A DNA stretch of 64,000 nt from Bdellovibrionales bacterium (GCA_038247245.1 JBBRVE010000003.1:20276-84275); one strand, 5' to 3'; numbered from the stretch's first letter, positions 1-64,000 are shown. Notes: generated by a model from the letters alone, not told the origin. A program made the numbers and translations.

Positions 1-1014
1 AACCTCTGCCGCTGCACCGGTTATCGCCCCATCGTCGATGCCGCGCGCATGGCGAATGAATCTGCCGAACGCGCGCTGCCCTCGCATCCGAAAGAACTGG
101 CATCCATCCAGCGTAACCGGTTGATGACCTATGATGTGGCGGGCGGCAAATATTTTTCTCCCGCCAGCGTCGAAGATCTCGCGATGGTGCTGTCCGTTTA
201 CCCGGATGCCACCATTCTTGCGGGCGGCACGGATGTGGGGTTGTGGGTTACGAAATTCCACATGGGCCTGCCGGTCATCATCTATACCGGCAATGTGGTG
301 GAGCTGCGCCAGATACGTGAATCGCGCGTGCTGCTCGAAATCGGCGCGGCGGTCACCTATACCGAAGCCTTTGATGCGCTGGCGGCGTTTGATCCCAGCA
401 TGGAAGATTTGCTGAAACGCTTTTCATCGCTGCATATCCGCAATGCGGGTACGGTCGGTGGCAATATCGCCAACGGCTCCCCCATCGGCGACGGCCCGCC
501 GCCGCTGATCGCGCTGGGCGCGAAGGTTGTGCTGAGATCAAAATCCGGCACGCGCATGGTGGAGATGGAGGATTTCTTTATCGCCTATAAAAAACAGGAC
601 CGCAAGGCGGGCGAATTCGTCGAAAAACTCGTCATCCCGAAACGCCCGGATAACGTGCTGTTCCGCGTCTATAAACTGTCGAAGCGTTTCGATCAGGATA
701 TCTCCGCCGTTTGCGGCGCGTTCGCGCTGACGATCGAGGATGATGAAATCGTCGCCGCCCGCATCGCCTTCGGCGGCATGGCCGGCACGCCGCACCGCGC
801 GCACAAGGCCGAACGCGCGCTGGTTGGCCGCGTCTGGAACGAGGAAGCGGTCGAAAAAGCCATGGCCGCGCTGGACGATGACTACCAGCCGATGAGCGAC
901 GCAAGGGCTTCTGCCGAATACCGCAGCACCACCGCACGCAATCTGCTGAAGCGGTTCTACATCGAAACCACCGATCCCACGACGAAAACGCGGCTGTACC
1001 GTTATGCCGAATGA
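1..1014 (+). CDS. xdhA: Xanthine dehydrogenase small (Fe-S/FAD) subunit, 5' end cut by window edge
   Basis: Frame 1 is open from nt 1 (NLCRCTGYRPIVDAA, the tail of a 2Fe-2S domain) into ORF 49..1014. FAD-binding motifs ILAGGTDVGLWVTK and GTVGGNIANGSPIGD are present. It overlaps the next gene by 11 nt. Confidence 0.9.
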   Translation, partial: NLCRCTGYRPIVDAARMANESAERALPSHPKELASIQRNRLMTYDVAGGKYFSPASVEDLAMVLSVYPDATILAGGTDVGLWVTKFHMGLPVIIYTGNVVELRQIRESRVLLEIGAAVTYTEAFDALAAFDPSMEDLLKRFSSLHIRNAGTVGGNIANGSPIGDGPPPLIALGAKVVLRSKSGTRMVEMEDFFIAYKKQDRKAGEFVEKLVIPKRPDNVLFRVYKLSKRFDQDISAVCGAFALTIEDDEIVAARIAFGGMAGTPHRAHKAERALVGRVWNEEAVEKAMAALDDDYQPMSDARASAEYRSTTARNLLKRFYIETTDPTTKTRLYRYAE

Positions 1015-3319
1015 CGCGAAGAAAATCGACGGCGGCATGGGCGCGCCCAAGGCGCATGACTCGGCGCATCTGCATGTGTCGGGCGAAGCGACCTATACCG
1101 ATGATGTGCTGGAATCGCATGGATGCCTGCATGCCTATGTACTGAAAAGCCCGCATGCCCATGCCAAAATAACCAAGATTGATATTTCAGATTGTTATGT
1201 CCCGGGCGTCCATGCCGTGATGATGGCCAAGGATATTCCCGGCGTGAACGATGCCGCCCCTGTTTTTCCCGGCGACCCGATTTTTGCCGATGGCGTTGTT
1301 TTGTATTACGGCCAGTGCATTCTGGGCGTGGCGGCGGAAAGCATCGAGATTGCGCGGGCGGCGGTGAAGCGCGCCGTTGTGACCTATGAAACGCTGCCCG
1401 CCATCCTGAATGTGCATGACGCGATCAAGGCGCAGAAATTCGTCGGCGACCCCTATGAAATGGGGCAGGGCGATGCGGCGGGTGCGATTGCCAAAGCCAA
1501 AAACAAGATCAAAGGCTCGCTCGATATCGGCGGGCAGGACCATTTCTATCTCGAGGGCCAGATTGCGATGGCGACGCCGCTCGAAAACGGCGAATTCCAT
1601 TGCTGGTCATCGACGCAGCACCCGTCCGAAGTGCAGCACCTGATCGCGAAAATGCTGAACCTGCATGATCACGCCGTGACGGTGGAGGTGCGCCGCATGG
1701 GTGGCGGCTTCGGGGGCAAGGAAAGTCAGGCATCATTGATCGCCTGTGTGGCATCTGCATTGGCGTGGAAAACGAACCGTCCCGTCAAATTCCGTTTGGA
1801 TCGCGACGACGACATGATCATGACGGGCAAGCGGCATGACCTGAACGTGGCATACGAAGTCGGCTTCAACGATGAGGGCTTGATCGAGGGCATCGAATAC
1901 ATCCACGCCGTCAATTGCGGCATGAGCCCCGATTTGTCCAACGCCATCGCCGACCGTGCGATGTTCCATGCGGATAACGTCTATTACCTTGGCAATGCCA
2001 AAGTCACCAGTTACCGCTGCTTCACGAACAAGGTGTCCAACACCGCCTTCCGCGGTTTCGGCGGGCCGCAGGGCATGCTGGCGATGGAATATGTGATCGA
2101 CGATATCGCGCGGCATCTCGGCAAAGACCCGCAGGATGTGCGCAAGATCAACCTGTACGACGCCAAGGGCGAACTTGGCGACCGCTGCACCACTCATTAC
2201 GGCATGACGGTCGAGGATAACATCATCCGCGATATTTTCTCGCAGCTGGAACACACCGGCGAATACGCCGCCCGCCGCGAAGCGATCAAGACATTTAACG
2301 CGCAAAATAAAATCCTTAAAAAAGGCATCGCGCTGACACCCGTCAAATTCGGCATCAGTTTTACGTTGACCATGCTCAATCAGGCAGGCGCGCTGGTGCA
2401 TGTGTACAAGGACGGCACGGTGCAGCTGAACCACGGCGGCACGGAGATGGGGCAGGGGCTGCACACAAAGGTTTGTCAGGTCGTGGCCGATATGTTCCAG
2501 ATCGATTTCGACAAGGTGCGTATCACCGCAACCAACACCAGCAAAGTGCCGAACACCTCCGCCACCGCCGCATCCAGCGGTGCCGACCTGAACGGCAAGG
2601 CGGCGGAAGCGGCTGCGCGCACCATCCGCGACCGGCTCGCCGATTTCGCGGCGTCGCATTTCGATACCGAGATATCCGCTGTTAAATTCGCGGCCGGTTA
2701 CGTGCATGCGGGCAGCCATACGGTGTCGTTCAAGGAACTGGTGCAACTTGCTTATGCCGCGCGGGTGCAGCTATCATCGACCGGATTCTACAAGACACCA
2801 AAAATTGCGTGGGATCGCCCTAAAGGCAAAGGCCGACCGTTTTACTACTTCGCCTATGGCGCGGCGATCACCGAAGTCATCATTGATACGCTGACGGGCG
2901 AATACAACATCCTTCGCGCCGATATCCTGCATGACGCGGGGCAATCGCTGAACCCCGCCATTGATATCGGGCAGGTCGAAGGCGGCTATGTGCAGGGCGT
3001 GGGCTGGCTGACATCGGAGGAATTGTGGTGGAACGACAAGGGCGAGTTGAAAACGCACGCCCCCAGCACCTATAAAATCCCGACCGGCCGCGATGTGCCA
3101 AAAGATTTCCGCACCGTATTGTTCGAAGGCATCAACCCCGAAGAAACCATTTACCGGTCGAAAGCTGTCGGCGAACCGCCGCTGATGCTCGGCATTTCCG
3201 CCTTCCTTGCGCTGCGCGATGCGGTTGCCGCGACGGGCGCTGCCAATTGCATTCCACCGCTGCAGGCACCCGCAACACCGGAAAACGTGCTCAAAGCAAT
3301 ACAAGCGGTGCAGAAATGA
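1004..3319 (+). CDS. xdhB: Xanthine dehydrogenase large molybdopterin-binding subunit
   Basis: 771 aa with GGGFGGKE, FRGFGGPQG, GTEMGQGLHTK and SKAVGEPP motifs typical of the aldehyde oxidase/xanthine dehydrogenase Moco subunit. Confidence 0.95.
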   Translation: MPNDAKKIDGGMGAPKAHDSAHLHVSGEATYTDDVLESHGCLHAYVLKSPHAHAKITKIDISDCYVPGVHAVMMAKDIPGVNDAAPVFPGDPIFADGVVLYYGQCILGVAAESIEIARAAVKRAVVTYETLPAILNVHDAIKAQKFVGDPYEMGQGDAAGAIAKAKNKIKGSLDIGGQDHFYLEGQIAMATPLENGEFHCWSSTQHPSEVQHLIAKMLNLHDHAVTVEVRRMGGGFGGKESQASLIACVASALAWKTNRPVKFRLDRDDDMIMTGKRHDLNVAYEVGFNDEGLIEGIEYIHAVNCGMSPDLSNAIADRAMFHADNVYYLGNAKVTSYRCFTNKVSNTAFRGFGGPQGMLAMEYVIDDIARHLGKDPQDVRKINLYDAKGELGDRCTTHYGMTVEDNIIRDIFSQLEHTGEYAARREAIKTFNAQNKILKKGIALTPVKFGISFTLTMLNQAGALVHVYKDGTVQLNHGGTEMGQGLHTKVCQVVADMFQIDFDKVRITATNTSKVPNTSATAASSGADLNGKAAEAAARTIRDRLADFAASHFDTEISAVKFAAGYVHAGSHTVSFKELVQLAYAARVQLSSTGFYKTPKIAWDRPKGKGRPFYYFAYGAAITEVIIDTLTGEYNILRADILHDAGQSLNPAIDIGQVEGGYVQGVGWLTSEELWWNDKGELKTHAPSTYKIPTGRDVPKDFRTVLFEGINPEETIYRSKAVGEPPLMLGISAFLALRDAVAATGAANCIPPLQAPATPENVLKAIQAVQK

Positions 3320-4116
3320 CCAGCCCGCATGACTGGCTCCCCGTCCTGACCGACCTGACCGACAAGGGCACGCCTTGCGTGCTGATTACGGTGATGGAAG
3401 CCAAGGGATCGACGCCCCGCGAAGCTGGCGTCAAAATGATCGCGACCGCCACCGAACAATTCGGCACCATCGGCGGCGGCAATCTGGAGTTCGAAGCCAT
3501 CGTCGCAGCGCGCAAGCTACTGGCAAGCGCAGGCAAGCCGACGGTGAAGGATTACCCCCTCGGCCCGAAACTCGCGCAATGCTGCGGCGGTGCGGTCAGC
3601 GTTTTCCTTGAACCTTTCCTGCCCGTCGGCAAAACGCTCTACCTGTTCGGCGCGGGGCATGTGGGCAAAGAAGTGGTGAAGGTGCTGGACGGTTTGCCGC
3701 TGAAGGTGAAATGGGTGGATGAGCGGGCGAATGAATTCCCGGCGACACTGCCGAAAAACTGCGAAAAAATTGTCACCACCGCCCCTGTCGCGGAATTGCG
3801 CGCTGCCGATGAAAACAGCTATATCGCCGTCATGACGCATAGCCATGACCTCGATTTCGATCTCGTGCGTGCGGCATATAAAGGCAGCTTCGCCTATCTC
3901 GGCCTTATCGGGTCGGATACCAAGCGTGTGCGGTTTGAAAAACGCCTCGTCGCCGACGGCGTGCAAAAGGAATTGCTGGCGCAACTGCATTGCCCCATTG
4001 GTCTTGGCGATACCGGCAAGCATCCGCGTGAAATCGCCATTTCGGTTGCGGCGGAACTGCTGACGCTCGGCATCTGCCGGGGCGCGGAGCAGGTGCAGCA
4101 GGAAGACGCTGCGTGA
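3316..4116 (+). CDS. xdhC: XdhC/CoxI-family Moco insertion chaperone
   Basis: The internal ATG at 3316 forms an ATGA overlap with the xdhB stop. It has an N-terminal XdhC-type region (VLITVMEAKGSTPREAGVKMI) and a Rossmann-like LYLFGAGHVGKEV. The ORF-track start at 3247 lies inside xdhB and is unlikely. Confidence 0.85.
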   Translation: MTSPHDWLPVLTDLTDKGTPCVLITVMEAKGSTPREAGVKMIATATEQFGTIGGGNLEFEAIVAARKLLASAGKPTVKDYPLGPKLAQCCGGAVSVFLEPFLPVGKTLYLFGAGHVGKEVVKVLDGLPLKVKWVDERANEFPATLPKNCEKIVTTAPVAELRAADENSYIAVMTHSHDLDFDLVRAAYKGSFAYLGLIGSDTKRVRFEKRLVADGVQKELLAQLHCPIGLGDTGKHPREIAISVAAELLTLGICRGAEQVQQEDAA

Positions 4117-5261
4117 AAAAGCCCGTTTACCTCGATTACCATTCCACCACGCCCTGCGACCCTGCGGTGATTGACGCGATGATGCCTTTTTTCGGCGGCA
4201 GCTTCGGCAACCCCGGAGCGAAATCGCACGCGCATGGCCGCAACGCCGCACGCCAACTGGAACAATCCGCCGAAAAAATTGCCAGCCTGATTGGCGCAGG
4301 GCCCGAATGCATTACGCTCACCAGCGGTGCCACGGAATCCAACAACCTCGCCCTGCTGGGCCTCGCCGAAAAGGCAACCGACCGCACAGAAATCGTCATC
4401 ACGGCAATCGAGCATAATTGCGTATCGAATACCGCCGCTTACCTCGCGACCAAGGGTTTCACCGTTAAAACCCTGCCCGTAACGCCAGCTGGTTTCGTCG
4501 ATCCCGCGGAATTGAAAAAACTCGTCACGTGCAAAACCCTCGTCGTATCCGTCATCACCGCCAGCCACGAAATCGGCACGATACAGCCTTTAAAAGAATG
4601 CGCGCAAATCGCGCATGACGCGGGCGCGCTGTTCCATACGGATGCGACGCAGGCGCTCGGCAAGATCGCGCTTGATGTGAACGGCATTGGCATCGACCTT
4701 TTGAGCTATTCCGCGCATAAATTATACGGCCCCGTTGGCATCGGCGCGTTATACGTGCGACAGAAACCGCCCGTGCCGATCGCCCGTGTTTTCTTCGGCG
4801 GCGCGCAACAATCGCTTCGCCCGGGCTCCGTGCCGCTCGCACTCGCCGACGGTTTCGCCACGGCCTGCGAACTGGCGGGGCAGGGGCTGACGACCCATAT
4901 CCTGCGCATCGAAAAAATGACCGCGCTGCTGCTGGCCGAATTACAGGCGCGCATTCCGGCGCTGAAGCTCAACGGCGGCGCACCCCGCCTGCCGGGCTTG
5001 CTGAATATCCGCCTGCCGGATGTGTCGGCGCAGGACATCATGCTGGAACTGGCTGACGATATTTGCATGTCGACCGGCGCCGCCTGTTCCTCCGCCAACC
5101 GGAAGCCCTCGCCGGTGCTGAAGGCTATCGGTTTGTCAGATCATGATGTCGATTGCAGCCTGCGCCTGACGGCGGGGCGGGGTTCGACGGCGGAAGAAAT
5201 GACCTACGCCGCCACCAAGCTGGCCGAGGGCGTGGCGCGCCTTTCCCGCCGCGCGGCGTAG
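4113..5261 (+). CDS. Class V aminotransferase, NifS/IscS-like cysteine desulfurase
   Basis: The GTG start overlaps the xdhC stop by 4 nt. Motifs are YLDYHSTTP, the PLP-lysine motif SAHKLYGPVGIGALYV, and the active-site Cys loop STGAACSS. Confidence 0.9.
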   Translation: MKKPVYLDYHSTTPCDPAVIDAMMPFFGGSFGNPGAKSHAHGRNAARQLEQSAEKIASLIGAGPECITLTSGATESNNLALLGLAEKATDRTEIVITAIEHNCVSNTAAYLATKGFTVKTLPVTPAGFVDPAELKKLVTCKTLVVSVITASHEIGTIQPLKECAQIAHDAGALFHTDATQALGKIALDVNGIGIDLLSYSAHKLYGPVGIGALYVRQKPPVPIARVFFGGAQQSLRPGSVPLALADGFATACELAGQGLTTHILRIEKMTALLLAELQARIPALKLNGGAPRLPGLLNIRLPDVSAQDIMLELADDICMSTGAACSSANRKPSPVLKAIGLSDHDVDCSLRLTAGRGSTAEEMTYAATKLAEGVARLSRRAA

Positions 5262-5389
5262 ATCGCCTTTTCTTCTGTGCCGAGTGGTATTTACGAAAAA
5301 TAAACCCCTTTTGCCCCAATATAGACTCATATGCCATTTCACAGCTATGCTGGCAGCGCGTTTTCATTCTTTATTGAAAGGTAACCGCT

Positions 5390-6379
5390 ATGGGGCTGAT
5401 GAGTTTTATTTCCAAGCAATTTATCGACGTCATCCAGTGGACCGATCCCGGCACCAATGTGCTGGCATACCGCTTTCCCATGCAGGATCAGGAGATCCAG
5501 AACGGCGCGCAGCTGGTGGTGCGCGAGGCGCAGCAGGCCGTGTTCTTTAACGAGGGCAAATTCGGCGACAAATTCGGTCCCGGCACCTATACGCTGACGA
5601 CCCAGACGCTGCCGATCCTGACCTACCTGAAAAACTGGGACAAGGCGTTTGAATCGCCGTTCAAGTCGGATGTGTACTTCCTGTCGATGCGCGAATTCAC
5701 CGACATGAAATGGGGCACGCCACAGCCCATCACCATCCGCGACAAGGAATTCGGTGCGCTGCGTATCCGCGCCTTCGGCAATTATTCGTTCAAGATCGGC
5801 GATGTGGAGACGTTCTGGACGAAACTGTCCGGCGCCGCCGAAGTCTATACGGTCGACCAGATCGAAGGCCAGCTGCGCACGGCGATCATCGCCTCCATCT
5901 CCAGCTATCTTGCCAAATCCGGCATCGCGTTTATCGACATGGCGGCAAGCCAGCTCGATTTCTCGACCAAGCTGGAAGAAGCTGTCGCGCCCGTGCTGAA
6001 GAACTACGGGCTGGAGCTGAAATCCTTCTGGGTGCAGAGCATATCGCTGCCCGAAGAAATGGAAAAGCAGCTGGACAAGCTGTCCTCCATGGGCATGTTT
6101 GCCGACCTTAAAAAATACGCGACGTTCCAGTCGGCCGACAGCATTTCGGTTGCGGCCGCCAACCCCGGCGGCGTTGCAGGGGCGGGTGCCGGTATCGGGG
6201 CCGGCATGGCGATGGGCAATATGATGATGCAATCGCTGGGCCAGGGCGGCGGTGCGGCTGCGCCTGCCGAAGATCCGCTCGCGATGCTCGAAAAGCTGGG
6301 CGAGCTGCAGAAAAAAGGCGTGCTGACGCAGGCCGAATTTGATGCCAAAAAGGCGGAATTGCTGGCCAAAATTAAATAA
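5390..6379 (+). CDS. SPFH/Band-7 protein of the YdjI (COG4260, 'virion core protein-like') type with a C-terminal SHOCT-like helix
   Basis: The N-terminus MGLMSFISKQFIDVIQWTDPGTNVLAYRFP...IQNGAQLVVREAQQAVFFNEGK is characteristic of this SPFH subfamily. A Gly/Ala/Met-rich linker follows, then LEKLGELQKKGVLTQAEFDAKKAELLAKI. Confidence 0.85.
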   Translation: MGLMSFISKQFIDVIQWTDPGTNVLAYRFPMQDQEIQNGAQLVVREAQQAVFFNEGKFGDKFGPGTYTLTTQTLPILTYLKNWDKAFESPFKSDVYFLSMREFTDMKWGTPQPITIRDKEFGALRIRAFGNYSFKIGDVETFWTKLSGAAEVYTVDQIEGQLRTAIIASISSYLAKSGIAFIDMAASQLDFSTKLEEAVAPVLKNYGLELKSFWVQSISLPEEMEKQLDKLSSMGMFADLKKYATFQSADSISVAAANPGGVAGAGAGIGAGMAMGNMMMQSLGQGGGAAAPAEDPLAMLEKLGELQKKGVLTQAEFDAKKAELLAKIK

Positions 6380-6393
6380 GTAGTACCGCCCCC

Positions 6394-7083
6394 GTGAAAA
6401 AATACCCCTGCCCATCCTGCGGCGCGGAAATCCCTTTCCGCACCAGCATCGCCTCCCACGGCGTGTGCCCCTATTGCCGCACCATGGTCGTGCGCGACGA
6501 CGATGCCTTGCGCAAGACCGGCGAGATGGCGCAGATACCCGACGACATGAGCCCGTTGCAGCTGGGCACCGAAGGCACATTCCAGGGCGTGCGCTTCGGC
6601 ATCGCCGGGCGCATGAAAATCGGCTACGAAGACGGCAGCTGGAACGAATGGTTTATCGTGTCCGACGATGCGCGGCGCGGCTGGCTGGCGGAGGCGCAGG
6701 GCTTTTACGCGCCCTGTTTCGAGGTCGAGAACCCTTCCGAAAAAACCCTTCATGCGGTTCAGAAGATGAACGACTGGGCGGGCGGCGATTTGGCTGGCGA
6801 AGCATGGATCAAGAACCCCAGCGGCCAGCGCATCATCATCGAAGGCACGACCTATAAGATTGTCGACATCAAGCGCGCCGAATGTATCGCTTCCGAAGGC
6901 GAGCTGCCGTTTTCCGCGCCGCAGGGGCGCAAGACCACGACCATAGATTGCATCGCGGGCGACGGTAAATTCGCCTCGATTGATCTGGCCGATGGCCGCG
7001 CGCGCGTCTTTACCGGCGCATATGTCACCTGGCCGGAACTGAACTGCCGTTATTACCGCGCGTTCGAGGGCTGGCAGCCATGA
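6394..7083 (+). CDS. Zinc-ribbon + DUF4178-like protein (paralog 1, soluble)
   Basis: GTG start 14 nt after the SPFH gene. It has a CPSCGAEI...CPYCRTMV ribbon and the core GTFQGVRFGIAGRMKIGYEDGSWNEWFIVSDDARRGWLAEAQG. The stop overlaps the next gene (ATGA). Confidence 0.75.
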   Translation: MKKYPCPSCGAEIPFRTSIASHGVCPYCRTMVVRDDDALRKTGEMAQIPDDMSPLQLGTEGTFQGVRFGIAGRMKIGYEDGSWNEWFIVSDDARRGWLAEAQGFYAPCFEVENPSEKTLHAVQKMNDWAGGDLAGEAWIKNPSGQRIIIEGTTYKIVDIKRAECIASEGELPFSAPQGRKTTTIDCIAGDGKFASIDLADGRARVFTGAYVTWPELNCRYYRAFEGWQP

Positions 7084-8393
7084 TTTCACCCGATTTCGGC
7101 CCCAACCTGTTCGGCGAAGAGCCGCCCGCCATCAAAAAAACGGCGATGCGCAAATTCAACTGCCCGTCCTGCGGCGGTGAAATCCAGATCCGCGCGCTCG
7201 GCCATACGCTGACCGCCGTCTGCGCGCATTGCGGCACGGTCGTCGATGTGGCCGATGAACGGTTGCAGGTCATCACCGACGTCAACACCAAACTGCGCCC
7301 CACGCTGCTGGATATCGGCCAGCGCGGAAAATTCGACGGCATTGATTGGGAAGTCATCGGCTATGTGCTGAAAAGCGACCGCACGAAGCAGTATTTCTGG
7401 GACGAATACCTGTTGTTCAACCCCTATCACGGCTTCCGTTTTCTGGTGCAGCAGGACGGCCACTGGAATTTCGTGCGTATCGTGAAGCAGGAGTTTGAAC
7501 GGCTCGGCTTTGTCAGCACCGTCTGGCTGGAGCAGCATTCCTTCGATCCCTTCCTGCGCGACCAGCCGATCGTGCAGTATGTGAAGGGCGAATTTTACTG
7601 GCGCGTGCGCAAGGGCGATACCGCCACGACCGAAGATTACGTCAGCCCGCCCTATATGCTGTCGTTCGAAAAAGTGCCCGGCGAGGAAACCGCTTCGCTC
7701 TGCGAATACACGCTGCCCGAAACCGTGCGCGACGCCTTCGGATTGAATGTATCCATGCCCGCGCGCAAGGGCGTTGCGCCGAACCAGCCATCGCCGTTTA
7801 ACCTGAAAGCTACTTTGAAAGTCGCTGCGGCAGCGGCCGCGCTTGCCCTCTTGATCCACGTTACCGATACAGCGTCATCGGCGTCACAGGTGGTGGTGGC
7901 GGTGAATGCGACGCATATGCCGGGCGACCAGACGCGCATCTTTACCTCCGAACCCTTTGCAATACCGCGCGCGTCAAACGTGCTGGTGCAGACAGGGGCA
8001 CAGGTGTCGAATTCATGGGCGGAAATCAACCTGTCCTTCGTCAACGAAGAAACCAAGGAAATTTTCGAGCTGACCGAGGGCATGGAATTCTATTATGGTT
8101 CCGATTCCGACGGCCCCTGGCGGGAAGGCAGCCCGAATGCTGATGGCTACCTGTCATCTGTGCCCGCCGGCACCTACCGCATGACCTATGACGTTGAATC
8201 CGACACGCTGCAAAAAGGCCAGCCGCAGCCTATCAGCATTCAGGCGAAGCGCGACGTGACGCCGATAGGCAATCTTGCCTGGACGCTGTTCATGCTGCTG
8301 CTCTATCCGGGCATCGCGTGGCTGCGGTCGTCGTCGTTTGAAAGCCGTCGCTGGGAAAACAGCGATTTCCCACGCAGCGGGGGCGAGGAGTAA
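7080..8393 (+). CDS. Zinc-ribbon + DUF4178-like membrane protein (paralog 2)
   Basis: It has a FNCPSCGGEI...CAHCGTVV ribbon and the core GKFDGIDWEVIGYVLKSDRTKQYFWDEYLLFNPYHGFRFLVQQDGHWNF. Two hydrophobic helices (LKVAAAAAALALLIHV and IGNLAWTLFMLLLYPGIAWL) flank a roughly 140-aa segment. Confidence 0.75.
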   Translation: MISPDFGPNLFGEEPPAIKKTAMRKFNCPSCGGEIQIRALGHTLTAVCAHCGTVVDVADERLQVITDVNTKLRPTLLDIGQRGKFDGIDWEVIGYVLKSDRTKQYFWDEYLLFNPYHGFRFLVQQDGHWNFVRIVKQEFERLGFVSTVWLEQHSFDPFLRDQPIVQYVKGEFYWRVRKGDTATTEDYVSPPYMLSFEKVPGEETASLCEYTLPETVRDAFGLNVSMPARKGVAPNQPSPFNLKATLKVAAAAAALALLIHVTDTASSASQVVVAVNATHMPGDQTRIFTSEPFAIPRASNVLVQTGAQVSNSWAEINLSFVNEETKEIFELTEGMEFYYGSDSDGPWREGSPNADGYLSSVPAGTYRMTYDVESDTLQKGQPQPISIQAKRDVTPIGNLAWTLFMLLLYPGIAWLRSSSFESRRWENSDFPRSGGEE

Positions 8394-8395
8394 TC

Positions 8396-8536
8396 ATGCC
8401 TAAAATCTACACAATATTCTGTATCGCGGTGCTGGGGATGTATGGTTACGCCAATGCCCGCGGTATCGTTTACAGCGCATATCTATCCGCCAGCGGCACC
8501 GCGCAAAAGGCCGCATCCGCCCGTTATCACAAATAG
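8396..8536 (+). CDS. Unannotated 46-codon ORF, predicted single-TM micro-protein
   Basis: ATG lies 2 nt after the upstream stop and is preceded by GAGGAG. It translates to MPKIYTIFCIAVLGMYGYANARGIVYSAYLSASGTAQKAASARYHK. It fills the only apparent gap in the operon and is below the 60-aa cutoff of the ORF track. Confidence 0.45.
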   Translation: MPKIYTIFCIAVLGMYGYANARGIVYSAYLSASGTAQKAASARYHK

Positions 8537-8546
8537 GAGAAGTACA

Positions 8547-8768
8547 ATGGAAGAATTCGTCAACATGAAATACGTCTATGCTGCGCTCATCTATTCGGGG
8601 CTCGGCATCATCATCCTCGGTTTTTCCTTTCTGGTGTTTGATATCGTCACGCCGAAATTCAGCATCTGGAAAGAACTGGTCGAAAAACAGAACGTCGCGA
8701 TGGCGGTTTTCCTCGCCTCGCTGATGATCTCGATGGCGATCATCATTTCTTCCGCCGTTCACGGCTGA
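8547..8768 (+). CDS. DUF350 (YjfL-like) small membrane protein
   Basis: The internal ATG at 8547 is preceded by AGGAGA. The sequence FLVFDIVTPKFSIWKELVEKQNVAMAVFLASLMISMAIIISSAV matches the DUF350 pattern. The longer track ORF (8442) would overlap the micro-ORF. Confidence 0.8.
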   Translation: MEEFVNMKYVYAALIYSGLGIIILGFSFLVFDIVTPKFSIWKELVEKQNVAMAVFLASLMISMAIIISSAVHG

Positions 8769-8773
8769 TCGCG

Positions 8774-10288
8774 ATGCAGACGCTGCTGCTGATATCGGTG
8801 ATCGTGATTGCGACCTGCGGGCTTGTGTACGAGCTGATCGCGGGCACGGCCGCCAGTTATTTGCTGGGCGACAGCGTCACGCAATTTTCTACCGTTATCG
8901 GCTGCTACCTGTTCGCGATGGGCGCGGGGTCGTGGCTCACCAAATATGTGGAACGCAACCTGATCGGCGTTTTCATCAAGGTGGAAATTTTAGTGGGTGC
9001 CATCGGCGGCGCTTCGGCCATGCTGCTGTTCCTGCTGTTCGACCATGTGGCGTCGTTCCGCGTTCTGCTGTACTTCCTCGTGTTTATCATCGGCATGCTG
9101 GTGGGCGTTGAAATCCCTTTGCTGCTGCGTATCCTGAAGGACCGCCTGGAATTCCGCGAGCTGGTCAGCCGCGTGCTGGCGCTCGATTATCTCGGCGCGC
9201 TGTTTGCCTCCATCCTGTTTCCGCTGGTATTGGTGCCGTATCTGGGGCTGGTGAAATCCAGCTTCCTGTTCGGCATGATGAATGTGGGTGTCGCGGTCTG
9301 GGTGATTTACGCGCTGAAGGACGAAGTGCCGTCGCTGGCTGCATCGCGCGCCTCCGCGATCATCGTGCTGGTGCTGCTGACTTTCGGCTTTGTGTATTCC
9401 GAACGTATCATGACGATTGCCGAAAGCGGCGCGTATCCGGGTTCGGTCATTTTCTCCCAATCCACGCCGTATCAACGCATCGTCATCACCAAGACGCGGC
9501 ATGATCTGCGCCTGTTCCTGAATTCCAACCTGCAATTCAGTTCGGTCGATGAGTACCGGTATCACGAGGCGTTGGTGCATCCGGCCCTATCGGCACTGGA
9601 TAACCCGAAATCGGTTTTGATCTTCGGTGGCGGCGACGGGCTGGCGCTGCGTGAAGTCTTGAAATACCCCTCCGTCGAAAAAGTCGTGATGATCGACCTC
9701 GACCCCGCGATGACCGAGCTGTTTTCGCAAAGCGATATCCTGACGCAGCTCAACAACGGCTCGCTGCTGTCCAAAAAACTGGAAATCGTGCACAAGGACG
9801 CCTTTATCTGGGTGCGCGAAATGCAGCAGAGCGCGAACCCGCCGCAATTCGATGCCGTCATCAGCGACGTGCCCGACCCGTCCAATTTTTCCATCGGCAA
9901 GCTGTATTCCCGCACCTTCTTTTCCGCCCTGAAATCACTCGTGCATGACAAAAGCGTGATCGTGGTGCAAAGCACCTCGCCGCTGGTTGCGCGCAAGGCG
10001 TTCTGGTGCGTGAACAACACGTTGCAGGATGCCGGTTTCAAGACCGCGCCGTACCATTTGAATGTCCCGGCCTTCGGCGAATGGGGTTATGTGATCGCCA
10101 GCCTGTCGGATTTCACGGTGCCTGAAAAATACCCCGCCGGTTTGAAATACATCACCGCGCGTTCCGCCGCCGATATGTTTTACTTCCCGCCCGATATGGC
10201 GCATCTGGACACCAAAATCCAGCGGCTCGACGATCAGGCGCTGGTGCGTTATTTCGACCAGGAATGGTCGGAATACCAGATTTACTAA
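8774..10288 (+). CDS. Membrane-fused spermidine-synthase-like aminopropyltransferase
   Basis: About 200 N-terminal residues consist of successive hydrophobic helices. The C-terminal domain carries GGGDGLALREVLKYPSVEKVVMIDLDP and FDAVISDVPDPS, which are spermidine synthase fold motifs. Confidence 0.85.
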   Translation: MQTLLLISVIVIATCGLVYELIAGTAASYLLGDSVTQFSTVIGCYLFAMGAGSWLTKYVERNLIGVFIKVEILVGAIGGASAMLLFLLFDHVASFRVLLYFLVFIIGMLVGVEIPLLLRILKDRLEFRELVSRVLALDYLGALFASILFPLVLVPYLGLVKSSFLFGMMNVGVAVWVIYALKDEVPSLAASRASAIIVLVLLTFGFVYSERIMTIAESGAYPGSVIFSQSTPYQRIVITKTRHDLRLFLNSNLQFSSVDEYRYHEALVHPALSALDNPKSVLIFGGGDGLALREVLKYPSVEKVVMIDLDPAMTELFSQSDILTQLNNGSLLSKKLEIVHKDAFIWVREMQQSANPPQFDAVISDVPDPSNFSIGKLYSRTFFSALKSLVHDKSVIVVQSTSPLVARKAFWCVNNTLQDAGFKTAPYHLNVPAFGEWGYVIASLSDFTVPEKYPAGLKYITARSAADMFYFPPDMAHLDTKIQRLDDQALVRYFDQEWSEYQIY

Positions 10289-10289
10289 C

Positions 10290-11906
10290 ATGATATTCAC
10301 GCGCAGGCAGTTGCTGAAATCCGGCGCGGCATTTGCGGCGGCGCTTGGCTTCGGGCGCGTCCGCCACGCGGAGGCGGACGCGCCCGTCACCGGCCAAATC
10401 CTTGGCGCATCAGCCAAGATCGGGCACCAGTTGCGCGGCGGTACATTCCCTGCACCCATAACGACGACTGAAAAAGACACCGTCATCATCGGCGGTGGCA
10501 TTGCGGGGCTTGGGGCCGGATACCGTTTGCTGAATGCGGGCGTCACCGATTTCACCATCCTTGAACTTGAACAAGATACCGGCGGCAACGCCCAGAGCGG
10601 CAAAAACAATGTTTCCGCCTATCCTTGGGGCGCGCATTATGTGCCGCTGTTGACCGATGAATGCAGGGCGGTAAAAAAACTGTTCCGCGACTTCGGCATC
10701 ATCACGGGCGAAGATGACAAAGGGCGTGCGATTTATAACGAATACTACCTCTGCTCCGATCCGCATGAACGGCTCTATATGTTTGGCCGCTGGCAGGAAG
10801 GCCTTGTACCGCAAGCGGGCGCAACCGATGAAGACCGCCGCCAGTATGATGCGTTCTTTAAACAGGTCGAAGGATTGCGCAATGTGCGGGGCAAGGATGG
10901 CAGGAAACTGTTCGCCATCCCCGTCGATGACAGTTCGCAGGATGCCGATTGGCTCGCGCTCGATGCCCTCACGATGCGCGAATGGATGCTGCGCGAAGGC
11001 TACACCTCGAAATACCTGCAATGGCATGTCGATTACGGCTGCCGCGACGATTATGGCGTGACGCTGGATGATACATCCGCATGGGCGGGCATCCATTATT
11101 TTGCGGGACGGTCGGGCGTGGCCGCCAATACCGACGACAGCAATTTCGTTACATGGCCCGACGGTAACGGCTTTATCGCCAAAAAACTCGCCGCACCGCT
11201 TGCCGGGAACATCACGACACAGGCTTTGGTGTTCGCGGTGAAGCGCGAGGGCGAGCATGTGGCCGTCGATTACCTCGACCAGAAAACCGGCACCGCGCAC
11301 CGCATTTCCGCCCGCACGGTCATCATGGCAACGCCGCAATTCGTGTCGGCGCGGTTGCTGCCCGAAATCGCATCGGATAATTTCAGCTATGCGCCTTGGG
11401 CGGTTGCCAATATCACCGTCACCCGCATGCCCGAAGGCACAGGGGCGGAGCTGGCATGGGATAACATGGTTTTCGACAGCAAATTGCTGGGCTACGTCGT
11501 GGCGACGCATCAGGGGCTGGAAACCAATCCCCGCAAAACCGTGCTCACTTATTACTGGCCGCTCAGCCACCTGCCGCCGAAACAGGCGCGGGAGGAAGCG
11601 CTGGCGCGTTCATACGAGCAATGGCGCGATATTTTCCTCGGCGAATTGCTGGCGGTGCATCCGGAATTGAAGGGCTTCGTCAAATCGCTGGATGTCTGGA
11701 TCTGGGGGCATGCCATGGTGCGCCCCTTGAAGGGATTTATGTGGGGCGATGCGCGCCGCAATATGCTGAAGCAAACGCCACCCGTTTTCTACGCCCATTC
11801 CGATATGAGCGGCATCTCGATTTTCGAGGAAGCCTATACCCATGGTGTCCGCGCCGCCGAAAATACGCTGGTGCATCTGGGCCGCGCGTTCGCAACGGAG
11901 CTGTAA
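10290..11906 (+). CDS. Tat-exported FAD-dependent oxidoreductase, flavin amine-oxidase-like
   Basis: It has a twin-arginine leader (MIFTRRQLLKSGAAFAAALGFG) and a dinucleotide-binding motif (VIIGGGIAGLGAGYRL). It starts 1 nt after the upstream stop. Confidence 0.8.
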   Translation: MIFTRRQLLKSGAAFAAALGFGRVRHAEADAPVTGQILGASAKIGHQLRGGTFPAPITTTEKDTVIIGGGIAGLGAGYRLLNAGVTDFTILELEQDTGGNAQSGKNNVSAYPWGAHYVPLLTDECRAVKKLFRDFGIITGEDDKGRAIYNEYYLCSDPHERLYMFGRWQEGLVPQAGATDEDRRQYDAFFKQVEGLRNVRGKDGRKLFAIPVDDSSQDADWLALDALTMREWMLREGYTSKYLQWHVDYGCRDDYGVTLDDTSAWAGIHYFAGRSGVAANTDDSNFVTWPDGNGFIAKKLAAPLAGNITTQALVFAVKREGEHVAVDYLDQKTGTAHRISARTVIMATPQFVSARLLPEIASDNFSYAPWAVANITVTRMPEGTGAELAWDNMVFDSKLLGYVVATHQGLETNPRKTVLTYYWPLSHLPPKQAREEALARSYEQWRDIFLGELLAVHPELKGFVKSLDVWIWGHAMVRPLKGFMWGDARRNMLKQTPPVFYAHSDMSGISIFEEAYTHGVRAAENTLVHLGRAFATEL

Positions 11907-11909
11907 GTC

Positions 11910-13013
11910 ATGAAAAAACAGCCCTGGATCGCCTCCGCGCCGCTCGACCTCGGCTTTATCATCGGCCCTGCCTTTGCCGTGACGGCGGTAGTCGTGCTGT
12001 TCCGCGACAAGCTGGCGATGGTCGAGGGCACGCCGCCATGGTTGTGGCTGCTGTTGGTGGTAGGCGTGGATGTCAGCCATGTTTACAGCACGCTGTTCCG
12101 CACGTATCTGGACCGCGAGGAATTGAAAAAGCGTCTGGCGCTGTACACCCTCGCGCCGCTGCTGGCCTGGGTGGGCGGAGCGATGCTGTACAGCATCGAT
12201 GCCATCGTATTCTGGCGCGTGCTGGCTTATCTGGCGGTATTCCATTTCATGCGCCAGCAATACGGCTTCATGATGATCTATTCCCGCGCCGAACGCGACC
12301 GCCCGGAATGGACGCGCAAAATGGATCAAGCCGTCATTTACCTCGCAACGCTGTTCCCGCTTGTCTACTGGCATGTACATCACCGCGCCTTCAACTGGTT
12401 CGTGGCGGGTGATTTTTTCAAGCTGGACATGCCGGAACTGGGAAATGTCGCGGGCGGCATTTTTTGCATTGTATTACTCGCCTATATTGCCAAGGAAATA
12501 CGTTTTTCCGTCGCCGAAAAAAATGTGAACCTGCCGAAACACCTGCTGTTGCTGGGTACCGCCCTTTCATGGAGTGTGGGGATTGTGGTGTTTAACAGCG
12601 ATCTGGCCTTTACAGCGACCAATGTGATTGCGCATGGCATCCCCTATATCGCGCTGATCTGGATTTTCGGGCGCAACCAGCGTGATTTGGAAAAAAACCC
12701 TTATGTGCAGCCGCGTATCGCAGGCCTGTTCCGGTGGAAATTTGCGCCTATATTTATCCTCGTGCTGTTCATGCTCGCTTTCGTCGAGGAAGGGCTGTGG
12801 GATGGCCTTGTGTGGCGCGAGCACGGCAGCATTTTCGCGGCGTTTCGCATGTTGCCGCAGGCGGTTTCGGAGGATATTATGGTCTGGCTGATTCCCCTGC
12901 TGGCCCTGCCGCAGGCGGTGCATTACATCCTCGACGCGTTTATCTGGAAGCATGACCTGAAGGATTCGGAATGGAAAAAGATATTGTTCTTTCAAAAATC
13001 AAAGGCGGGCTGA
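11910..13013 (+). CDS. Polytopic His-rich membrane protein of unknown function
   Basis: 367 aa with about 8 hydrophobic segments. Recurrent His motifs are VDVSHVYSTLFRTY, AVFHFMRQQYG, YWHVHHRAF, NVIAHGIPYIALIW and AVHYILDAFIWKH. I did not recognise a family. Confidence 0.7.
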   Translation: MKKQPWIASAPLDLGFIIGPAFAVTAVVVLFRDKLAMVEGTPPWLWLLLVVGVDVSHVYSTLFRTYLDREELKKRLALYTLAPLLAWVGGAMLYSIDAIVFWRVLAYLAVFHFMRQQYGFMMIYSRAERDRPEWTRKMDQAVIYLATLFPLVYWHVHHRAFNWFVAGDFFKLDMPELGNVAGGIFCIVLLAYIAKEIRFSVAEKNVNLPKHLLLLGTALSWSVGIVVFNSDLAFTATNVIAHGIPYIALIWIFGRNQRDLEKNPYVQPRIAGLFRWKFAPIFILVLFMLAFVEEGLWDGLVWREHGSIFAAFRMLPQAVSEDIMVWLIPLLALPQAVHYILDAFIWKHDLKDSEWKKILFFQKSKAG

Positions 13014-13405
13014 AAAAAGACGGGCTTGCCGGTGATTTCGTGGCGCCCGGCATGCACCTGCTGATCGATTTCTGGGGCTGTGCCAATATGCAGGATGAAC
13101 ACGGTATCGGACAGGCATTGCGCCGCGCGGCGGCCGATGCTGGCGCGACCGTGCTGGATGTGCACCTGCACAGCTTTGGCGAACAATCGGGCATCACCGG
13201 CGTTGCGACGCTGGCGGAATCGCATATCAGTATCCATACCTGGCCGGAAATCGATTATGTCGCGCTCGACGTTTTTGTGTGCGGCAGCTGCAATGCGTAC
13301 AAGGCGCTCGATGCACTGGTCGATTATTTCCAGCCCGCGCGCCAGCAACTGACCGCGCATGAACGCGGCGTGCCGAACGCAGCGGAAGCGCGGGCGATCG
13401 CATGA
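12971..13405 (+). CDS. speH: S-adenosylmethionine decarboxylase proenzyme, small pyruvoyl (SpeH) type
   Basis: GMHLLIDFWGC and the self-cleavage motif AESHISIHTWPE, followed by DVFVCG. The true start is uncertain: 12971 overlaps the upstream gene by 43 nt, and in-frame GTG/ATG codons near 13038-13052 are alternatives. Confidence 0.85.
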   Translation: MEKDIVLSKIKGGLKKDGLAGDFVAPGMHLLIDFWGCANMQDEHGIGQALRRAAADAGATVLDVHLHSFGEQSGITGVATLAESHISIHTWPEIDYVALDVFVCGSCNAYKALDALVDYFQPARQQLTAHERGVPNAAEARAIA

Positions 13406-15609
13406 CCGGGGAAACGCAGAAGGAGGCGCCGCATGCCTGCTGCGGCGGACATAGCCATTCAAAACCCAAACCCCATGCGCCAATGATGGTGCCGGTGGGC
13501 GTCGACGTCAAAACGTCCTATATCTGTCCCATGTGCCCGGGTGTGCGCAGCGCCGTGCCCGCATCATGCCCTATTTGTGGCATGGCTCTGGAACCCGAAT
13601 TTGTCACGGCGGATACGGGGCCGAACCAAGAACAGGAATATATGCGACGCCGTTTCTGGGGCGCAGCCGTTTTAACCGCCCCCGTTTTCGCCATCGAAAT
13701 GTCGCGCCATTTCGGCCATAACGCCGATTTTATGTCGGACGTATTCGTGATGCGGCTGCAAATGGCCTTTGCGACTCCCGTCGTGCTTTGGGCGGGCTGG
13801 CCGTTTTTCCAGCGTGGCTGGCAATCCATCCGCACCGGCAACCTGAACATGTTCACGTTGATCGCTATCGGTACGGGCGTTGCATGGCTTTACAGCATGG
13901 TCGCCACCCTGCTTCCGTCTGTTTTCCCCGAAGGCTTTAAAGGTGAACATGGCCTGGCGGTTTATTTTGAATCCGCCGCCGTCATCACCACGCTGGCATT
14001 GCTGGGGCAGGTGCTGGAATTGCGCGCGCGCGACAAGACGGGCAGCGCTATCCGGGAATTGCTCAAGCTTGCACCGAAAACCGCCCGCGTGGTGCGCGAC
14101 GGTGCGGAAACCGAAATCAGGCTGGAGGATATCGCTGTCGGCGATCACCTGCGTGTGCGTCCCGGCGAACGCGTACCGGTCGATGGCGTGATTGTGGATG
14201 GCGCAAGCCATCTGGACGAATCCATGCTGACCGGTGAGGCGATGCCGGTTGCAAAATCCTCCGGGGATAGCGTCACAGGCGGCACGTACAACCGCGAAGG
14301 CAGCTTTATTTTCCACGCTGAAAAAGTCGGCCGCGATACCATGTTGTCGCGGATTGTGCAGATGGTCTCCGAAGCGCAGCGCAGCCGCGCGCCGATCCAG
14401 CGTCTGGCCGATAAATTCGCCGGATGGTTCGTGCCTGCGGTCGTGACTGTCGCTATCATCAGCTTTACTTACTGGTCGCTGTTCGGCCCCGCGCCGGCGA
14501 TGGCTTACGGGCTCCTCTGTGCTGTTTCCGTGCTCATCATCGCCTGTCCCTGCGCGCTCGGCCTCGCAACGCCGATGTCGGTCATGACGGGCATCGGGCG
14601 TGGCGCGGCGGCGGGTGTGCTGGTGCGCAACGCCGAGGCGCTCGAGATGCTCGAAAAGGCGGATGTGCTGGTGATTGATAAAACCGGTACGCTGACGACG
14701 GGCAAACCCGTCGTCACGGCGCTGGTGGCGGCGCCCGGCTATAACGAAACAATCCTGCTGTCCCTCGCGGCATCGCTGGAACAGGGGAGCGAACACCCGA
14801 TCGCGCAGGCGATTGTGGCGGCGGCTGCCGAAAAAAATCTGGCGCAGCCCACGGTCACCTCATTCACCGCCATCCCCGGCCGCGGCGTCTGCGGCGATTG
14901 GGATGACGAAGAAGTAATGCTGGGAAATGCGGGACTGGTCGATGGCATCGATTTCTCCGCGCTTGCACCGCAGGCGGACGCGTTGCAGGCAGACGGCGCG
15001 ACCGTCGTCTATCTGGCGGCGCATGGCAAAGCCGTTGGCATCATCGCGGTCAGCGACACAATCAAGCCCAATGCCGCCGATACCATCCGTCAGCTGAAAA
15101 TGCAGAATTTGCGTATCGTCATGATGACCGGCGATGCGCAGGGTTCCGCCGACGCGGTGGCGAAGCAAGCTGGTATCTCGGAAGTTTTCGCAGGCGTGCT
15201 GCCGCACGACAAGGCGCGCGTGGTGAAGGATTTGCAAAAACAGGGACGCATTGTGGCCATGGCGGGCGACGGCATCAACGATGCGCCCGCGCTGGCGCAG
15301 GCCGATATCGGCATCGCGATGGGCACGGGCGCGGATATCGCGCTGCAGAGCGCGGGCATCACGCTGCTGCATGGCGACCTGTCGGGCATTTTGCGTGCGC
15401 GCAACCTGTCAAAGGCGACCTTGCGCAATATCCGCCAGAACCTGTTTTTCGCCTTCGTCTATAACGCGGCGGGCGTGCCGATTGCGGCGGGCATCCTGTA
15501 CCCGTTCTTCCACATCCTTCTCACCCCCATCCATGCGGCGGCGGCGATGAGCCTGAGTTCGTTGTCGGTGATTCTCAACGCTTTACGGCTGCGGCGCGCG
15601 AAAATCTGA
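13402..15609 (+). CDS. copA: Copper-type P1B heavy-metal translocating ATPase
   Basis: Motifs are CPC (IIACPCALGLATP), DKTGTLT, SEHPIA and GDGINDAP. The N-terminus is His/Cys-rich (HACCGGHSHSKPKPH) and followed by CPMCPG...CPICGMALEP instead of a GMTCxxC HMA domain. The ATG overlaps the speH stop (ATGA). Confidence 0.93.
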   Translation: MTGETQKEAPHACCGGHSHSKPKPHAPMMVPVGVDVKTSYICPMCPGVRSAVPASCPICGMALEPEFVTADTGPNQEQEYMRRRFWGAAVLTAPVFAIEMSRHFGHNADFMSDVFVMRLQMAFATPVVLWAGWPFFQRGWQSIRTGNLNMFTLIAIGTGVAWLYSMVATLLPSVFPEGFKGEHGLAVYFESAAVITTLALLGQVLELRARDKTGSAIRELLKLAPKTARVVRDGAETEIRLEDIAVGDHLRVRPGERVPVDGVIVDGASHLDESMLTGEAMPVAKSSGDSVTGGTYNREGSFIFHAEKVGRDTMLSRIVQMVSEAQRSRAPIQRLADKFAGWFVPAVVTVAIISFTYWSLFGPAPAMAYGLLCAVSVLIIACPCALGLATPMSVMTGIGRGAAAGVLVRNAEALEMLEKADVLVIDKTGTLTTGKPVVTALVAAPGYNETILLSLAASLEQGSEHPIAQAIVAAAAEKNLAQPTVTSFTAIPGRGVCGDWDDEEVMLGNAGLVDGIDFSALAPQADALQADGATVVYLAAHGKAVGIIAVSDTIKPNAADTIRQLKMQNLRIVMMTGDAQGSADAVAKQAGISEVFAGVLPHDKARVVKDLQKQGRIVAMAGDGINDAPALAQADIGIAMGTGADIALQSAGITLLHGDLSGILRARNLSKATLRNIRQNLFFAFVYNAAGVPIAAGILYPFFHILLTPIHAAAAMSLSSLSVILNALRLRRAKI

Positions 15610-15957
15610 AAATTTGCCTGTCACAAGCGTCACATTCGCGTTATGGCACCCGCGATTTTGAAAAAAGTTTTTTTCGCGCAAACCTTTCGCGGGATTCAGG
15701 AAACACCTGTCGCAAACGCGTTGTCACAATAAATTACCTTGAATCCTGAGGTCAAAGTTGAGACAATTTCCATAGGCTCAAGAAGTGTGCACGATCCCGG
15801 CCCTCACGAAAAAAGCACAGCAAATCCGGCACCGGATTCGTTTTTCGTAAATTTGAAATTTAATAAACCACCCGCTTAGTCTTGCCTTTTCCATGCCGCA
15901 GGCTAGGATTCATTATACAAGAAAAGTAAACATAACAATCCAACGTGAGGCACAAGA

Positions 15958-18126
15958 ATGTCTGCAACGCCCCCCGACCTGTCGGCTAACCCCCTCGTCA
16001 ACGCGCCGTCCTATCCCTATGGCGCGCCACCGCTCGATATCATCAAGACCGAGCATTTCCTGCCCGCGCTCACCCATTACATGGAAGAGGCAAAACAGCA
16101 GGTTGCGGACATCAAGAACAACCGCGCCCCCGCCACCTTCAAGAACACGATCGAGGCGCTTGAATTCGCGGGCCGCAACCTTGGCCGCGTATCGACCATT
16201 TTCGGCAACCTTGCCGGCGCGAATGCCGACGACACGCTGCGCGCCATCGAAACGCAAGTATCCGTCATGAGCGTGCAGCACGCGAACGACATCATGCTGG
16301 ATGCCGATTTGTTCAAGCGCGTGAAGGCCGTGTACGATGACCGCGCGAACCTGAAACTGACCCCCGAACAATCGATGCTGTTGAGCGAAACCTACAAGGG
16401 TTTCGTGCGCAGCGGCGCGAACCTTGACGAAGCAAAGAAAACCGAATTGCGCGCGGTCGAGGAAAAGCTGGCGGAGCTGTCGACCACGTTCAAGAACAAC
16501 ACGGTCAAGGGCACGGACGCCTGGGAAAAAGTGATCGACGACGAAAAAGACCTGATCGGCCTGCCCGACCGCGTGAAGGCGATGTACAAGGATTACGCGG
16601 ATGAAAAGGGCCTGACCGGCAAATGGCTGATCAAGCTGTCGCCGCCGCCCATCGACATCGCGGAATACAGCGAAAACCGCGCACTTCGCGAAGAAGTGCA
16701 CAAGGCGCGCACGAATGTCGCTTTCGGCGGCCCGTTCGACAACCGCCAGGTCGTGCTGGATATGGTGGCGGCACGCCAGAAAAAGGCGGAGCTGCTGGGT
16801 TTCAACAGCTATGCCGCTTTCGTGCTCGACGACCGCATGGCGAAGAACCCGAAAACGGTCATGGATTTCCTCGACCGCAACGCGGCTGTTTACAAACCCG
16901 CCGCCGAAGATTTCGTGAAAAAAGTCACCGATTACGCGCAGAAAACAGACGGCATCACCGACCTGAAGCCGTGGGACATGGGCTTTTACAGCCGCAAGCT
17001 GAAGGAAGAAACCTTCCAGCTGAACATGGAAGAGCTGCGCCCCTATTTCGACCTTGAACAGGTGCTGGAAGGCCTGCGCAAGCACGCCGAAAATTTGTTC
17101 AACATCAACATGACGATCACGACGGGCAAATACCCTGTCTATCATCCCGATGTGAAGGTGTATGAAGTCACCGACAAATCGACCGGCGAAATGATCGGGT
17201 TGTTTTATGGCGACTTCTATGCGCGTCCGGGGCTCAAGAGCAACGGCGCATGGATGAGCACATTCCGCAACCGCGGGCTGAACGAGGAAGGCGAGAACGA
17301 ATTCTCCATCGTCACCAACACCTGCAACTTCGCAAAACCGACGCCGGAACATGCGACGCTGCTGTCGATTGACGAAGTGCGCACCGTATTCCACGAATTC
17401 GGCCACGGCCTGCACGCGCTGCTGGCGAAGGGCGATTACCAGTCGCTGACCGGCACGAACGTGAAATGGGATTTCGTGGAGCTGCCGTCGCAGCTGCAGG
17501 AAAACTGGGCGAAGAAAAAAGAAACGCTGGATACGTTTGCGAAACATCCCGAAACGCAATTGCTGCTGCCCGCGGATGTCATCCAGAAAATCAACGACAT
17601 GGAAAATTTCGACGCGGGTTACATGGGCCTGCGCCAGACATTCTTCGGCAAGCTGGACATGAAATGGCATACGACCGACGCCAAGACGATCAAGGATGTC
17701 GAGGCGTTCGAGGATTCCGTGATCGGCGAATCCTGGGTGTTCCCGCGCGAATACGGCGTCGGCACCCAATCGACCAGCTTCGGCCACCTGTTCGGCGGCG
17801 GTTATGCGGCCGGTTACTACAGCTATAAATGGGCGGAGGCGCTGGAGGCGGATGTCTTCTCGGAATTCGAGAAGAAGGGCCTGTACCACCGCGAAAGCGC
17901 CGACAAGCTGAAGGAACACATTTACGGCCGCGGCGGTACCGCCGATCCGGCCGAGCTGTTCCATGCGATGATGGGCCGCGAACTGGATCCGGATGCGCTG
18001 TTCCGCAGGGAGGGGCTACTGCCAGAAAACGGCCTAAAAAAGCCGGCTAACGGCAACGAGCCCAAAAAGGCCGTGCCGCCCGCCGCCAGCCGCAACAACA
18101 AGATCGGCCCGAAATTCGGCACCTGA
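15958..18126 (+). CDS. dcp: Peptidyl-dipeptidase Dcp / oligopeptidase (M3 family)
   Basis: 722 aa with the zinc motif HEFGHGLH and M3-type flanking sequence. Confidence 0.9.
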   Translation: MSATPPDLSANPLVNAPSYPYGAPPLDIIKTEHFLPALTHYMEEAKQQVADIKNNRAPATFKNTIEALEFAGRNLGRVSTIFGNLAGANADDTLRAIETQVSVMSVQHANDIMLDADLFKRVKAVYDDRANLKLTPEQSMLLSETYKGFVRSGANLDEAKKTELRAVEEKLAELSTTFKNNTVKGTDAWEKVIDDEKDLIGLPDRVKAMYKDYADEKGLTGKWLIKLSPPPIDIAEYSENRALREEVHKARTNVAFGGPFDNRQVVLDMVAARQKKAELLGFNSYAAFVLDDRMAKNPKTVMDFLDRNAAVYKPAAEDFVKKVTDYAQKTDGITDLKPWDMGFYSRKLKEETFQLNMEELRPYFDLEQVLEGLRKHAENLFNINMTITTGKYPVYHPDVKVYEVTDKSTGEMIGLFYGDFYARPGLKSNGAWMSTFRNRGLNEEGENEFSIVTNTCNFAKPTPEHATLLSIDEVRTVFHEFGHGLHALLAKGDYQSLTGTNVKWDFVELPSQLQENWAKKKETLDTFAKHPETQLLLPADVIQKINDMENFDAGYMGLRQTFFGKLDMKWHTTDAKTIKDVEAFEDSVIGESWVFPREYGVGTQSTSFGHLFGGGYAAGYYSYKWAEALEADVFSEFEKKGLYHRESADKLKEHIYGRGGTADPAELFHAMMGRELDPDALFRREGLLPENGLKKPANGNEPKKAVPPAASRNNKIGPKFGT

Positions 18127-18144
18127 TCTGTTAAGCTTCAAACA

Positions 18145-18182
18145 TAAAAAAACGGCGCTGAGACATCAGCGCCGTTTTTTTT
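18145..18182. terminator. Bidirectional rho-independent terminator
   Basis: A-tract, stem CGGCGCTG, loop agacat, stem CAGCGCCG, then a T8 tract. It lies between the dcp stop and the stop of the minus-strand small ORF. Confidence 0.85.
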
Positions 18183-18195
18183 GAAACTTTGCTTT

Positions 18196-18375
18196 TTAAT
18201 CCGTCGCGCGGGAGCAGCATTCAGCTTCCTTCGACAGCAGATAATCCTGCTGTTCGGGCACGCGGGAAATGCGCTTGAGCAAAATGGATGCCGAGCGGGT
18301 GGAGAGGCGCGATGCGGTGATGCGCGTTTCTTTGGAATCTTTATCTGCGCGGGCGGCTGTTGCGGATGAGGTCAT
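18196..18375 (-). CDS. Possible 59-aa small protein (below the ORF-track cutoff)
   Basis: ATG..TAA ORF translating to MTSSATAARADKDSKETRITASRLSTRSASILLKRISRVPEQQDYLLSKEAECCSRATD. Codon third positions are GC-biased like neighbouring genes. It ends 14 nt before the bidirectional terminator. I recognised no homology. Confidence 0.3.
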   Translation of the reverse strand: MTSSATAARADKDSKETRITASRLSTRSASILLKRISRVPEQQDYLLSKEAECCSRATD

Positions 18376-18532
18376 GAAGTGCCTGCCTTTCTTTTTTCAA
18401 TTTTTGCGTAGAGGTAAAAGAATAAACCGGATCGCCTTTTTTGTCTGCCGTTGATGCGGCGGATTCTTATAACATTGTTGCGTATTCGCGGAATTTTTGC
18501 CTGAATCAACGATGATGCGTTGCAGCAGTTAC

Positions 18533-19450
18533 TTATGCCGCACTGTTGCGCAAATGTTCGAGAATGAATTGTTGCGTTGCGTCATCGGCAAGCGCGGGCA
18601 CATGTCCCGCACCCGGCACAACATGGATTTTCGCATCAGGGCGCAGCGTTTTGAAATCGCCGATCTCGTGTTGCGTGCAAAGATCGGACACGCTGCCAGC
18701 GATCAATGCGACGGGGCAGGGGATCAACGGCAATGCGGCGGCGAAATCGACATCGGCCTGTAAATCCACCAGCGCGCGGCGCACCAGTTTCGGGTCGTAA
18801 TGATAAATGTAACCGTTCGGCGCTTCGCGCAACTGGTGCTGCGCGTAATGGCTCCACACTTCCGCCGGCACAGGGCCAAGCGGCAGGTTCTGGCGCAGCA
18901 CGGTTTCGTATTGCGTGCGGTCGGCAAACACCGGCAGCGTCTCGCTCAAATATCCGGTGATGCGCTTCAACGCCGTGCCGTTGGGCTTGTGCGTGATGTC
19001 GTTCAGCGTGAGGGATTTGAAAAATCCCGCATCGCCCTTGAACGCCATGATCATCGCAATCAACCCGCCCATGGACGTGCCCAGCCAATGCACGCGCGGA
19101 AGGTTCATCTGTTCAAGGAAGGCCTTGAAAATATCGGCATAGACCAGCACCGAATAATCGTCGGGGTTTTCGAGCCAGTCGCTGCCGCCGCGTCCCGGCG
19201 CATCGACGGAAAAAACGTCGTAGCCATGTTGCGCCAGAAACGCGCCGATATAATCCGCATCCCGTTTCTGCCGCGTCAACCCGTGGACGGTGACGACCGT
19301 ATCAACCGGTTTTCCCTCGGGCCGGAAGCGCGCATAGGCGAGGGTGATGTCGCGTTCCTGATATGCGGCGCGCAAGGTGACAGTCGAAAGTTCAGGATTT
19401 TGTATATCGCGCTGCAGCAAGGAATTTACTCCGTTAAGATCAACCGCCAT
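18533..19450 (-). CDS. Alpha/beta-fold hydrolase
   Basis: Nucleophile elbow GTSMGG (HWLGTSMGGLIAMIMA), a C-terminal GAGHVP histidine motif, and HG near VTVHGL. Confidence 0.85.
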   Translation of the reverse strand: MAVDLNGVNSLLQRDIQNPELSTVTLRAAYQERDITLAYARFRPEGKPVDTVVTVHGLTRQKRDADYIGAFLAQHGYDVFSVDAPGRGGSDWLENPDDYSVLVYADIFKAFLEQMNLPRVHWLGTSMGGLIAMIMAFKGDAGFFKSLTLNDITHKPNGTALKRITGYLSETLPVFADRTQYETVLRQNLPLGPVPAEVWSHYAQHQLREAPNGYIYHYDPKLVRRALVDLQADVDFAAALPLIPCPVALIAGSVSDLCTQHEIGDFKTLRPDAKIHVVPGAGHVPALADDATQQFILEHLRNSAA

Positions 19451-19575
19451 TTGTAGCTAAACTCAAAAAACACAAGCTTGCCACGACAAACGCGGCGTTT
19501 ATGGAATAACGCTTTAGAAAGTTATTAACCGCCGCACAGCATAATCAGTATCATGAATGCAGGGAGATTTTCAGC

Positions 19576-20898
19576 ATGAAACATCGTATTGCCTCTTTCG
19601 TAATTCTTTCCGCCGCCCTTATTTCCGGCCGCGCAGATGCCGCGGGTTTTTATTTGCAGGAACAAAGCGTCAGCCAGCAGGGTAGCGCCTTTGCGGGCGC
19701 GGTTGCGAACCCCGAAGACGCATCGACCGTCTTCTTCAACCCCGCCGGCATGACGCAGCTGGCAACACCGTCAGTTTCCGCCGGCGTCAGCGTTCTGGTG
19801 CCGAAAACAGAAATTCGCAACACAGGTTCGACCGCGGGCCCCACGGCGGGCGCGGCGGCAGCCTATGCCGGATCGCAGGGCGGCAACCCGTTTGACCCTA
19901 CGCCGGTGCCCAGTTTCTACGGCGTTTATCCGCTGGATAACGGCAAAGTCTGGCTCGGCCTTGGCGTCAGCTCGCCGTTCGGCCTTGCGAATGATTACGG
20001 TCAGGACTGGTTTGGCCGTTACGATTCCACGAAAAGCGAATTGCTCAGCATTAACGTGGCGCCTGTGATCGCGTATAAGTTCAACGATAAACTCTCTATC
20101 GGCGGCGGCCCGAACATCCAGTACGTAAAGGCGCGCCTTGAAAACGCGCTGCCCTGCCCGACAGCGATTTGCGCCGGCGCGGCATTTACAACCGGCACCG
20201 ACGGCTTATCGGTTTTAAAAGGGGACAGCTACGGTTTCGGCTTCAACATCGGCGCGATGTACGCAGTGAACGATAAAACGCAAATCGGTGTGCATTACCG
20301 CTCGAAAATGAACCAGACTGTAGATGGTGAAGTGGATGTGTCCGGTTTGCTGGGCCCACTCGCGGCACAGAACGGCGTGCGTTTTGCCGAGGCTGAACTG
20401 AAACAGCCCGATACTGCCAGTATCGGCTTCGCGCATAAATATGACGACCGCCTGACCATCCTTGGCAGCGCCAACTGGTTCGGCTGGCGCAACTTCGATG
20501 AAATCCGCGTTGAGTTCGATGCGGGCGGCGCCGACAGCGTAACCGCCGAGAACTTTGATAACAGCTATTCGCTGGCTCTCGGCGCGAAATGGAAACAGAA
20601 CGACGAATGGACGTTCCGCGGCGGTGTGCAGTTCGACCAGACGCCCACCACGCTGCCCGACCGCAGCACGCGCACGCCCGACGGCGACCGGTACTGGCTG
20701 TCGATGGGTGCGACCTATAACGTGAGTGACCGTCTCTCGCTCGACCTTGCGGCGTCGCACCTGTTCATCACTGATGGCGATATCGCGCTGAGCAAACGCT
20801 TCTATGCCGGATCTGCGGTGGATACGACCGTGAATGTGAACGGCAAGGCGGAAAGCAGTGTCGAAATCTTCTCCCTGCAGGCAAACTGGAAATTCTAG
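19576..20898 (+). CDS. FadL/TodX/OmpP1-family outer-membrane channel for hydrophobic compounds
   Basis: Signal peptide MKHRIASFVILSAALISGRADA, hatch sequence AGFYLQEQSVSQQGSAFAG, and a C-terminal aromatic residue (QANWKF). Confidence 0.9.
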   Translation: MKHRIASFVILSAALISGRADAAGFYLQEQSVSQQGSAFAGAVANPEDASTVFFNPAGMTQLATPSVSAGVSVLVPKTEIRNTGSTAGPTAGAAAAYAGSQGGNPFDPTPVPSFYGVYPLDNGKVWLGLGVSSPFGLANDYGQDWFGRYDSTKSELLSINVAPVIAYKFNDKLSIGGGPNIQYVKARLENALPCPTAICAGAAFTTGTDGLSVLKGDSYGFGFNIGAMYAVNDKTQIGVHYRSKMNQTVDGEVDVSGLLGPLAAQNGVRFAEAELKQPDTASIGFAHKYDDRLTILGSANWFGWRNFDEIRVEFDAGGADSVTAENFDNSYSLALGAKWKQNDEWTFRGGVQFDQTPTTLPDRSTRTPDGDRYWLSMGATYNVSDRLSLDLAASHLFITDGDIALSKRFYAGSAVDTTVNVNGKAESSVEIFSLQANWKF

Positions 20899-20901
20899 AA
20901 T

Positions 20902-22353
20902 ATGGCGACCAGCATACCCATGCGCTTTGTCAATGGCTGGCGCAACGTCAAGGGCCGCTGGGATCTGCTGCTGTTCCTGGCGAAATGGGACCCTGATTAC
21001 CGCAAGGATGTCATCATCACCTTCCTTGCCTATTTCCTGCTAATTTATTCCGCGCTGACTTGGAACACCTATTACGACTGGATCGCGATGGCGGTCGAGG
21101 CCGCGATTATCATCGTGCAGGTCGGCGGTGAAATGTCGATCCTGCCTGCCGATTACCGCCCGTCGCATGGCGGGGTGAGATATACGGTCCAGCCCAGCAC
21201 GCATATTGCGTATGAAGAACTCAGCTTCCTGATGTCCGGCGTGCACCCGGCGGAGCAGGAGGAGGCGCTGGGGTTCGGCAACCCGATCGCGCCTCTGGGC
21301 ATGTGTCGCGAAAGCCCGCTGGTCAGCAACCATGTCGATGACGTTTTGATGACGCGCGCCAGCCTGCCCTTTACGATTGATCCCGGCGAGGCGAACCATA
21401 TCCGGTCGCGGCACCAGTTGAGATACATCGCCATCCGTGTTGCGAACAAAAAACAGCACACGACCAACGGCGCGAAACTGGCGATGTACGACATGGCGGA
21501 TGCGCTGGTGGGCGACAGGCCTGTCACGATGCGCAAATCCTATTACTTCGATGCGCTGCTGACGGCAGAGGCCTTCCGCAGCCGCATCTTCCGCAACAAC
21601 ATCAAGGGGGAGAAGGAAGTCTATACCGACATGACCACCTATTTCCCCGTCAAGGAAGAGGTGATCGACGGGCAGGACGCCGTGCGGTTTTTGCCGGACC
21701 TTTACAAAAACGTCTCGGGTCATATCGGCATCACGACGCTGCTGGTGACGGAAAACAACCGCGTCGTCATGCTGCATCAGGGGTCGACCAAGGCCATCGG
21801 CGCGCATACGGTGACGCTGGGCGGTTCGGGCTCGATGAATTTCGCGGATATGGATGTGGTGAAGCGGCCCGATGATTTGCGCGCCGGCATCGCCTATGCC
21901 ATGGCGCGCGAGATGTGCGAAGAAACCGGCATGCTGAAATGGTTTCCATCGGTGCAGCAAAACACGATGGTCACCGGTTTCTTCCGCTGGATCGACCGCT
22001 GCGGCAAGCCGGAATTCGTCGGCCTGACGCGCGCCGGCGATGTGCCGTTTTCAAAACAGCAGGCAATCGACAGCGACGAAGTGGTGAAATATGACGAAGT
22101 GCCCGTCACGCTGCATACGATGGAAGATTTCCACAAGGTGCTGGCATGGCTGCGCGAGAACAAGATAAACGTCGCGCTGTCGTCGCTGATGGCGCTGCAC
22201 CGCATGACCGTGATTGCGGGCTATGCGGGGGCGGGGGCAAGCGATACGCAACGCCTTGTCCATGAACGCGTTTCCGCCTTCCTGTTCGGCCCGCTTGCTT
22301 ACCTTGACAACAATGTCGCCAAACCCTATTCTCTGGAAAACAAAAAGGCCTGA
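20902..22353 (+). CDS. Hypothetical protein: N-terminal 2-TM module + uncharacterised middle region + degenerate Nudix-like domain
   Basis: Helices VIITFLAYFLLIYSALTW and IAMAVEAAIIIVQVGG. The C-terminal part has GHIGITTLLVTENNRVVMLHQ...TLGGSGS...AYAMAREMCEETGM. That retains REUxEExGU, but the upstream Gx5Ex7 part of the Nudix box is not intact. Confidence 0.6.
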   Translation: MATSIPMRFVNGWRNVKGRWDLLLFLAKWDPDYRKDVIITFLAYFLLIYSALTWNTYYDWIAMAVEAAIIIVQVGGEMSILPADYRPSHGGVRYTVQPSTHIAYEELSFLMSGVHPAEQEEALGFGNPIAPLGMCRESPLVSNHVDDVLMTRASLPFTIDPGEANHIRSRHQLRYIAIRVANKKQHTTNGAKLAMYDMADALVGDRPVTMRKSYYFDALLTAEAFRSRIFRNNIKGEKEVYTDMTTYFPVKEEVIDGQDAVRFLPDLYKNVSGHIGITTLLVTENNRVVMLHQGSTKAIGAHTVTLGGSGSMNFADMDVVKRPDDLRAGIAYAMAREMCEETGMLKWFPSVQQNTMVTGFFRWIDRCGKPEFVGLTRAGDVPFSKQQAIDSDEVVKYDEVPVTLHTMEDFHKVLAWLRENKINVALSSLMALHRMTVIAGYAGAGASDTQRLVHERVSAFLFGPLAYLDNNVAKPYSLENKKA

Positions 22354-22380
22354 TTTCAATACAGGCACTTGGAGGGGTTT

Positions 22381-23148
22381 ATGGCGCAGGACAAGGGTGT
22401 CCTTCTTATTTTCGATCTGGTTTCCACGCTCACCGATGCGGGCCCGCGCTATGTGCAGGCCTTCCTTGACGTGACCGAAAAGGCGGGCTTCGGCCGCCCC
22501 GATCCGGCTGCCGTCATGGACATGCTGGGCAACAAGAACTTAAGCGAAATCACCGATACATTTGCAGGCGGCATGGACGCCACGGCCAAGAAGGAATTCA
22601 TGGCCGAATGCAACAATGCCTGCGACATTCTGCTCCGCAAGCCGGATTGGAAAGAACGCCTGTTCCCCAATGTGCGTGAAGCCATAGAATCCCTGCATCT
22701 GCGCGGCATTACGCTTGGCATCTATACCGGCACGCGCGAAGACGCGATGGCGGCGCAGCTGAAATATCACGGCATCGAGGGGTTGTTTAACGCAGCTTAC
22801 CTGCGCGGCAAAAATAACGAACGCGATGCCGGCAAGAAAAACACGGATCTCAAGGCCGAACAGCTGCAGTCGATTGTGGAAGAATTCCGCCGCGCGCAGG
22901 GCAACGCCTCTGCCCCTGTCATCGTGATTGGCGATTCCGAAGCCGATGCGAAGGCGGCGGAAAAAGACGGGCTTTATTTCGTCGGTTTTGCAACCGATGA
23001 CGCGAAAAAGGCCGCGCTGCAAAATGCGGGCGTCACCGCGATTGTGACCGATTTCGGCGATGTGCCGGACTTGGTCGACCGCCTGATCCGCCCCCCTGCC
23101 AACGACAGCCACCCCCGCCCCGGAATTGGAAGAAAATTTCAACCCTAA
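22381..23148 (+). CDS. HAD-superfamily hydrolase (phosphatase-like)
   Basis: The ATG at 22381 is preceded by GGAGGGG; the track start at 22369 is TTG. Motif I is a variant (LLIFDLVSTLTD, second Asp replaced). Motif IV is VIVIGDSEADAKAA. Confidence 0.7.
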   Translation: MAQDKGVLLIFDLVSTLTDAGPRYVQAFLDVTEKAGFGRPDPAAVMDMLGNKNLSEITDTFAGGMDATAKKEFMAECNNACDILLRKPDWKERLFPNVREAIESLHLRGITLGIYTGTREDAMAAQLKYHGIEGLFNAAYLRGKNNERDAGKKNTDLKAEQLQSIVEEFRRAQGNASAPVIVIGDSEADAKAAEKDGLYFVGFATDDAKKAALQNAGVTAIVTDFGDVPDLVDRLIRPPANDSHPRPGIGRKFQP

Positions 23149-23246
23149 CCCATTGGGGGAAAACGGTATAATCGGCGTTGACAGGAACTCCCTGCAACGG
23201 TACTATTTTACATATCTTTAAAAACCGAGACAGTGGAGGCTACAGC

Positions 23247-25973
23247 ATGGCGAAAGCCCTGAGTTTACCCAATGGCGTGCGCGTCGTCACCGAACAGCGC
23301 CCCGGCACCGGCACAGTTGCCATGCAGATTTACCTCAGGTCAGGCGGCGTCGATGAAGCGCCTGACGAAAGCGGCCTCACCAACCTGATGCAGGAAGCGG
23401 CGCAGACCGGCACCACCACCCGCACCCGCAACCAGATCGCGGATGACGCCGAAACCAAGGGCAGCCCCATCCAGAGCTTCACGAACATGGAAGTCACCAT
23501 GTTCAAGACCAAGGCGCTCGCGCGTAACGCGGGTGATGCCTTCGGCGTATTGGCCGATGTTATATTGAATCCGGTTTTCGATGCCGCCGAACTGGAGCAG
23601 GTCAAGGAACAGATCGTCCAGAGCCTGCTGCAGCAGAAAAAATCCCCAGCCGCCGCTGCCACCAACAAATTCATGGAAACCGCCTTCGCCGGACAGAGCA
23701 TGGGTCAAAGCACGCAGGGCACGCCGGAACTGGTTGAATCCTACACGCCAGCGCAGCTGAAGCAAAAACACGCCGAGCTGCTGTCGCGCCCGGGGGATAT
23801 CATCGTGTCCTTCACGGGGGATATCGATCCCGCGACCGCCGAAAAACTGGTCGCCGATACCTTTGGCAAATTGCAGGGCGGCGCGAAACCCGCCACGCCC
23901 AAGGCGACATTTACCGCAGGCGAATATCGCGAAGACAACGACAGCAACCAGGTAAACGTCAATTTGGGCTTCCGCGCGCCCGACGGAAATGATTCAGACC
24001 GTTATGCGATGATGTTGTTCAAATCTGTGCTGGCGGGCGGTATGTCGTCGCCGCTGTTTCAGGAACTGCGCGTGAAACGCGGCCTTGTTTACACGCCGCG
24101 CGCGACCTACGGGCAGTATGATAACGCCGGTTACTTCTCTATCGACAACGGCACCGGCCCCGGCAAAGCCGGCGAGCTGGTGACGGCGGTGATCGAATTG
24201 CTGGGCACGGTCGCCCGCGACGGTTTTGCGCAAAAAGACATCGATCAGGCGCGTGACCGCTTTATCCGCGCCGTGCGCAACAGCACTGAAACGGCCGATT
24301 CCGCAGCAGGATACAACGCCAATCAGGTCATGAAATTCGGTGCCGTGCTGGGGCCGGATGACCTGGAGAAAAACCTGAAATCCGTGACTGCCGACGATTT
24401 GCGCCGGATTGCGGGTCAGATGCTCAAGGATGGCGATTTTGTGCTCGCCGCTGTCGGCCCGCAGGCGACGTTGCCCACCAGTGCCGAATTGAAAAAACTG
24501 ATGCAGGATCAGGTTGCGGGCATCGATATCCCGGAAAAAGCACCTGCTGCGCCCGCCGTTGCTGCCACGTTCAACGCACTTGCCAAATCATCCGACAGCT
24601 ATGGCGCGCCGCAGGTAACCGTGCTGCCGAACGGGCTCAAGGTCATTACGGTTGAACGCCCGGGCCCATTGTCGATTGGTGGCTGGGTGGGTGCGGGATC
24701 CGACCATGAAACCCCTGAACTGGCGGGTGCGACGCACCTGAACGAACACATGATGTTCCGCGGCACGCCGTCTTATCCGTCCGGCACGATTGATAAAATC
24801 GTCGAAGGTGAGATGGGCGGCGGATTGAACGCCTATACCTCGAACGATAAAACGGTTTATTACTTCTATTCCCTGCTGCCCGCTCACCTGCAGAAATCGG
24901 TCGATATCATCGGCGAGATGATTTTTCAGGCCGACATCAAGCAGACAGAGCTGACCGGCACGCCCACCACGCGCCCTGACGGCACCATCGACCCCGGCAA
25001 GGGCGAAATCGAAGCCGTGATCGAGGAATTGAAAATGGGCCGCGACAAGCCGGGCCGCATCGCCTACCAGCAAATGATGGCGCAGGCCTATGCCGGATCA
25101 ACCCATGGCGAAACCGTGATCGGCACCGAACCCGTGCTGCGCGCCATGACCGCCGATATGCTGCGCGATTACCGCGATGAATTCTATTCGCCCAATAACG
25201 TGATTTTCGGCGCCGCCGGCCCCGTGAAGCACGATGATTTCGTGAAATTGATCGAGGCAAAATTCGGCCATCTGCAGCCCACCGCTTTCCCGCCGCTTGA
25301 TGTGCCCGCCTATAAGGGCGGTACAGCGGCGGAGGAACACAAGGCCGCGCAGCTAGCGACCGTGTTGCTGGCGGCAGACAGCGTTGATACCGCGCATCCG
25401 GACAATTTTGCCTATGACGCGCTGGGGCTTATCCTGGGCGGCGGTTATTCGTCGCGCCTTGCCAAGGGTGTGGTGAACAGCCAGCTGGCGCTGGCGGCAA
25501 GCGCAGGCAACTCCAACTACCGCAATGCGGGTGCCTTTATGTTTCAGGCGACAACCGCGCCCGAAAACGTAAAACCCCTGATGCGCGAATTGTACGCCGA
25601 GCTGCGCCGTCTGCCGGGTGATGTGACACAGGCCGAACTCGACAAGGCCAAGAGCATGCTGGAATTATCCGTGCGCGGCGGCTACGAAGAAAACAACGAC
25701 ATCATCGACGCTTATGCCGTCGACCTGCAATCATCGGGCAAGCTGGTGACGGAGGACGATAAAATCAAGGCGATCAACGCCCTGACTCTGGACGATATCC
25801 GCCGCGTGGCGGCACAGGTGCTGGCGTCGAACCCTACCGCATCCATGATCGTGCCGCCCGGCACCGACCCGAAACTGCTGCCGACCCATGCCGAAGTGGT
25901 CGCCATGCGTGACGACAAGGACTGGCAGAAACCGGCCAACACCAAAAAGCCGAAACCGCCCCAGGCGGCGTAA
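23247..25973 (+). CDS. Fused double M16 (pitrilysin-family) zinc peptidase
   Basis: The ATG at 23247 is preceded by GGAGG. Two M16 units sit in one chain. The first lacks HxxEH (GLTNLMQEAAQTGT at that position). The second carries HLNEHMMFRGT. Confidence 0.85.
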   Translation: MAKALSLPNGVRVVTEQRPGTGTVAMQIYLRSGGVDEAPDESGLTNLMQEAAQTGTTTRTRNQIADDAETKGSPIQSFTNMEVTMFKTKALARNAGDAFGVLADVILNPVFDAAELEQVKEQIVQSLLQQKKSPAAAATNKFMETAFAGQSMGQSTQGTPELVESYTPAQLKQKHAELLSRPGDIIVSFTGDIDPATAEKLVADTFGKLQGGAKPATPKATFTAGEYREDNDSNQVNVNLGFRAPDGNDSDRYAMMLFKSVLAGGMSSPLFQELRVKRGLVYTPRATYGQYDNAGYFSIDNGTGPGKAGELVTAVIELLGTVARDGFAQKDIDQARDRFIRAVRNSTETADSAAGYNANQVMKFGAVLGPDDLEKNLKSVTADDLRRIAGQMLKDGDFVLAAVGPQATLPTSAELKKLMQDQVAGIDIPEKAPAAPAVAATFNALAKSSDSYGAPQVTVLPNGLKVITVERPGPLSIGGWVGAGSDHETPELAGATHLNEHMMFRGTPSYPSGTIDKIVEGEMGGGLNAYTSNDKTVYYFYSLLPAHLQKSVDIIGEMIFQADIKQTELTGTPTTRPDGTIDPGKGEIEAVIEELKMGRDKPGRIAYQQMMAQAYAGSTHGETVIGTEPVLRAMTADMLRDYRDEFYSPNNVIFGAAGPVKHDDFVKLIEAKFGHLQPTAFPPLDVPAYKGGTAAEEHKAAQLATVLLAADSVDTAHPDNFAYDALGLILGGGYSSRLAKGVVNSQLALAASAGNSNYRNAGAFMFQATTAPENVKPLMRELYAELRRLPGDVTQAELDKAKSMLELSVRGGYEENNDIIDAYAVDLQSSGKLVTEDDKIKAINALTLDDIRRVAAQVLASNPTASMIVPPGTDPKLLPTHAEVVAMRDDKDWQKPANTKKPKPPQAA

Positions 25974-26008
25974 AAGCAGGCACTTGCTTTCACTGGCGCA
26001 ACCGATAA

Positions 26009-26044
26009 AATGCGGGGGAACAACAGGGTTCCCCCGCATTTTTC
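26009..26044 (+). terminator. Rho-independent terminator after the M16 gene
   Basis: Stem AATGCGGGGGAA, loop caacaggg, stem TTCCCCCGCATT, then TTTT. The T-tract ends 1 nt before the ATG at 26045. Confidence 0.8.
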
Positions 26045-27727
26045 ATGAAATTACTGTTTCGCGACGTCTGGTCACTGTCATCCCCGTATTGGAAATCTGC
26101 GGATCGCAAGATCGCATGGATTTTGCTGGTCGTGATCGTGGCCATGAGCCTGTTCGACGTTTACCTCAGCGTGCTGTTCAATGAATGGAACAATGATTTT
26201 TACGATTCATTACAGAACGTCGATAAAAAGGCGTTTTATGACGCGCTGTTCAAGTTTTCGTGGCTGGCGGCATTGTTCATCATCAACGCGGTGTACCGGC
26301 TGTACCTGAACCAGATGCTGCAGATACGCTGGCGGCGCTGGATGACCGATCAGTATCTCGACAAATGGCTGGCACGCCAATCCTATTACCGTCTGCAGGT
26401 GGCGGGTAATCCAGCGGATAACCCCGACCAGCGTATTGCCGAAGATATCAACCAGTTTATCTCGCTGACGCTCGACCTCACGCTCGGCCTGCTGTCGTCT
26501 GTCGTGACGCTGTTTTCATTCCTGTTCATCCTGTGGACACTGTCGGGTGATTTCTCGTTCACCGTTGCAGGACATGCCATCACCATCCCCGGCTATATGG
26601 TGTGGTTCGCGCTCGGCTATGCGGTTGCGGGTACTTGGGTCACATCGAAACTGGGCCGCCCCCTGATCTCGCTCAATTTCGACCAGCAGAAATACGAGGC
26701 CGATTTCCGCTTCAGCCTGATCCGCCTGCGCGAAAGCGCCGAAAGCATCGCCTTCTATCACGGCGAGGCGCAGGAAAAACAGGGCTTTGCCACACGCTTC
26801 GCCCGTGTCTTCGACAATTACTGGCAGATCATGAAGCGTCAGAAAACACTGACATGGTTCACCTCCGGCTATTACCAGATCGCGATCATCTTTCCTTATG
26901 TCGTCGCCGCACCCCGCTATTTCGCCACGCAGATCAAGCTGGGCGGGCTGATGCAAACGGCATCGGCGTTCGGGCAGGTGCAGGGCGCTCTGTCCTATAT
27001 CATCGGTTCATACACCAGCATCGCGACATGGAAATCCGTGATCGCGCGTCTGACCGGCTTCACCGCCAGCATGGAGGCCGTTGCGGCGCAGATGCAGGGC
27101 GCGCCCATTCAGGCGGCGGGGCAGGCGGTTTCTGCCGCCAACCTGAATGTCGGGTTGCCGGATGGCCGCCAATTGCTGAAGGGGGTCGATTTTACCGTCG
27201 CGGCGGGCGAGGCATTATTGATTCAAGGGGCTTCAGGTAGCGGGAAATCGACGCTGCTGCGCGTGATGTCCGGCCTTTGGCCCTGGGCGTCGGGCGGGGT
27301 GTCTATTCCGCAGAATGCCAATGTGCTGTTCACGCCGCAAAAACCCTATCTGCCGCTGGGTACGCTGCGTGATGCGCTCCTGTACCCGAATGTCACGGGC
27401 GTATCGGATGATGAACTGAAAGCCGCGCTGGAAACCTGCCGTCTGCCGCACCTTGCATCGCGTCTGGACAACAGCGAAGCATGGTCTCATATCCTGTCGC
27501 TGGGCGAACAGCAGCGCGTCGCGTTCCTGCGTGCATTGCTGGTGAAGCCATCGGTGATTTTTCTGGATGAAGCCAGTTCCGCGCTGGATGAAGATGCGGA
27601 GGCTTATTTCTACGGGTTGCTGCGGACACATCTGCCGCAATCATCGATCATCAGCGTCGGCCATCGTGGCACGCTGAAGGCACTGCATAACAGTGTGCTC
27701 AATCTGGGTGATTTCCTGGCGGCCTAG
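26045..27727 (+). CDS. SbmA/BacA-type fused permease-ATPase ABC transporter (YddA/BclA-like)
   Basis: The N-terminal membrane domain begins LFRDVWSLSSPYWKS. Walker A is GASGSGKST, the signature is LSLGEQQR, and Walker B is VIFLDEASSALD. Confidence 0.88.
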   Translation: MKLLFRDVWSLSSPYWKSADRKIAWILLVVIVAMSLFDVYLSVLFNEWNNDFYDSLQNVDKKAFYDALFKFSWLAALFIINAVYRLYLNQMLQIRWRRWMTDQYLDKWLARQSYYRLQVAGNPADNPDQRIAEDINQFISLTLDLTLGLLSSVVTLFSFLFILWTLSGDFSFTVAGHAITIPGYMVWFALGYAVAGTWVTSKLGRPLISLNFDQQKYEADFRFSLIRLRESAESIAFYHGEAQEKQGFATRFARVFDNYWQIMKRQKTLTWFTSGYYQIAIIFPYVVAAPRYFATQIKLGGLMQTASAFGQVQGALSYIIGSYTSIATWKSVIARLTGFTASMEAVAAQMQGAPIQAAGQAVSAANLNVGLPDGRQLLKGVDFTVAAGEALLIQGASGSGKSTLLRVMSGLWPWASGGVSIPQNANVLFTPQKPYLPLGTLRDALLYPNVTGVSDDELKAALETCRLPHLASRLDNSEAWSHILSLGEQQRVAFLRALLVKPSVIFLDEASSALDEDAEAYFYGLLRTHLPQSSIISVGHRGTLKALHNSVLNLGDFLAA

Positions 27728-27735
27728 GGCTCCTG

Positions 27736-28200
27736 TCACATATCGCGCATCGGCGATTGCCAGCCGTGCTTGAGGTACTCCGCCACTTTTTCGACGTTCA
27801 ATGGCTTGCGGAGCACACCATCGGCGCGCAGGTCAAGCGCGCGGCGGATACTTTCGTAATTCAGTTCGCCCGACAATATCACAACGGGAATATCTTCCAG
27901 AAACTGGTCAGCCTTCAATCGCTCCAGCAGCGCGAGCCCGTTCATGCGTGGCAGGTTGATATCGATGATGATGATGGTCGGCGTCAGGCAGGTGACGCTA
28001 TGGTCTTCGAAACCCTGTTCGCGCATGTATTTAACCAGATCCTCCCCATCGGCGAAGCAGGTGACTTCCTTCACATAGCCGCTGTTTTCAAGCGTTGTCT
28101 TGCTGAAAATGCGGTCATCTTCTTCATCTTCGACCAGCAATACGCGACAGTGGCGTGGGGGCGCAGTGGTTTCGCCGGCCATTTGATCTTTATACTGCAT
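27736..28200 (-). CDS. Single-domain response regulator (receiver only)
   Basis: RVLLVEDEEDDRIF, IIIIDINLPRMNG and VVILSG...LRKP. There is no output domain. Confidence 0.88.
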   Translation of the reverse strand: MQYKDQMAGETTAPPRHCRVLLVEDEEDDRIFSKTTLENSGYVKEVTCFADGEDLVKYMREQGFEDHSVTCLTPTIIIIDINLPRMNGLALLERLKADQFLEDIPVVILSGELNYESIRRALDLRADGVLRKPLNVEKVAEYLKHGWQSPMRDM

Positions 28201-28705
28201 CCCTGTTCTCCTTTAAAAAATTTATCTCGTGCGTCGCAGCGGTATCGTCACCCCTGCCGTGCAGCGCGTCTATGATATTGCGGCGGGATACCGGTTTTTG
28301 CAGGAAGGCCTGCGCGCCCGCTGCCAGTGCCGCCCGCATTTTGGCGGCGTCCTGCGTGCCGGACACCACGATAACGGGAATGGCGGAAAATTTCTCTGAC
28401 GCGCGCAGAAACTCCAGCACACGGATGCCATCTATGCCCGTCATGTGCAGATCCAGCAAGATCATCCGGGGCATATCCTGTGGGCGCGGATGATCGCGGA
28501 GGTAGTCAATAAGTCCATTGCCGGTGAAAAAAGTAATAACCGGCGTTTCCCCGAACAGGAAGCCAAGTTCATGGCGCAGGAATTCCTTGTCATCAAGATT
28601 GTCGTCGACTACAACAACGGGTTTCGCAGCGTGGTCGATGATTGATGTGGCTCCCGCGACCTTCGGCATAATACTTTCGAAGGGTCGCATAACTTCTATC
28701 CTCAC
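28190..28705 (-). CDS. Single-domain response regulator (receiver only)
   Basis: VVVVDDNLDDKEFL, MILLDLHMTGIDG and VIVVSG...LQKP. It overlaps the downstream receiver gene by 11 nt. The start codon is uncertain because there are several in-frame Met codons. Confidence 0.85.
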   Translation of the reverse strand: MRIEVMRPFESIMPKVAGATSIIDHAAKPVVVVDDNLDDKEFLRHELGFLFGETPVITFFTGNGLIDYLRDHPRPQDMPRMILLDLHMTGIDGIRVLEFLRASEKFSAIPVIVVSGTQDAAKMRAALAAGAQAFLQKPVSRRNIIDALHGRGDDTAATHEINFLKENRDAV

Positions 28706-28945
28706 TGCGCAGTCAAAACACCGGTCATGAAAATATGCACGTTATATACAGGTTCAGTTTATCACGGGTGCGGTTAACATCCCTTGAACTAACCAATGCA
28801 TGATATTCAAATACAGCGCAAAATTTATCAAAATTGACAGATCGTTGCGTATTTCGTGTAGCCACGGAACTTTTGACGCACCTGATTGTTTGCCACAGTA
28901 AGCGGTGTATTCATTTTATAAGCTATTGTGATAAGGGTATAAATC

Positions 28946-29704
28946 ATGACGATTTTCCAGTCTGCGATCAGTGAAGGCGGCGGATTTCCGGCGTATCCCG
29001 ATAACGCCGATGCGCTGCGCGCGCTGCAAGAATCAAATCAGGCATTGTCGGGTTTTGCGCATGCCTTATCGCATGACCTGAAGGGCCCGCTTCGCCATAT
29101 CGCTACCTATAGCCAGATGCTGAATGACATCTACGGCGCGCAACTGGGCGAGCAGGGGCAGAAATTCACCGCGCGGATTGTTGTCAATTCCAACCGCGCC
29201 GTCCGGCTCCTCGAAGATTTACTGGCCTATGCGGAGGCGAAGGAAACGCCCGAGGAAAAAACACCTGTTAATCTTAATAAAACACTCGTTGAAATTATCG
29301 ATACCTTGCAGGACACGGTCTATGAAACGGGCGCGGTCGTGAGCTCATCCGACCTGCCGATCATCACAGCCTTTCCCACGCGCCTGCGGCAGTTGCTGCA
29401 AAACCTGATTTTGAATGCGCTCACCTATAAATCGCGCTCTGCGCCTGTCATTAGCATCACGGCAACCGAGCTTGAAAGCGAATATCTGTTTTCGGTGCAG
29501 GATAATGGTCCCGGCATCGATCCGCAGTATCAGGCGCAGGTGTTTGAACCGTTCCAGCGGCTGCATTCGCGTGATGATATAGAAGGTTCCGGCCTTGGTC
29601 TTGCCATCTGCCGCCGCATCATCGACCTGCATGGCGGCAAATTGTGGGTGGAATCGGAAGGCGGTTCAGGCGCGACGTTCTTCTTTACGCTGCCGAAACA
29701 GTGA
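28946..29704 (+). CDS. Cytoplasmic histidine kinase core without a sensor domain
   Basis: The H-box FAHALSHDLKGPLRHI begins about 35 aa from the N-terminus. The N box is LLQNLILNALTY, with G boxes DNGPGID and GSGLGLAICRR. Confidence 0.88.
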   Translation: MTIFQSAISEGGGFPAYPDNADALRALQESNQALSGFAHALSHDLKGPLRHIATYSQMLNDIYGAQLGEQGQKFTARIVVNSNRAVRLLEDLLAYAEAKETPEEKTPVNLNKTLVEIIDTLQDTVYETGAVVSSSDLPIITAFPTRLRQLLQNLILNALTYKSRSAPVISITATELESEYLFSVQDNGPGIDPQYQAQVFEPFQRLHSRDDIEGSGLGLAICRRIIDLHGGKLWVESEGGSGATFFFTLPKQ

Positions 29705-30884
29705 CCGTCGCGCGTGTCGGTCCACGGCTTTCCAGCAATGTCTTCGCGCCGGTGCGTTTTTTCAGCAGTTCCAGGTATCCCCCCATGCGCCCGGTCGTGA
29801 TGCTGCCACGGTCGGCATAAGTCACCAGTTCGTCCATCTGGTCAATGCAGGTGACGGCAAGTGCGGGGTTAACATTGATGCTGCCCGCCGCGTCGGACAA
29901 ATCGTCGCGTATGAATGACGCCAGCGTCTCGACCTCCAGCAACGCGTAGCGCAGGTTGCCCTGCCAGTCGTTCAGGACGTTTGTATTGTCATTGATGCCC
30001 GCTGCGGGGGGCTCTTTTTCTTCGTTTTCCAGCGGCCCTGCGCCGTGGCGGGTCAGGTAGGCGCGGGTGGCGTAGGTGACGTTCAGGTCTCCGATGCCGC
30101 CATCCTGCGCCAGCGCCATGACGTTTTTCAGGCCGGTATTGGAACGTGTCACATGAGGAAAAATCCCGCGCGTCTGGTCGAGCATCAGCCCCTGCGCGCC
30201 TTCGAACACGATGCGTTTTTGTGTATCGGCAAGAAATGATGCGCCCGCCTGCCGCGTCGTGTGCAGAAAAAATGCCGTGTCCTCGATAAATTTTCCCACG
30301 ATGCCGGCCGATGCGACCCGTTCCTGCCATTTTTCGGGCAGGGTGGTAAACCCCAGCGCGGCGAGGCGTTGTGGCAGCCATTCTTTTTGTATCAAGCCCA
30401 GCTTGGCGCGCAACGCTGCCGTATCAGCAAGCTCGCCATAAAAAAGGGCGAGGGGCGCGTGCTGGCATCGCTCGATCGTTTCGCCGAAACCCATGCCGCA
30501 GCTGCCGTGGCGGCCATTGCCGCGCATGTCTTCCGCGATCTGGTTGATCATCATGTCATAGGGCGTGGTCACGATGGATGCTGCATCGACATGGATTTGC
30601 GGCACGCTGCATTTGGGTGACAGCACATCCCATTCCTTGCGGAACAACAGCGGGTTGCAGACGAAATAACGGCTGAGAAATGTTTCCGCGCCGGCAAAAC
30701 TGCCGCTGCCGATATGGCTGAACACATGGCGTTTGTTATCGGGCGTGACGACGGTATGCCCCGCCTGCGCGCCGCCGTTGAATCGCACGACGACGGCATC
30801 CGATTTTGCGGCATAATAATCGGTCATCAGGCCCTTGCCTTCATCCCCGAAATTCGCGCCGATCACGACATCTGCTGTTTTCAT
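29685..30884 (-). CDS. Adenylosuccinate-synthetase-family protein (divergent PurA paralog)
   Basis: Conserved motifs are GANFGDEGKG, GGAQAGHT, FEGAQGLMLD, PHVTRSNT, YLTRHGAGP and SRGPTR. The PurA aspartate loop (TTGRxRRxGW) is replaced by NDWQGNLRYALLE, and TKLD reads TCID. Confidence 0.85.
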   Translation of the reverse strand: MKTADVVIGANFGDEGKGLMTDYYAAKSDAVVVRFNGGAQAGHTVVTPDNKRHVFSHIGSGSFAGAETFLSRYFVCNPLLFRKEWDVLSPKCSVPQIHVDAASIVTTPYDMMINQIAEDMRGNGRHGSCGMGFGETIERCQHAPLALFYGELADTAALRAKLGLIQKEWLPQRLAALGFTTLPEKWQERVASAGIVGKFIEDTAFFLHTTRQAGASFLADTQKRIVFEGAQGLMLDQTRGIFPHVTRSNTGLKNVMALAQDGGIGDLNVTYATRAYLTRHGAGPLENEEKEPPAAGINDNTNVLNDWQGNLRYALLEVETLASFIRDDLSDAAGSINVNPALAVTCIDQMDELVTYADRGSITTGRMGGYLELLKKRTGAKTLLESRGPTRATVTVSAA

Positions 30885-30973
30885 CCTGCCCCATATTTTC
30901 CGGCATTAAAGCAAATCCCGCCTGCGGTATCAAGCAGGCGGGATTGCCGTGTAAGTGTATCTGTAACTGCGCC

Positions 30974-31918
30974 TTAGGGTTTCAGCTTGAGTTTCAGGCT
31001 CTTCGGCGGCAGGGGGAAGGCGTTGTTGTTGGCGACGCCCGGTTTCATGTGCGAAATCGCGTCCTCCACCACTTTCGCAGTGGGGCCTTGCCAGCTTTTC
31101 ACCACATCGGCGGGTTCCTTGCCGTTGTGGACTTCCAGCACCGATACCAGCACTTCGGAAAGCTTGTTATAGTCCTTCAGCGAAATGATGTGGTCAGCGG
31201 GCAGCACCTTGTTCCAGCTGGCATAGACTTCTTTCTTGTGGCTCAGGGCGTGGTTGCCCTGTTCGACGACCACATGATAGACGTCGTATTTCGCCGACAC
31301 CATTTTCAGCAGGTCTTTCGTGCTGATATCCGCAGGCACATCGTCGCCCAGGAATTTCTTGATATGGCGCGCCTCCAGAACAGACGGGCATTCTTCGTCG
31401 CCGAAGGTGAAGATGATGCCTTTTTTGCCGCGTTTCACGCTATCGATATCGGTCTTGGTCGCCGCGAAATACCAGGGCAGGTTATAGCTTTCAAAGCTGT
31501 TGCCTCCGCCGCCTTTTTCTAAATAGATGTCTTTCAGCTGCTCCGCGATGCGGATATCGGCCTCGAACTGCGAGGCCTGCAGCGGTGCGCGGTCGTAATA
31601 CACGTCGCCCACGCCCATCACCATGATATGGGGATCGGACACCGGCTGTCGGTCGAGGATCGCCTCGACCAGCGTACCGAGGCCTTCGCGCGCCATGCGG
31701 TCGGCGATAACGCCCATCGAGCCCGTGACGTCGAGCGCGAGGATGATCGGGGTCGAATTCGGGTTTTTGACGGAATCGCGCGATTCACGGACAGTGACGC
31801 CGCGCGGATCCATCGATTGCTTGATGCTGGATTGGTTGAAAATCTGGCTGGTGCTTTTGCCCTTGGTGCTGGTGGCATGCTTGTCCCAGTCGTTATTGTC
31901 CCATCTGCCGTATCCCAT
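30974..31918 (-). CDS. von Willebrand factor A (vWA) domain protein
   Basis: MIDAS-like ILALDVTGSMG, later FTFGDEE, and an alternating beta/alpha pattern. It lies 89 nt upstream of the PurA paralog on the same strand. Confidence 0.7.
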   Translation of the reverse strand: MGYGRWDNNDWDKHATSTKGKSTSQIFNQSSIKQSMDPRGVTVRESRDSVKNPNSTPIILALDVTGSMGVIADRMAREGLGTLVEAILDRQPVSDPHIMVMGVGDVYYDRAPLQASQFEADIRIAEQLKDIYLEKGGGGNSFESYNLPWYFAATKTDIDSVKRGKKGIIFTFGDEECPSVLEARHIKKFLGDDVPADISTKDLLKMVSAKYDVYHVVVEQGNHALSHKKEVYASWNKVLPADHIISLKDYNKLSEVLVSVLEVHNGKEPADVVKSWQGPTAKVVEDAISHMKPGVANNNAFPLPPKSLKLKLKP

Positions 31919-32104
31919 CGTATGGCCTCCTCGAAGTTGAGAGCTTTATATGCTCATTGTGATGATTTTTTATTCTCTTATAGAGCATAAGTTATACGCG
32001 TAGAGAGCATAAGTCAATACGCAGAAAATACGCGCTAAACAAGGGTTTGGGCGGGTTTTAAAAATGGGAAACGCCAGCAAAAGCAGAATCGGGGGGCGAT
32101 TACA

Positions 32105-32758
32105 TCACCGAGTCGGCGGCTGCAGCTTGATTCCGGCGTCGTTCAGCGCGTTCTGCGCGATGCGGCGTGACCCCCGGGTGGTGTAATGCAGGTTATCCTG
32201 TGACCGCTCATCGGCCGGCACGCGGCCCTCGACCGGCGACCATGCGATGTTTTGTGCGGCGGCGGATTTGGAAACGGCATCATTCACGCGGTGCATGGTG
32301 GCAATCCATTTTTCAAAGAAGCCTTCATCCGCCCAATGCGACACGCCGCCCGGCACGGGACCGGTATAAGGCGCAGGTGGCGCGGCATGGCCGAGGATGA
32401 CAGGCGTTGCGCCGTCGTCCTGCACCTTTTTCGCCATGGCGATGATGCGGCTGGCGTAATTGTCGATGGTCTGCTGCGGCTGGCCGATCATGCCTTCGAT
32501 ATCATTGCCGCTCATGCTCATGATGACGGCGGCACCCTGCGGCACATTTTCCAGCGGCAGGGCGGGAATGACGTTATCAAGCCCCGCGCCGTTGCGACCA
32601 AGATTGACGACGCGGTTGAACACATTTTTCAGGTTGATGCCGATAAAATTCGCGATTGAATCGCCCCATGTGACGACCGTCACATTATCAATACCGCGCG
32701 TCGCGTTCAGGTCCGGCGTGGCGGAGGCTTTGAAATCGGGGTTGATTTTATTTTCCAT
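32105..32758 (-). CDS. SGNH/GDSL-family hydrolase
   Basis: Block I VVTWGDSIA, block II LGRNGAG, block III MSMSGNDI, block V DNLHYT. Confidence 0.8.
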   Translation of the reverse strand: MENKINPDFKASATPDLNATRGIDNVTVVTWGDSIANFIGINLKNVFNRVVNLGRNGAGLDNVIPALPLENVPQGAAVIMSMSGNDIEGMIGQPQQTIDNYASRIIAMAKKVQDDGATPVILGHAAPPAPYTGPVPGGVSHWADEGFFEKWIATMHRVNDAVSKSAAAQNIAWSPVEGRVPADERSQDNLHYTTRGSRRIAQNALNDAGIKLQPPTR

Positions 32759-32760
32759 GA

Positions 32761-32988
32761 TTACCGCCGTATCGCTGCGTCATGCGGTGAGCCGATAAAA
32801 CCGGGAACGTCATTTGTGCCGATGCTCATCAGCACAACAGCGTCAGGCGGAATATGCGGCAACGGCTGCGGAATATTGGCAATGGCAAGCCCCCACCCGC
32901 CGCCGCCGGTCGATAACAGCAACAGGGCACCCGGCAGCACTGTGGCCGCTGCATGCGTAAACGATGCGGATAGGGCATTTTTGCTCAT
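32761..32988 (-). CDS. 75-aa ORF, possible truncated SGNH paralog with a signal-like N-terminus
   Basis: The hydrophobic N-terminus is AAATVLPGALLLLSTGG. AVVLMSIGTNDV resembles block III of the downstream SGNH gene (AAVIMSMSGNDI). No GDS block is present. The ORF ends 2 nt before the next start. Confidence 0.35.
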   Translation of the reverse strand: MSKNALSASFTHAAATVLPGALLLLSTGGGGWGLAIANIPQPLPHIPPDAVVLMSIGTNDVPGFIGSPHDAAIRR

Positions 32989-33050
32989 GACAGATTATAC
33001 CAAAGACATGCCATAAAATAATTAATAGCTATCTAGGGTACTGTAAACGC

Positions 33051-35174
33051 TTATTTTTCCAGCATTGTCTTGGCAATACGTTCCACTTCGCGCGTCTCGC
33101 GGGCCAGGGCGTCGTCGAGGTGTTCAAACAGACCGTCGAGGCGTTTTGCCTCGTTCTTCAACCCGTCCGCCTCGATCTGCGCGGCAAGGGCGCTTGTTTC
33201 ATAGAGGCCGATCAGCCCCGTGATGCTTTTCAGGTCATGCGCGGCGTCCGACATTTTATCGAGTTTACCTTTTTGCATTTCGGCCTCGACCACGTCCAGC
33301 AGCCGTTCCGCTTCCTTGACGTTCGATGCCACCATGCTGCGCATGTAATCAAGCCCCATGCCGTCGCGCAACATGGTCAGCGTTTCGCGCATCGATTTTT
33401 TATGTTCCTGCGGTGCCTTGGCGGTATCGCCCTTGGCTGTCCCTGCGACAAGCGCGACCGCGTCATACAGGCTTTTCGGCGAAAACGGTTTCGGCACATG
33501 CGCGATCATGCCCGCGTCGTAACATTTTCGCACGAAATCTTCCATGATATTTGCAGTCAGGCCGATGATGGGCAGCGTTTCCAGCTTGCCGCCCAGCTCG
33601 CGGATGGCGCGGGTGGTATCCAGGCCATTGCGGCCCGGCATGTTGACGTCCATGAACACCATGTTGAAATCGGTTTCCTGCACGGCCTTGATCGCATCAT
33701 CGCCATTGCCGACGGCGGTCACGATATGCCCCTTTTGCGTCAGCATTTTCACGACGATGCGCTGGCTGACGGCATTATCCTCGACGACCAGAATATTTTG
33801 CGGCGGTGAATCGGGGCCGGTATGGTCGGCATCGGCATCTGCTTCGCCCGCAACGGGGGCGACATAGGGAAGATCGACAAAGAACGTGCTGCCCTTGCCT
33901 TCCTCGCTCGTGGCGCCGATCTTGCCGCCCATTAATTCCACCAGTTTCTTGGCAATCGACAGGCCAAGGCCGGAGCCACCGTAGCGGCGCGCAATCGAAT
34001 TATCGGCCTGCGAAAACGCGCTGAACAGCTTCGTCATGTTTTCTTTGCTGATGCCGATGCCGCTATCCTGTACCTCGATGCGTAATGCCGGTTGCTTGCC
34101 GTCGGTGCAGGCGGCACGCAGCACAACCTCGCCCTTTTCGGTGAACTTGACCGCGTTATTCAGCAGGTTGACGATGACCTGCTGCAACCGGTGCGGGTCG
34201 CCGCGCATCCGTTTCGGCACATTATCGGCAAGGGCGAGGTTCAGCCTCAGCCCCTTGTCCTCTGCCGTCTGGCGCATCACGCGGCCGGAATTGGTCAGCA
34301 TATTGTGCAAATCAAAATTGACCGCGCTGATATCCAGCTTGCCACTTTCCACCTTGGAAAAATCCAGCACGTCGTTCAGGGTGTTCAGCAATGTTTTCGA
34401 ACAATCGCTGATCGTGCCGACGAAATCTTTCTGCTCCGCGTTCAGCGGCGTGTCCTTTAAAAAGTCGACCATCCCGAAAATGCCTGTCATCGGCGTGCGG
34501 ATTTCATGGGACATGAGGGCGAGGAAGCTGGATTTTGCGCGGTTCGCATCATCCGCACGGCGCGCGTTCAGGCTCGCCTGCCGCTTGCTTTCGATCAATT
34601 GCAGCGTTGATGCCAGCATCTTGCGCCCGATCGACAGCACATAAATGCAGAAAAACAAAACCGCAGGTCCCGCATAGCGCGTTTCCTGCACATGCCAGTT
34701 CAGGTAAACGACCGTGCCCACCATCAATGCGGGGATGGCGATATCGAATGTCAGCAGGAACGGCACGGGCGCGCTGGACGACCCGTACGTCGCCACCACG
34801 CAGATGACAAAGATATAGCCCAGCAGATCGTCGTAAAAATATTCCCCCTGCAACGGCCAGAACAGCAGCAGCAGCCAAGGCACAAGGTACATCAGCTTGG
34901 TAAAGCAGATCGAAAAGATATAGCCGCGCATTTCGGAATCGCGGAATTTCGTTTCCAGTATTTCGCGGTACATCGAATGCTGCCGCAGGAAAGCCATTGC
35001 GCAGAATACCAGTACGCCGATTTCGGTCATGATGCCGTTCGCATCCGCAGGCGGCGGGTACATTTTGTATTTCGCGACCAGAAACATGCCCGCCATCAGG
35101 AAATTATTGAACAGCGACCCGCGATGGTTGCGGGCATACATCATCAACTGTTCTTTGCTGAGTGGTTCAGCCAA
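33051..35174 (-). CDS. Polytopic hybrid sensor histidine kinase (TM sensor - HisKA - HATPase - REC - HPt)
   Basis: About 190 aa of closely spaced hydrophobic helices with no sizeable loop. The H-box is LALMSHEIRTPMTGI, with NLLNNAVKFT, DSGIGI and GGSGLGLSI. The receiver has ILVVEDNAVSQ...FMDVNMPGRNG. The C-terminal HPt has AAHDLKSITGLIG. Confidence 0.9.
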   Translation of the reverse strand: MAEPLSKEQLMMYARNHRGSLFNNFLMAGMFLVAKYKMYPPPADANGIMTEIGVLVFCAMAFLRQHSMYREILETKFRDSEMRGYIFSICFTKLMYLVPWLLLLFWPLQGEYFYDDLLGYIFVICVVATYGSSSAPVPFLLTFDIAIPALMVGTVVYLNWHVQETRYAGPAVLFFCIYVLSIGRKMLASTLQLIESKRQASLNARRADDANRAKSSFLALMSHEIRTPMTGIFGMVDFLKDTPLNAEQKDFVGTISDCSKTLLNTLNDVLDFSKVESGKLDISAVNFDLHNMLTNSGRVMRQTAEDKGLRLNLALADNVPKRMRGDPHRLQQVIVNLLNNAVKFTEKGEVVLRAACTDGKQPALRIEVQDSGIGISKENMTKLFSAFSQADNSIARRYGGSGLGLSIAKKLVELMGGKIGATSEEGKGSTFFVDLPYVAPVAGEADADADHTGPDSPPQNILVVEDNAVSQRIVVKMLTQKGHIVTAVGNGDDAIKAVQETDFNMVFMDVNMPGRNGLDTTRAIRELGGKLETLPIIGLTANIMEDFVRKCYDAGMIAHVPKPFSPKSLYDAVALVAGTAKGDTAKAPQEHKKSMRETLTMLRDGMGLDYMRSMVASNVKEAERLLDVVEAEMQKGKLDKMSDAAHDLKSITGLIGLYETSALAAQIEADGLKNEAKRLDGLFEHLDDALARETREVERIAKTMLEK

Positions 35175-35847
35175 AGACGTAACCCGTATTTGCGTTGCGG
35201 ATCAGCGCGGGCGCCGCCGCATCATGTTCGATCTTCTTGCGCAGCTGGCCGATCTGCCATTCGACGGCCTTGGCATCCACCTTGCCTTGCGATTGCCAGC
35301 AATAGGGAGCAAGGGTATCGACATCCAGCGGTTTGCCCGCATGGCCGGCAAACATTTTCAGCAATTCGGTGTCGCGCAGGCTCAGGGGGATTTCCTTAGC
35401 CTCGCGCTGCGCCAGCAGGCGGGCGGGGTAGACGCGCAGGTCGCCGAAATCGAAATAATCGGACAATGCCGGCGAATTGCGGCGGGCGAGACAGGATTGC
35501 GCGGTCTTGTGCATCAGCGCGGTGATGCCCATCAAATCAAACGGCTTCACGATATATTCGGTCGCGCCCGCAGCCATGCCTTCGCTGATATCGGCGGCGC
35601 GGGATTTCGATGTGATCAGCAGCACGGGCATATCGGCATCCACATTGCGGATCTGGCGGCAGATTTCATAGCCCGACATATCATCGAGCAGCACATCGAG
35701 GCAGGCGATGTCCGGCCTCACATCCGCAAATTTTTTCAGCGCATCTGCGCCCCCCGTTGCCGTATGCACCTCGAACCCCTCTTTTTCGAGAAGGTGGGAG
35801 AGCAGCTTGAGCAATTCGGCATTGTTTTCGACGGCGAGGACTTTCAT
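35167..35847 (-). CDS. OmpR/PhoB-type response regulator (receiver + winged helix)
   Basis: MKVLAVENNAELL, IACLDVLLDDMSG, LLITSK and VKPF, then a C-terminal winged-helix-like FGDLRVYPARLL...LSLRDTELLKMF...VEWQIGQLRKKI. The start was chosen at the Met opening the receiver; the track ORF extends to 35919. It overlaps the kinase gene by 8 nt. Confidence 0.8.
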   Translation of the reverse strand: MKVLAVENNAELLKLLSHLLEKEGFEVHTATGGADALKKFADVRPDIACLDVLLDDMSGYEICRQIRNVDADMPVLLITSKSRAADISEGMAAGATEYIVKPFDLMGITALMHKTAQSCLARRNSPALSDYFDFGDLRVYPARLLAQREAKEIPLSLRDTELLKMFAGHAGKPLDVDTLAPYCWQSQGKVDAKAVEWQIGQLRKKIEHDAAAPALIRNANTGYVFG

Positions 35848-36054
35848 AGACCAATGATGGCAAAGCGGGGCGAATTGGTCGAGGAAAAACGAATAATCTG
35901 TTGTTTTTATTTGAAACATCTCGGGAACGGATGTTCCGGAATATCGTGTAAATGAAATATAATTGTCGTATTTGCTAAAGTTTCCTATGGAAAATGGAGT
36001 TTAAAACCGGCTATAGTTTCCAAAATTAAAAACGAGTCCATTTTCAGGTGTGTC

Positions 36055-36738
36055 ATGACTAAAACGCTGCAGAAGCCGAAGGCCGATGGCCGTCTGACGA
36101 ATATCAGCAACGATTGCTTTGCCGCGATGCAATCCAAAATGTCCCTCGCCATGACGAACGCCTATCACCGCGAAGAAATGGCGGCGATCCGCCGCATCCT
36201 GGACGACATCACGGAATCCGATGGCGGGATTGAACATGTGGTGGCGATTGGCAGCGGCGATTTGCGCTACCTCGACGTGGCGCACGACTTCCGCAAATCC
36301 TATACCGCAATTGAACCCAGCCTTGCGACCGAATTATCACAGGCGGAAACCGCCGAACTGCGCAACCGTTTCGATATCGGCATCGTCGCGAAGAAGCTGG
36401 AGGATGTGACGCAGGCCGATCTGCCGCAGGGCCGCAGGCTGTTTTTCTTCCTGTTCAACGTGTTCCCCTATATCCCGGATGCGCTGGAGCTGCAAAAAAA
36501 TCTCGTCCGCCCCGGCGATGTTGTTGTGGTATCGGGCTGGAACAATGACAGCTTCGAGGCGCGCCGGTTGCAGGATATCTATTACGAACACCTCGGCCGC
36601 GAATTCAAATGCGACCTCGCAGCCAGCGTCACGAACGGCTATATCGATGGTGTGGAAAAACAAGCGCAGCAATTCGCCAGCACCGCCAGCCGCGTCAAGG
36701 GCCGCACGACCGATATCCTGACGCTGAAGGTGAAATGA
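36055..36738 (+). CDS. Hypothetical protein, possibly a class I SAM-methyltransferase-like fold
   Basis: HVVAIGSGDLRYLDV (GxGxG-like motif I), YTAIEPS (acidic motif II) and LVRPGDVVVVSG. This is a weak, by-eye assignment. The stop overlaps the next start (ATGA). Confidence 0.4.
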   Translation: MTKTLQKPKADGRLTNISNDCFAAMQSKMSLAMTNAYHREEMAAIRRILDDITESDGGIEHVVAIGSGDLRYLDVAHDFRKSYTAIEPSLATELSQAETAELRNRFDIGIVAKKLEDVTQADLPQGRRLFFFLFNVFPYIPDALELQKNLVRPGDVVVVSGWNNDSFEARRLQDIYYEHLGREFKCDLAASVTNGYIDGVEKQAQQFASTASRVKGRTTDILTLKVK

Positions 36739-38351
36739 TGCGCTACCTGCTGCATGATGTGTTCACTGAAAACTGCCGCAAAACGCCGGATGCCACCGCG
36801 ATCGTGAACGAAGACGGAGCGCGCCTGACCTATGCGGCATTGAATGCGCTGTCGAACCGCTTTGCCGCCATCATCGCGCCGCTGAAATCCGATATACGCC
36901 AGAAACCTTTTGTTGGCATCATTTCCCCGGTACATGCCGCCAGCATTGCGGCGGTGCTGGGCGCGCTGAAGCTTGGCTGCGCTTATGTGCCGCTGGATGA
37001 ATATTCACCGACCGAACGCCTTGCCAAGATTATCGACAACACGAAACTGGATGTGCTGTGCGTTGACAGCAACCTGTACGCCGAACACGCGCCCCTATTC
37101 GATCATCCGCATATCGGCAGGGTGATTTTACTGAACGGGGATGTTGCGGTGTCGGCATCGCCCAAAAATATCCTGTTTGCCGATGTTTTGGCGGCGCAGG
37201 ATGCCGAACCACCCGTGCTCAATCAGGTCTGCGACGATCTCGCCTATATCCTGCACAGCTCCGGCTCGACCGGCGTGCCGAAGGGTATCATGCTGACGCA
37301 CCGCAACGCGCGCACCTTCACCGACTGGATGCAGGCGGAATTCAAATTGACGCCGCAGGATGTGGTCGCATCGCGCGCGCCGTTCAAGTTCGATTTGTCG
37401 GTGTTCGACATTTTCAACACCTTTCAGGCAGGCGCAACGCTCGCCTGTTTCGACTGGAACAAAAAACGCGAAGCGGAGGCGAAACACGCCGATTATGTGG
37501 CGTTGCTGCAGCGTGAAAACGTAACGATGCTCTATACCACACCATCCACCTTTATCGCGCTGCTCAACCGCGGCGGGCTTTCGGCGGCGGATTTGAAACT
37601 GCGCACCATCATGTATGCGGGCGAACCGTTCCCGCCCGCGCAGCTGAAAAAAGTGATGGAGGCGTTGCCGGGCGTGGGCGTTGCCAATATCTATGGCCCT
37701 ACGGAAACCAATATCATCACCTATTACTGGGTGCCCGAACCGCCGCTGACGGACGACCCTATCCCGCTGGGCGCGGTCGTGGAAGACACGGAAATACTTG
37801 TCGTCAGCGAAGACCGGAGCCGCGTTTGCGCGCCGGATGAACTGGGCGAATTGTGGTGCCGTGGCGGCACGGTGACGCTGGGTTACCTTGGCATGGACGA
37901 TAAAACGCGCGACAGCCTTGTGCAAAGCCCGGTGCATCCGTATCCCGCGCTGTTCTGGCGCACCGGCGATTTCGGGTTTTACGATGAAAAGGGCGTGCTG
38001 CATTACCGTGGCCGCCGCGATCATATGGTGAAGGTCAAGGGTTTCCGCATTGAACTGGGCGAAATTGAAAACGCGCTGTCGCAATTCACGGCGCTCGATG
38101 AATTCGCGGTCGTCGCCGTGCCGGATACAAAATACGGCAACCGGCTGTATTGCCATTTCGCCGCGCTGAAGGGCCGCACGGCGAACGAGGGCGAGCTGCG
38201 CGAATTCCTTGCGAAAAAATTGCCCGAATACATGATCCCTTTTGCCTTCAGTGCCTGGGAAACCCTGCCCAAGACATCATCGGGCAAGGTGGACCGCGTG
38301 CTGCTGGCGGAAAAATCCGCAAATGCGGGAGAGTTTAAAAAAGCTGTTTGA
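36735..38351 (+). CDS. Stand-alone adenylation enzyme (ANL superfamily, NRPS A-domain/DltA-like)
   Basis: The start is at the ATGATG overlapping the upstream stop. Core motifs are LAYILHSSGSTGVPKGIMLTH (A3), YGPTETN (A5), TGDFGFYDEKGVLHYRGRRDHMVKVKGFRIELGEIE (A7/A8) and PKTSSGKVDR (A10). No fused or adjacent carrier protein was seen. Confidence 0.88.
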   Translation: MMRYLLHDVFTENCRKTPDATAIVNEDGARLTYAALNALSNRFAAIIAPLKSDIRQKPFVGIISPVHAASIAAVLGALKLGCAYVPLDEYSPTERLAKIIDNTKLDVLCVDSNLYAEHAPLFDHPHIGRVILLNGDVAVSASPKNILFADVLAAQDAEPPVLNQVCDDLAYILHSSGSTGVPKGIMLTHRNARTFTDWMQAEFKLTPQDVVASRAPFKFDLSVFDIFNTFQAGATLACFDWNKKREAEAKHADYVALLQRENVTMLYTTPSTFIALLNRGGLSAADLKLRTIMYAGEPFPPAQLKKVMEALPGVGVANIYGPTETNIITYYWVPEPPLTDDPIPLGAVVEDTEILVVSEDRSRVCAPDELGELWCRGGTVTLGYLGMDDKTRDSLVQSPVHPYPALFWRTGDFGFYDEKGVLHYRGRRDHMVKVKGFRIELGEIENALSQFTALDEFAVVAVPDTKYGNRLYCHFAALKGRTANEGELREFLAKKLPEYMIPFAFSAWETLPKTSSGKVDRVLLAEKSANAGEFKKAV

Positions 38352-39570
38352 TGACATCCGCGACATCCGCGAAAGCGGGGGCGGGTGCTGCTGCGGGCCT
38401 GTTAAACACAGTCGAGAACGCAGCGGCAAAAACGGGATCGGTGGTTTGTAATTCACCGGTCAGCGCAAATGAAGCCGCAAAGGCTGGGTCTATATGGCCC
38501 ATCATGCGCAGGTAAATATCGAAGCATCCCCCGCGCCCCGCCAGATGGTGCCGGAACTGCGGCGGGAAAGCGGCGAACGGCAACGGTTTTTCGGTCGGAG
38601 GGTCAACCCTTTGGGATTTGACGATACGGTCATAATACGGGACGTCCCCGTCATAATCGGTGGTAAAGGTTTTACCGCCGCCGTCCTGCCATGCGCGCAT
38701 GCTGTCGGCGTAACGGATGCCAAGGCCGGTGGAAATGCTGCGCATCGCATCCTCGGGCGCACTGCGGAACATCGTGCTGTCCATGACGATGGCATCGGGC
38801 GTTGCAGCAAAATGCTGGTACAGCGCCTCCCATCCCGTGATACGGCAGGCGAAAATGCGCGCCAGAACCTTGTCGAAACCGCGCAGGTCGGCGCCGGGTT
38901 TTGCAAGACGCGCCTTGCTGGCATCCCAGTTTTTATCGCCCGTGCTTTGCGCCAGCGCATCAAGGCTGGCATAACCCGCATCCACCGCAACCTGTTCGGT
39001 CATATGCAACAAAACGGGAATTTGCATCACGGGGTCGCGGTGGATTTTCTGATCGCGCGTGAACAGCGTGCGGTAGAGGGCATCCTGTCTGGAAAAATCT
39101 TCCCCCTCGGCCAGCGCGGCCTGCAACGCCGTGCCGTCGGCATAACCGGTATCGCGCGCGAAACTGTCGAGCGCGCCGGCGTCGCCGTGGCGCACCATCA
39201 TTTTGAACAGGGAATGCAGGGTCAAAAGCGGATTGCGGATCAGAAAAATATGCCTGTCGCACAAATCGCGCCAACGCAGCCACGCATCGCCCGGCGGAAT
39301 ATAATCGGCGACATTCTTGACCAATGCGGTCACCGCGCCGTCATGTTCATCAAGGCGGGTCAGGATATATTCATACGTCTTTTCCTCGCGTGCGGCCTCG
39401 TCGTAAATCGCGAAGGGGTCGTTGACCTGCAGCTGGATATCGGGGCTGCCGGAAAGCGCGCGTTCCAGCGCGGTCGAACTGCTGCGCGCGGGCGCCAGCA
39501 GCGATATCAGCCGCAAGCCCGATTTTTTCCGCGCCATCAATTCCGCATAAGCTTCACCTGACAAAATCAA
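38335..39570 (-). CDS. Hypothetical protein with sulfotransferase-like motifs
   Basis: LLAPARSSSTALERAL resembles the 5'-PSB loop (PxxGST), and IFLIRNPLLTLHSL resembles the 3'-PB RxPxxxxxS region. The start may instead be the Met at 39537. The 3' end overlaps the adenylation gene convergently by 17 nt. Confidence 0.5.
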   Translation of the reverse strand: MILSGEAYAELMARKKSGLRLISLLAPARSSSTALERALSGSPDIQLQVNDPFAIYDEAAREEKTYEYILTRLDEHDGAVTALVKNVADYIPPGDAWLRWRDLCDRHIFLIRNPLLTLHSLFKMMVRHGDAGALDSFARDTGYADGTALQAALAEGEDFSRQDALYRTLFTRDQKIHRDPVMQIPVLLHMTEQVAVDAGYASLDALAQSTGDKNWDASKARLAKPGADLRGFDKVLARIFACRITGWEALYQHFAATPDAIVMDSTMFRSAPEDAMRSISTGLGIRYADSMRAWQDGGGKTFTTDYDGDVPYYDRIVKSQRVDPPTEKPLPFAAFPPQFRHHLAGRGGCFDIYLRMMGHIDPAFAASFALTGELQTTDPVFAAAFSTVFNRPAAAPAPAFADVADVIKQLF

Positions 39571-39591
39571 CCCCTTTAAAGGAACAATACC

Positions 39592-40827
39592 ATGAATACC
39601 GAAGACAGAATGATCGAGGCCAACGAAAAAGAAAACCGCCGCGCCCTAATCCGCCAGATGTTCAAGCGTATGAAGCAGTACAACGTTTCCGCCCTTGAAA
39701 TCAAGGGGCGTCAGATTCGCGTTTCCAAAGACCATTGGGTGACGGATTTCGCATCCTGCAATTACCTTGGCTATGACCTTGACCCGTCCATCAAGCTGAA
39801 TGTGGATGACGAAATCGCGCGCTGGGGCGTGCATCCCAGCTGGTGCCGCCTTGTGGCATCGCCGCAGATTTACACCGATCTCGAAAACCGCCTGGCGAAG
39901 CTGGTCGGCACCGAAGCCACGCTGATTTTGCCAACCGTCACCCTGATTTCCATCGGCATCATCCCCGCGCTGATCGGCAAGACGGGCGTGATGTTCCTCG
40001 ATAAATCCGGCCATGAAACCATGTATGAAGGCTGCAAAATCGCCCGCGATTCCGGCGCGACGCTGAAAAGCTTCAAACAGGGCGATTTTGAAACGCTCGA
40101 AAAACTGCTGATCGAGCACAAGGACAACCCCCGCAAGATGATCCTTGTGGACGGCGTGTACAGCATGACCGGCGATTATGCCGACATTAAATCGCTGCAG
40201 GCGCTGGCGAAAAAATACGATGCGATCCTTTATATCGATGACGCGCATGGTTTCGGCGTCGTCGGCGAAAACCCCGATGAAAACTGCCCCTTTGGTTACA
40301 AGGGCAACGGCATCGTGAAATACGCCGGCTGCGACTACGAAAACATCCTGTATGTGGGCGGCTGCTCCAAGGCGTATTCGTCGCTTGCGGCGTTTATCGC
40401 CTGTTCTGCCAACATGAAGACCTTCCTGCAGGCATTCGCAACGCCCTACGATCTGTCCGGCCCTTGCCCGACCGCATCGCTCGCGACCCTGTGGAAGGGC
40501 CTCGATGTGAACGAGGAACGCGGCGATATCTACCGCAAGAAACTGTGGGATTTGACGCATCGCGGCATCAGTGGTTTGCGCCAGCTGGGCTTCGAGGTCG
40601 TGAACACCTCGGGTTTCCCGATCGTGTCGGTAAAAATCGGCGATACCGAAAAACTGATCGAAACCGCCAATTTCATGTTCGATGCGGGCATGATGGCAAC
40701 CATCTGCCCCTATCCGATGGTCATCAAGGGCGAAGAAGTCCACCGCCTGACCTTCACGGCGGCGAACTCCTCCGAAGACGTCACCAAACTGCTGGATTGC
40801 TTCGCGCAGATGAAAAAGATGCTCTGA
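39592..40827 (+). CDS. PLP-dependent alpha-oxoamine synthase family enzyme (SPT / KBL / BioF / CqsA-like)
   Basis: SCNYLGY, DGVYSMTGD, YIDDAHGFGVVG, and the PLP-lysine context GGCSKAYSS. Confidence 0.88.
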   Translation: MNTEDRMIEANEKENRRALIRQMFKRMKQYNVSALEIKGRQIRVSKDHWVTDFASCNYLGYDLDPSIKLNVDDEIARWGVHPSWCRLVASPQIYTDLENRLAKLVGTEATLILPTVTLISIGIIPALIGKTGVMFLDKSGHETMYEGCKIARDSGATLKSFKQGDFETLEKLLIEHKDNPRKMILVDGVYSMTGDYADIKSLQALAKKYDAILYIDDAHGFGVVGENPDENCPFGYKGNGIVKYAGCDYENILYVGGCSKAYSSLAAFIACSANMKTFLQAFATPYDLSGPCPTASLATLWKGLDVNEERGDIYRKKLWDLTHRGISGLRQLGFEVVNTSGFPIVSVKIGDTEKLIETANFMFDAGMMATICPYPMVIKGEEVHRLTFTAANSSEDVTKLLDCFAQMKKML

Positions 40828-40847
40828 GGCCGAATTATTCCATAAAT

Positions 40848-40890
40848 AACCGCCCAAAAGCCTGTAATAAAACGGCTTTTGGGCGGTTTT
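40848..40890 (+). terminator. Rho-independent terminator after the AOS gene
   Basis: A 15-bp stem AACCGCCCAAAAGCC / GGCTTTTGGGCGGTT with the loop tgtaataaaac, followed by TTTTCATTTT. Confidence 0.85.
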
Positions 40891-41061
40891 CATTTTAATG
40901 CGATATTAAGCATCCTTCCCTATTATCAAAACCATCATATGTCCTATGTGAATTCAGGGGTTTTGTGCAGCCAATGCGGGATTTTTTGTACCGTTTTTCG
41001 CCAGCCATGCTTTAATTAATACTGAATTTTTGAGCGTCGATTTTTTTTACAGGGGAATATC

Positions 41062-44000
41062 ATGGTTCTTGTCTTAGGCACTGGCGCACCCGATGGCCCC
41101 GATAATCCCGACATGATCGGCTCCAACGCCCAGGACACCATCGACGGACAGGCGGGCAATGACTGGATCCAGACGCTTGCCGGCGACGATACATTGATCG
41201 GCGGCGTGGGCAGCGACGCGCTGTGGTCGGGCCCGGGCGCCGATACAATGATCGGCGGCACAGGCCTGATGACGGGCGACCTGTTCGGCAATGATACATA
41301 TCACGTGGATGACGTGGGCGACGTCATCATCGAATACGCGCTGCAGGGTATCGACCGCATCCATGCCTATATCAGCTACGACATGAATAGCGCGATGAAC
41401 GTCGAAAACCTGCGTCTTGTCGGCTTTGACACAGGCCTGAACGCCATCGGCAACGACCTGAACAACACGCTGGAGGGAAACCGCGAGCGCAACACGCTGG
41501 CGGGCGGCCTGGGCGATGACAGCTATATCATTTACAACGAAGCCGATGCGTCCAAAAGAGATGTCATCATCGAGAACCCGGGCGAAGGTTCGGACACTTA
41601 TATCGTCAATTTTACCTATGTGCTGGGGTCCTCGGCGCTGAGCATAGAAAACATCACCCTGACCGGCACCAAGCAGATCAACGCGACCGGCAACGAGGTT
41701 GACAACATCCTGACCGGCAACGTTGCCAAAAACACCCTGACCGGTGGCCTCGGCAACGATACCTATGTTATTCAGGACGCAACCGACGTCATCAAGGAAA
41801 ACGCGGGCGAAGGCAACGATACCGTCGTGATCAAGGACAAGAGCTATAGTATCGCGACCCAGTTGAACCTTGAAAATATCACGCTGACCGGCACCGTCTC
41901 GGCGAATGCCACCGGTAACATCAATAACAACATTCTGAACGGCAATAACGGCGCGAACACGCTTGATGGCTTGGCAGGCGCGGATGCGATGACGGGTTAC
42001 AAGGGCAACGACGTTTATATCGTCGATAACCTCGGCGACACCGTGGCCGAGGGCGGCACGGATGGTGGCGGCCTTGATGAAGTGCGCGCCAGTGTCACTT
42101 TTGTCCTGCCCGTCGATTTCGAAAACCTGACACTCACCGGCAGCGCCAATATCAACGGCACCGGCAACGATTTGATTAACACGCTGACGGGCAATGCCGG
42201 TCTCAATACGCTCGCGGGTGGCCTTGGCAACGATTATTATTATGTGCAGAATACGGGCGATGTGATCTCCGAAGTTACGGGCGAAGGCATCGACCGCGCC
42301 TTCACGACCGTCAACTTCAACATGGAAACCAATGCAGATCAGGTTGAAATTCTCACGCTTCTGGGCTCGCTCAGCATCAGCGGGATCGGTAACGCGCTCG
42401 ACAACACCATCAATGGAAATACCGGCGTCAACGTCATTTATGGCCGCGGCGGACAAGACACGATCCACGGCAACGCCGGCAATGACGTCCTTTACGGTGA
42501 CGGTGATACCGACACCATTTACGGGGATGCGGGCAATGATACGATATTTGGCGGCGATGGCGACGATTTCACCATTGAAGGAAACGCGGGCAATGACATT
42601 CTGTACGGCGGCAATGGCGACGACGGTCTGGTCGGCGGTGCCGGCATCGATACATTCATCGGCGGTCTTGGCAACGACACTTTTGACGTAACCGAAGTAA
42701 ATGAAAAAATCACGGAGTATATCGGCGAAGGTTCGGACACGATTGTGACAAACCTCAAGTCTTTTACTCTTGCGCCCGTGACGGCGACACAAGAAATTGA
42801 AAACCTCGGCCTGTATGGCGCAGCGGTCATCGGCATCGGTAACGAAATCAATAACCGGATCGGCGGTAACGCGCTCAACAACACGCTGTCGGGCATGGCG
42901 GGTAACGATACCATCAGCGATTTGCTGGGCGGCAACGATACGCTGGACGGCGGCACGGGCGTTGATACGATGACGGGCGGTACCGGCAACGATACATATT
43001 TCGTCGATAATGCGCTTGATCTCGTGAACGAAGCTGATTTGGAGGGAATCGCGGACGTCATCTATGCCAGCGTTTCCTATAACATGAGCGTTTCGGCACC
43101 GGGCGAAATCGAATACCTGACATTGACTGGCAGCGCCATCACCGGCATCGGTAACGATTATGGCAACACGCTGAGGGGTAACTCGTCCGTTAATACGCTG
43201 ATCGGTGGTCTTGGCGCAGATAGTTATATCGTCGATAACATGTCGGATGTGATTATAGAACTCGCGGGCGACAGCGTCGCCGATATCCTTGCGGGCCGCG
43301 GCGGCGACACGATCTTTTCCTCGGTCACCTATGTGCTTGCGGCCGATGGCGCAAATTACGAAATTGAAGGGCTGACGCTGACCGGCACCGCCAATATCAA
43401 CGGTACCGGCAATGCGTGCTCCAATACGCTGACCGGCAACAGTGGCGCGAATATCCTGACGGGCGGGCTTGGCGACGACTGGTACGTCGTCAATGACCTT
43501 GATGACGTCAACAAGGACACTTTCGTTGAACTGATCGGCGGTGGATCCGACGGCCTGCTGGCCAGCATCTCCGTCACGCTCAAGGCGGCGAGCGCGGTCT
43601 ACGACATTGAAAACGTGACGCTGGTCAAGGATGCGGGCGATATCAACGCGACGGGTAACGCGCTTGCAAACACGCTGATCGGCAACGACGGCAGCAATAC
43701 GCTGAACGGCTCCACCGGCGCGGATTTCCTTCAGGGCGGGCTGGGTGACGATACCTATATCCTCGACGAAGCGGCCGATGTCGTGGTGGAAACGCTTCCG
43801 GGGGGCATCGACACCATTTTCGCCAACTTCACCTATGACCTGACGGCCGACGTCGCCTTTGTCGAAAACCTGACGCTGTACGGCAACCTTCTCATCGACG
43901 GCACCGGCAATGCCGACAACAACACGATTATCGGCAACGTCGCGGTAAATACGCTGATGGGGCTTGATGGCAACGACAGGCTGGATGGCGGCGGCGATGC

Positions 44001-46338
44001 GGACGTCCTGATCGGCGGCGCCGGCAACGATACTTATATTATCGATAACGCGCTCGATCTGGTCTCAGAACTGGTCGGCGAAGGTACCGACACCGTACGC
44101 AACAGTGTCAGCTTCGACATGAGCGCGCAGGCGTCGGGCGAAGTCGAGAACATGGTCATGACGGGGACGCTGAACATCAACGGCACCGGCAACGCGCTTG
44201 GCAACACAATTACGGGCAATGCCGGCAACAACACCATCAACGGCAGCGTGGGTGAAGATACGCTCTTCGGCCTTGCGGGCGACGATTACCTGATCGGCGG
44301 CGATGACCAGGATACAATGGACGGTGGCACCGGCATCGACACAATGGCCGGTAACCTGGGTGATGACGTCTATATTATCTCGTCGGCGACCAAGACGATC
44401 CTCGAGGCGTTTGGCGAAGGCATCGACGAGGTGCGCTCCTCCCTCACCCACACACTTGCCGCGAACGTCGAAAACCTGACGCTGACCGGCGGATCGCCGA
44501 TCAACGGGTTCGGCAATGCGCTCGACAATATCCTGAAGGGTAATGTGGGTGTAAATACGCTGGATGGCGGTATCGGCGCGGATACGATGCTGGCCGGTGC
44601 TGGTAATGATGTTTATATCGTCGACAACGCGGCGGATATCGTCAGCGAGAACGCGCTGGAGGGAACGGACCTTATTCTGTCTTCCGTCACCTATGACATG
44701 AGTGTCTCAACAATTGGCGAAGTTGAAAACCTGACATTGACAGGCGTTCTCGCCATCAATGGCACGGGCAACGCTGGTAATAATACCATCACGGGCAACA
44801 TTGCGGCCAATACGATGGCGGGCGGCTTGGGGAATGACTCCTTCTTCGTTCAAAGCCTTGATGACGTCATCATCGAGGCTGCGGGCGAAGGTGGCGACAC
44901 TGTATATGCCGCCTTAAGCTGGGCGCTTGATAATATACAGGAAGTCGAGAATATTATATTGCTCGGCACAGCCAACATCAACGCGACCGGAAATGACCTC
45001 GGTAACTATCTCGGCGGCAACATCGGCAAAAACGTTCTGAATGGTGGCCTGGGCGATGATACTTACAACATCGGCGCCTCCGCCACGAATGACACGATCG
45101 TTCTCGATACTGGCGGCAATGATACGGTGATCGTGGGCGCAAGCTATTCTATCGCCAACCGCCCCGACCTCGAGAACATTAGCCTGGCCGGCACTGGCGC
45201 GTTCAACGCGGTGGGGAATGCGAACCTAAATGTCCTCATCGGGAATGAGGGCAAGAACACGCTCAACGGCGGCATCGGCGCGGACACCATGATTGGCGGC
45301 AAAGGCGACGATGTCTTTTACGTCGATGATGTCAATGATATTGCGCTGGACGCCTGGCTGCCCAGCATCCTGCCCGGCGGCAAGGATCTGGTGATTTCAA
45401 GCGTTTCATATGCGCTTTTGGATAATGACATTGAAAACCTGACACTCACGAACGTCGCGACGGCGCTGAACGGTACGGGCAACAACCTTGCGAATATCAT
45501 CAAGGGTAACTCGTTCAACAACATTCTGGACGGCGGGCTTGGCTCGGATACGATGGACGGCGGCGCCGGCAATGACACCTATTACCTCGACAGCGCCGGC
45601 GATGTCATCAAGGACACGAGCGGTATCGATATCGTCTATTCGTCGCTTGGCTTCTATACGCTTGGCACCGGTCTTGAAAACCTGACCCTGACCGGTATAA
45701 ACCCGATCAACGGCACCGGCAATACCGGCAACAACACCATCATCGGCAATACCAGCAACAACATCATAGACGGTGGCGCGGGCAGCGACGTGATGATCGG
45801 CGGCGGATCTGACAATATTATAGGTGATACCTATTTCGTCGACCGCATCACGGATGTGGTCATTGGCGATTCCGGCCTCGACACCATCAAGAGCAAGGTG
45901 ACATTCTCGCTGATGGCGGCCCCGGATGTTGAAAACCTGACCTTGCTGGGGACTGCCGGATTGAACGGCACCGGTAACGCGCTTGATAACTCGCTGATCG
46001 GCAACTCCGGCGCGAACACGCTGATGGGCGGCGACGGTAACGACTTTATCAGCGGCGGCGGAGGCAAGGACGTCCTTTACGGCGGCAACGGCGCAGATAC
46101 CTTCTTCTTTGAAGGGGCGACGATGTTCAAGGCTGTCGACACCATCATGGATTTCCAGCTGGGCGTCGATACCATCTTCTTCGACGCGCTGATTGATCCC
46201 CTGTTGCAGGTGAGCGAGGACTTCATCGAGTTCCGCACCGTTGCCGGCAGCTCCAACCTTCAAGTGTGGCTGGATTACGACGGGCAGGGCGAGGCATACC
46301 AGCCTGCGCTGATCGCGATTCTGATCAACCCCAGCTAA
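41062..46338 (+). CDS. Giant RTX-type calcium-binding repeat protein, probable type I secretion substrate/adhesin
   Basis: 1758 aa with no signal peptide. GGxGxDxUx nonapeptides occur throughout. There are 18 modules of the form [VIL]EN[LI]TLTG...INGTGN..N.L.GN.G.NTL.GG.G.D.Y.VD. The C-terminus GGNGADTFFFE...DTIMDFQLGVDTIFFDALI resembles a T1SS C-terminal target domain. Confidence 0.9.
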   Translation: MVLVLGTGAPDGPDNPDMIGSNAQDTIDGQAGNDWIQTLAGDDTLIGGVGSDALWSGPGADTMIGGTGLMTGDLFGNDTYHVDDVGDVIIEYALQGIDRIHAYISYDMNSAMNVENLRLVGFDTGLNAIGNDLNNTLEGNRERNTLAGGLGDDSYIIYNEADASKRDVIIENPGEGSDTYIVNFTYVLGSSALSIENITLTGTKQINATGNEVDNILTGNVAKNTLTGGLGNDTYVIQDATDVIKENAGEGNDTVVIKDKSYSIATQLNLENITLTGTVSANATGNINNNILNGNNGANTLDGLAGADAMTGYKGNDVYIVDNLGDTVAEGGTDGGGLDEVRASVTFVLPVDFENLTLTGSANINGTGNDLINTLTGNAGLNTLAGGLGNDYYYVQNTGDVISEVTGEGIDRAFTTVNFNMETNADQVEILTLLGSLSISGIGNALDNTINGNTGVNVIYGRGGQDTIHGNAGNDVLYGDGDTDTIYGDAGNDTIFGGDGDDFTIEGNAGNDILYGGNGDDGLVGGAGIDTFIGGLGNDTFDVTEVNEKITEYIGEGSDTIVTNLKSFTLAPVTATQEIENLGLYGAAVIGIGNEINNRIGGNALNNTLSGMAGNDTISDLLGGNDTLDGGTGVDTMTGGTGNDTYFVDNALDLVNEADLEGIADVIYASVSYNMSVSAPGEIEYLTLTGSAITGIGNDYGNTLRGNSSVNTLIGGLGADSYIVDNMSDVIIELAGDSVADILAGRGGDTIFSSVTYVLAADGANYEIEGLTLTGTANINGTGNACSNTLTGNSGANILTGGLGDDWYVVNDLDDVNKDTFVELIGGGSDGLLASISVTLKAASAVYDIENVTLVKDAGDINATGNALANTLIGNDGSNTLNGSTGADFLQGGLGDDTYILDEAADVVVETLPGGIDTIFANFTYDLTADVAFVENLTLYGNLLIDGTGNADNNTIIGNVAVNTLMGLDGNDRLDGGGDADVLIGGAGNDTYIIDNALDLVSELVGEGTDTVRNSVSFDMSAQASGEVENMVMTGTLNINGTGNALGNTITGNAGNNTINGSVGEDTLFGLAGDDYLIGGDDQDTMDGGTGIDTMAGNLGDDVYIISSATKTILEAFGEGIDEVRSSLTHTLAANVENLTLTGGSPINGFGNALDNILKGNVGVNTLDGGIGADTMLAGAGNDVYIVDNAADIVSENALEGTDLILSSVTYDMSVSTIGEVENLTLTGVLAINGTGNAGNNTITGNIAANTMAGGLGNDSFFVQSLDDVIIEAAGEGGDTVYAALSWALDNIQEVENIILLGTANINATGNDLGNYLGGNIGKNVLNGGLGDDTYNIGASATNDTIVLDTGGNDTVIVGASYSIANRPDLENISLAGTGAFNAVGNANLNVLIGNEGKNTLNGGIGADTMIGGKGDDVFYVDDVNDIALDAWLPSILPGGKDLVISSVSYALLDNDIENLTLTNVATALNGTGNNLANIIKGNSFNNILDGGLGSDTMDGGAGNDTYYLDSAGDVIKDTSGIDIVYSSLGFYTLGTGLENLTLTGINPINGTGNTGNNTIIGNTSNNIIDGGAGSDVMIGGGSDNIIGDTYFVDRITDVVIGDSGLDTIKSKVTFSLMAAPDVENLTLLGTAGLNGTGNALDNSLIGNSGANTLMGGDGNDFISGGGGKDVLYGGNGADTFFFEGATMFKAVDTIMDFQLGVDTIFFDALIDPLLQVSEDFIEFRTVAGSSNLQVWLDYDGQGEAYQPALIAILINPS
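41400..46030 (+). repeat. Intragenic array of 18 diverged tandem modules (about 85-95 aa each) inside the RTX gene
   Basis: The ENLTLTG / INGTGN / NTLxGGxGxD / Y[IV]VD signposts recur, counted in the translation. The copies have diverged at the DNA level. A canonical uninterrupted nonapeptide run lies at 42439-42686. The boundaries are approximate. Confidence 0.8.
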
Positions 46339-46345
46339 GGGGTTA

Positions 46346-47491
46346 TCAGGGGGCGGGCGGTTTTGCGGCCGTGGCGGGCGGTTTCGGCGGGGCCAGCACT
46401 TTTTTCACGTGCTGCGCCATCATCAATTCCTCGTCGGTCTTGATCACGTAAACCTTTACCGTGCTGTCGGCGGCGTGGATGGCGGGCTTGTTGCCGTCAT
46501 TCGCCGCTGCATCTGTTTTGACGCCCAGATGTGCCAGTTGCGACAAAATCTTGTCGCGGATAATTCCTGAATTTTCGCCAATGCCGCCGGTAAAGACGAT
46601 GGCATCAACGCCGCCAAGGTCGACGGTGAGTGACGCGGCCTGACGCGCGGCATACAAACAGAACAGGTCGATTGCTTCCTTCGCCTCCGGCTTGTCGCTC
46701 GCGAGGAGCGTGCGGACGTCTTCGGTGATGCCCGATACGCCCTTCAGTCCCGATTGTTTCTGGAAGATGTCGGACAGGCTTTTCGCCGTCTCGCCCTGCT
46801 CCAGCAGGTACAATAAAATGCCGGGGTCGGTTGCGCCTGCGCGCGTGCCCATCATCAAGCCGTCAACGGGGGTGAAGCCCATGGTGGTCGCGACGCTCTT
46901 GCCGTCCTTCATCGCCATCATGCTGGCACCGTTGCCAAGATGCGCGACAATCACGCGGCCCTTGGCCGTTTTTGCATCGGCGACATCGGGCAGTTTCGAT
47001 GCGATATACTCATACGACAGCCCGTGGAACCCGTAACGGATAATGCCTTCATCCGTCAGTTTGCGCGGAATGGCATACATCTGGTTCAGCTTCGCCTGCG
47101 TGCGGTGGAACGCGGTATCGAACGATGCCACCTGCGGCAGGTCGGGGTACTGATCGGTGATCAGCTGGATGCCCTTCAGGTTATGCGGCTGGTGCAGCGG
47201 CGCAAGGGGGCTGAGTTTTTCCAAATCGGCAAAAACCTTCGCGTCAATTTTCTGCGGGGCAGCGTAATCCTTGCCGCCATGCACGACGCGGCGGCCGACG
47301 GCGGTCACATTGTTGGCGGCGATAACGTCCAGTACCTGCTGGAAAGCGGCATCATAACTGCCGGCTTTCTTTACCTCGATATTCTTGCGTTCGATCAGCG
47401 TCAAATCATCGGCACGATATAAACCGTATTTGATCGACGACGATCCGGCGTTGACCACCAGAACCGTTTCGGGTTTCGCGTTTTCTGTCAT
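46346..47491 (-). CDS. ackA: Acetate kinase
   Basis: VLVVNAGSSSIKYGLY, RYGFHGLSYEY and an AHLGNGAS-type motif. A short Pro/Ala-rich C-terminal tail is present. Confidence 0.93.
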   Translation of the reverse strand: MTENAKPETVLVVNAGSSSIKYGLYRADDLTLIERKNIEVKKAGSYDAAFQQVLDVIAANNVTAVGRRVVHGGKDYAAPQKIDAKVFADLEKLSPLAPLHQPHNLKGIQLITDQYPDLPQVASFDTAFHRTQAKLNQMYAIPRKLTDEGIIRYGFHGLSYEYIASKLPDVADAKTAKGRVIVAHLGNGASMMAMKDGKSVATTMGFTPVDGLMMGTRAGATDPGILLYLLEQGETAKSLSDIFQKQSGLKGVSGITEDVRTLLASDKPEAKEAIDLFCLYAARQAASLTVDLGGVDAIVFTGGIGENSGIIRDKILSQLAHLGVKTDAAANDGNKPAIHAADSTVKVYVIKTDEELMMAQHVKKVLAPPKPPATAAKPPAP

Positions 47492-47499
47492 GCCGGTGC

Positions 47500-48417
47500 T
47501 CAGGGCTTTTTCGGCGCGCGGGTCTGGCTGCGGCTGGCAACCAATGCGATTGCCGCCGATGCCTTGCGCTCCTCTGCCTCTGCCGAGCGGCTGTTGAGGA
47601 TGATCGGCACTTTCGCGCCGACGACCACACCGCCGAGCGGCGCTTGCGACATCAGCACGCGCGACTTGAAGTAGATATTGCCCGATTCAAGGTCGGGGAA
47701 GACGAGAATGTCGGGATCGCCCGCAACGTCCGAGAAAATACCCTTCAGGTTCGCCGATTTTTTCGAAATTGCGTTATCCATGCCGAACGGCCCTTCGACC
47801 TTTGCGCCCGTGATCTGGCCGCGCAGCGCCATGACGGTCAGGGCTGCGGCATCCAGTGTCGCCTGCTGGCGGGGCTCGACTTTTTCGGAAGCGGCCAAAA
47901 TCGCCACTTTCGGCTCGCGGCCTTCGATCTTCCAGAACAGGTCAACGGCGTTCTGGATGATATCGCGCTTCATCATCAGGTCGGGCGCTTCATTTACGGC
48001 GGCGTCGGTGATGTAGAGGGGTTTGTGGTAACCGGGATCTTCCATGATGAACACATGGCTCATGCGTTTATCTGTGCGCAGCTGGCCTTCTTTTGCCACG
48101 ATGGGGCTCAGGAATTCGGGTGTATCGATCTTGCCCTTCATCAACGCCTCGGCGCGGCCGGTGCGCACCAGCTCGACGCCCATTTCGGCGGCGGCATGGC
48201 TGTGTTCGGTATTTACGATCTCGAAGGCGGAAATGTCGATATTCGCGTCCTTGGCGGCCTTGCGGATTTTATCCTCGGGGCCGACCAGAATGGGGGTCAT
48301 CAGTTTCGCAGCAGCAGCCTCGAAAGCGCCGCGCAGGGAATTTTCATCGGTGGGGTGAATGACAGCGGTTTTGAGCGGTGCGGTATCGGGGGTCAGCTTG
48401 TCGTAGATGTGTTTCAA
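47500..48417 (-). CDS. Phosphate acetyl/butyryl-transferase (PTA_PTB family, short form)
   Basis: 305 aa lying 8 nt upstream of ackA on the same strand. The PTA_PTB-like sequence includes LMKGKIDT and ILVFPDLESGNIYFK. Confidence 0.85.
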   Translation of the reverse strand: MKHIYDKLTPDTAPLKTAVIHPTDENSLRGAFEAAAAKLMTPILVGPEDKIRKAAKDANIDISAFEIVNTEHSHAAAEMGVELVRTGRAEALMKGKIDTPEFLSPIVAKEGQLRTDKRMSHVFIMEDPGYHKPLYITDAAVNEAPDLMMKRDIIQNAVDLFWKIEGREPKVAILAASEKVEPRQQATLDAAALTVMALRGQITGAKVEGPFGMDNAISKKSANLKGIFSDVAGDPDILVFPDLESGNIYFKSRVLMSQAPLGGVVVGAKVPIILNSRSAEAEERKASAAIALVASRSQTRAPKKP

Positions 48418-48718
48418 TTCTTTGTCCCTTAATGTGTGCCTCGGGACTGATTCCCGATGGCTGTTAAGATCATTATGCTGTGCTTGAGCACAATTAGGCG
48501 CGAGAACCCATGGCTTGTCAAGTTGCCGATAATAACCGGACTGTTAACAACCTGAAAATGAAAGAAAATTTCGAGAGGTTTCGATGTTGCAGGGCAGCAT
48601 TAAATTACTGATTTCATTATAATAATATTACGCTAAAAAGGGTTTGACCCGATGCCTTCGTTTAACATATTGTATGACCTGTTTAGGTCAACCAGCCACA
48701 TTCCGGAGACGAAAAACA

Positions 48719-51487
48719 ATGACGACCGATTTTATCTTCAATCCCGATCGCCAACCCATGATCCGCGCGGATTACCGCCCCTCCGAATATAAAATCGACA
48801 AGGCCGACCTTTACATCAACCTCGATGAAACCAACACCAATGTGCGCAGCACGCTGCATGTGGATCGCAACCCTTCGGTCGCGGCACTCGGCGGCCCGCT
48901 GATCCTCGACGGGTCGGATCTGAAATTAAAAAGCGTCAAGATCCTCGAAAACGGCGCATGGCGCGCGCTCGATCGTCAGGAATTCAAGGTGGACGGAGAA
49001 CAATTAATCATCAAGCGCCCGCCCGCAGGCGCGTTTCAGCTGCAGATTGAAAACGACATCAACCCGACCACCAATACGGAATTGTCGGGCATCTACATGT
49101 CGGGCGACAACATCATCACCTCGCAGAACGAAGCGCAGGGCTTCCGCCGCATCACCTACTTCCTCGACCGCCCCGACAACCTTGCGGTCATCGGCGCAAC
49201 GCTGGAGGCCGACAAGGCGAAATACCCCGTGCTGCTGTCGAACGGCAACGGCGATTTCCGCGCGACCGAAGACCTCGGCAATGGCCGTCACCGCATTTCG
49301 TGGTCGGATCCCTGGCCGAAGCCGTCCTACCTGTTCGCAACCGTCGCGGGCGACCTGCAGGTGCTGGAAGATAAATTCACCACCATGTCGGGCAAAGTCG
49401 TCGATATCCGTATTTTCGTGCAATCCGGTTACGAAGACAAAATCCAGTGGGCGATGGAAGCAACGAAACGCGCCATGAAATGGGATGAAGTCCGCTATGG
49501 CCGCGAATACGACCTTGATAACTTCCACATTGTCGCCGTCGATAAATTCAACGCGGGCGCGATGGAAAACAAGGGCCTGAACATCTTCAACGTCAGCCGC
49601 CTTGTCGGCAACGCCGAAACCTCGACCGATACCGACCTGATGGATATCGAGGAAGTCATCGGCCACGAATATTTCCACAACTGGACCGGCGACCGCGTCA
49701 CCGTGCGCGACTGGTTTGAATTGTCGCTGAAAGAGTCGCTGACCAGCCTGCGCCAGCGCCAGTTTGCATCGGATATGCATTCCGCGCCCGTGAAGCTGAT
49801 CGAGGACGCCATGGTGCTGCGCACCGGCCAGTTTATCGAGGATTCCGGCCCCGGCGCGCATTTCGTGCGTCCCGAACGCGTGGAGGAATTCGACAACATT
49901 TATTCCACGACCATCTATCAAAAAGGCAAACACGTCCTCGCGATGATGAACACCATCATGGGCGACCAGATGTGGCGCACGGCGATGGACAACTACTTTA
50001 ATAAATTCGACGGCAAGGCCGTGACGGTTGATGACTTCATCGACAACATGCAGGACACGTCGGGCATCAACCTGACGCAGTTCCGCCGCTGGTACAGCCA
50101 GTCGGGCACGCCGGAAATCAGCTACGAAGGCAAATATGACGCGGCGGCGAAAACCTATTCGCTGACGCTGTCGCAATTCAACCCCGGCACGGCCGACCAG
50201 CCGTTGTCGGAAAAACAAAACCTGCATATTCCGATTTCCGTCGGCCTGATCGGCCAGAGCGGCAAGGATGTACCTCTGCAACTGCAGGGCGAAGCGGCGG
50301 CGGGCGACACAACCCGCGTGCTGAACCTGACGCAGGGCAAGCAGACTTTCGTGTTTGAAAACGTGAACGGCCCGGTCGTTCCCTCCGTGCTCCGCAACTT
50401 CTCCGCGCCCGTCAAGATCATGACGCAGCCGAGCGATGCGGAACTCATCTTCCGCATGGAGCACGACAGCAACCCGTTCAACAAGTTCGAGGCGAAAGAA
50501 CGCCTGACGCTGAAAACGCTGCTGGGTTTGATCGACGATGTGCAGGCGGGCCGCCCGCTTGCGGTTGGTCGCGAATTCCTCGATGCCTTCGGTGCAAACG
50601 TCGCGAAAGCGGCGGCCGGCGGCGGCGATCAGGCGTTTGCGGCGCAGCTGCTGACACTGCCCGCCTATAACATCGTGATCCAGAGCCTGAAAACGGTCGA
50701 TCCGGATGCGATCAAGAAAGCGACGGGCTTCCTCTCCACCACCATCGCCCAGACTTTCCAGTCTGACTTCGAGGAAATTTATAAACAGACGACCGCTCCC
50801 GCAGGTGAAAAATACGATGTCGTTCCCGCGCAAGTGGGCCGCCGCGACCTGCACAACTCGTCGCTGGCTTTCCTCAACAAACTGAAAACGCCGGAAACGC
50901 TGGCGGCTGCCGTCAACCAATACACCGGCGCCACCAACATGACTGAAAAACTGGGCGCGCTTGGCGTGCTTGCGCGCCTCGACGGCCCCGAAGGCAAGGC
51001 CGCGCTGCATGATTTCTACGAGCGTTATAAAACGGTCAACAACGTGGTCGACCGCTGGCTGAGCCTGAATGCCGCAACAGCATCGGGCGATGCGGCGGGC
51101 CAGATGCGCCAGCTGCTGGAACACGAAGCCTTCGACTTCACGAACCCGAACAAGGTGCGTGCGGCCATCGGCGGCTTCACCGCCAGCAACGCGACCGCCT
51201 TCCACAACAAGGACGGTTCGGGCTATGCCTTCCTCGCCGATGTCGTGATCAAGATGAACGACATCAACCCCCGCACCGGCGGCCAGATTGTGAAGCCCCT
51301 GACGCAGTTCAAGCGTTACGACGCTGAACGCCAGGCGCTGATGGTGAAGGAACTGGAGCGTATCCGCGAAACTCCCAACCTTGATAAAGGCATCAAGGAA
51401 CTGGTCGGCCAGGCGCTTGCCACGGTCGAAAAACCGCAGGCCGCCGCCAACAACAACGGCAAAAAGCCGGTCGCGCCCGCGGCGTAA
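48719..51487 (+). CDS. pepN: Aminopeptidase N (M1 family)
   Basis: The ATG at 48719 follows GGAG. It has the GAMEN motif (NAGAMENKGLNIF) and HEYFHNWTGDRVT with a downstream Glu. The track start at 48644 is a TTG in the promoter region. Confidence 0.95.
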   Translation: MTTDFIFNPDRQPMIRADYRPSEYKIDKADLYINLDETNTNVRSTLHVDRNPSVAALGGPLILDGSDLKLKSVKILENGAWRALDRQEFKVDGEQLIIKRPPAGAFQLQIENDINPTTNTELSGIYMSGDNIITSQNEAQGFRRITYFLDRPDNLAVIGATLEADKAKYPVLLSNGNGDFRATEDLGNGRHRISWSDPWPKPSYLFATVAGDLQVLEDKFTTMSGKVVDIRIFVQSGYEDKIQWAMEATKRAMKWDEVRYGREYDLDNFHIVAVDKFNAGAMENKGLNIFNVSRLVGNAETSTDTDLMDIEEVIGHEYFHNWTGDRVTVRDWFELSLKESLTSLRQRQFASDMHSAPVKLIEDAMVLRTGQFIEDSGPGAHFVRPERVEEFDNIYSTTIYQKGKHVLAMMNTIMGDQMWRTAMDNYFNKFDGKAVTVDDFIDNMQDTSGINLTQFRRWYSQSGTPEISYEGKYDAAAKTYSLTLSQFNPGTADQPLSEKQNLHIPISVGLIGQSGKDVPLQLQGEAAAGDTTRVLNLTQGKQTFVFENVNGPVVPSVLRNFSAPVKIMTQPSDAELIFRMEHDSNPFNKFEAKERLTLKTLLGLIDDVQAGRPLAVGREFLDAFGANVAKAAAGGGDQAFAAQLLTLPAYNIVIQSLKTVDPDAIKKATGFLSTTIAQTFQSDFEEIYKQTTAPAGEKYDVVPAQVGRRDLHNSSLAFLNKLKTPETLAAAVNQYTGATNMTEKLGALGVLARLDGPEGKAALHDFYERYKTVNNVVDRWLSLNAATASGDAAGQMRQLLEHEAFDFTNPNKVRAAIGGFTASNATAFHNKDGSGYAFLADVVIKMNDINPRTGGQIVKPLTQFKRYDAERQALMVKELERIRETPNLDKGIKELVGQALATVEKPQAAANNNGKKPVAPAA

Positions 51488-51506
51488 CATAACACCGATA
51501 ACAATC

Positions 51507-51536
51507 AAGCCCGGCGCACCCCGCCGGGCTTTTTTG
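51507..51536 (+). terminator. Rho-independent terminator after pepN
   Basis: Stem AAGCCCGGCG, loop caccc, stem CGCCGGGCTT, then TTTTGTT. Confidence 0.85.
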
Positions 51537-51581
51537 TTGGGTTTTCCTGTGCTATTCAGGTGCAGGTATCCGGAGGAATAA

Positions 51582-52385
51582 ATGACCGATTGGAACAACG
51601 GCCTCTCGCGCGAATATTTTGGCGAATTCAAGGGACGCGGCGTGATTATTGCTGGCGGTGCCGCCGGTATCGGCGCGGCATTGGCCGATGCGTTTCAATG
51701 GCTGGGCGCGACGGTTGCGGTGGTCGATAAAAATCCTTCCGCTGCGGGCATCAGCATCACCGCCGACCTCACCGATGAAAAATCGCGCAGCACAGCCCTT
51801 GCGGAGGCTTGCGAAAAGGTTGGCGCGCCCGCCGCTTTCGTCAGCACGCTCGGCTTCGACAGCCGCCTTGGTTTCGACCTGACGCAGGAACAGGCGGAAC
51901 ACCTGATGCGCGTCAATTTCTTCGCGCCTGTTTTCGCCGCGCGCGATGTGATGCCGATAATGCGCAAGGGCGGTGGTGGCGCGATCTGCCTTTTTACTTC
52001 ACGCCACGGATCGGAGATTTTTGAGCCAGATATGACAGGTTACGGTTGCGCCAAGGCCGCGCTGGATAGCGGCATCAAACGCCTTGCCGTGAAGGCGGGC
52101 GAAGATAACACCGCCGCCAACATCATCCGCGTTTTCGGTTTCTGCCCCGGCTGGGTGCAGTCCGATAACCAAATGGCGCGTTTCAACGCCAAGCAATTCG
52201 ATGACGCGGCCAAGGAACAGCTGGTGCCGGTCGGCATGCAGCCTGCCGATATCGTGCCCGCAATCATCTTTGGCCTGTCGAAACATTCAAAATTATTGTC
52301 CGGCACTACGCTCCGTTTTGACGCGGGCGAGGGGCAGGTAAAAACAAGCGCAATCACGGCAGGCAGCAAAAAGGCGGCATCATGA
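51582..52385 (+). CDS. Short-chain dehydrogenase/reductase (SDR)
   Basis: IIAGGAAGIGAALA cofactor motif and the catalytic YGCAKAAL (YxxxK). Confidence 0.85.
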   Translation: MTDWNNGLSREYFGEFKGRGVIIAGGAAGIGAALADAFQWLGATVAVVDKNPSAAGISITADLTDEKSRSTALAEACEKVGAPAAFVSTLGFDSRLGFDLTQEQAEHLMRVNFFAPVFAARDVMPIMRKGGGGAICLFTSRHGSEIFEPDMTGYGCAKAALDSGIKRLAVKAGEDNTAANIIRVFGFCPGWVQSDNQMARFNAKQFDDAAKEQLVPVGMQPADIVPAIIFGLSKHSKLLSGTTLRFDAGEGQVKTSAITAGSKKAAS

Positions 52386-53254
52386 AAGCGGAACTGCTCG
52401 ACGCCGGTCTTCCGGCATCCGAACTGGGCGAAGGCGTCAACTGGGACGCCCGCGCGAAAAAACTGTATTGGGTCGATATCATCGGCAAATGCATCCACCG
52501 CACCGATGCGGACGGAAAAAATTACCAGTCCTATAAAACCCCGTCCATGATCGGCTTCATGGCGATTGCGGAGGAGGGGGGCTGCATCGCGGGCCTGCGC
52601 GACGGGTTTTATAAGCTCGACCTCGCCGAAGATGTGAATGCGCGACCGCTGTTCCATCCCACTTTCGCCGACCGCGACAACCGCTTCAACGACGGCAAGT
52701 GTGACCGCCGCGGGCGCGTCTGGGGAGGCACGATGAACGACCTTGACCATAAAAAACCGACGGGCGCGCTGTACCGCCTTGATACGAACGGGCTGCATAC
52801 GCAGGAAGAAGGCGTCTTTATTTCCAACGGCCTCGGCTGGTCGCCCGACAACAAGGTGATGTATTACATCGACACCGGACGCAACACGCTGTTCACCTAT
52901 GACTACGATATCGAAGCCGGCGAAGCCGCCAACCGAAAACCGCTGATTGAATTCAACGGCAAGCGCCCCGATGGCATGTGCGTTGATTCAAGTGGCCGTT
53001 TGTATGTCGCGCTCTGGGGGGGCTGGGCGGTCGATATTTACGCGCCGGATGGAAAATATATCGACAGCATCGTGGTCGATGCGCCGCAGGTTTCGTGCTG
53101 CTGCTTCGGCGGGGATGATTTAAAAACGCTGTATATCAGCACGGCCTATGTCGGCCTGTCGCCGGAAAAACGCGACGAAGCGCCAAATGCGGGCAAGACA
53201 TTCATGATCCGCATGGATGTTGCGGGCCTGCCCGAAACACCGGCGCGGATTTAA
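52382..53254 (+). CDS. SMP-30/gluconolactonase/LRE-family lactonase
   Basis: LGEGVNWDARAKKLYWVDI, FNDGKCDRRGRVW, NGLGWSPD and PDGMCVDSSGRLYVA. The ATGA start overlaps the SDR stop. Confidence 0.85.
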   Translation: MKAELLDAGLPASELGEGVNWDARAKKLYWVDIIGKCIHRTDADGKNYQSYKTPSMIGFMAIAEEGGCIAGLRDGFYKLDLAEDVNARPLFHPTFADRDNRFNDGKCDRRGRVWGGTMNDLDHKKPTGALYRLDTNGLHTQEEGVFISNGLGWSPDNKVMYYIDTGRNTLFTYDYDIEAGEAANRKPLIEFNGKRPDGMCVDSSGRLYVALWGGWAVDIYAPDGKYIDSIVVDAPQVSCCCFGGDDLKTLYISTAYVGLSPEKRDEAPNAGKTFMIRMDVAGLPETPARI

Positions 53255-53259
53255 TCGCC

Positions 53260-54195
53260 ATGCAGATTTTCGCAGACTGGGGCAACACCAATTTCCGCGC
53301 CTTCCTGATGAAGGACGGCGAAATTGTCGAGCGTTATACGTCGGCGGAGGGCGGCATCCAGAAAGTTTTCACCGCACCCGAAAGCCGTGTTGTCGATTAC
53401 AGCGGTTTCATCACAAAACATATAGCGGGCTGGCTGCAGCAATACCCAGCCGCTCCCATTTATATCGCGGGCGCGGCGGGCGGGCGTGACGGCTGGGTTG
53501 AAACCACCTATTCGATTGCGCCTGCAGGCTTGGCCGATGTGAAGCGCAATCTGCACCGCATCGCGCCCGAACATCTGGGCGCGGCGGCGGGACGCGAAAT
53601 CTATATCGCATCCGGCTGCACGATTGCGATGCCTGATGGACGTCACGATGTCATCCGGTCGGAAGAAGTCAAAAGCCTTGGCGCGGCGCGTCACCTGAAA
53701 CGCGACACCGTGCTGCTCTGCATCCCCGGCACGCACTGCAAATGGGTAAAGATCGAGGGCGACAAGATCGTGCATTTCGAATCCGCGCTGACGGGCGAAT
53801 TGTACGGCATCTTAAGCGAGCGCGGCGCGCTGGCGGCGTTGTTCCGCTTTGATAAAAATTCGCAGCAGAAGGATATGGGGTCGTTCAACCAGGGCCTTGA
53901 AATGGCGGGTCGCGGGTTTGACCTGCTGACCGACCTGTGGCAGGTGCGCGCGCAAAAACTCCGCGCCAATCCGCATCCCGCCGATATGCAGGCGTATTTT
54001 TCCGGCATCCTGATCGGTCATGAACTGCGCCAGATGGAAAGGCTGTTCCCGGGTAAACCGCCCGCTGTGTTGCTGATGGACGGTGGCGCGAAGCGCGAAT
54101 TTTACGCGCGCGCGTTTGAATGGATGGGCTGGCAACTGGATTGCGAAGTCGACAGCGAAACGGCGGTCGTCTCCGGCCTGCTGGGCGTTATTTAA
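53260..54195 (+). CDS. dgoK: 2-dehydro-3-deoxygalactonokinase
   Basis: The N-terminal ADWGNTNFRAFL and IPGTHCKWV match the DgoK family pattern. Confidence 0.8.
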   Translation: MQIFADWGNTNFRAFLMKDGEIVERYTSAEGGIQKVFTAPESRVVDYSGFITKHIAGWLQQYPAAPIYIAGAAGGRDGWVETTYSIAPAGLADVKRNLHRIAPEHLGAAAGREIYIASGCTIAMPDGRHDVIRSEEVKSLGAARHLKRDTVLLCIPGTHCKWVKIEGDKIVHFESALTGELYGILSERGALAALFRFDKNSQQKDMGSFNQGLEMAGRGFDLLTDLWQVRAQKLRANPHPADMQAYFSGILIGHELRQMERLFPGKPPAVLLMDGGAKREFYARAFEWMGWQLDCEVDSETAVVSGLLGVI

Positions 54196-54817
54196 GGTCT
54201 TTGGTGGCCGCAGTCAGCGCCTCGGCGCGTTTTTGCACTTCGTCCGCGGGTGTCCCCGGCTTATACAGCGACGATCCAACACCGAATGCATAGCAGCCAG
54301 CCGTGTGGAATGAGGCAACCGTATCAACCGCGATGCCGCCGGTCGGGATGACCTTGATATGCGTCGGCAGCACCGATTTCAGCGCGCGGATATAATTCGG
54401 GCCGCAGCTGTCGGCAGGAAAAATTTTCAGGAATTTCGATCCCAGCTTGATGGCGTCAAACGCCTCCGTCGCCGTATAGACGCCCGGCATCATCACCATG
54501 TCGCGGGCAAGCGCGGCCTTCACCACATCGGCATCTGTGTTCGGCGCGACGATCAGGCGCGCGCCCGTCTTGTGGACTTTCTCCACATCCTCCGCCGTCA
54601 ATACCGTGCCCGCGCCGATCAACGCTGTGTCACCGAAGCGCTTCACAAGGCGCGAAATGCTCTCGAACGGGTCGGGGGAATTGAGCGGTACTTCAAGGCA
54701 ACGCCAGCCCGCATTGAAAATCGCCTCGCCCACGGCCAGCACTTCATCGGGCTTGATGCCGCGCAGGATGGCGATCAGGCGGTTTTGCGAAAAAAACTGG
54801 TCGGCGGTCGCGGGCAT
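54188..54817 (-). CDS. dgoA: 2-dehydro-3-deoxy-6-phosphogalactonate / KDPG-type aldolase
   Basis: LIAILRGIKPDEVLAVGEAIFNAGWRCLEVPLNSP and the Schiff-base lysine context FLKIFPA. Confidence 0.8.
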   Translation of the reverse strand: MPATADQFFSQNRLIAILRGIKPDEVLAVGEAIFNAGWRCLEVPLNSPDPFESISRLVKRFGDTALIGAGTVLTAEDVEKVHKTGARLIVAPNTDADVVKAALARDMVMMPGVYTATEAFDAIKLGSKFLKIFPADSCGPNYIRALKSVLPTHIKVIPTGGIAVDTVASFHTAGCYAFGVGSSLYKPGTPADEVQKRAEALTAATKDLK

Positions 54818-54829
54818 TTTTAGTTTCCT

Positions 54830-56656
54830 TTAATGTTGCGGGCGCAGGTATTCGCGCACGCGCTTGGCGATTTCTTCGCGCGCCAGTTCGGGGCGGTCGA
54901 ACATTTTCATGTATGCGCCGACGCTCGCCTGATGCACGCCCATTTTCGGATCGGACCAGATGACGCCCCACGGGCTGTGGATCGGCGTCGGCTTGATGAC
55001 CAGTTCTGCGCGCCGTTTGTCGAGCTCTTCGGCGGATACGTCCATGTTCAGCTGCTTGTTCGCAACATCCAGCGTCACCCAGTCGCCGGTTTTTACCAGC
55101 GCCAGCGGCCCGCCCGCCGCCGCTTCGGGCGACACATGCAGCACATGACAGCCATAGGCCGTGCCGCTCATGCGCGCATCCGATACCGTCACCATCGCCT
55201 TCACGCCCTTCGCCAGCAGATAGCCGGGCGGGCGCACATTGCCGACTTCCGGCATGCCGGGATAACCCAAGGGGCCGCAGTTGCGCAGGATCAGCACGCG
55301 GTCGGGCGTGATGCCTTCCGCGGGGTTATCGATGCGCTTGTGATATTCCTCGATGCTGTCGAACACAACGGCTTGGCCGCGATGCTGCAGCAGGTTTTTC
55401 TCAGCCACCGCCGACACCTTGATGACCGCGCCATCGGGGCAGAGGTTGCCCTTCAAAATTACGATGCCGCCATCCGGCAGCAGCGGTTCTTTCACCGTCT
55501 TGATGATATTCGTGTCGGTATAGGGGTCGCGTGCGGCGAGCTCTTCCTTCATCGTCTTGCCGGTGCACCATTTCGCATCGTCTTTCACGTATCCGGCGGC
55601 AGCCAGTTCGCGCAATACGGCGGGCATGCCGCCCGCGCGGAAATATTCCTCCATCAAAAACGCGCCCGACGGTTTCACGTTCACCAGCAACGGCACTTTC
55701 GATCCGTATTCCTGCCAGTCGTCGATGGTGAAATCGATATCGGCCATGTTGGCGATCGCCAGCAAATGCACGACCGCATTGGTCGACCCGCCGATGGCCG
55801 CGTTCGCCGCAACCGCGTTCAGGAAGGATTGACGCGTGACAAAGGTAGAGGGGCGGCGGTCGGCCAGCACCATGCGCACGGCTTCCTCGCCCGCGCGGAA
55901 TGAATAATGCGCGCGCTCCGCCATCGGGGCGGGGATGGATGACGCGCCGAACAGCGTCAAGCCCAATGCCTCTGCCATGCTATTCAGCGTCGATGCCGTG
56001 CCCATGCTCATGCAATGGCCGGCACTTGGCTGCGCGGCACATGATCTCACCATCAATTCGTCTTCGGTGATTTTCCCGGCGGCCAGCAATTCGCGGTTCT
56101 TCCACAAATGTACGCCCGATGCCGATTGTTCGCCGTGATAATACCCGTTCAGCATCGGCCCTGCCGACGCCACGATCGTCGGCAAATCTGTCAGCAGCGT
56201 CGCCATCAATCCGGCCGGCACGGTCTTGTCGCAACCGGTCAGCAGCACCAACCCATCCATGGGGTTCGCAATGATGGTTTCGATCAGCGTCATCGCGGTC
56301 AAATTCCGCATATACATCGATGTCGGGCGCGTCAGCGGCTCGCCCAGCGGCGGCGCGATATCGAACTGGAAGGGGATCCCGCCTGCCTGACGCACGCCCT
56401 GCGCCACGCGGTCGTTCAGGTGATGGTCATGCATTGCCTGACAGGGGTTCAGGTCGCCGCCGAATTTGCAGATGCCGATGATGGGGCGGCGGCCGCTTTC
56501 GGTTTTGTCGGCCAGCGGATGGTCGGTCGTGCCGCACAGTTCTTCCATCGTGAATTTCGAATTCACCATCTTGCCGGTATGGTGCGCGCGCACATCGACG
56601 GCGGCGGCCTGTCCGAACCAATAATCGCTGCGCAGGAAAACTTTTTTATCGGCCAT
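54830..56656 (-). CDS. IlvD/Edd-family sugar-acid dehydratase
   Basis: 608 aa with LLTGCDKTVPAG (Fe-S Cys motif) and MSGTAYG-type C-terminal motifs. It lies 12 nt upstream of the aldolase gene. Confidence 0.88.
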   Translation of the reverse strand: MADKKVFLRSDYWFGQAAAVDVRAHHTGKMVNSKFTMEELCGTTDHPLADKTESGRRPIIGICKFGGDLNPCQAMHDHHLNDRVAQGVRQAGGIPFQFDIAPPLGEPLTRPTSMYMRNLTAMTLIETIIANPMDGLVLLTGCDKTVPAGLMATLLTDLPTIVASAGPMLNGYYHGEQSASGVHLWKNRELLAAGKITEDELMVRSCAAQPSAGHCMSMGTASTLNSMAEALGLTLFGASSIPAPMAERAHYSFRAGEEAVRMVLADRRPSTFVTRQSFLNAVAANAAIGGSTNAVVHLLAIANMADIDFTIDDWQEYGSKVPLLVNVKPSGAFLMEEYFRAGGMPAVLRELAAAGYVKDDAKWCTGKTMKEELAARDPYTDTNIIKTVKEPLLPDGGIVILKGNLCPDGAVIKVSAVAEKNLLQHRGQAVVFDSIEEYHKRIDNPAEGITPDRVLILRNCGPLGYPGMPEVGNVRPPGYLLAKGVKAMVTVSDARMSGTAYGCHVLHVSPEAAAGGPLALVKTGDWVTLDVANKQLNMDVSAEELDKRRAELVIKPTPIHSPWGVIWSDPKMGVHQASVGAYMKMFDRPELAREEIAKRVREYLRPQH

Positions 56657-56822
56657 GGTGGCACCCCTTTTTGACCCGTCATTTTTACTATAGGCGGGTG
56701 ACGGATGCTAGCGCGAATGCCCTTGAAAAGACTTTGTTTTAGGCGGATTGACCTTGCCATAAAATCAGCCTATCTTAATCAACAATCAACAATGCCGCGC
56801 CACAACCAGACGGGATGGAATC

Positions 56823-58265
56823 ATGTCCAGCAAACCCCTGCCCACGGACCAGTTTTTCAAAAACTCCGGCCTCACGCCCGAAAAGGCGCGCGAGATCGTG
56901 CAAGAAGGGTTGAGCGGCGCCGATTACGGCGAGTTCTATCACGAAATCGTCGCCCGCGAACGTCTGGTAAAGGACAAGGGCGAATTCACGACCGTTTCGA
57001 CCGGCGACAGCAAGGAAGGCTTCGGCTTCCGCGTCGGGCAGGAAGAACTTGTCGGCTATTCCTATTCGGATTTGTTCAACGAAGCCGCATTGAAAGATGC
57101 CGTCAATGAGGCGCGCAACGTGCTGAAGATCGGCACGGCCAAGGCAGCACAGCCCGCAACCGGCATGGTGCCGCAGCAGCTGTATACGCCGGAAGACCCC
57201 ATGGCTGGCTTCACGCTCGCCGAAAAAATCGCCAAAGTTGACGAGATCGAGGCCTATGCCCGCTCGCTCGACCCGCGCATCACGAACGTGACCGTTGCTT
57301 ACGCATCGGAATCAAAAGCCGTGCATATCATCACCGCAGACGGCAAAAGCCTGATCGACAACCGTCCGATGACGTCGGTTTCCATCTCCATCATGCTGAC
57401 GGATAAAGACGGCAAAAGCGAAATCGGCACGGCGCAGACCGGCGGCCATGTGGATGCCACGGCTGTGTTCGATGAAAAAAGCTTCAAGGCCGCCGCGAAA
57501 AAAGCGCTGCATCAGGCCGAAGAACTGCTGGTGGCCGAAGATGCGCCCGCCGGCATCATGGATGTCGTCCTCAGCCCCGGCTGGGCGGCGGTCGTGCTGC
57601 ACGAAGCAATCGGGCATGGATTGGAAGGCGATTTCAACCGCCGCGACATTTCCGTGTATAGCGGCAAAATCGGCCAGCAGATTGCTTCACCCGAAGTCAC
57701 CGTGATCGATCAGGGCGACATGCCGGGCGAGCGCGGCTCGCTGCATTTCGATGACGAAGGCGTGCCGACGCAGCAAAACGTGCTGATCGAAAACGGCGTG
57801 CTGAAGGGGTACATGCAGGACCGCCAGAACGCGCAGCTGATGGGCGTTGACCCCACCGGCAACGGCCGCCGTGAAAGCTATGCCCATGCGCCCATGCCGC
57901 GCATGACCAACACCTATTTCGCCAACGGCACGCATGACCCCGCCGATATCATCAAATCGGTGAAGGACGGCCTCTATATTTCCGACATGGGCGGCGGGCA
58001 GGTGGATATCACCTCCGGCAAGTTCAACATGAACGCGAAACTGGCCTACCGCATCCGCAACGGCAAAATCGCGGAGCCTGTGAAGGGCGCGACGATTGTC
58101 GGCGACGGCTTGACCGTCATCAAATCGATCACCATGGTCGGCAACGACCTCGCCCTTGAAAAAAGCGCGGGCATGTGCGGCAAAAACGGGCAGCAAGTGC
58201 CCGTCGGCTGCGGCCAGCCCACCTTGCGCGTCTCCAACATGACCGTTGGCGGTCGCAAGAAATAA
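56823..58265 (+). CDS. tldD: Metalloprotease TldD
   Basis: HEAIGHGLEGD zinc motif, 480 aa, followed directly by pmbA. Confidence 0.93.
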   Translation: MSSKPLPTDQFFKNSGLTPEKAREIVQEGLSGADYGEFYHEIVARERLVKDKGEFTTVSTGDSKEGFGFRVGQEELVGYSYSDLFNEAALKDAVNEARNVLKIGTAKAAQPATGMVPQQLYTPEDPMAGFTLAEKIAKVDEIEAYARSLDPRITNVTVAYASESKAVHIITADGKSLIDNRPMTSVSISIMLTDKDGKSEIGTAQTGGHVDATAVFDEKSFKAAAKKALHQAEELLVAEDAPAGIMDVVLSPGWAAVVLHEAIGHGLEGDFNRRDISVYSGKIGQQIASPEVTVIDQGDMPGERGSLHFDDEGVPTQQNVLIENGVLKGYMQDRQNAQLMGVDPTGNGRRESYAHAPMPRMTNTYFANGTHDPADIIKSVKDGLYISDMGGGQVDITSGKFNMNAKLAYRIRNGKIAEPVKGATIVGDGLTVIKSITMVGNDLALEKSAGMCGKNGQQVPVGCGQPTLRVSNMTVGGRKK

Positions 58266-58276
58266 GGAACAATAAA

Positions 58277-59635
58277 ATGACCACCGAAAAAGAATTCCTC
58301 GCCGCGATGAAGCCCTTTGCGCAATCGCTGCTCGATTACGCGATGACCGAGGGTAAAAACCACGGCATCACCGATGCGCGCATTTACGTTTCCGCCAGCG
58401 ACCGTCTGGAAAACAGCGTCGAAAAGGGCCAGGTGACGAAAACCGTTTCCGGCAAGACGTATAACGTCGGCATTACCCTCTACGCGGGTGACCGCGTCGT
58501 GACCGTTACCAAGAACACGATTGACGAACAACGCCTGAAAGACGCGATGCTGGAGAACATGAAGATCATCTCCCTCGTCCCCGCCAATGCCGACAAGAAA
58601 ATGCTGGAAGCGGAAAAGGTGTTCAAGGGCGCGAAGCAAAACCTCGACCTTTACGACCACAACCCGCCCACGACAGCGCAGCTGATTCAATACGCCAAAG
58701 ACGTTGAAGCCGCGGCGATGGCACAGCCCGGCGTCAAGGCAACGCGTTCGGTCAGCGTCACGCGTGCCGAAGACCATTTCCTGATCGTGGCAAGCAACGG
58801 GCTCGATGTTTCCGACAGCCGCACGATGTACGCGGCGGGCGCATCCGTGATCGCCGCCGACAAGTCCGGCATGCAGATCAGCGGCGAAAGCAGCATGGCG
58901 CGCCATTTCGGCGACATGGCGAAACCCGACGTGCTGGGCGCGGAAGCGGGCCAGAAAGCGATTTCGAAACTGGGCGGCATCCTGCCCGCAACCGGCGATA
59001 TGCCGATCGTGCTGGACAATGGCGCGGCTGAAAGTTTCTTTTCTTCCGTCTATTCCGCCATCGGCGGCACGGCGCTCCATCGTGGCACGACGTTTTTAAA
59101 AGGCAAGCTGGGCCAACAGGTCATGGCGCAGGGCATCACGATTTCGGATGATCCGCTGGTGGCGCGCGGCATGTCGTCGCGCCAGGTCGATACGGCGGGG
59201 CTGGCGGCACAACCCATCACCTTCATCGAAAACGGCGTGTTGAAAAGCTATGACATCAACCTGCTGGAATCACGCCAGCTGGGCATGGAGCCCATCGGCC
59301 GCGAAAACGGCCCGACCAATACGCGCATCGAGCCGGGCACACAAACCCCCGCCGAACTGATCGCGGATATCAAGGAAGGCATTTACATTCAAGGCTTCAA
59401 CGGCGGCACGGTCGATGTGAACACCGGCAACCATTCACGCGAAGCCTACGGCCTGCTGATCAAAGACGGCAAGATCACCGATACCGCCGTCAGCGGTTTC
59501 GTCGTCTCCGGCAACCTGAAGGACATGTTCATGAAGGTTGCGGTCGCGAACGACACGCCCGTGCTGCCCAGCACCAAGCACCGCATGGCCGCACCCACGA
59601 CGCGGATCAACGGCTGCACGATTGCGGGGAAGTAA
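58277..59635 (+). CDS. pmbA: TldE/PmbA protease partner
   Basis: The ATG at 58277 lies 11 nt after the tldD stop. The sequence is PmbA_TldD family-like and lacks the HExxxH motif, as expected for PmbA. Confidence 0.88.
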   Translation: MTTEKEFLAAMKPFAQSLLDYAMTEGKNHGITDARIYVSASDRLENSVEKGQVTKTVSGKTYNVGITLYAGDRVVTVTKNTIDEQRLKDAMLENMKIISLVPANADKKMLEAEKVFKGAKQNLDLYDHNPPTTAQLIQYAKDVEAAAMAQPGVKATRSVSVTRAEDHFLIVASNGLDVSDSRTMYAAGASVIAADKSGMQISGESSMARHFGDMAKPDVLGAEAGQKAISKLGGILPATGDMPIVLDNGAAESFFSSVYSAIGGTALHRGTTFLKGKLGQQVMAQGITISDDPLVARGMSSRQVDTAGLAAQPITFIENGVLKSYDINLLESRQLGMEPIGRENGPTNTRIEPGTQTPAELIADIKEGIYIQGFNGGTVDVNTGNHSREAYGLLIKDGKITDTAVSGFVVSGNLKDMFMKVAVANDTPVLPSTKHRMAAPTTRINGCTIAGK

Positions 59636-59639
59636 GGGG

Positions 59640-59879
59640 TTAGTCTTTTTCGCCCGAGAAAGTCACGGTCACGCCGCGCTTTTTGAAATAGGACTGCATC
59701 ATCTTGCGGCCCTGACGATTGTTCTGGGCGAGGCGCGCGGGTTCGACCGCAACTTCCTTTTTGCCTTCGGCTTTCAGCGCCGTTTTCAGACCGTCGATAT
59801 GCTGGTCGATATCCAGGTTGTCCTGCATCAGCGATTCATAGACTTTTTCGAGGGCCTGTTCGACGGTAAGGGCGGTCAT
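59640..59879 (-). CDS. Hypothetical 79-aa protein
   Basis: The ORF is convergent with pmbA and has a charged helical sequence (MTALTVEQALEKVYESLMQDNLDIDQHIDGLK...). I recognised no family. Confidence 0.5.
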   Translation of the reverse strand: MTALTVEQALEKVYESLMQDNLDIDQHIDGLKTALKAEGKKEVAVEPARLAQNNRQGRKMMQSYFKKRGVTVTFSGEKD

Positions 59880-60036
59880 GTTTTTGTCTCCGGTTGAATT
59901 CGCGCCGATTATGGTGGAAGCGAAGGGTTTTTTCCAGCCTAATCTATCCGGTTGATAAATCAGCCTAATCGGGCCTGTACCCTTTTTGACCGGGATGCGC
60001 TAGGATGACGGAGTTCAAGGGCAAGGGGGAAACAGC

Positions 60037-60744
60037 ATGGCATCATCCGGAAAAATCGTGATCTCGGTCGATGGCCCCGCAGCCTCCGGCAAAGGAACAC
60101 TCGCCAAGGCGCTCGCCGCCAAGCTCGGCTTTGCCTATCTTGATACCGGTGCGCTCTACCGCGCGGTTGCGCTCGCGACCATCGAAAGCGGTGGCGATCC
60201 TGCCAATTTTGATGACGTCAAAAAAGTGATTGATAACGTCACCCATCACGTCACCCCTGAAACGCTGGTCAACCCGAAACTCCGCACACCCGAAGTCGCA
60301 GCCGGTGCCGCCAAGGTCGCGGCCTATCCCGATGTGCGCCATGCCGTGCGCGATTATCAGGTCGAATTCGCCAAGAACCCGCCGAACGGTGCCCCCGGTG
60401 CTGTGCTGGACGGCCGCGATATCGGCACGGTCGTCTGCCCCGATGCGGATGTGAAATTATATGTGACGGCGTCGCCGGAAGAACGCGCGCGCCGCCGTTT
60501 CGAGGAATTGAAATTGAAAGAACCGTCGACGCTCTATGAAACGGTGCTGAACGACGTGAACGCCCGCGACCATGCCGACATACACCGCGCGATATCGCCG
60601 CTGAAACCGGCGCTGGATGCGCATATCCTCGACACCACCACGCTCGACCGCGCAGGCGCGCTCGATGCCGCCATCAAGCTGGTGCAGGCAAAATTCCCGC
60701 CGGAAGCAGACCGCCCTGCGAAAACCAAATCACCGCGCCTTTAA
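60037..60744 (+). CDS. cmk: Cytidylate kinase
   Basis: ISVDGPAASGKGTLAKALA P-loop, YLDTGALYRA and VLDGRDIGTVV. Confidence 0.95.
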   Translation: MASSGKIVISVDGPAASGKGTLAKALAAKLGFAYLDTGALYRAVALATIESGGDPANFDDVKKVIDNVTHHVTPETLVNPKLRTPEVAAGAAKVAAYPDVRHAVRDYQVEFAKNPPNGAPGAVLDGRDIGTVVCPDADVKLYVTASPEERARRRFEELKLKEPSTLYETVLNDVNARDHADIHRAISPLKPALDAHILDTTTLDRAGALDAAIKLVQAKFPPEADRPAKTKSPRL

Positions 60745-60754
60745 TTCCGCGCTT

Positions 60755-61033
<279 letters not shown>

Positions 61034-62539
61034 TCACTTTGTCTTTTTTGCTTCTGTAATCTGGGGGTTATGCCAGATATGCAATACGGCGTAACTGCGC
61101 CATGGCCGCCATTTTTCCGACATTTTATCGGCTTCCTTTGCGGACACGCCGCCAAGGTTATTCAATACGCCCATATCGCCCGTCGGAAACGCATCCGGCC
61201 AGCGCAGGGCGCGCATGGCGATGTAATGCGCTGTCCAAGGGCCAATGCCGGGGATATCGTCCAGCTGTTGTATCGCGGCGTCGGGGTTCACGCCCGGCTC
61301 CAGCACCAATGCGCCCGATGCAAAACCGGATGCCAGCGCAAGAATGCTTTTCGCGCGCGCGCCGTTAATGCCAAGGCGCGCAATATCATCCACCGTCAAT
61401 TTGGCAATCGCGGCGGGCAGGGGTGAAAGATGCGTGAGTTCGGCAAAGGGTGTTTTAAACGCATCGCCAAACCCCGCGATAAACCGCCCGCCCAGCGTTG
61501 TGGCTGCCTTTACGGATACCTGCTGCCCCAGTATCGCCCGTACGGTCAGTTCAAACACATCGAACGCGCCCGGGACGCGCTGGCCTGGGTTGCGTTTCAC
61601 CATTTTGCCGATCGTTTTATCGTTCGCGAAATATGCCGCAATCACATCGGGGCGCGCGCCCAAATCGAACAGGTTGCGCAACCGCGCCAGCAGCGCGGGC
61701 AAAACCGGCAGCAGCGCATGTGAAAATTCAACCGTCAGCGCGGATTTATCCGGCGCATGGCCCACGCGCACCCAGCCCTTGTATTTGCTAAGGCGCACGG
61801 TGCGCAGGTAATGCCCGTCCACCATCGCCTCCGCCCCCTTCAGCGCGCGGGCACCAAGGAAACCCAGTATTCCGTCCCAGTCATAAGGCGGGCGGTACGA
61901 CAGCAGCAGCGTCGATGAATCCCCCGCGATCACCCCGTCTTCCGCCACCTGCTTGCGCAGGCGCGACGGCGGCATCCTGTAACGCTTCAGAAAAGCATCA
62001 TTGAACCGCCGAAGGCTGTTAAACCCGCTGGCATAGGCGATTTCCGTGACGGGCAGGGCGGTTTCGGTCAGCAATTGTTTCGCCAGCAACAAACGGCGCG
62101 ACTGGATCAGCTCGATCGGCGACACGCCCATTTCCGCCCGCACAATGCGGCGGATCTGGCGCGTGCTGAGGTCGAATTGACTGGCGATATTATCAAGCCC
62201 CATATCCTCCTCCAGCCGTGCCGCGATCAGCTGCGCGATGCGGGCCGCATCATCGACAGGGGCATAGCCGGGCGCAAGCTCGGGGCGGCAGCGCAGGCAC
62301 GGGCGAAAACCCCCCGATTCCGCGCTCTGCGCATTCGCGAAGAATTTGCAGTTCACGGCTTTGGGCGTTTTCGCGGTGCAGACCGGGCGACAGTAAATCC
62401 CCGTCGATGTCACGCCCACGAAAAACACCCCGTCGAAACGGGCGTCGCGGGCGGCAAAGGCGCTGTAATAATCCGGTGGCTTATCCATGGGCAGACGATA
62501 TAGTACTGCCCATGCCCCCATCCAGCCATTTCCGGACAT
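61034..62539 (-). CDS. Ada(N-terminal Zn)-AraC HTH-AlkA (DNA-3-methyladenine glycosylase II) fusion protein
   Basis: The Ada zinc domain has STGIYCRPVC...GFRPCLRCRP. It is followed by an AraC-type HTH (IASQFDLSTRQIRRIVRAEMGVSP...YASGFNSLRRFNDAF) and a C-terminal HhH-GPD domain (GIGPWTAHYIAMRAL..PDAFPTGD). Confidence 0.88.
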   Translation of the reverse strand: MSGNGWMGAWAVLYRLPMDKPPDYYSAFAARDARFDGVFFVGVTSTGIYCRPVCTAKTPKAVNCKFFANAQSAESGGFRPCLRCRPELAPGYAPVDDAARIAQLIAARLEEDMGLDNIASQFDLSTRQIRRIVRAEMGVSPIELIQSRRLLLAKQLLTETALPVTEIAYASGFNSLRRFNDAFLKRYRMPPSRLRKQVAEDGVIAGDSSTLLLSYRPPYDWDGILGFLGARALKGAEAMVDGHYLRTVRLSKYKGWVRVGHAPDKSALTVEFSHALLPVLPALLARLRNLFDLGARPDVIAAYFANDKTIGKMVKRNPGQRVPGAFDVFELTVRAILGQQVSVKAATTLGGRFIAGFGDAFKTPFAELTHLSPLPAAIAKLTVDDIARLGINGARAKSILALASGFASGALVLEPGVNPDAAIQQLDDIPGIGPWTAHYIAMRALRWPDAFPTGDMGVLNNLGGVSAKEADKMSEKWRPWRSYAVLHIWHNPQITEAKKTK

Positions 62540-62659
62540 GGGGGCAGAAACCCCGCCTGACTTAATGATTTGATTTTGTTCGATAATAAAATCAGGGAAG
62601 GGTTTTCTGGTTTCATTCGTTATATAAGCGTGCTCATTATTTCAAAAGGCGGCCAAAAT

Positions 62660-64000
62660 ATGAAAAAAATTACCCTTCTCAGTTCCGCAATCGCCCTGAC
62701 CCTTTTTGCCGCCGCGCCAGCCGCGCAGGCACGTGTCATGGCCAACCCGCAACAGCAGGATGCCGAGGCATCACCTGATGCCGATTCAGGCGCAGCACCC
62801 GCCCCCACCAAGGCCGAACAGCGCCAGCAGGAACGTGCGAACAACAAACAGGAACGTGAAGCCGCGCAGCAGCAGCAACAACAGCAGCGTGAAGCCCAGC
62901 AACTGCAGCAACAGGCCGAAACGCAACAACGCCAGCAGGAAGCGCAGTCACGCGCAGAACAACAGCGCGCGGAACGCGACGCCCAAAATGCCCAGCGCGA
63001 TGCCGACCGCGACGCACGCCAGCAGCAACAGCAAAACCAGGCGCAGCAGGAACAGGAGCAGCAGGAACAGGCGCAGCGCGAGGCGGATCGTATTCAACGC
63101 CAGCAGCAGCAACAGGTGAACGAAGACAATAACCGCGCCAAACGCGAAGCCGAACAACAGCAGGAACAATCGGCTGCCGAAGCCCGCCGCGCCGAACGCG
63201 AACAGGAAAAGGCCGGCCGCGAACAACAGCAGGCACAACAGCAGCAGCAGCGCGAAGCCGAACAGGCGGTTCAGGCCGAAAAGGCCCGTCGCAGCGCCGA
63301 TGAAGCGAAGGCGGAGCGCGCGCGTGCGCAGGCTGACCGCGCAGCGGAAAAGTCGCAGGAACGCGCCGATAAAGATGCGCGCGAAAACCAACGCAAAGCA
63401 ACGCAGGAAGAAGCGCTCAAGACCCGCGCCGCCGCGCAGGCCGAACAGGCGGAAAAAAACCGTGCCGCCGCTGCCATCGCTGAACAGGAACAGGCCAGCA
63501 AGCGTGAATCGCGCGACCAGAAACGCGACGACCGCCGTGACGACCGCGAGACGCGCAAACAGGACCGTCGGGATGACCGTGCGGCCGAGCGCGCCGAAGC
63601 CGAAGTCAAGGCGCGCGAGCTTGCCAATAACCGTCAGGCACAAGCCAAGATCGCCGCGGAAAAACGCGAAGCGCAACGCCAGCAGGCCGAAGACCGCCGT
63701 CTGGAACAGGCAGCACAGGCACGCGCAGGCCGCCTGTCACGCCAGCAGCAGACGGAACGCATCGAGGCCGAACGCCAGCGCGAAGCCGCCTACCGTCAGC
63801 AACTGGCGAAACAACAGGCGAAACAACAGGCGGTTTATGACCGTCAGCTGGCAAGCCTGCGCGCCCAGAACCGCGCCAACGAGTACCGCCGCCAGCAGGA
63901 TTACCTTGCCCGTATGCGCGCGCAACAGACGCAGTACCGCAACTATCGTTCCTATAACTATTACAACGATCCGTATTACTACACCGCCAATAACTACAGC
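62660..64000 (+). CDS. Secreted low-complexity Q/R/E/A-rich protein, 3' end beyond the window
   Basis: ATG at 62660, signal peptide MKKITLLSSAIALTLFAAAPAAQA, then 447 codons open to the window edge. More than 400 aa are Gln/Arg/Glu/Ala-rich sequence, ending in a Tyr/Asn-rich stretch (YRNYRSYNYYNDPYYYTANNYS). It is absent from the ORF track because there is no stop in the window. Confidence 0.75.
   Translation, partial: MKKITLLSSAIALTLFAAAPAAQARVMANPQQQDAEASPDADSGAAPAPTKAEQRQQERANNKQEREAAQQQQQQQREAQQLQQQAETQQRQQEAQSRAEQQRAERDAQNAQRDADRDARQQQQQNQAQQEQEQQEQAQREADRIQRQQQQQVNEDNNRAKREAEQQQEQSAAEARRAEREQEKAGREQQQAQQQQQREAEQAVQAEKARRSADEAKAERARAQADRAAEKSQERADKDARENQRKATQEEALKTRAAAQAEQAEKNRAAAAIAEQEQASKRESRDQKRDDRRDDRETRKQDRRDDRAAERAEAEVKARELANNRQAQAKIAAEKREAQRQQAEDRRLEQAAQARAGRLSRQQQTERIEAERQREAAYRQQLAKQQAKQQAVYDRQLASLRAQNRANEYRRQQDYLARMRAQQTQYRNYRSYNYYNDPYYYTANNYS

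Follow-up and report, generated by a model that had tools for sequence, protein, structure and literature searches.

A two-gene module, consisting of a divergent paralog of adenylosuccinate synthetase (PurA) and a vWA-fold protein encoded upstream of it, is strictly conserved in bacteria and phages and is distributed over at least eight bacterial phyla and hundreds of large phages. The best explanation, to which we give about an even chance as a whole, is that the PurA-like protein acts as a GTP-dependent ligase of 6-oxopurine nucleotides, with something other than aspartate as the nucleophile and with the vWA protein as its working partner. In the 64-kb stretch of DNA analyzed here (the window), the locus contains the following features:

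29685–30884, minus strand: PurA-like enzyme gene, an ORF of 399 aa
30974–31918, minus strand: vWA-fold partner gene, an ORF of 314 aa
30885–30973, minus strand: intergenic spacer of 89 nt between the vWA gene and the PurA-like gene
28946–29704, plus strand: HisKA/HATPase kinase gene (ORF)

The ORF list and translation bore out the two reading frames, the sequence motifs, the 89-nt gap, and the convergent 20-nt overlap between the 3′ end of the PurA-like gene and the kinase ORF (29685–29704), as described in the initial annotation. The same gene order, including the 20-nt kinase overlap, is present in a 90%-identical relative on the 3.3-Mb chromosome OZ257145.1. No second PF00709 gene was found within the 64-kb window, and no canonical purA adjoins the pair in any locus retrieved.

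To define the association between the two genes, 80 bacterial loci and 80 IMG/VR viral loci carrying the vWA-like gene were surveyed. In the bacterial set, 77 of the 80 loci, which is every testable case (77/77), have the PurA-like gene next in line downstream of the vWA gene and in the same orientation; the other three contigs end right after the vWA gene. The viral set gives the same picture, with a same-strand PurA-like gene 3′ of the vWA-like gene in 77 of the 80 loci (77/77 testable); two of the three remaining contigs end right after the vWA gene, and the third leaves only ~2 kb of room, too little given the 1.7–1.9 kb of vWA-to-PurA-like spacing in related T4-like loci. Among isolated phages, the vWA-like gene occurs in records from Mycobacterium (201, plus one under Mycolicibacterium), Rhizobium (10), and Vibrio (6) phages, and the PurA-like gene in 202, 10, and 6 records, respectively; the Mycobacterium phages with both genes belong to cluster C, which includes Bxz1. 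The initial annotation had reported the vWA pairing as unexplained: the pairing itself is real and, given its completeness in the testable loci, becomes the defining feature of the module. The median intergenic gap of 47 nt in the 77 bacterial loci is consistent with one operon. The two genes are >500 nt apart in 25 of the 77 viral loci, sometimes with structural genes between them, and therefore tight co-translation is not required. Pairwise identities of enzyme and partner are correlated (r = 0.74 over 150 loci). No enzyme-partner gene fusions were found among the top 150 family representatives, and apparent long fused ORFs were rejected as out-of-frame artefacts in high-GC DNA. In an MI scan with APC, used to ask whether the partner N-terminus contacts the active-site loops of the enzyme (151 paired sequences, Neff 122), the top inter-protein pairs were scattered and phylogenetic in appearance. 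A physical complex of the two proteins is suggested by the gene linkage. No published characterization was found for the pairing, for the PurA-like phage genes, or for links to NrtR or anti-defence functions.

The source annotation of the PurA-like protein is adenylosuccinate synthetase. Its match to PF00709 in Pfam is limited to residues 6–291 of 399 (154.9 bits), and its scores against the NCBIfam PurA equivalog models reach at most 131 bits, compared with cut-offs of 368–700 (131 vs 402 for the best model, NF002223, and 112.7 vs 395.55 for TIGR00184). The NCBIfam PurZ model, NF038379, gives 48.7 against a cut-off of 300, and the top phage-family match is phrog_1211 (217 bits). The AF2 model (pLDDT 90) superposes over the whole chain on solved PurA structures in Foldseek, with TM 0.71–0.78, and PurZ structures rank well below PurA in the same list. 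With scores far under the PurA cut-offs and the PurA fold whole, the description of the protein as a divergent PurA paralog holds. A housekeeping PurA identity was rejected on family scores and residue pattern, which place the protein, as far as can be judged from sequence, in a distinct, vWA-linked, large and uncharacterized clade of the adenylosuccinate synthetase superfamily rather than among the enzymes of housekeeping AMP synthesis.

The translation of the PurA-like gene contains GDEGKG (13–18), GGAQAGHT (37–44), FEGAQG (227–232), HVTRSNT, SRGPTR, NDWQGNLRYALLE, and TCID, and the protein possesses the catalytic Asp, His, and Gln and the P-loop Lys (D14, H43, Q231, and K17). In a residue census of 154 clade members from bacteria and phages, aligned to E. 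coli PurA (whose numbering is used for the census positions), D13, K16, and H41 are each kept in 152 sequences, E221 and Q224 in all 154, and T239 in 153, in agreement with the earlier claim that the phosphoryl-transfer machinery is retained; the C-terminal SxGP that contacts GTP is also largely kept. For the guanine-specificity motif TKLD, the proposed change to TCID stands for the Lys (K331 is replaced by Cys or His) and does not stand for the guanine-reading Asp, D333, which is kept in 146/154 members. Since only the Lys of this motif is replaced, GTP use is likely retained in the clade.

The replacement of the aspartate loop was confirmed in its main part: the aspartate/IMP Arg, R303, lacks a counterpart in the 154-member clade, T300 is replaced by an aromatic residue (Phe, Tyr, or Trp), and T301 by Gln in 154/154, and no aspartate loop was found at a shifted position by alignment. 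The claim that TTGRxRRxGW as a whole is replaced fails for one Arg of the RRRR run, which survives in 153/154 members; it falls under R305 in one alignment and under R306 in the 154-sequence alignment, and, since the alignment is ambiguous in the rebuilt loop, its identification as R305, a GTP contact, is our reading. Further substitutions include V273 to His (154/154), S240 to Arg or His (138/154), N38 to Gln (150/154), and T129 to Cys or Val (145/154), and the column of the trans-subunit R143 is variable. Thus, among the ligands of the IMP 5′-phosphate (N38, T129, T239, and R143 of the other subunit), T239 alone is kept. Q308 and H280 are newly invariant, in place of the lost R303, T300/T301, and R143, and the C-terminal insert is shorter than in PurA. 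The loss of the aspartate loop with retention of the phosphoryl-transfer residues makes a non-aspartate nucleophile the natural reading, and the overall residue pattern indicates a probable new specificity under selection rather than decay.

The vWA partner has no match in Pfam or NCBIfam, except for a marginal match to VWA_CoxE (E = 0.05–0.2) in two of 28 members of its family, and no sequence relative was found in the PDB; it matches phrog_2971 (function unknown) with 161.6 bits. In Foldseek, its AF2 model (pLDDT 87) retrieves, at a probability of 1.0 and a target-normalized TM of about 0.6, vWF A3, integrin I domains, factor B, and SpaC; this fold and the DVTGS motif sustain the original call of a MIDAS-like vWA protein. 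The MIDAS-like motif comprises D63-x-T65-G-S67 and G173-D174-E175, with D63-x-T65-x-S67 and G173-D174 kept in at least 148 of 150 sequences and a glycine-rich GGGGN loop at the position of the middle Thr of the predicted MIDAS. The N-terminus is conserved as MG-x-x-R-W-x-x-x-D-W, with M1-G2 in 143/150 sequences across phyla and phages. At a threshold of 95% or more of the 150 sequences, approximately 40 columns count as conserved, distributed across the entire vWA domain, and the mean pairwise identity of the partner (50%) compares with 44% for the enzyme. Clustered at 50% identity, the partner family numbers 830 clusters at E ≤ 1e-30, with matches that almost always begin at residue 1. The window protein is 41–47% identical to Rhizobium and Vibrio phage proteins and 31% identical to a Mycobacterium phage protein, each of which is encoded directly upstream of a PurA-like gene.

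Candidate control elements of the module are located in the spacer and upstream of the vWA gene:

30938–30917, minus strand: 8-bp hairpin with a T-rich tail, within the 89-nt spacer
31949–32017, minus strand: conserved upstream control region, 5′ of the vWA gene
32017–32012, minus strand: −35-like TTGACT, in the control region
32014–32004 and 31992–31982, minus strand: two direct copies of ACTTATGCTCT, in the control region
31956–31949, minus strand: TGAGCATA, an inverted half-site, in the control region

The hairpin is present, but a terminator between the two genes was rejected because terminator-like matches in the region are not above chance (three found vs 5.1 expected). The purine-rich GGGGCAGG directly 5′ of the PurA-like ATG may be a ribosome-binding site, and a GAGGAGG ribosome-binding site is predicted between the control region and the vWA ATG. 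Relatives with proteins of only 58–90% identity retain the control block, and its motif occurs at a single place in the window, upstream of the vWA gene. The control region has no match in Rfam, and the alignment of relatives revealed no compensatory changes; a riboswitch or RNA leader was therefore rejected in favor of the more likely reading, a promoter with an operator acting at the DNA level. This conserved candidate operator differs from the NrtR-type regulator arrangement of other loci.

Clustering of neighbors in the 80 bacterial and 80 viral loci yielded only three recurrent families: the vWA-like protein, a J-domain/pseudokinase, and an NrtR-like Nudix+wHTH regulator. Among the loci surveyed, 58/80 bacterial and about 33/80 viral ones have the J-domain/pseudokinase gene, and about 39/80 bacterial ones the regulator gene; both are absent from the 64-kb window. 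The J-domain/pseudokinase protein has an N-terminal J domain with a conserved HPD motif, and the kinase HRD Asp is missing in all members and DFG in the bacterial ones. Nampt, NMNAT-Nudix, and NADAR genes occur near the pair in some viral loci. The neighborhoods are ordinary, housekeeping-type chromosomal regions rather than prophages or defence islands, and PADLOC-DB gave no match for the window proteins or for their Massilia and Mycobacterium-phage homologs; on both grounds, a known defence system was rejected. The phage kinase domain alone matches in PADLOC, to generic kinase models only. The same neighbor clustering did not find datZ, mazZ, or dpoZ, and the analogy with PurZ and deazapurine pathways drawn in the initial annotation loses ground here, with no deazapurine or Z-cluster genes nearby.

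In the proposed mechanism, the PurA-like enzyme would bind GTP together with a 6-oxopurine nucleotide of the hypoxanthine type, either IMP or something closely related, and O6 would be activated as a phosphate ester via Asp14, Lys17, His43, and Gln231 (window numbering). Given the rebuilt aspartate pocket, the nucleophile then coupled to C6 would be something other than free L-aspartate. The vWA-fold protein would be an obligate partner, most likely in complex with the enzyme, and would either present the second substrate or complete an active site that lacks the trans-subunit Arg143 and Arg303; in principle, it could also supply the aspartate-binding groups, in which case the chemistry would be canonical. 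The module would represent an accessory system, distinct from housekeeping AMP synthesis and common to large lytic phages and many bacterial phyla, which in many genomes appears to be extended by the J-domain/pseudokinase, a potential link to Hsp70, and by the divergent NrtR-type regulator of the ADP-ribose family.

Retention of the catalytic Asp, His, and Gln, the P-loop, the guanine-reading Asp, and one loop Arg within a whole PurA fold would also be expected of a divergent but ordinary synthetase (IMP + Asp + GTP), serving as a second or replacement purA in bacteria and as an auxiliary AMP-supply gene in phages, with the vWA protein as a regulator or donor of aspartate contacts; the source annotations and the single PF00709 gene in the window are in line with this. 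However, the best PurA equivalog score is 131 bits against 402, R303, T300/T301, and R143 are lost in (nearly) all 154 members while Q308 and H280 have become invariant, the partner is one that canonical purA never needs, and the gene is carried by phages whose hosts own a purA, all of which makes this quite improbable. A PurZ-type activity on dGMP and Asp, serving 2-aminoadenine DNA, is far less credible still. The name of phrog_1211, "2-aminooxy adenylosuccinate synthetase", and its use in RefSeq for Rhizobium and Mycobacterium phage homologs point that way; against it stand the Asp kept in 152/154 members at the position where PurZ has Ser, the PurZ model score, the low Foldseek rank of PurZ structures, the absence of datZ, mazZ, and dpoZ nearby, the occurrence of the module in ordinary bacterial chromosomes, and the loss of an aspartate loop that PurZ also needs. 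The PurZ identity was rejected on the family score and the Asp13 residue, and the earlier comparison with PurZ fails on the same evidence.

A nonligase role, in which the PurA-like protein is a GTP-binding switch or a toxin-like consumer of GTP/IMP restrained by the vWA protein, is unlikely; the J-domain pseudokinase would then add a further layer of regulation, and the module would serve conflict or stress instead of metabolism. It would accommodate the presence of the module in phages and bacteria alike, the signalling-type accessory domains (J domain, pseudokinase, and Nudix regulator), the classical partnership of vWA proteins with NTPases, and the Nampt, NMNAT-Nudix, and NADAR genes. A pure switch, however, would not need the invariant H41, Q224, T239, and E221, both proteins are highly conserved in housekeeping-type surroundings, unlike fast-evolving conflict genes, and PADLOC finds nothing. 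Protein modification is also doubtful: here, the partner's N-terminal Gly, exposed by Met removal, would enter the rebuilt pocket, and its alpha-amine would attack 6-phosphoryl-IMP to give a partner with an N6-linked AMP. The PurA inhibitor hadacidin, itself derived from glycine, occupies the aspartate site, and the pocket, which no longer has the Arg for the aspartate side-chain carboxylate, has acquired an aromatic residue and Gln. The conserved M1-G2 within its motif, the family profile matches, nearly all of which begin at residue 1, the strong ribosome-binding site backing the partner start codon, and the low confidence of residues 1–10 (pLDDT 64) despite their conservation, as suits a docking tail, agree with this scheme. 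It is purely inferential, however; one homolog has a 7-residue extension ahead of the GRW motif, stoichiometric self-modification fits poorly with ~40 near-invariant columns over the whole vWA domain, and covariation lends no support.

The preferred reading, a non-aspartate ligase with a vWA partner, can be set against several known systems. With PurA (EC 6.3.4.4), the clade shares the whole-chain fold, GDEGKG with the catalytic Asp, GHT with the catalytic His, FEGAQG with Gln224, Thr239, the guanine-reading Asp, and the C-terminal S-x-G-P, and the same GTP-driven 6-phosphoryl-purine intermediate is probably formed; in contrast to PurA, R303 and the trans-subunit R143 are lost, T300/T301 are changed to aromatic/Gln, N38 to Gln, and T129 to Cys/Val, the C-terminal insert is short, and the gene is always paired with a vWA gene. 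ToyG-type homologs, compared by description only, are likewise PurA paralogs recruited to a non-standard purine nucleotide in a dedicated gene cluster; their clusters contain queC/D/E-type genes and an adenylosuccinate-lyase partner, and aspartate is still used, whereas queC/D/E-type and lyase genes are absent near the present pair. PurZ and PurZ0 resemble the clade in being PurA paralogs carried by phages, in their changed substrate use, and in having a shortened C-terminal half. PurZ, however, has Ser in place of Asp13 (PMC12884076; bioRxiv 10.1101/2025.10.22.683976), as seen in the alignment of phiVC8 PurZ (GSTGKG at the P-loop), uses aspartate as nucleophile, and is accompanied by datZ/mazZ/dpoZ, whereas this clade keeps Asp13 and the guanine-specific Asp, lacks the aspartate pocket, and is accompanied by the vWA gene.

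For the pair itself, the MoxR-type AAA+/vWA systems (BchI/BchD, CbbQ/CbbO, and NorQ/NorD) offer a parallel, with a nucleotide-hydrolyzing protein encoded beside a vWA protein that bears a MIDAS, the two of which function as a complex where such pairs are known; here, the NTPase is a predicted PurA-fold ligase instead of an AAA+ ATPase, and the vWA family is undescribed and has many additional invariant acidic residues. TerY-P triads and ArnA/ArnB also combine a vWA gene with a kinase-fold gene, as do most loci here, but the kinase-fold protein of the present loci lacks the HRD Asp (and DFG in bacterial members) and begins with a J domain at its N-terminus, a phosphatase is missing, and the constant partner is the PurA-like enzyme.

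In databases, thousands of these genes are labelled "adenylosuccinate synthetase", and phage copies "2-aminooxy adenylosuccinate synthetase"; the conserved residues indicate that neither name would describe the chemistry, and therefore purine-pathway reconstructions and Z-genome predictions that rely on these labels are at risk. The characterization of PurZ established that a PurA paralog is able to rewrite DNA chemistry (PMC12884076; PMC8342488). The clade represents a second PurA-paralog branch besides PurZ, larger, older-looking, and with a differently rebuilt pocket. Its partner is obligatory and comes from an undescribed vWA family of at least 830 clusters at 50% identity. In the PurZ phylogeny paper, about 365 of the 767 sequences fall outside the PurA and PurZ clades and were left undiscussed. 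A nucleotide-protein conjugation system, in which the C6 of IMP is joined to the N-terminal Gly amine of the partner or to another protein amine that it presents, is a long shot; if true, it would be a new kind of system, forming an N6-linked AMP-protein adduct, coupled to Hsp70 by the J-domain pseudokinase and controlled by an ADP-ribose-type regulator in most genomes, and carried by large phages to reprogram the host. The system is tractable, since both proteins are soluble, the cofactor is known, and the phages and hosts are amenable to genetics; its study may uncover a modified purine nucleotide or a protein modification not seen before, or a new connection of purine with NAD/ADP-ribose metabolism in infected cells.

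The initial annotation had placed a divergent relative of adenylosuccinate synthetase (PurA) beside a vWA gene, an observation confirmed by the ORF layout, by the motifs quoted for the two proteins (all found in the window translations), by Pfam, and by AlphaFold2 models with Foldseek, which gave a PurA fold for one protein and a vWA fold with MIDAS-position residues for the other. The PurA-like ORF starts 89 nt downstream of the vWA-like ORF, and its 3′ end overlaps a convergent kinase gene by 20 nt.

Features of the gene pair and its surroundings in the window
27736-28200: single-domain CheY-like receiver
28190-28705: single-domain CheY-like receiver
28946-29704, convergent to the PurA-like ORF: HisKA/HATPase kinase gene (ORF and domain match)
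29685-30884, minus strand: PurA-like ORF, 399 aa (ORF listing)
30917-30938, minus strand: 8-bp GC-rich hairpin, then a T-rich tail
30974-31918, minus strand: vWA-like ORF, 314 aa (ORF listing)
31949-32017, minus strand: promoter/operator-like block, conserved upstream of the vWA gene
33051-35174: hybrid kinase
35167-35919: OmpR-type response regulator (family from the Pfam domains of the syntenic homolog in locus L002)

The Pfam Adenylsucc_synt match on the 399-aa protein covers only residues 6-291 (154.9 bits), and PurA sequences from the PDB align with it across the same N-terminal 290 residues. The best NCBIfam PurA equivalog reached 131 bits versus a cut-off of 402. An AlphaFold2 model built with 32 homologs as input (mean pLDDT 90) nevertheless superimposes over the whole chain on solved PurA structures (TM 0.71-0.78), with PurZ structures ranking far lower. 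To locate retained and replaced residues, 154 clade members (76 bacterial-locus, 74 viral-contig and three isolate-phage sequences plus the window protein) were aligned with E. coli PurA; the residue roles listed are those established for the E. coli enzyme.

PurA residues retained or replaced among the 154 clade members
G12-D13-E14-G15-K16-G17, P-loop with catalytic Asp and Lys: essentially invariant (D13 152/154, K16 152/154)
H41, catalytic acid: retained in 152/154
E221, conserved: retained in 154/154
Q224, base contact: retained in 154/154
T239, IMP contact: retained in 153/154
G274, conserved: retained in 154/154
D333, guanine-reading: retained in 146/154
V273, IMP ribose: His in 154/154
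N38, IMP 5′-phosphate: Gln in 150/154
T129, IMP 5′-phosphate: Cys or Val in 145/154
R143, IMP 5′-phosphate, from the other subunit: not conserved
S240, adjoining T239: Arg or His in 138/154
K331, GTP base: Cys or His in 149/154

In the rebuilt aspartate loop, where the alignment is ambiguous by one residue (a smaller version and the 154-sequence alignment differ), T300 is replaced by Phe, Tyr or Trp, T301 by Gln in all 154 sequences, and R303, which serves IMP and aspartate, is without a counterpart; one Arg of R303-R306 persists in 153/154 and is taken to be the GTP-contacting R305. Overall, this pattern points to strong selection on the enzyme. GTP binding and the acid-base and phosphoryl-transfer chemistry at the purine 6-oxo group are probably retained, so that the first half-reaction would be of the PurA type, while the second-substrate pocket appears to have been replaced and 5′-phosphate recognition remodelled. 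An Arg gained at the S240 position may substitute for the lost trans-subunit Arg. Assignment as a canonical PurA was rejected on the equivalog cut-offs, the aspartate loop and the phosphate ligands.

A likeness to PurZ, the phage paralog for 2-aminoadenine (Z) DNA, was not borne out. All phage PurZ proteins carry Ser in place of Asp13 (PMC12884076), as does phiVC8 PurZ in our alignment. In contrast, the vWA-linked clade has Asp at this position, and a Z-genome role is thus not supported. The window protein also scored 48.7 on the NCBIfam PurZ model (cut-off 300), and the PurZ gene partners are absent; PurZ was rejected on these grounds. RefSeq and PHROGs (phrog_1211) nonetheless label clade members "2-aminooxy adenylosuccinate synthetase", the name given to PurZ, among them gp019 of Rhizobium phage RHph_Y65 (L010 5001-6251) and gp104 of Mycobacterium phage Tonenili (L012 3992-5320). 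Both have Asp13 and lack the aspartate loop, and the Z-genome function that the name implies is not supported by their residues. In the most recent PurZ phylogeny, approximately 365 of 767 PF00709 sequences fall in neither the PurA nor the PurZ group, without comment.

Pairing of the two genes is the rule, an obligatory linkage spread widely through phages and bacteria. The window's arrangement recurs in a relative of 90% identity on an alphaproteobacterial chromosome of 3.3 Mb (OZ257145.1), and the pair is likewise present, in different neighbourhoods, in more distant relatives (53-60% identity) from Micavibrio-like and Dongiaceae genomes. A bacterial scan with the vWA-like alignment (one genome per species) yielded 584 confirmed loci; a retained subset of 80 represents Alpha-, Beta- and Gammaproteobacteria, Acidobacteria, Melainabacteria and Cyanobacteria, Clostridia, Chlorobiota, Acidimicrobiales, Planctomycetes, Bdellovibrionales and Geobacter. 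In 77 of these 80, the vWA gene is followed directly by the PurA-like gene in the same orientation (median gap, 47 nt), the other three contigs ending <200 nt past the vWA stop. Cultured bacteria with the module include Clostridium carboxidivorans P7 (NZ_CP011803.1) and Massilia sp. Leaf139. Scanning IMG/VR with this alignment gave 362 loci; among the 80 kept, the PurA-like gene is downstream in 77, and of the other three contigs, two stop just past the vWA gene, with insufficient room on the third. In isolated phages, the vWA-like gene occurs in 220 records (201 Mycobacterium, including Bxz1, plus one under Mycolicibacterium, 10 Rhizobium and six Vibrio), and the PurA-like gene occurs in the same groups (202, 10 and six records, respectively), with the vWA-like gene just upstream in all three. 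Pairwise identities of the two proteins are correlated (r = 0.74, 150 loci); an inter-protein covariation scan gave no informative signal.

In six T4-like viral contigs (IMG/VR L107, L110, L111, L117, L119 and L123), the paired genes are separated by 1.7-1.9 kb containing neck-protein and gp15-type tail-sheath-stabiliser genes, such that the pair brackets structural genes. A contig labelled as a Patescibacteria group bacterium (L017, DASPMW010000126.1) encodes a vWA-like protein 95% identical to that of the window in the gene order of the alphaproteobacterial relatives; the label is probably a binning error.

Neither Pfam nor NCBIfam matches the 314-aa partner, which also lacks relatives by sequence in the PDB. 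Its model (pLDDT 87) matches vWA/integrin I-type domains in Foldseek, with D63-V-T-G-S67 and G173-D174-E175 at the MIDAS positions, and it is best described as a predicted vWA domain, by fold and motif, outside every curated family. It is more conserved than the enzyme (mean pairwise identity, 50% versus 44%), with approximately 40 columns conserved in ≥95% of sequences, including RESxDS (44-49), DxTGS (63-67), GD (104-105), QFE (117-119), E134, GG-x-N (137-140), E143, Y145, GDE (173-175), H215 and W235. An initial Met-Gly, part of MG-x-x-R-W-x-x-x-D-W, is present in 143 of 150 sequences, one apparent exception being a homolog with a 7-residue N-terminal extension. Searched in full with HMMER, 1.84 billion representatives yielded 830 clusters at E ≤ 1e-30, with nearly all matches beginning at residue 1 and no fusion to another domain among the top 150 representatives. 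In Inquilinus limosus MP06 (L030 ~9980-10060), another apparent exception, the MGAGRWD start lies in one frame and the remainder in another, reflecting either an assembly frameshift or a true N-terminal disruption. Two alphaproteobacterial/Micavibrio MAGs carry two tandem vWA-like paralogs upstream of a single PurA-like gene (L020 10001-11993 and L022 10001-11992), both copies with the MG-x-x-RW N-terminus.

Clustering of every ORF from the 80 bacterial loci revealed recurrent neighbours. In 58 of 80, the vWA gene is immediately preceded by a gene for a ~350-aa protein with an N-terminal J domain (HPD motif conserved; profile E = 1e-7 to solved DnaJ J domains) and a kinase-fold domain; because the HRD aspartate is missing throughout and the DFG motif in bacterial members, it is a pseudokinase. 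This gene also occurs in ~33 of 80 viral loci; cluster C mycobacteriophages carry it, with a kinase annotation, ahead of the pair. An NrtR-type Nudix and winged-helix regulator (PF21906, 63.5 bits) accompanies ~39 of 80 bacterial loci, usually divergent from the operon, and the 80 viral loci include genes for Nampt (10), NMNAT-Nudix (seven) and NADAR (six) near the pair. Examples of these NAD-related genes, a few kb away, are at L011 2239-2889 (Vibrio phage Va1_035), L174 2662-4134, L159 4348-5442 and L122 1806-2399. Together with the NrtR regulator, they provide a lead connecting the module to NAD/ADP-ribose metabolism, and the accessory genes hint at a tie to Hsp70 and at regulation through a ligand of the ADP-ribose type. 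In Rhizobium phage Y65, genes for a phosphoribosyltransferase and an NMNAT/Nudix protein lie 4-5 kb upstream of the pair. Otherwise, the genes around the bacterial loci are of housekeeping type (hfq-hflX, lpx genes, tamB/bamA and others); the neighbourhoods examined were neither prophages nor defence islands, and none of the proteins is covered by a PADLOC model.

Only the two-gene core is present in the window and its Micavibrio-like relatives: the NrtR-like gene of other genomes is absent from this group, and no J-pseudokinase, NrtR-like or second PF00709 gene lies within the 64-kb window. Two-component signalling genes surround the pair (27736-29704 and 33051-35919) in an arrangement syntenic in the 3.3-Mb relative; the receivers and the kinase also occur near the pair in Micavibrio-like genomes (L004 and L006), a recurrence that may reflect common ancestry, not function. 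Within the block that precedes the vWA gene are TTGACT, two ACTTATGCTCT direct repeats at a distance of 22 nt, an inverted TGAGCATA half-site and a GAGGAGG ribosome-binding site; the block hardly varies among relatives that share only 58-90% identity at the protein level. It has no Rfam match and its alignment shows no compensatory changes; it is read as a putative promoter and regulator operator. The hairpin in the 89-nt spacer could attenuate or stabilise the transcript; terminator-like matches in this region did not exceed chance.

Fold, residue pattern, linkage and distribution are observed. On the preferred reading, the PurA-like enzyme would bind GTP-Mg2+ and a hypoxanthine-type nucleotide and form a 6-phosphoryl intermediate in the PurA fashion, before transferring C6 to some nucleophile that is not free aspartate. 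Its vWA neighbour would be a physical partner, either presenting this nucleophile or completing the active site. That the nucleophile is the N-terminal glycine amine of the partner itself is quite unlikely, although the nearly invariant Met-Gly start, an N-terminal tail that is conserved yet predicted to be flexible, and a pocket that no longer has the Arg for binding the side chain of aspartate all favour it. Ordinary PurA chemistry, with the contacts supplied by the partner, is quite improbable. A GTP switch or toxin-like module is an unlikely reading of the pair, and PurZ-type chemistry, given the retained Asp13, is extremely improbable.

Full-text literature searches returned no paper on the vWA/PurA-like pairing or on the clade. 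There is a modest chance that the module represents something categorically new. The clade appears to form a new functional branch within the PurA superfamily, set apart by its obligatory partner.
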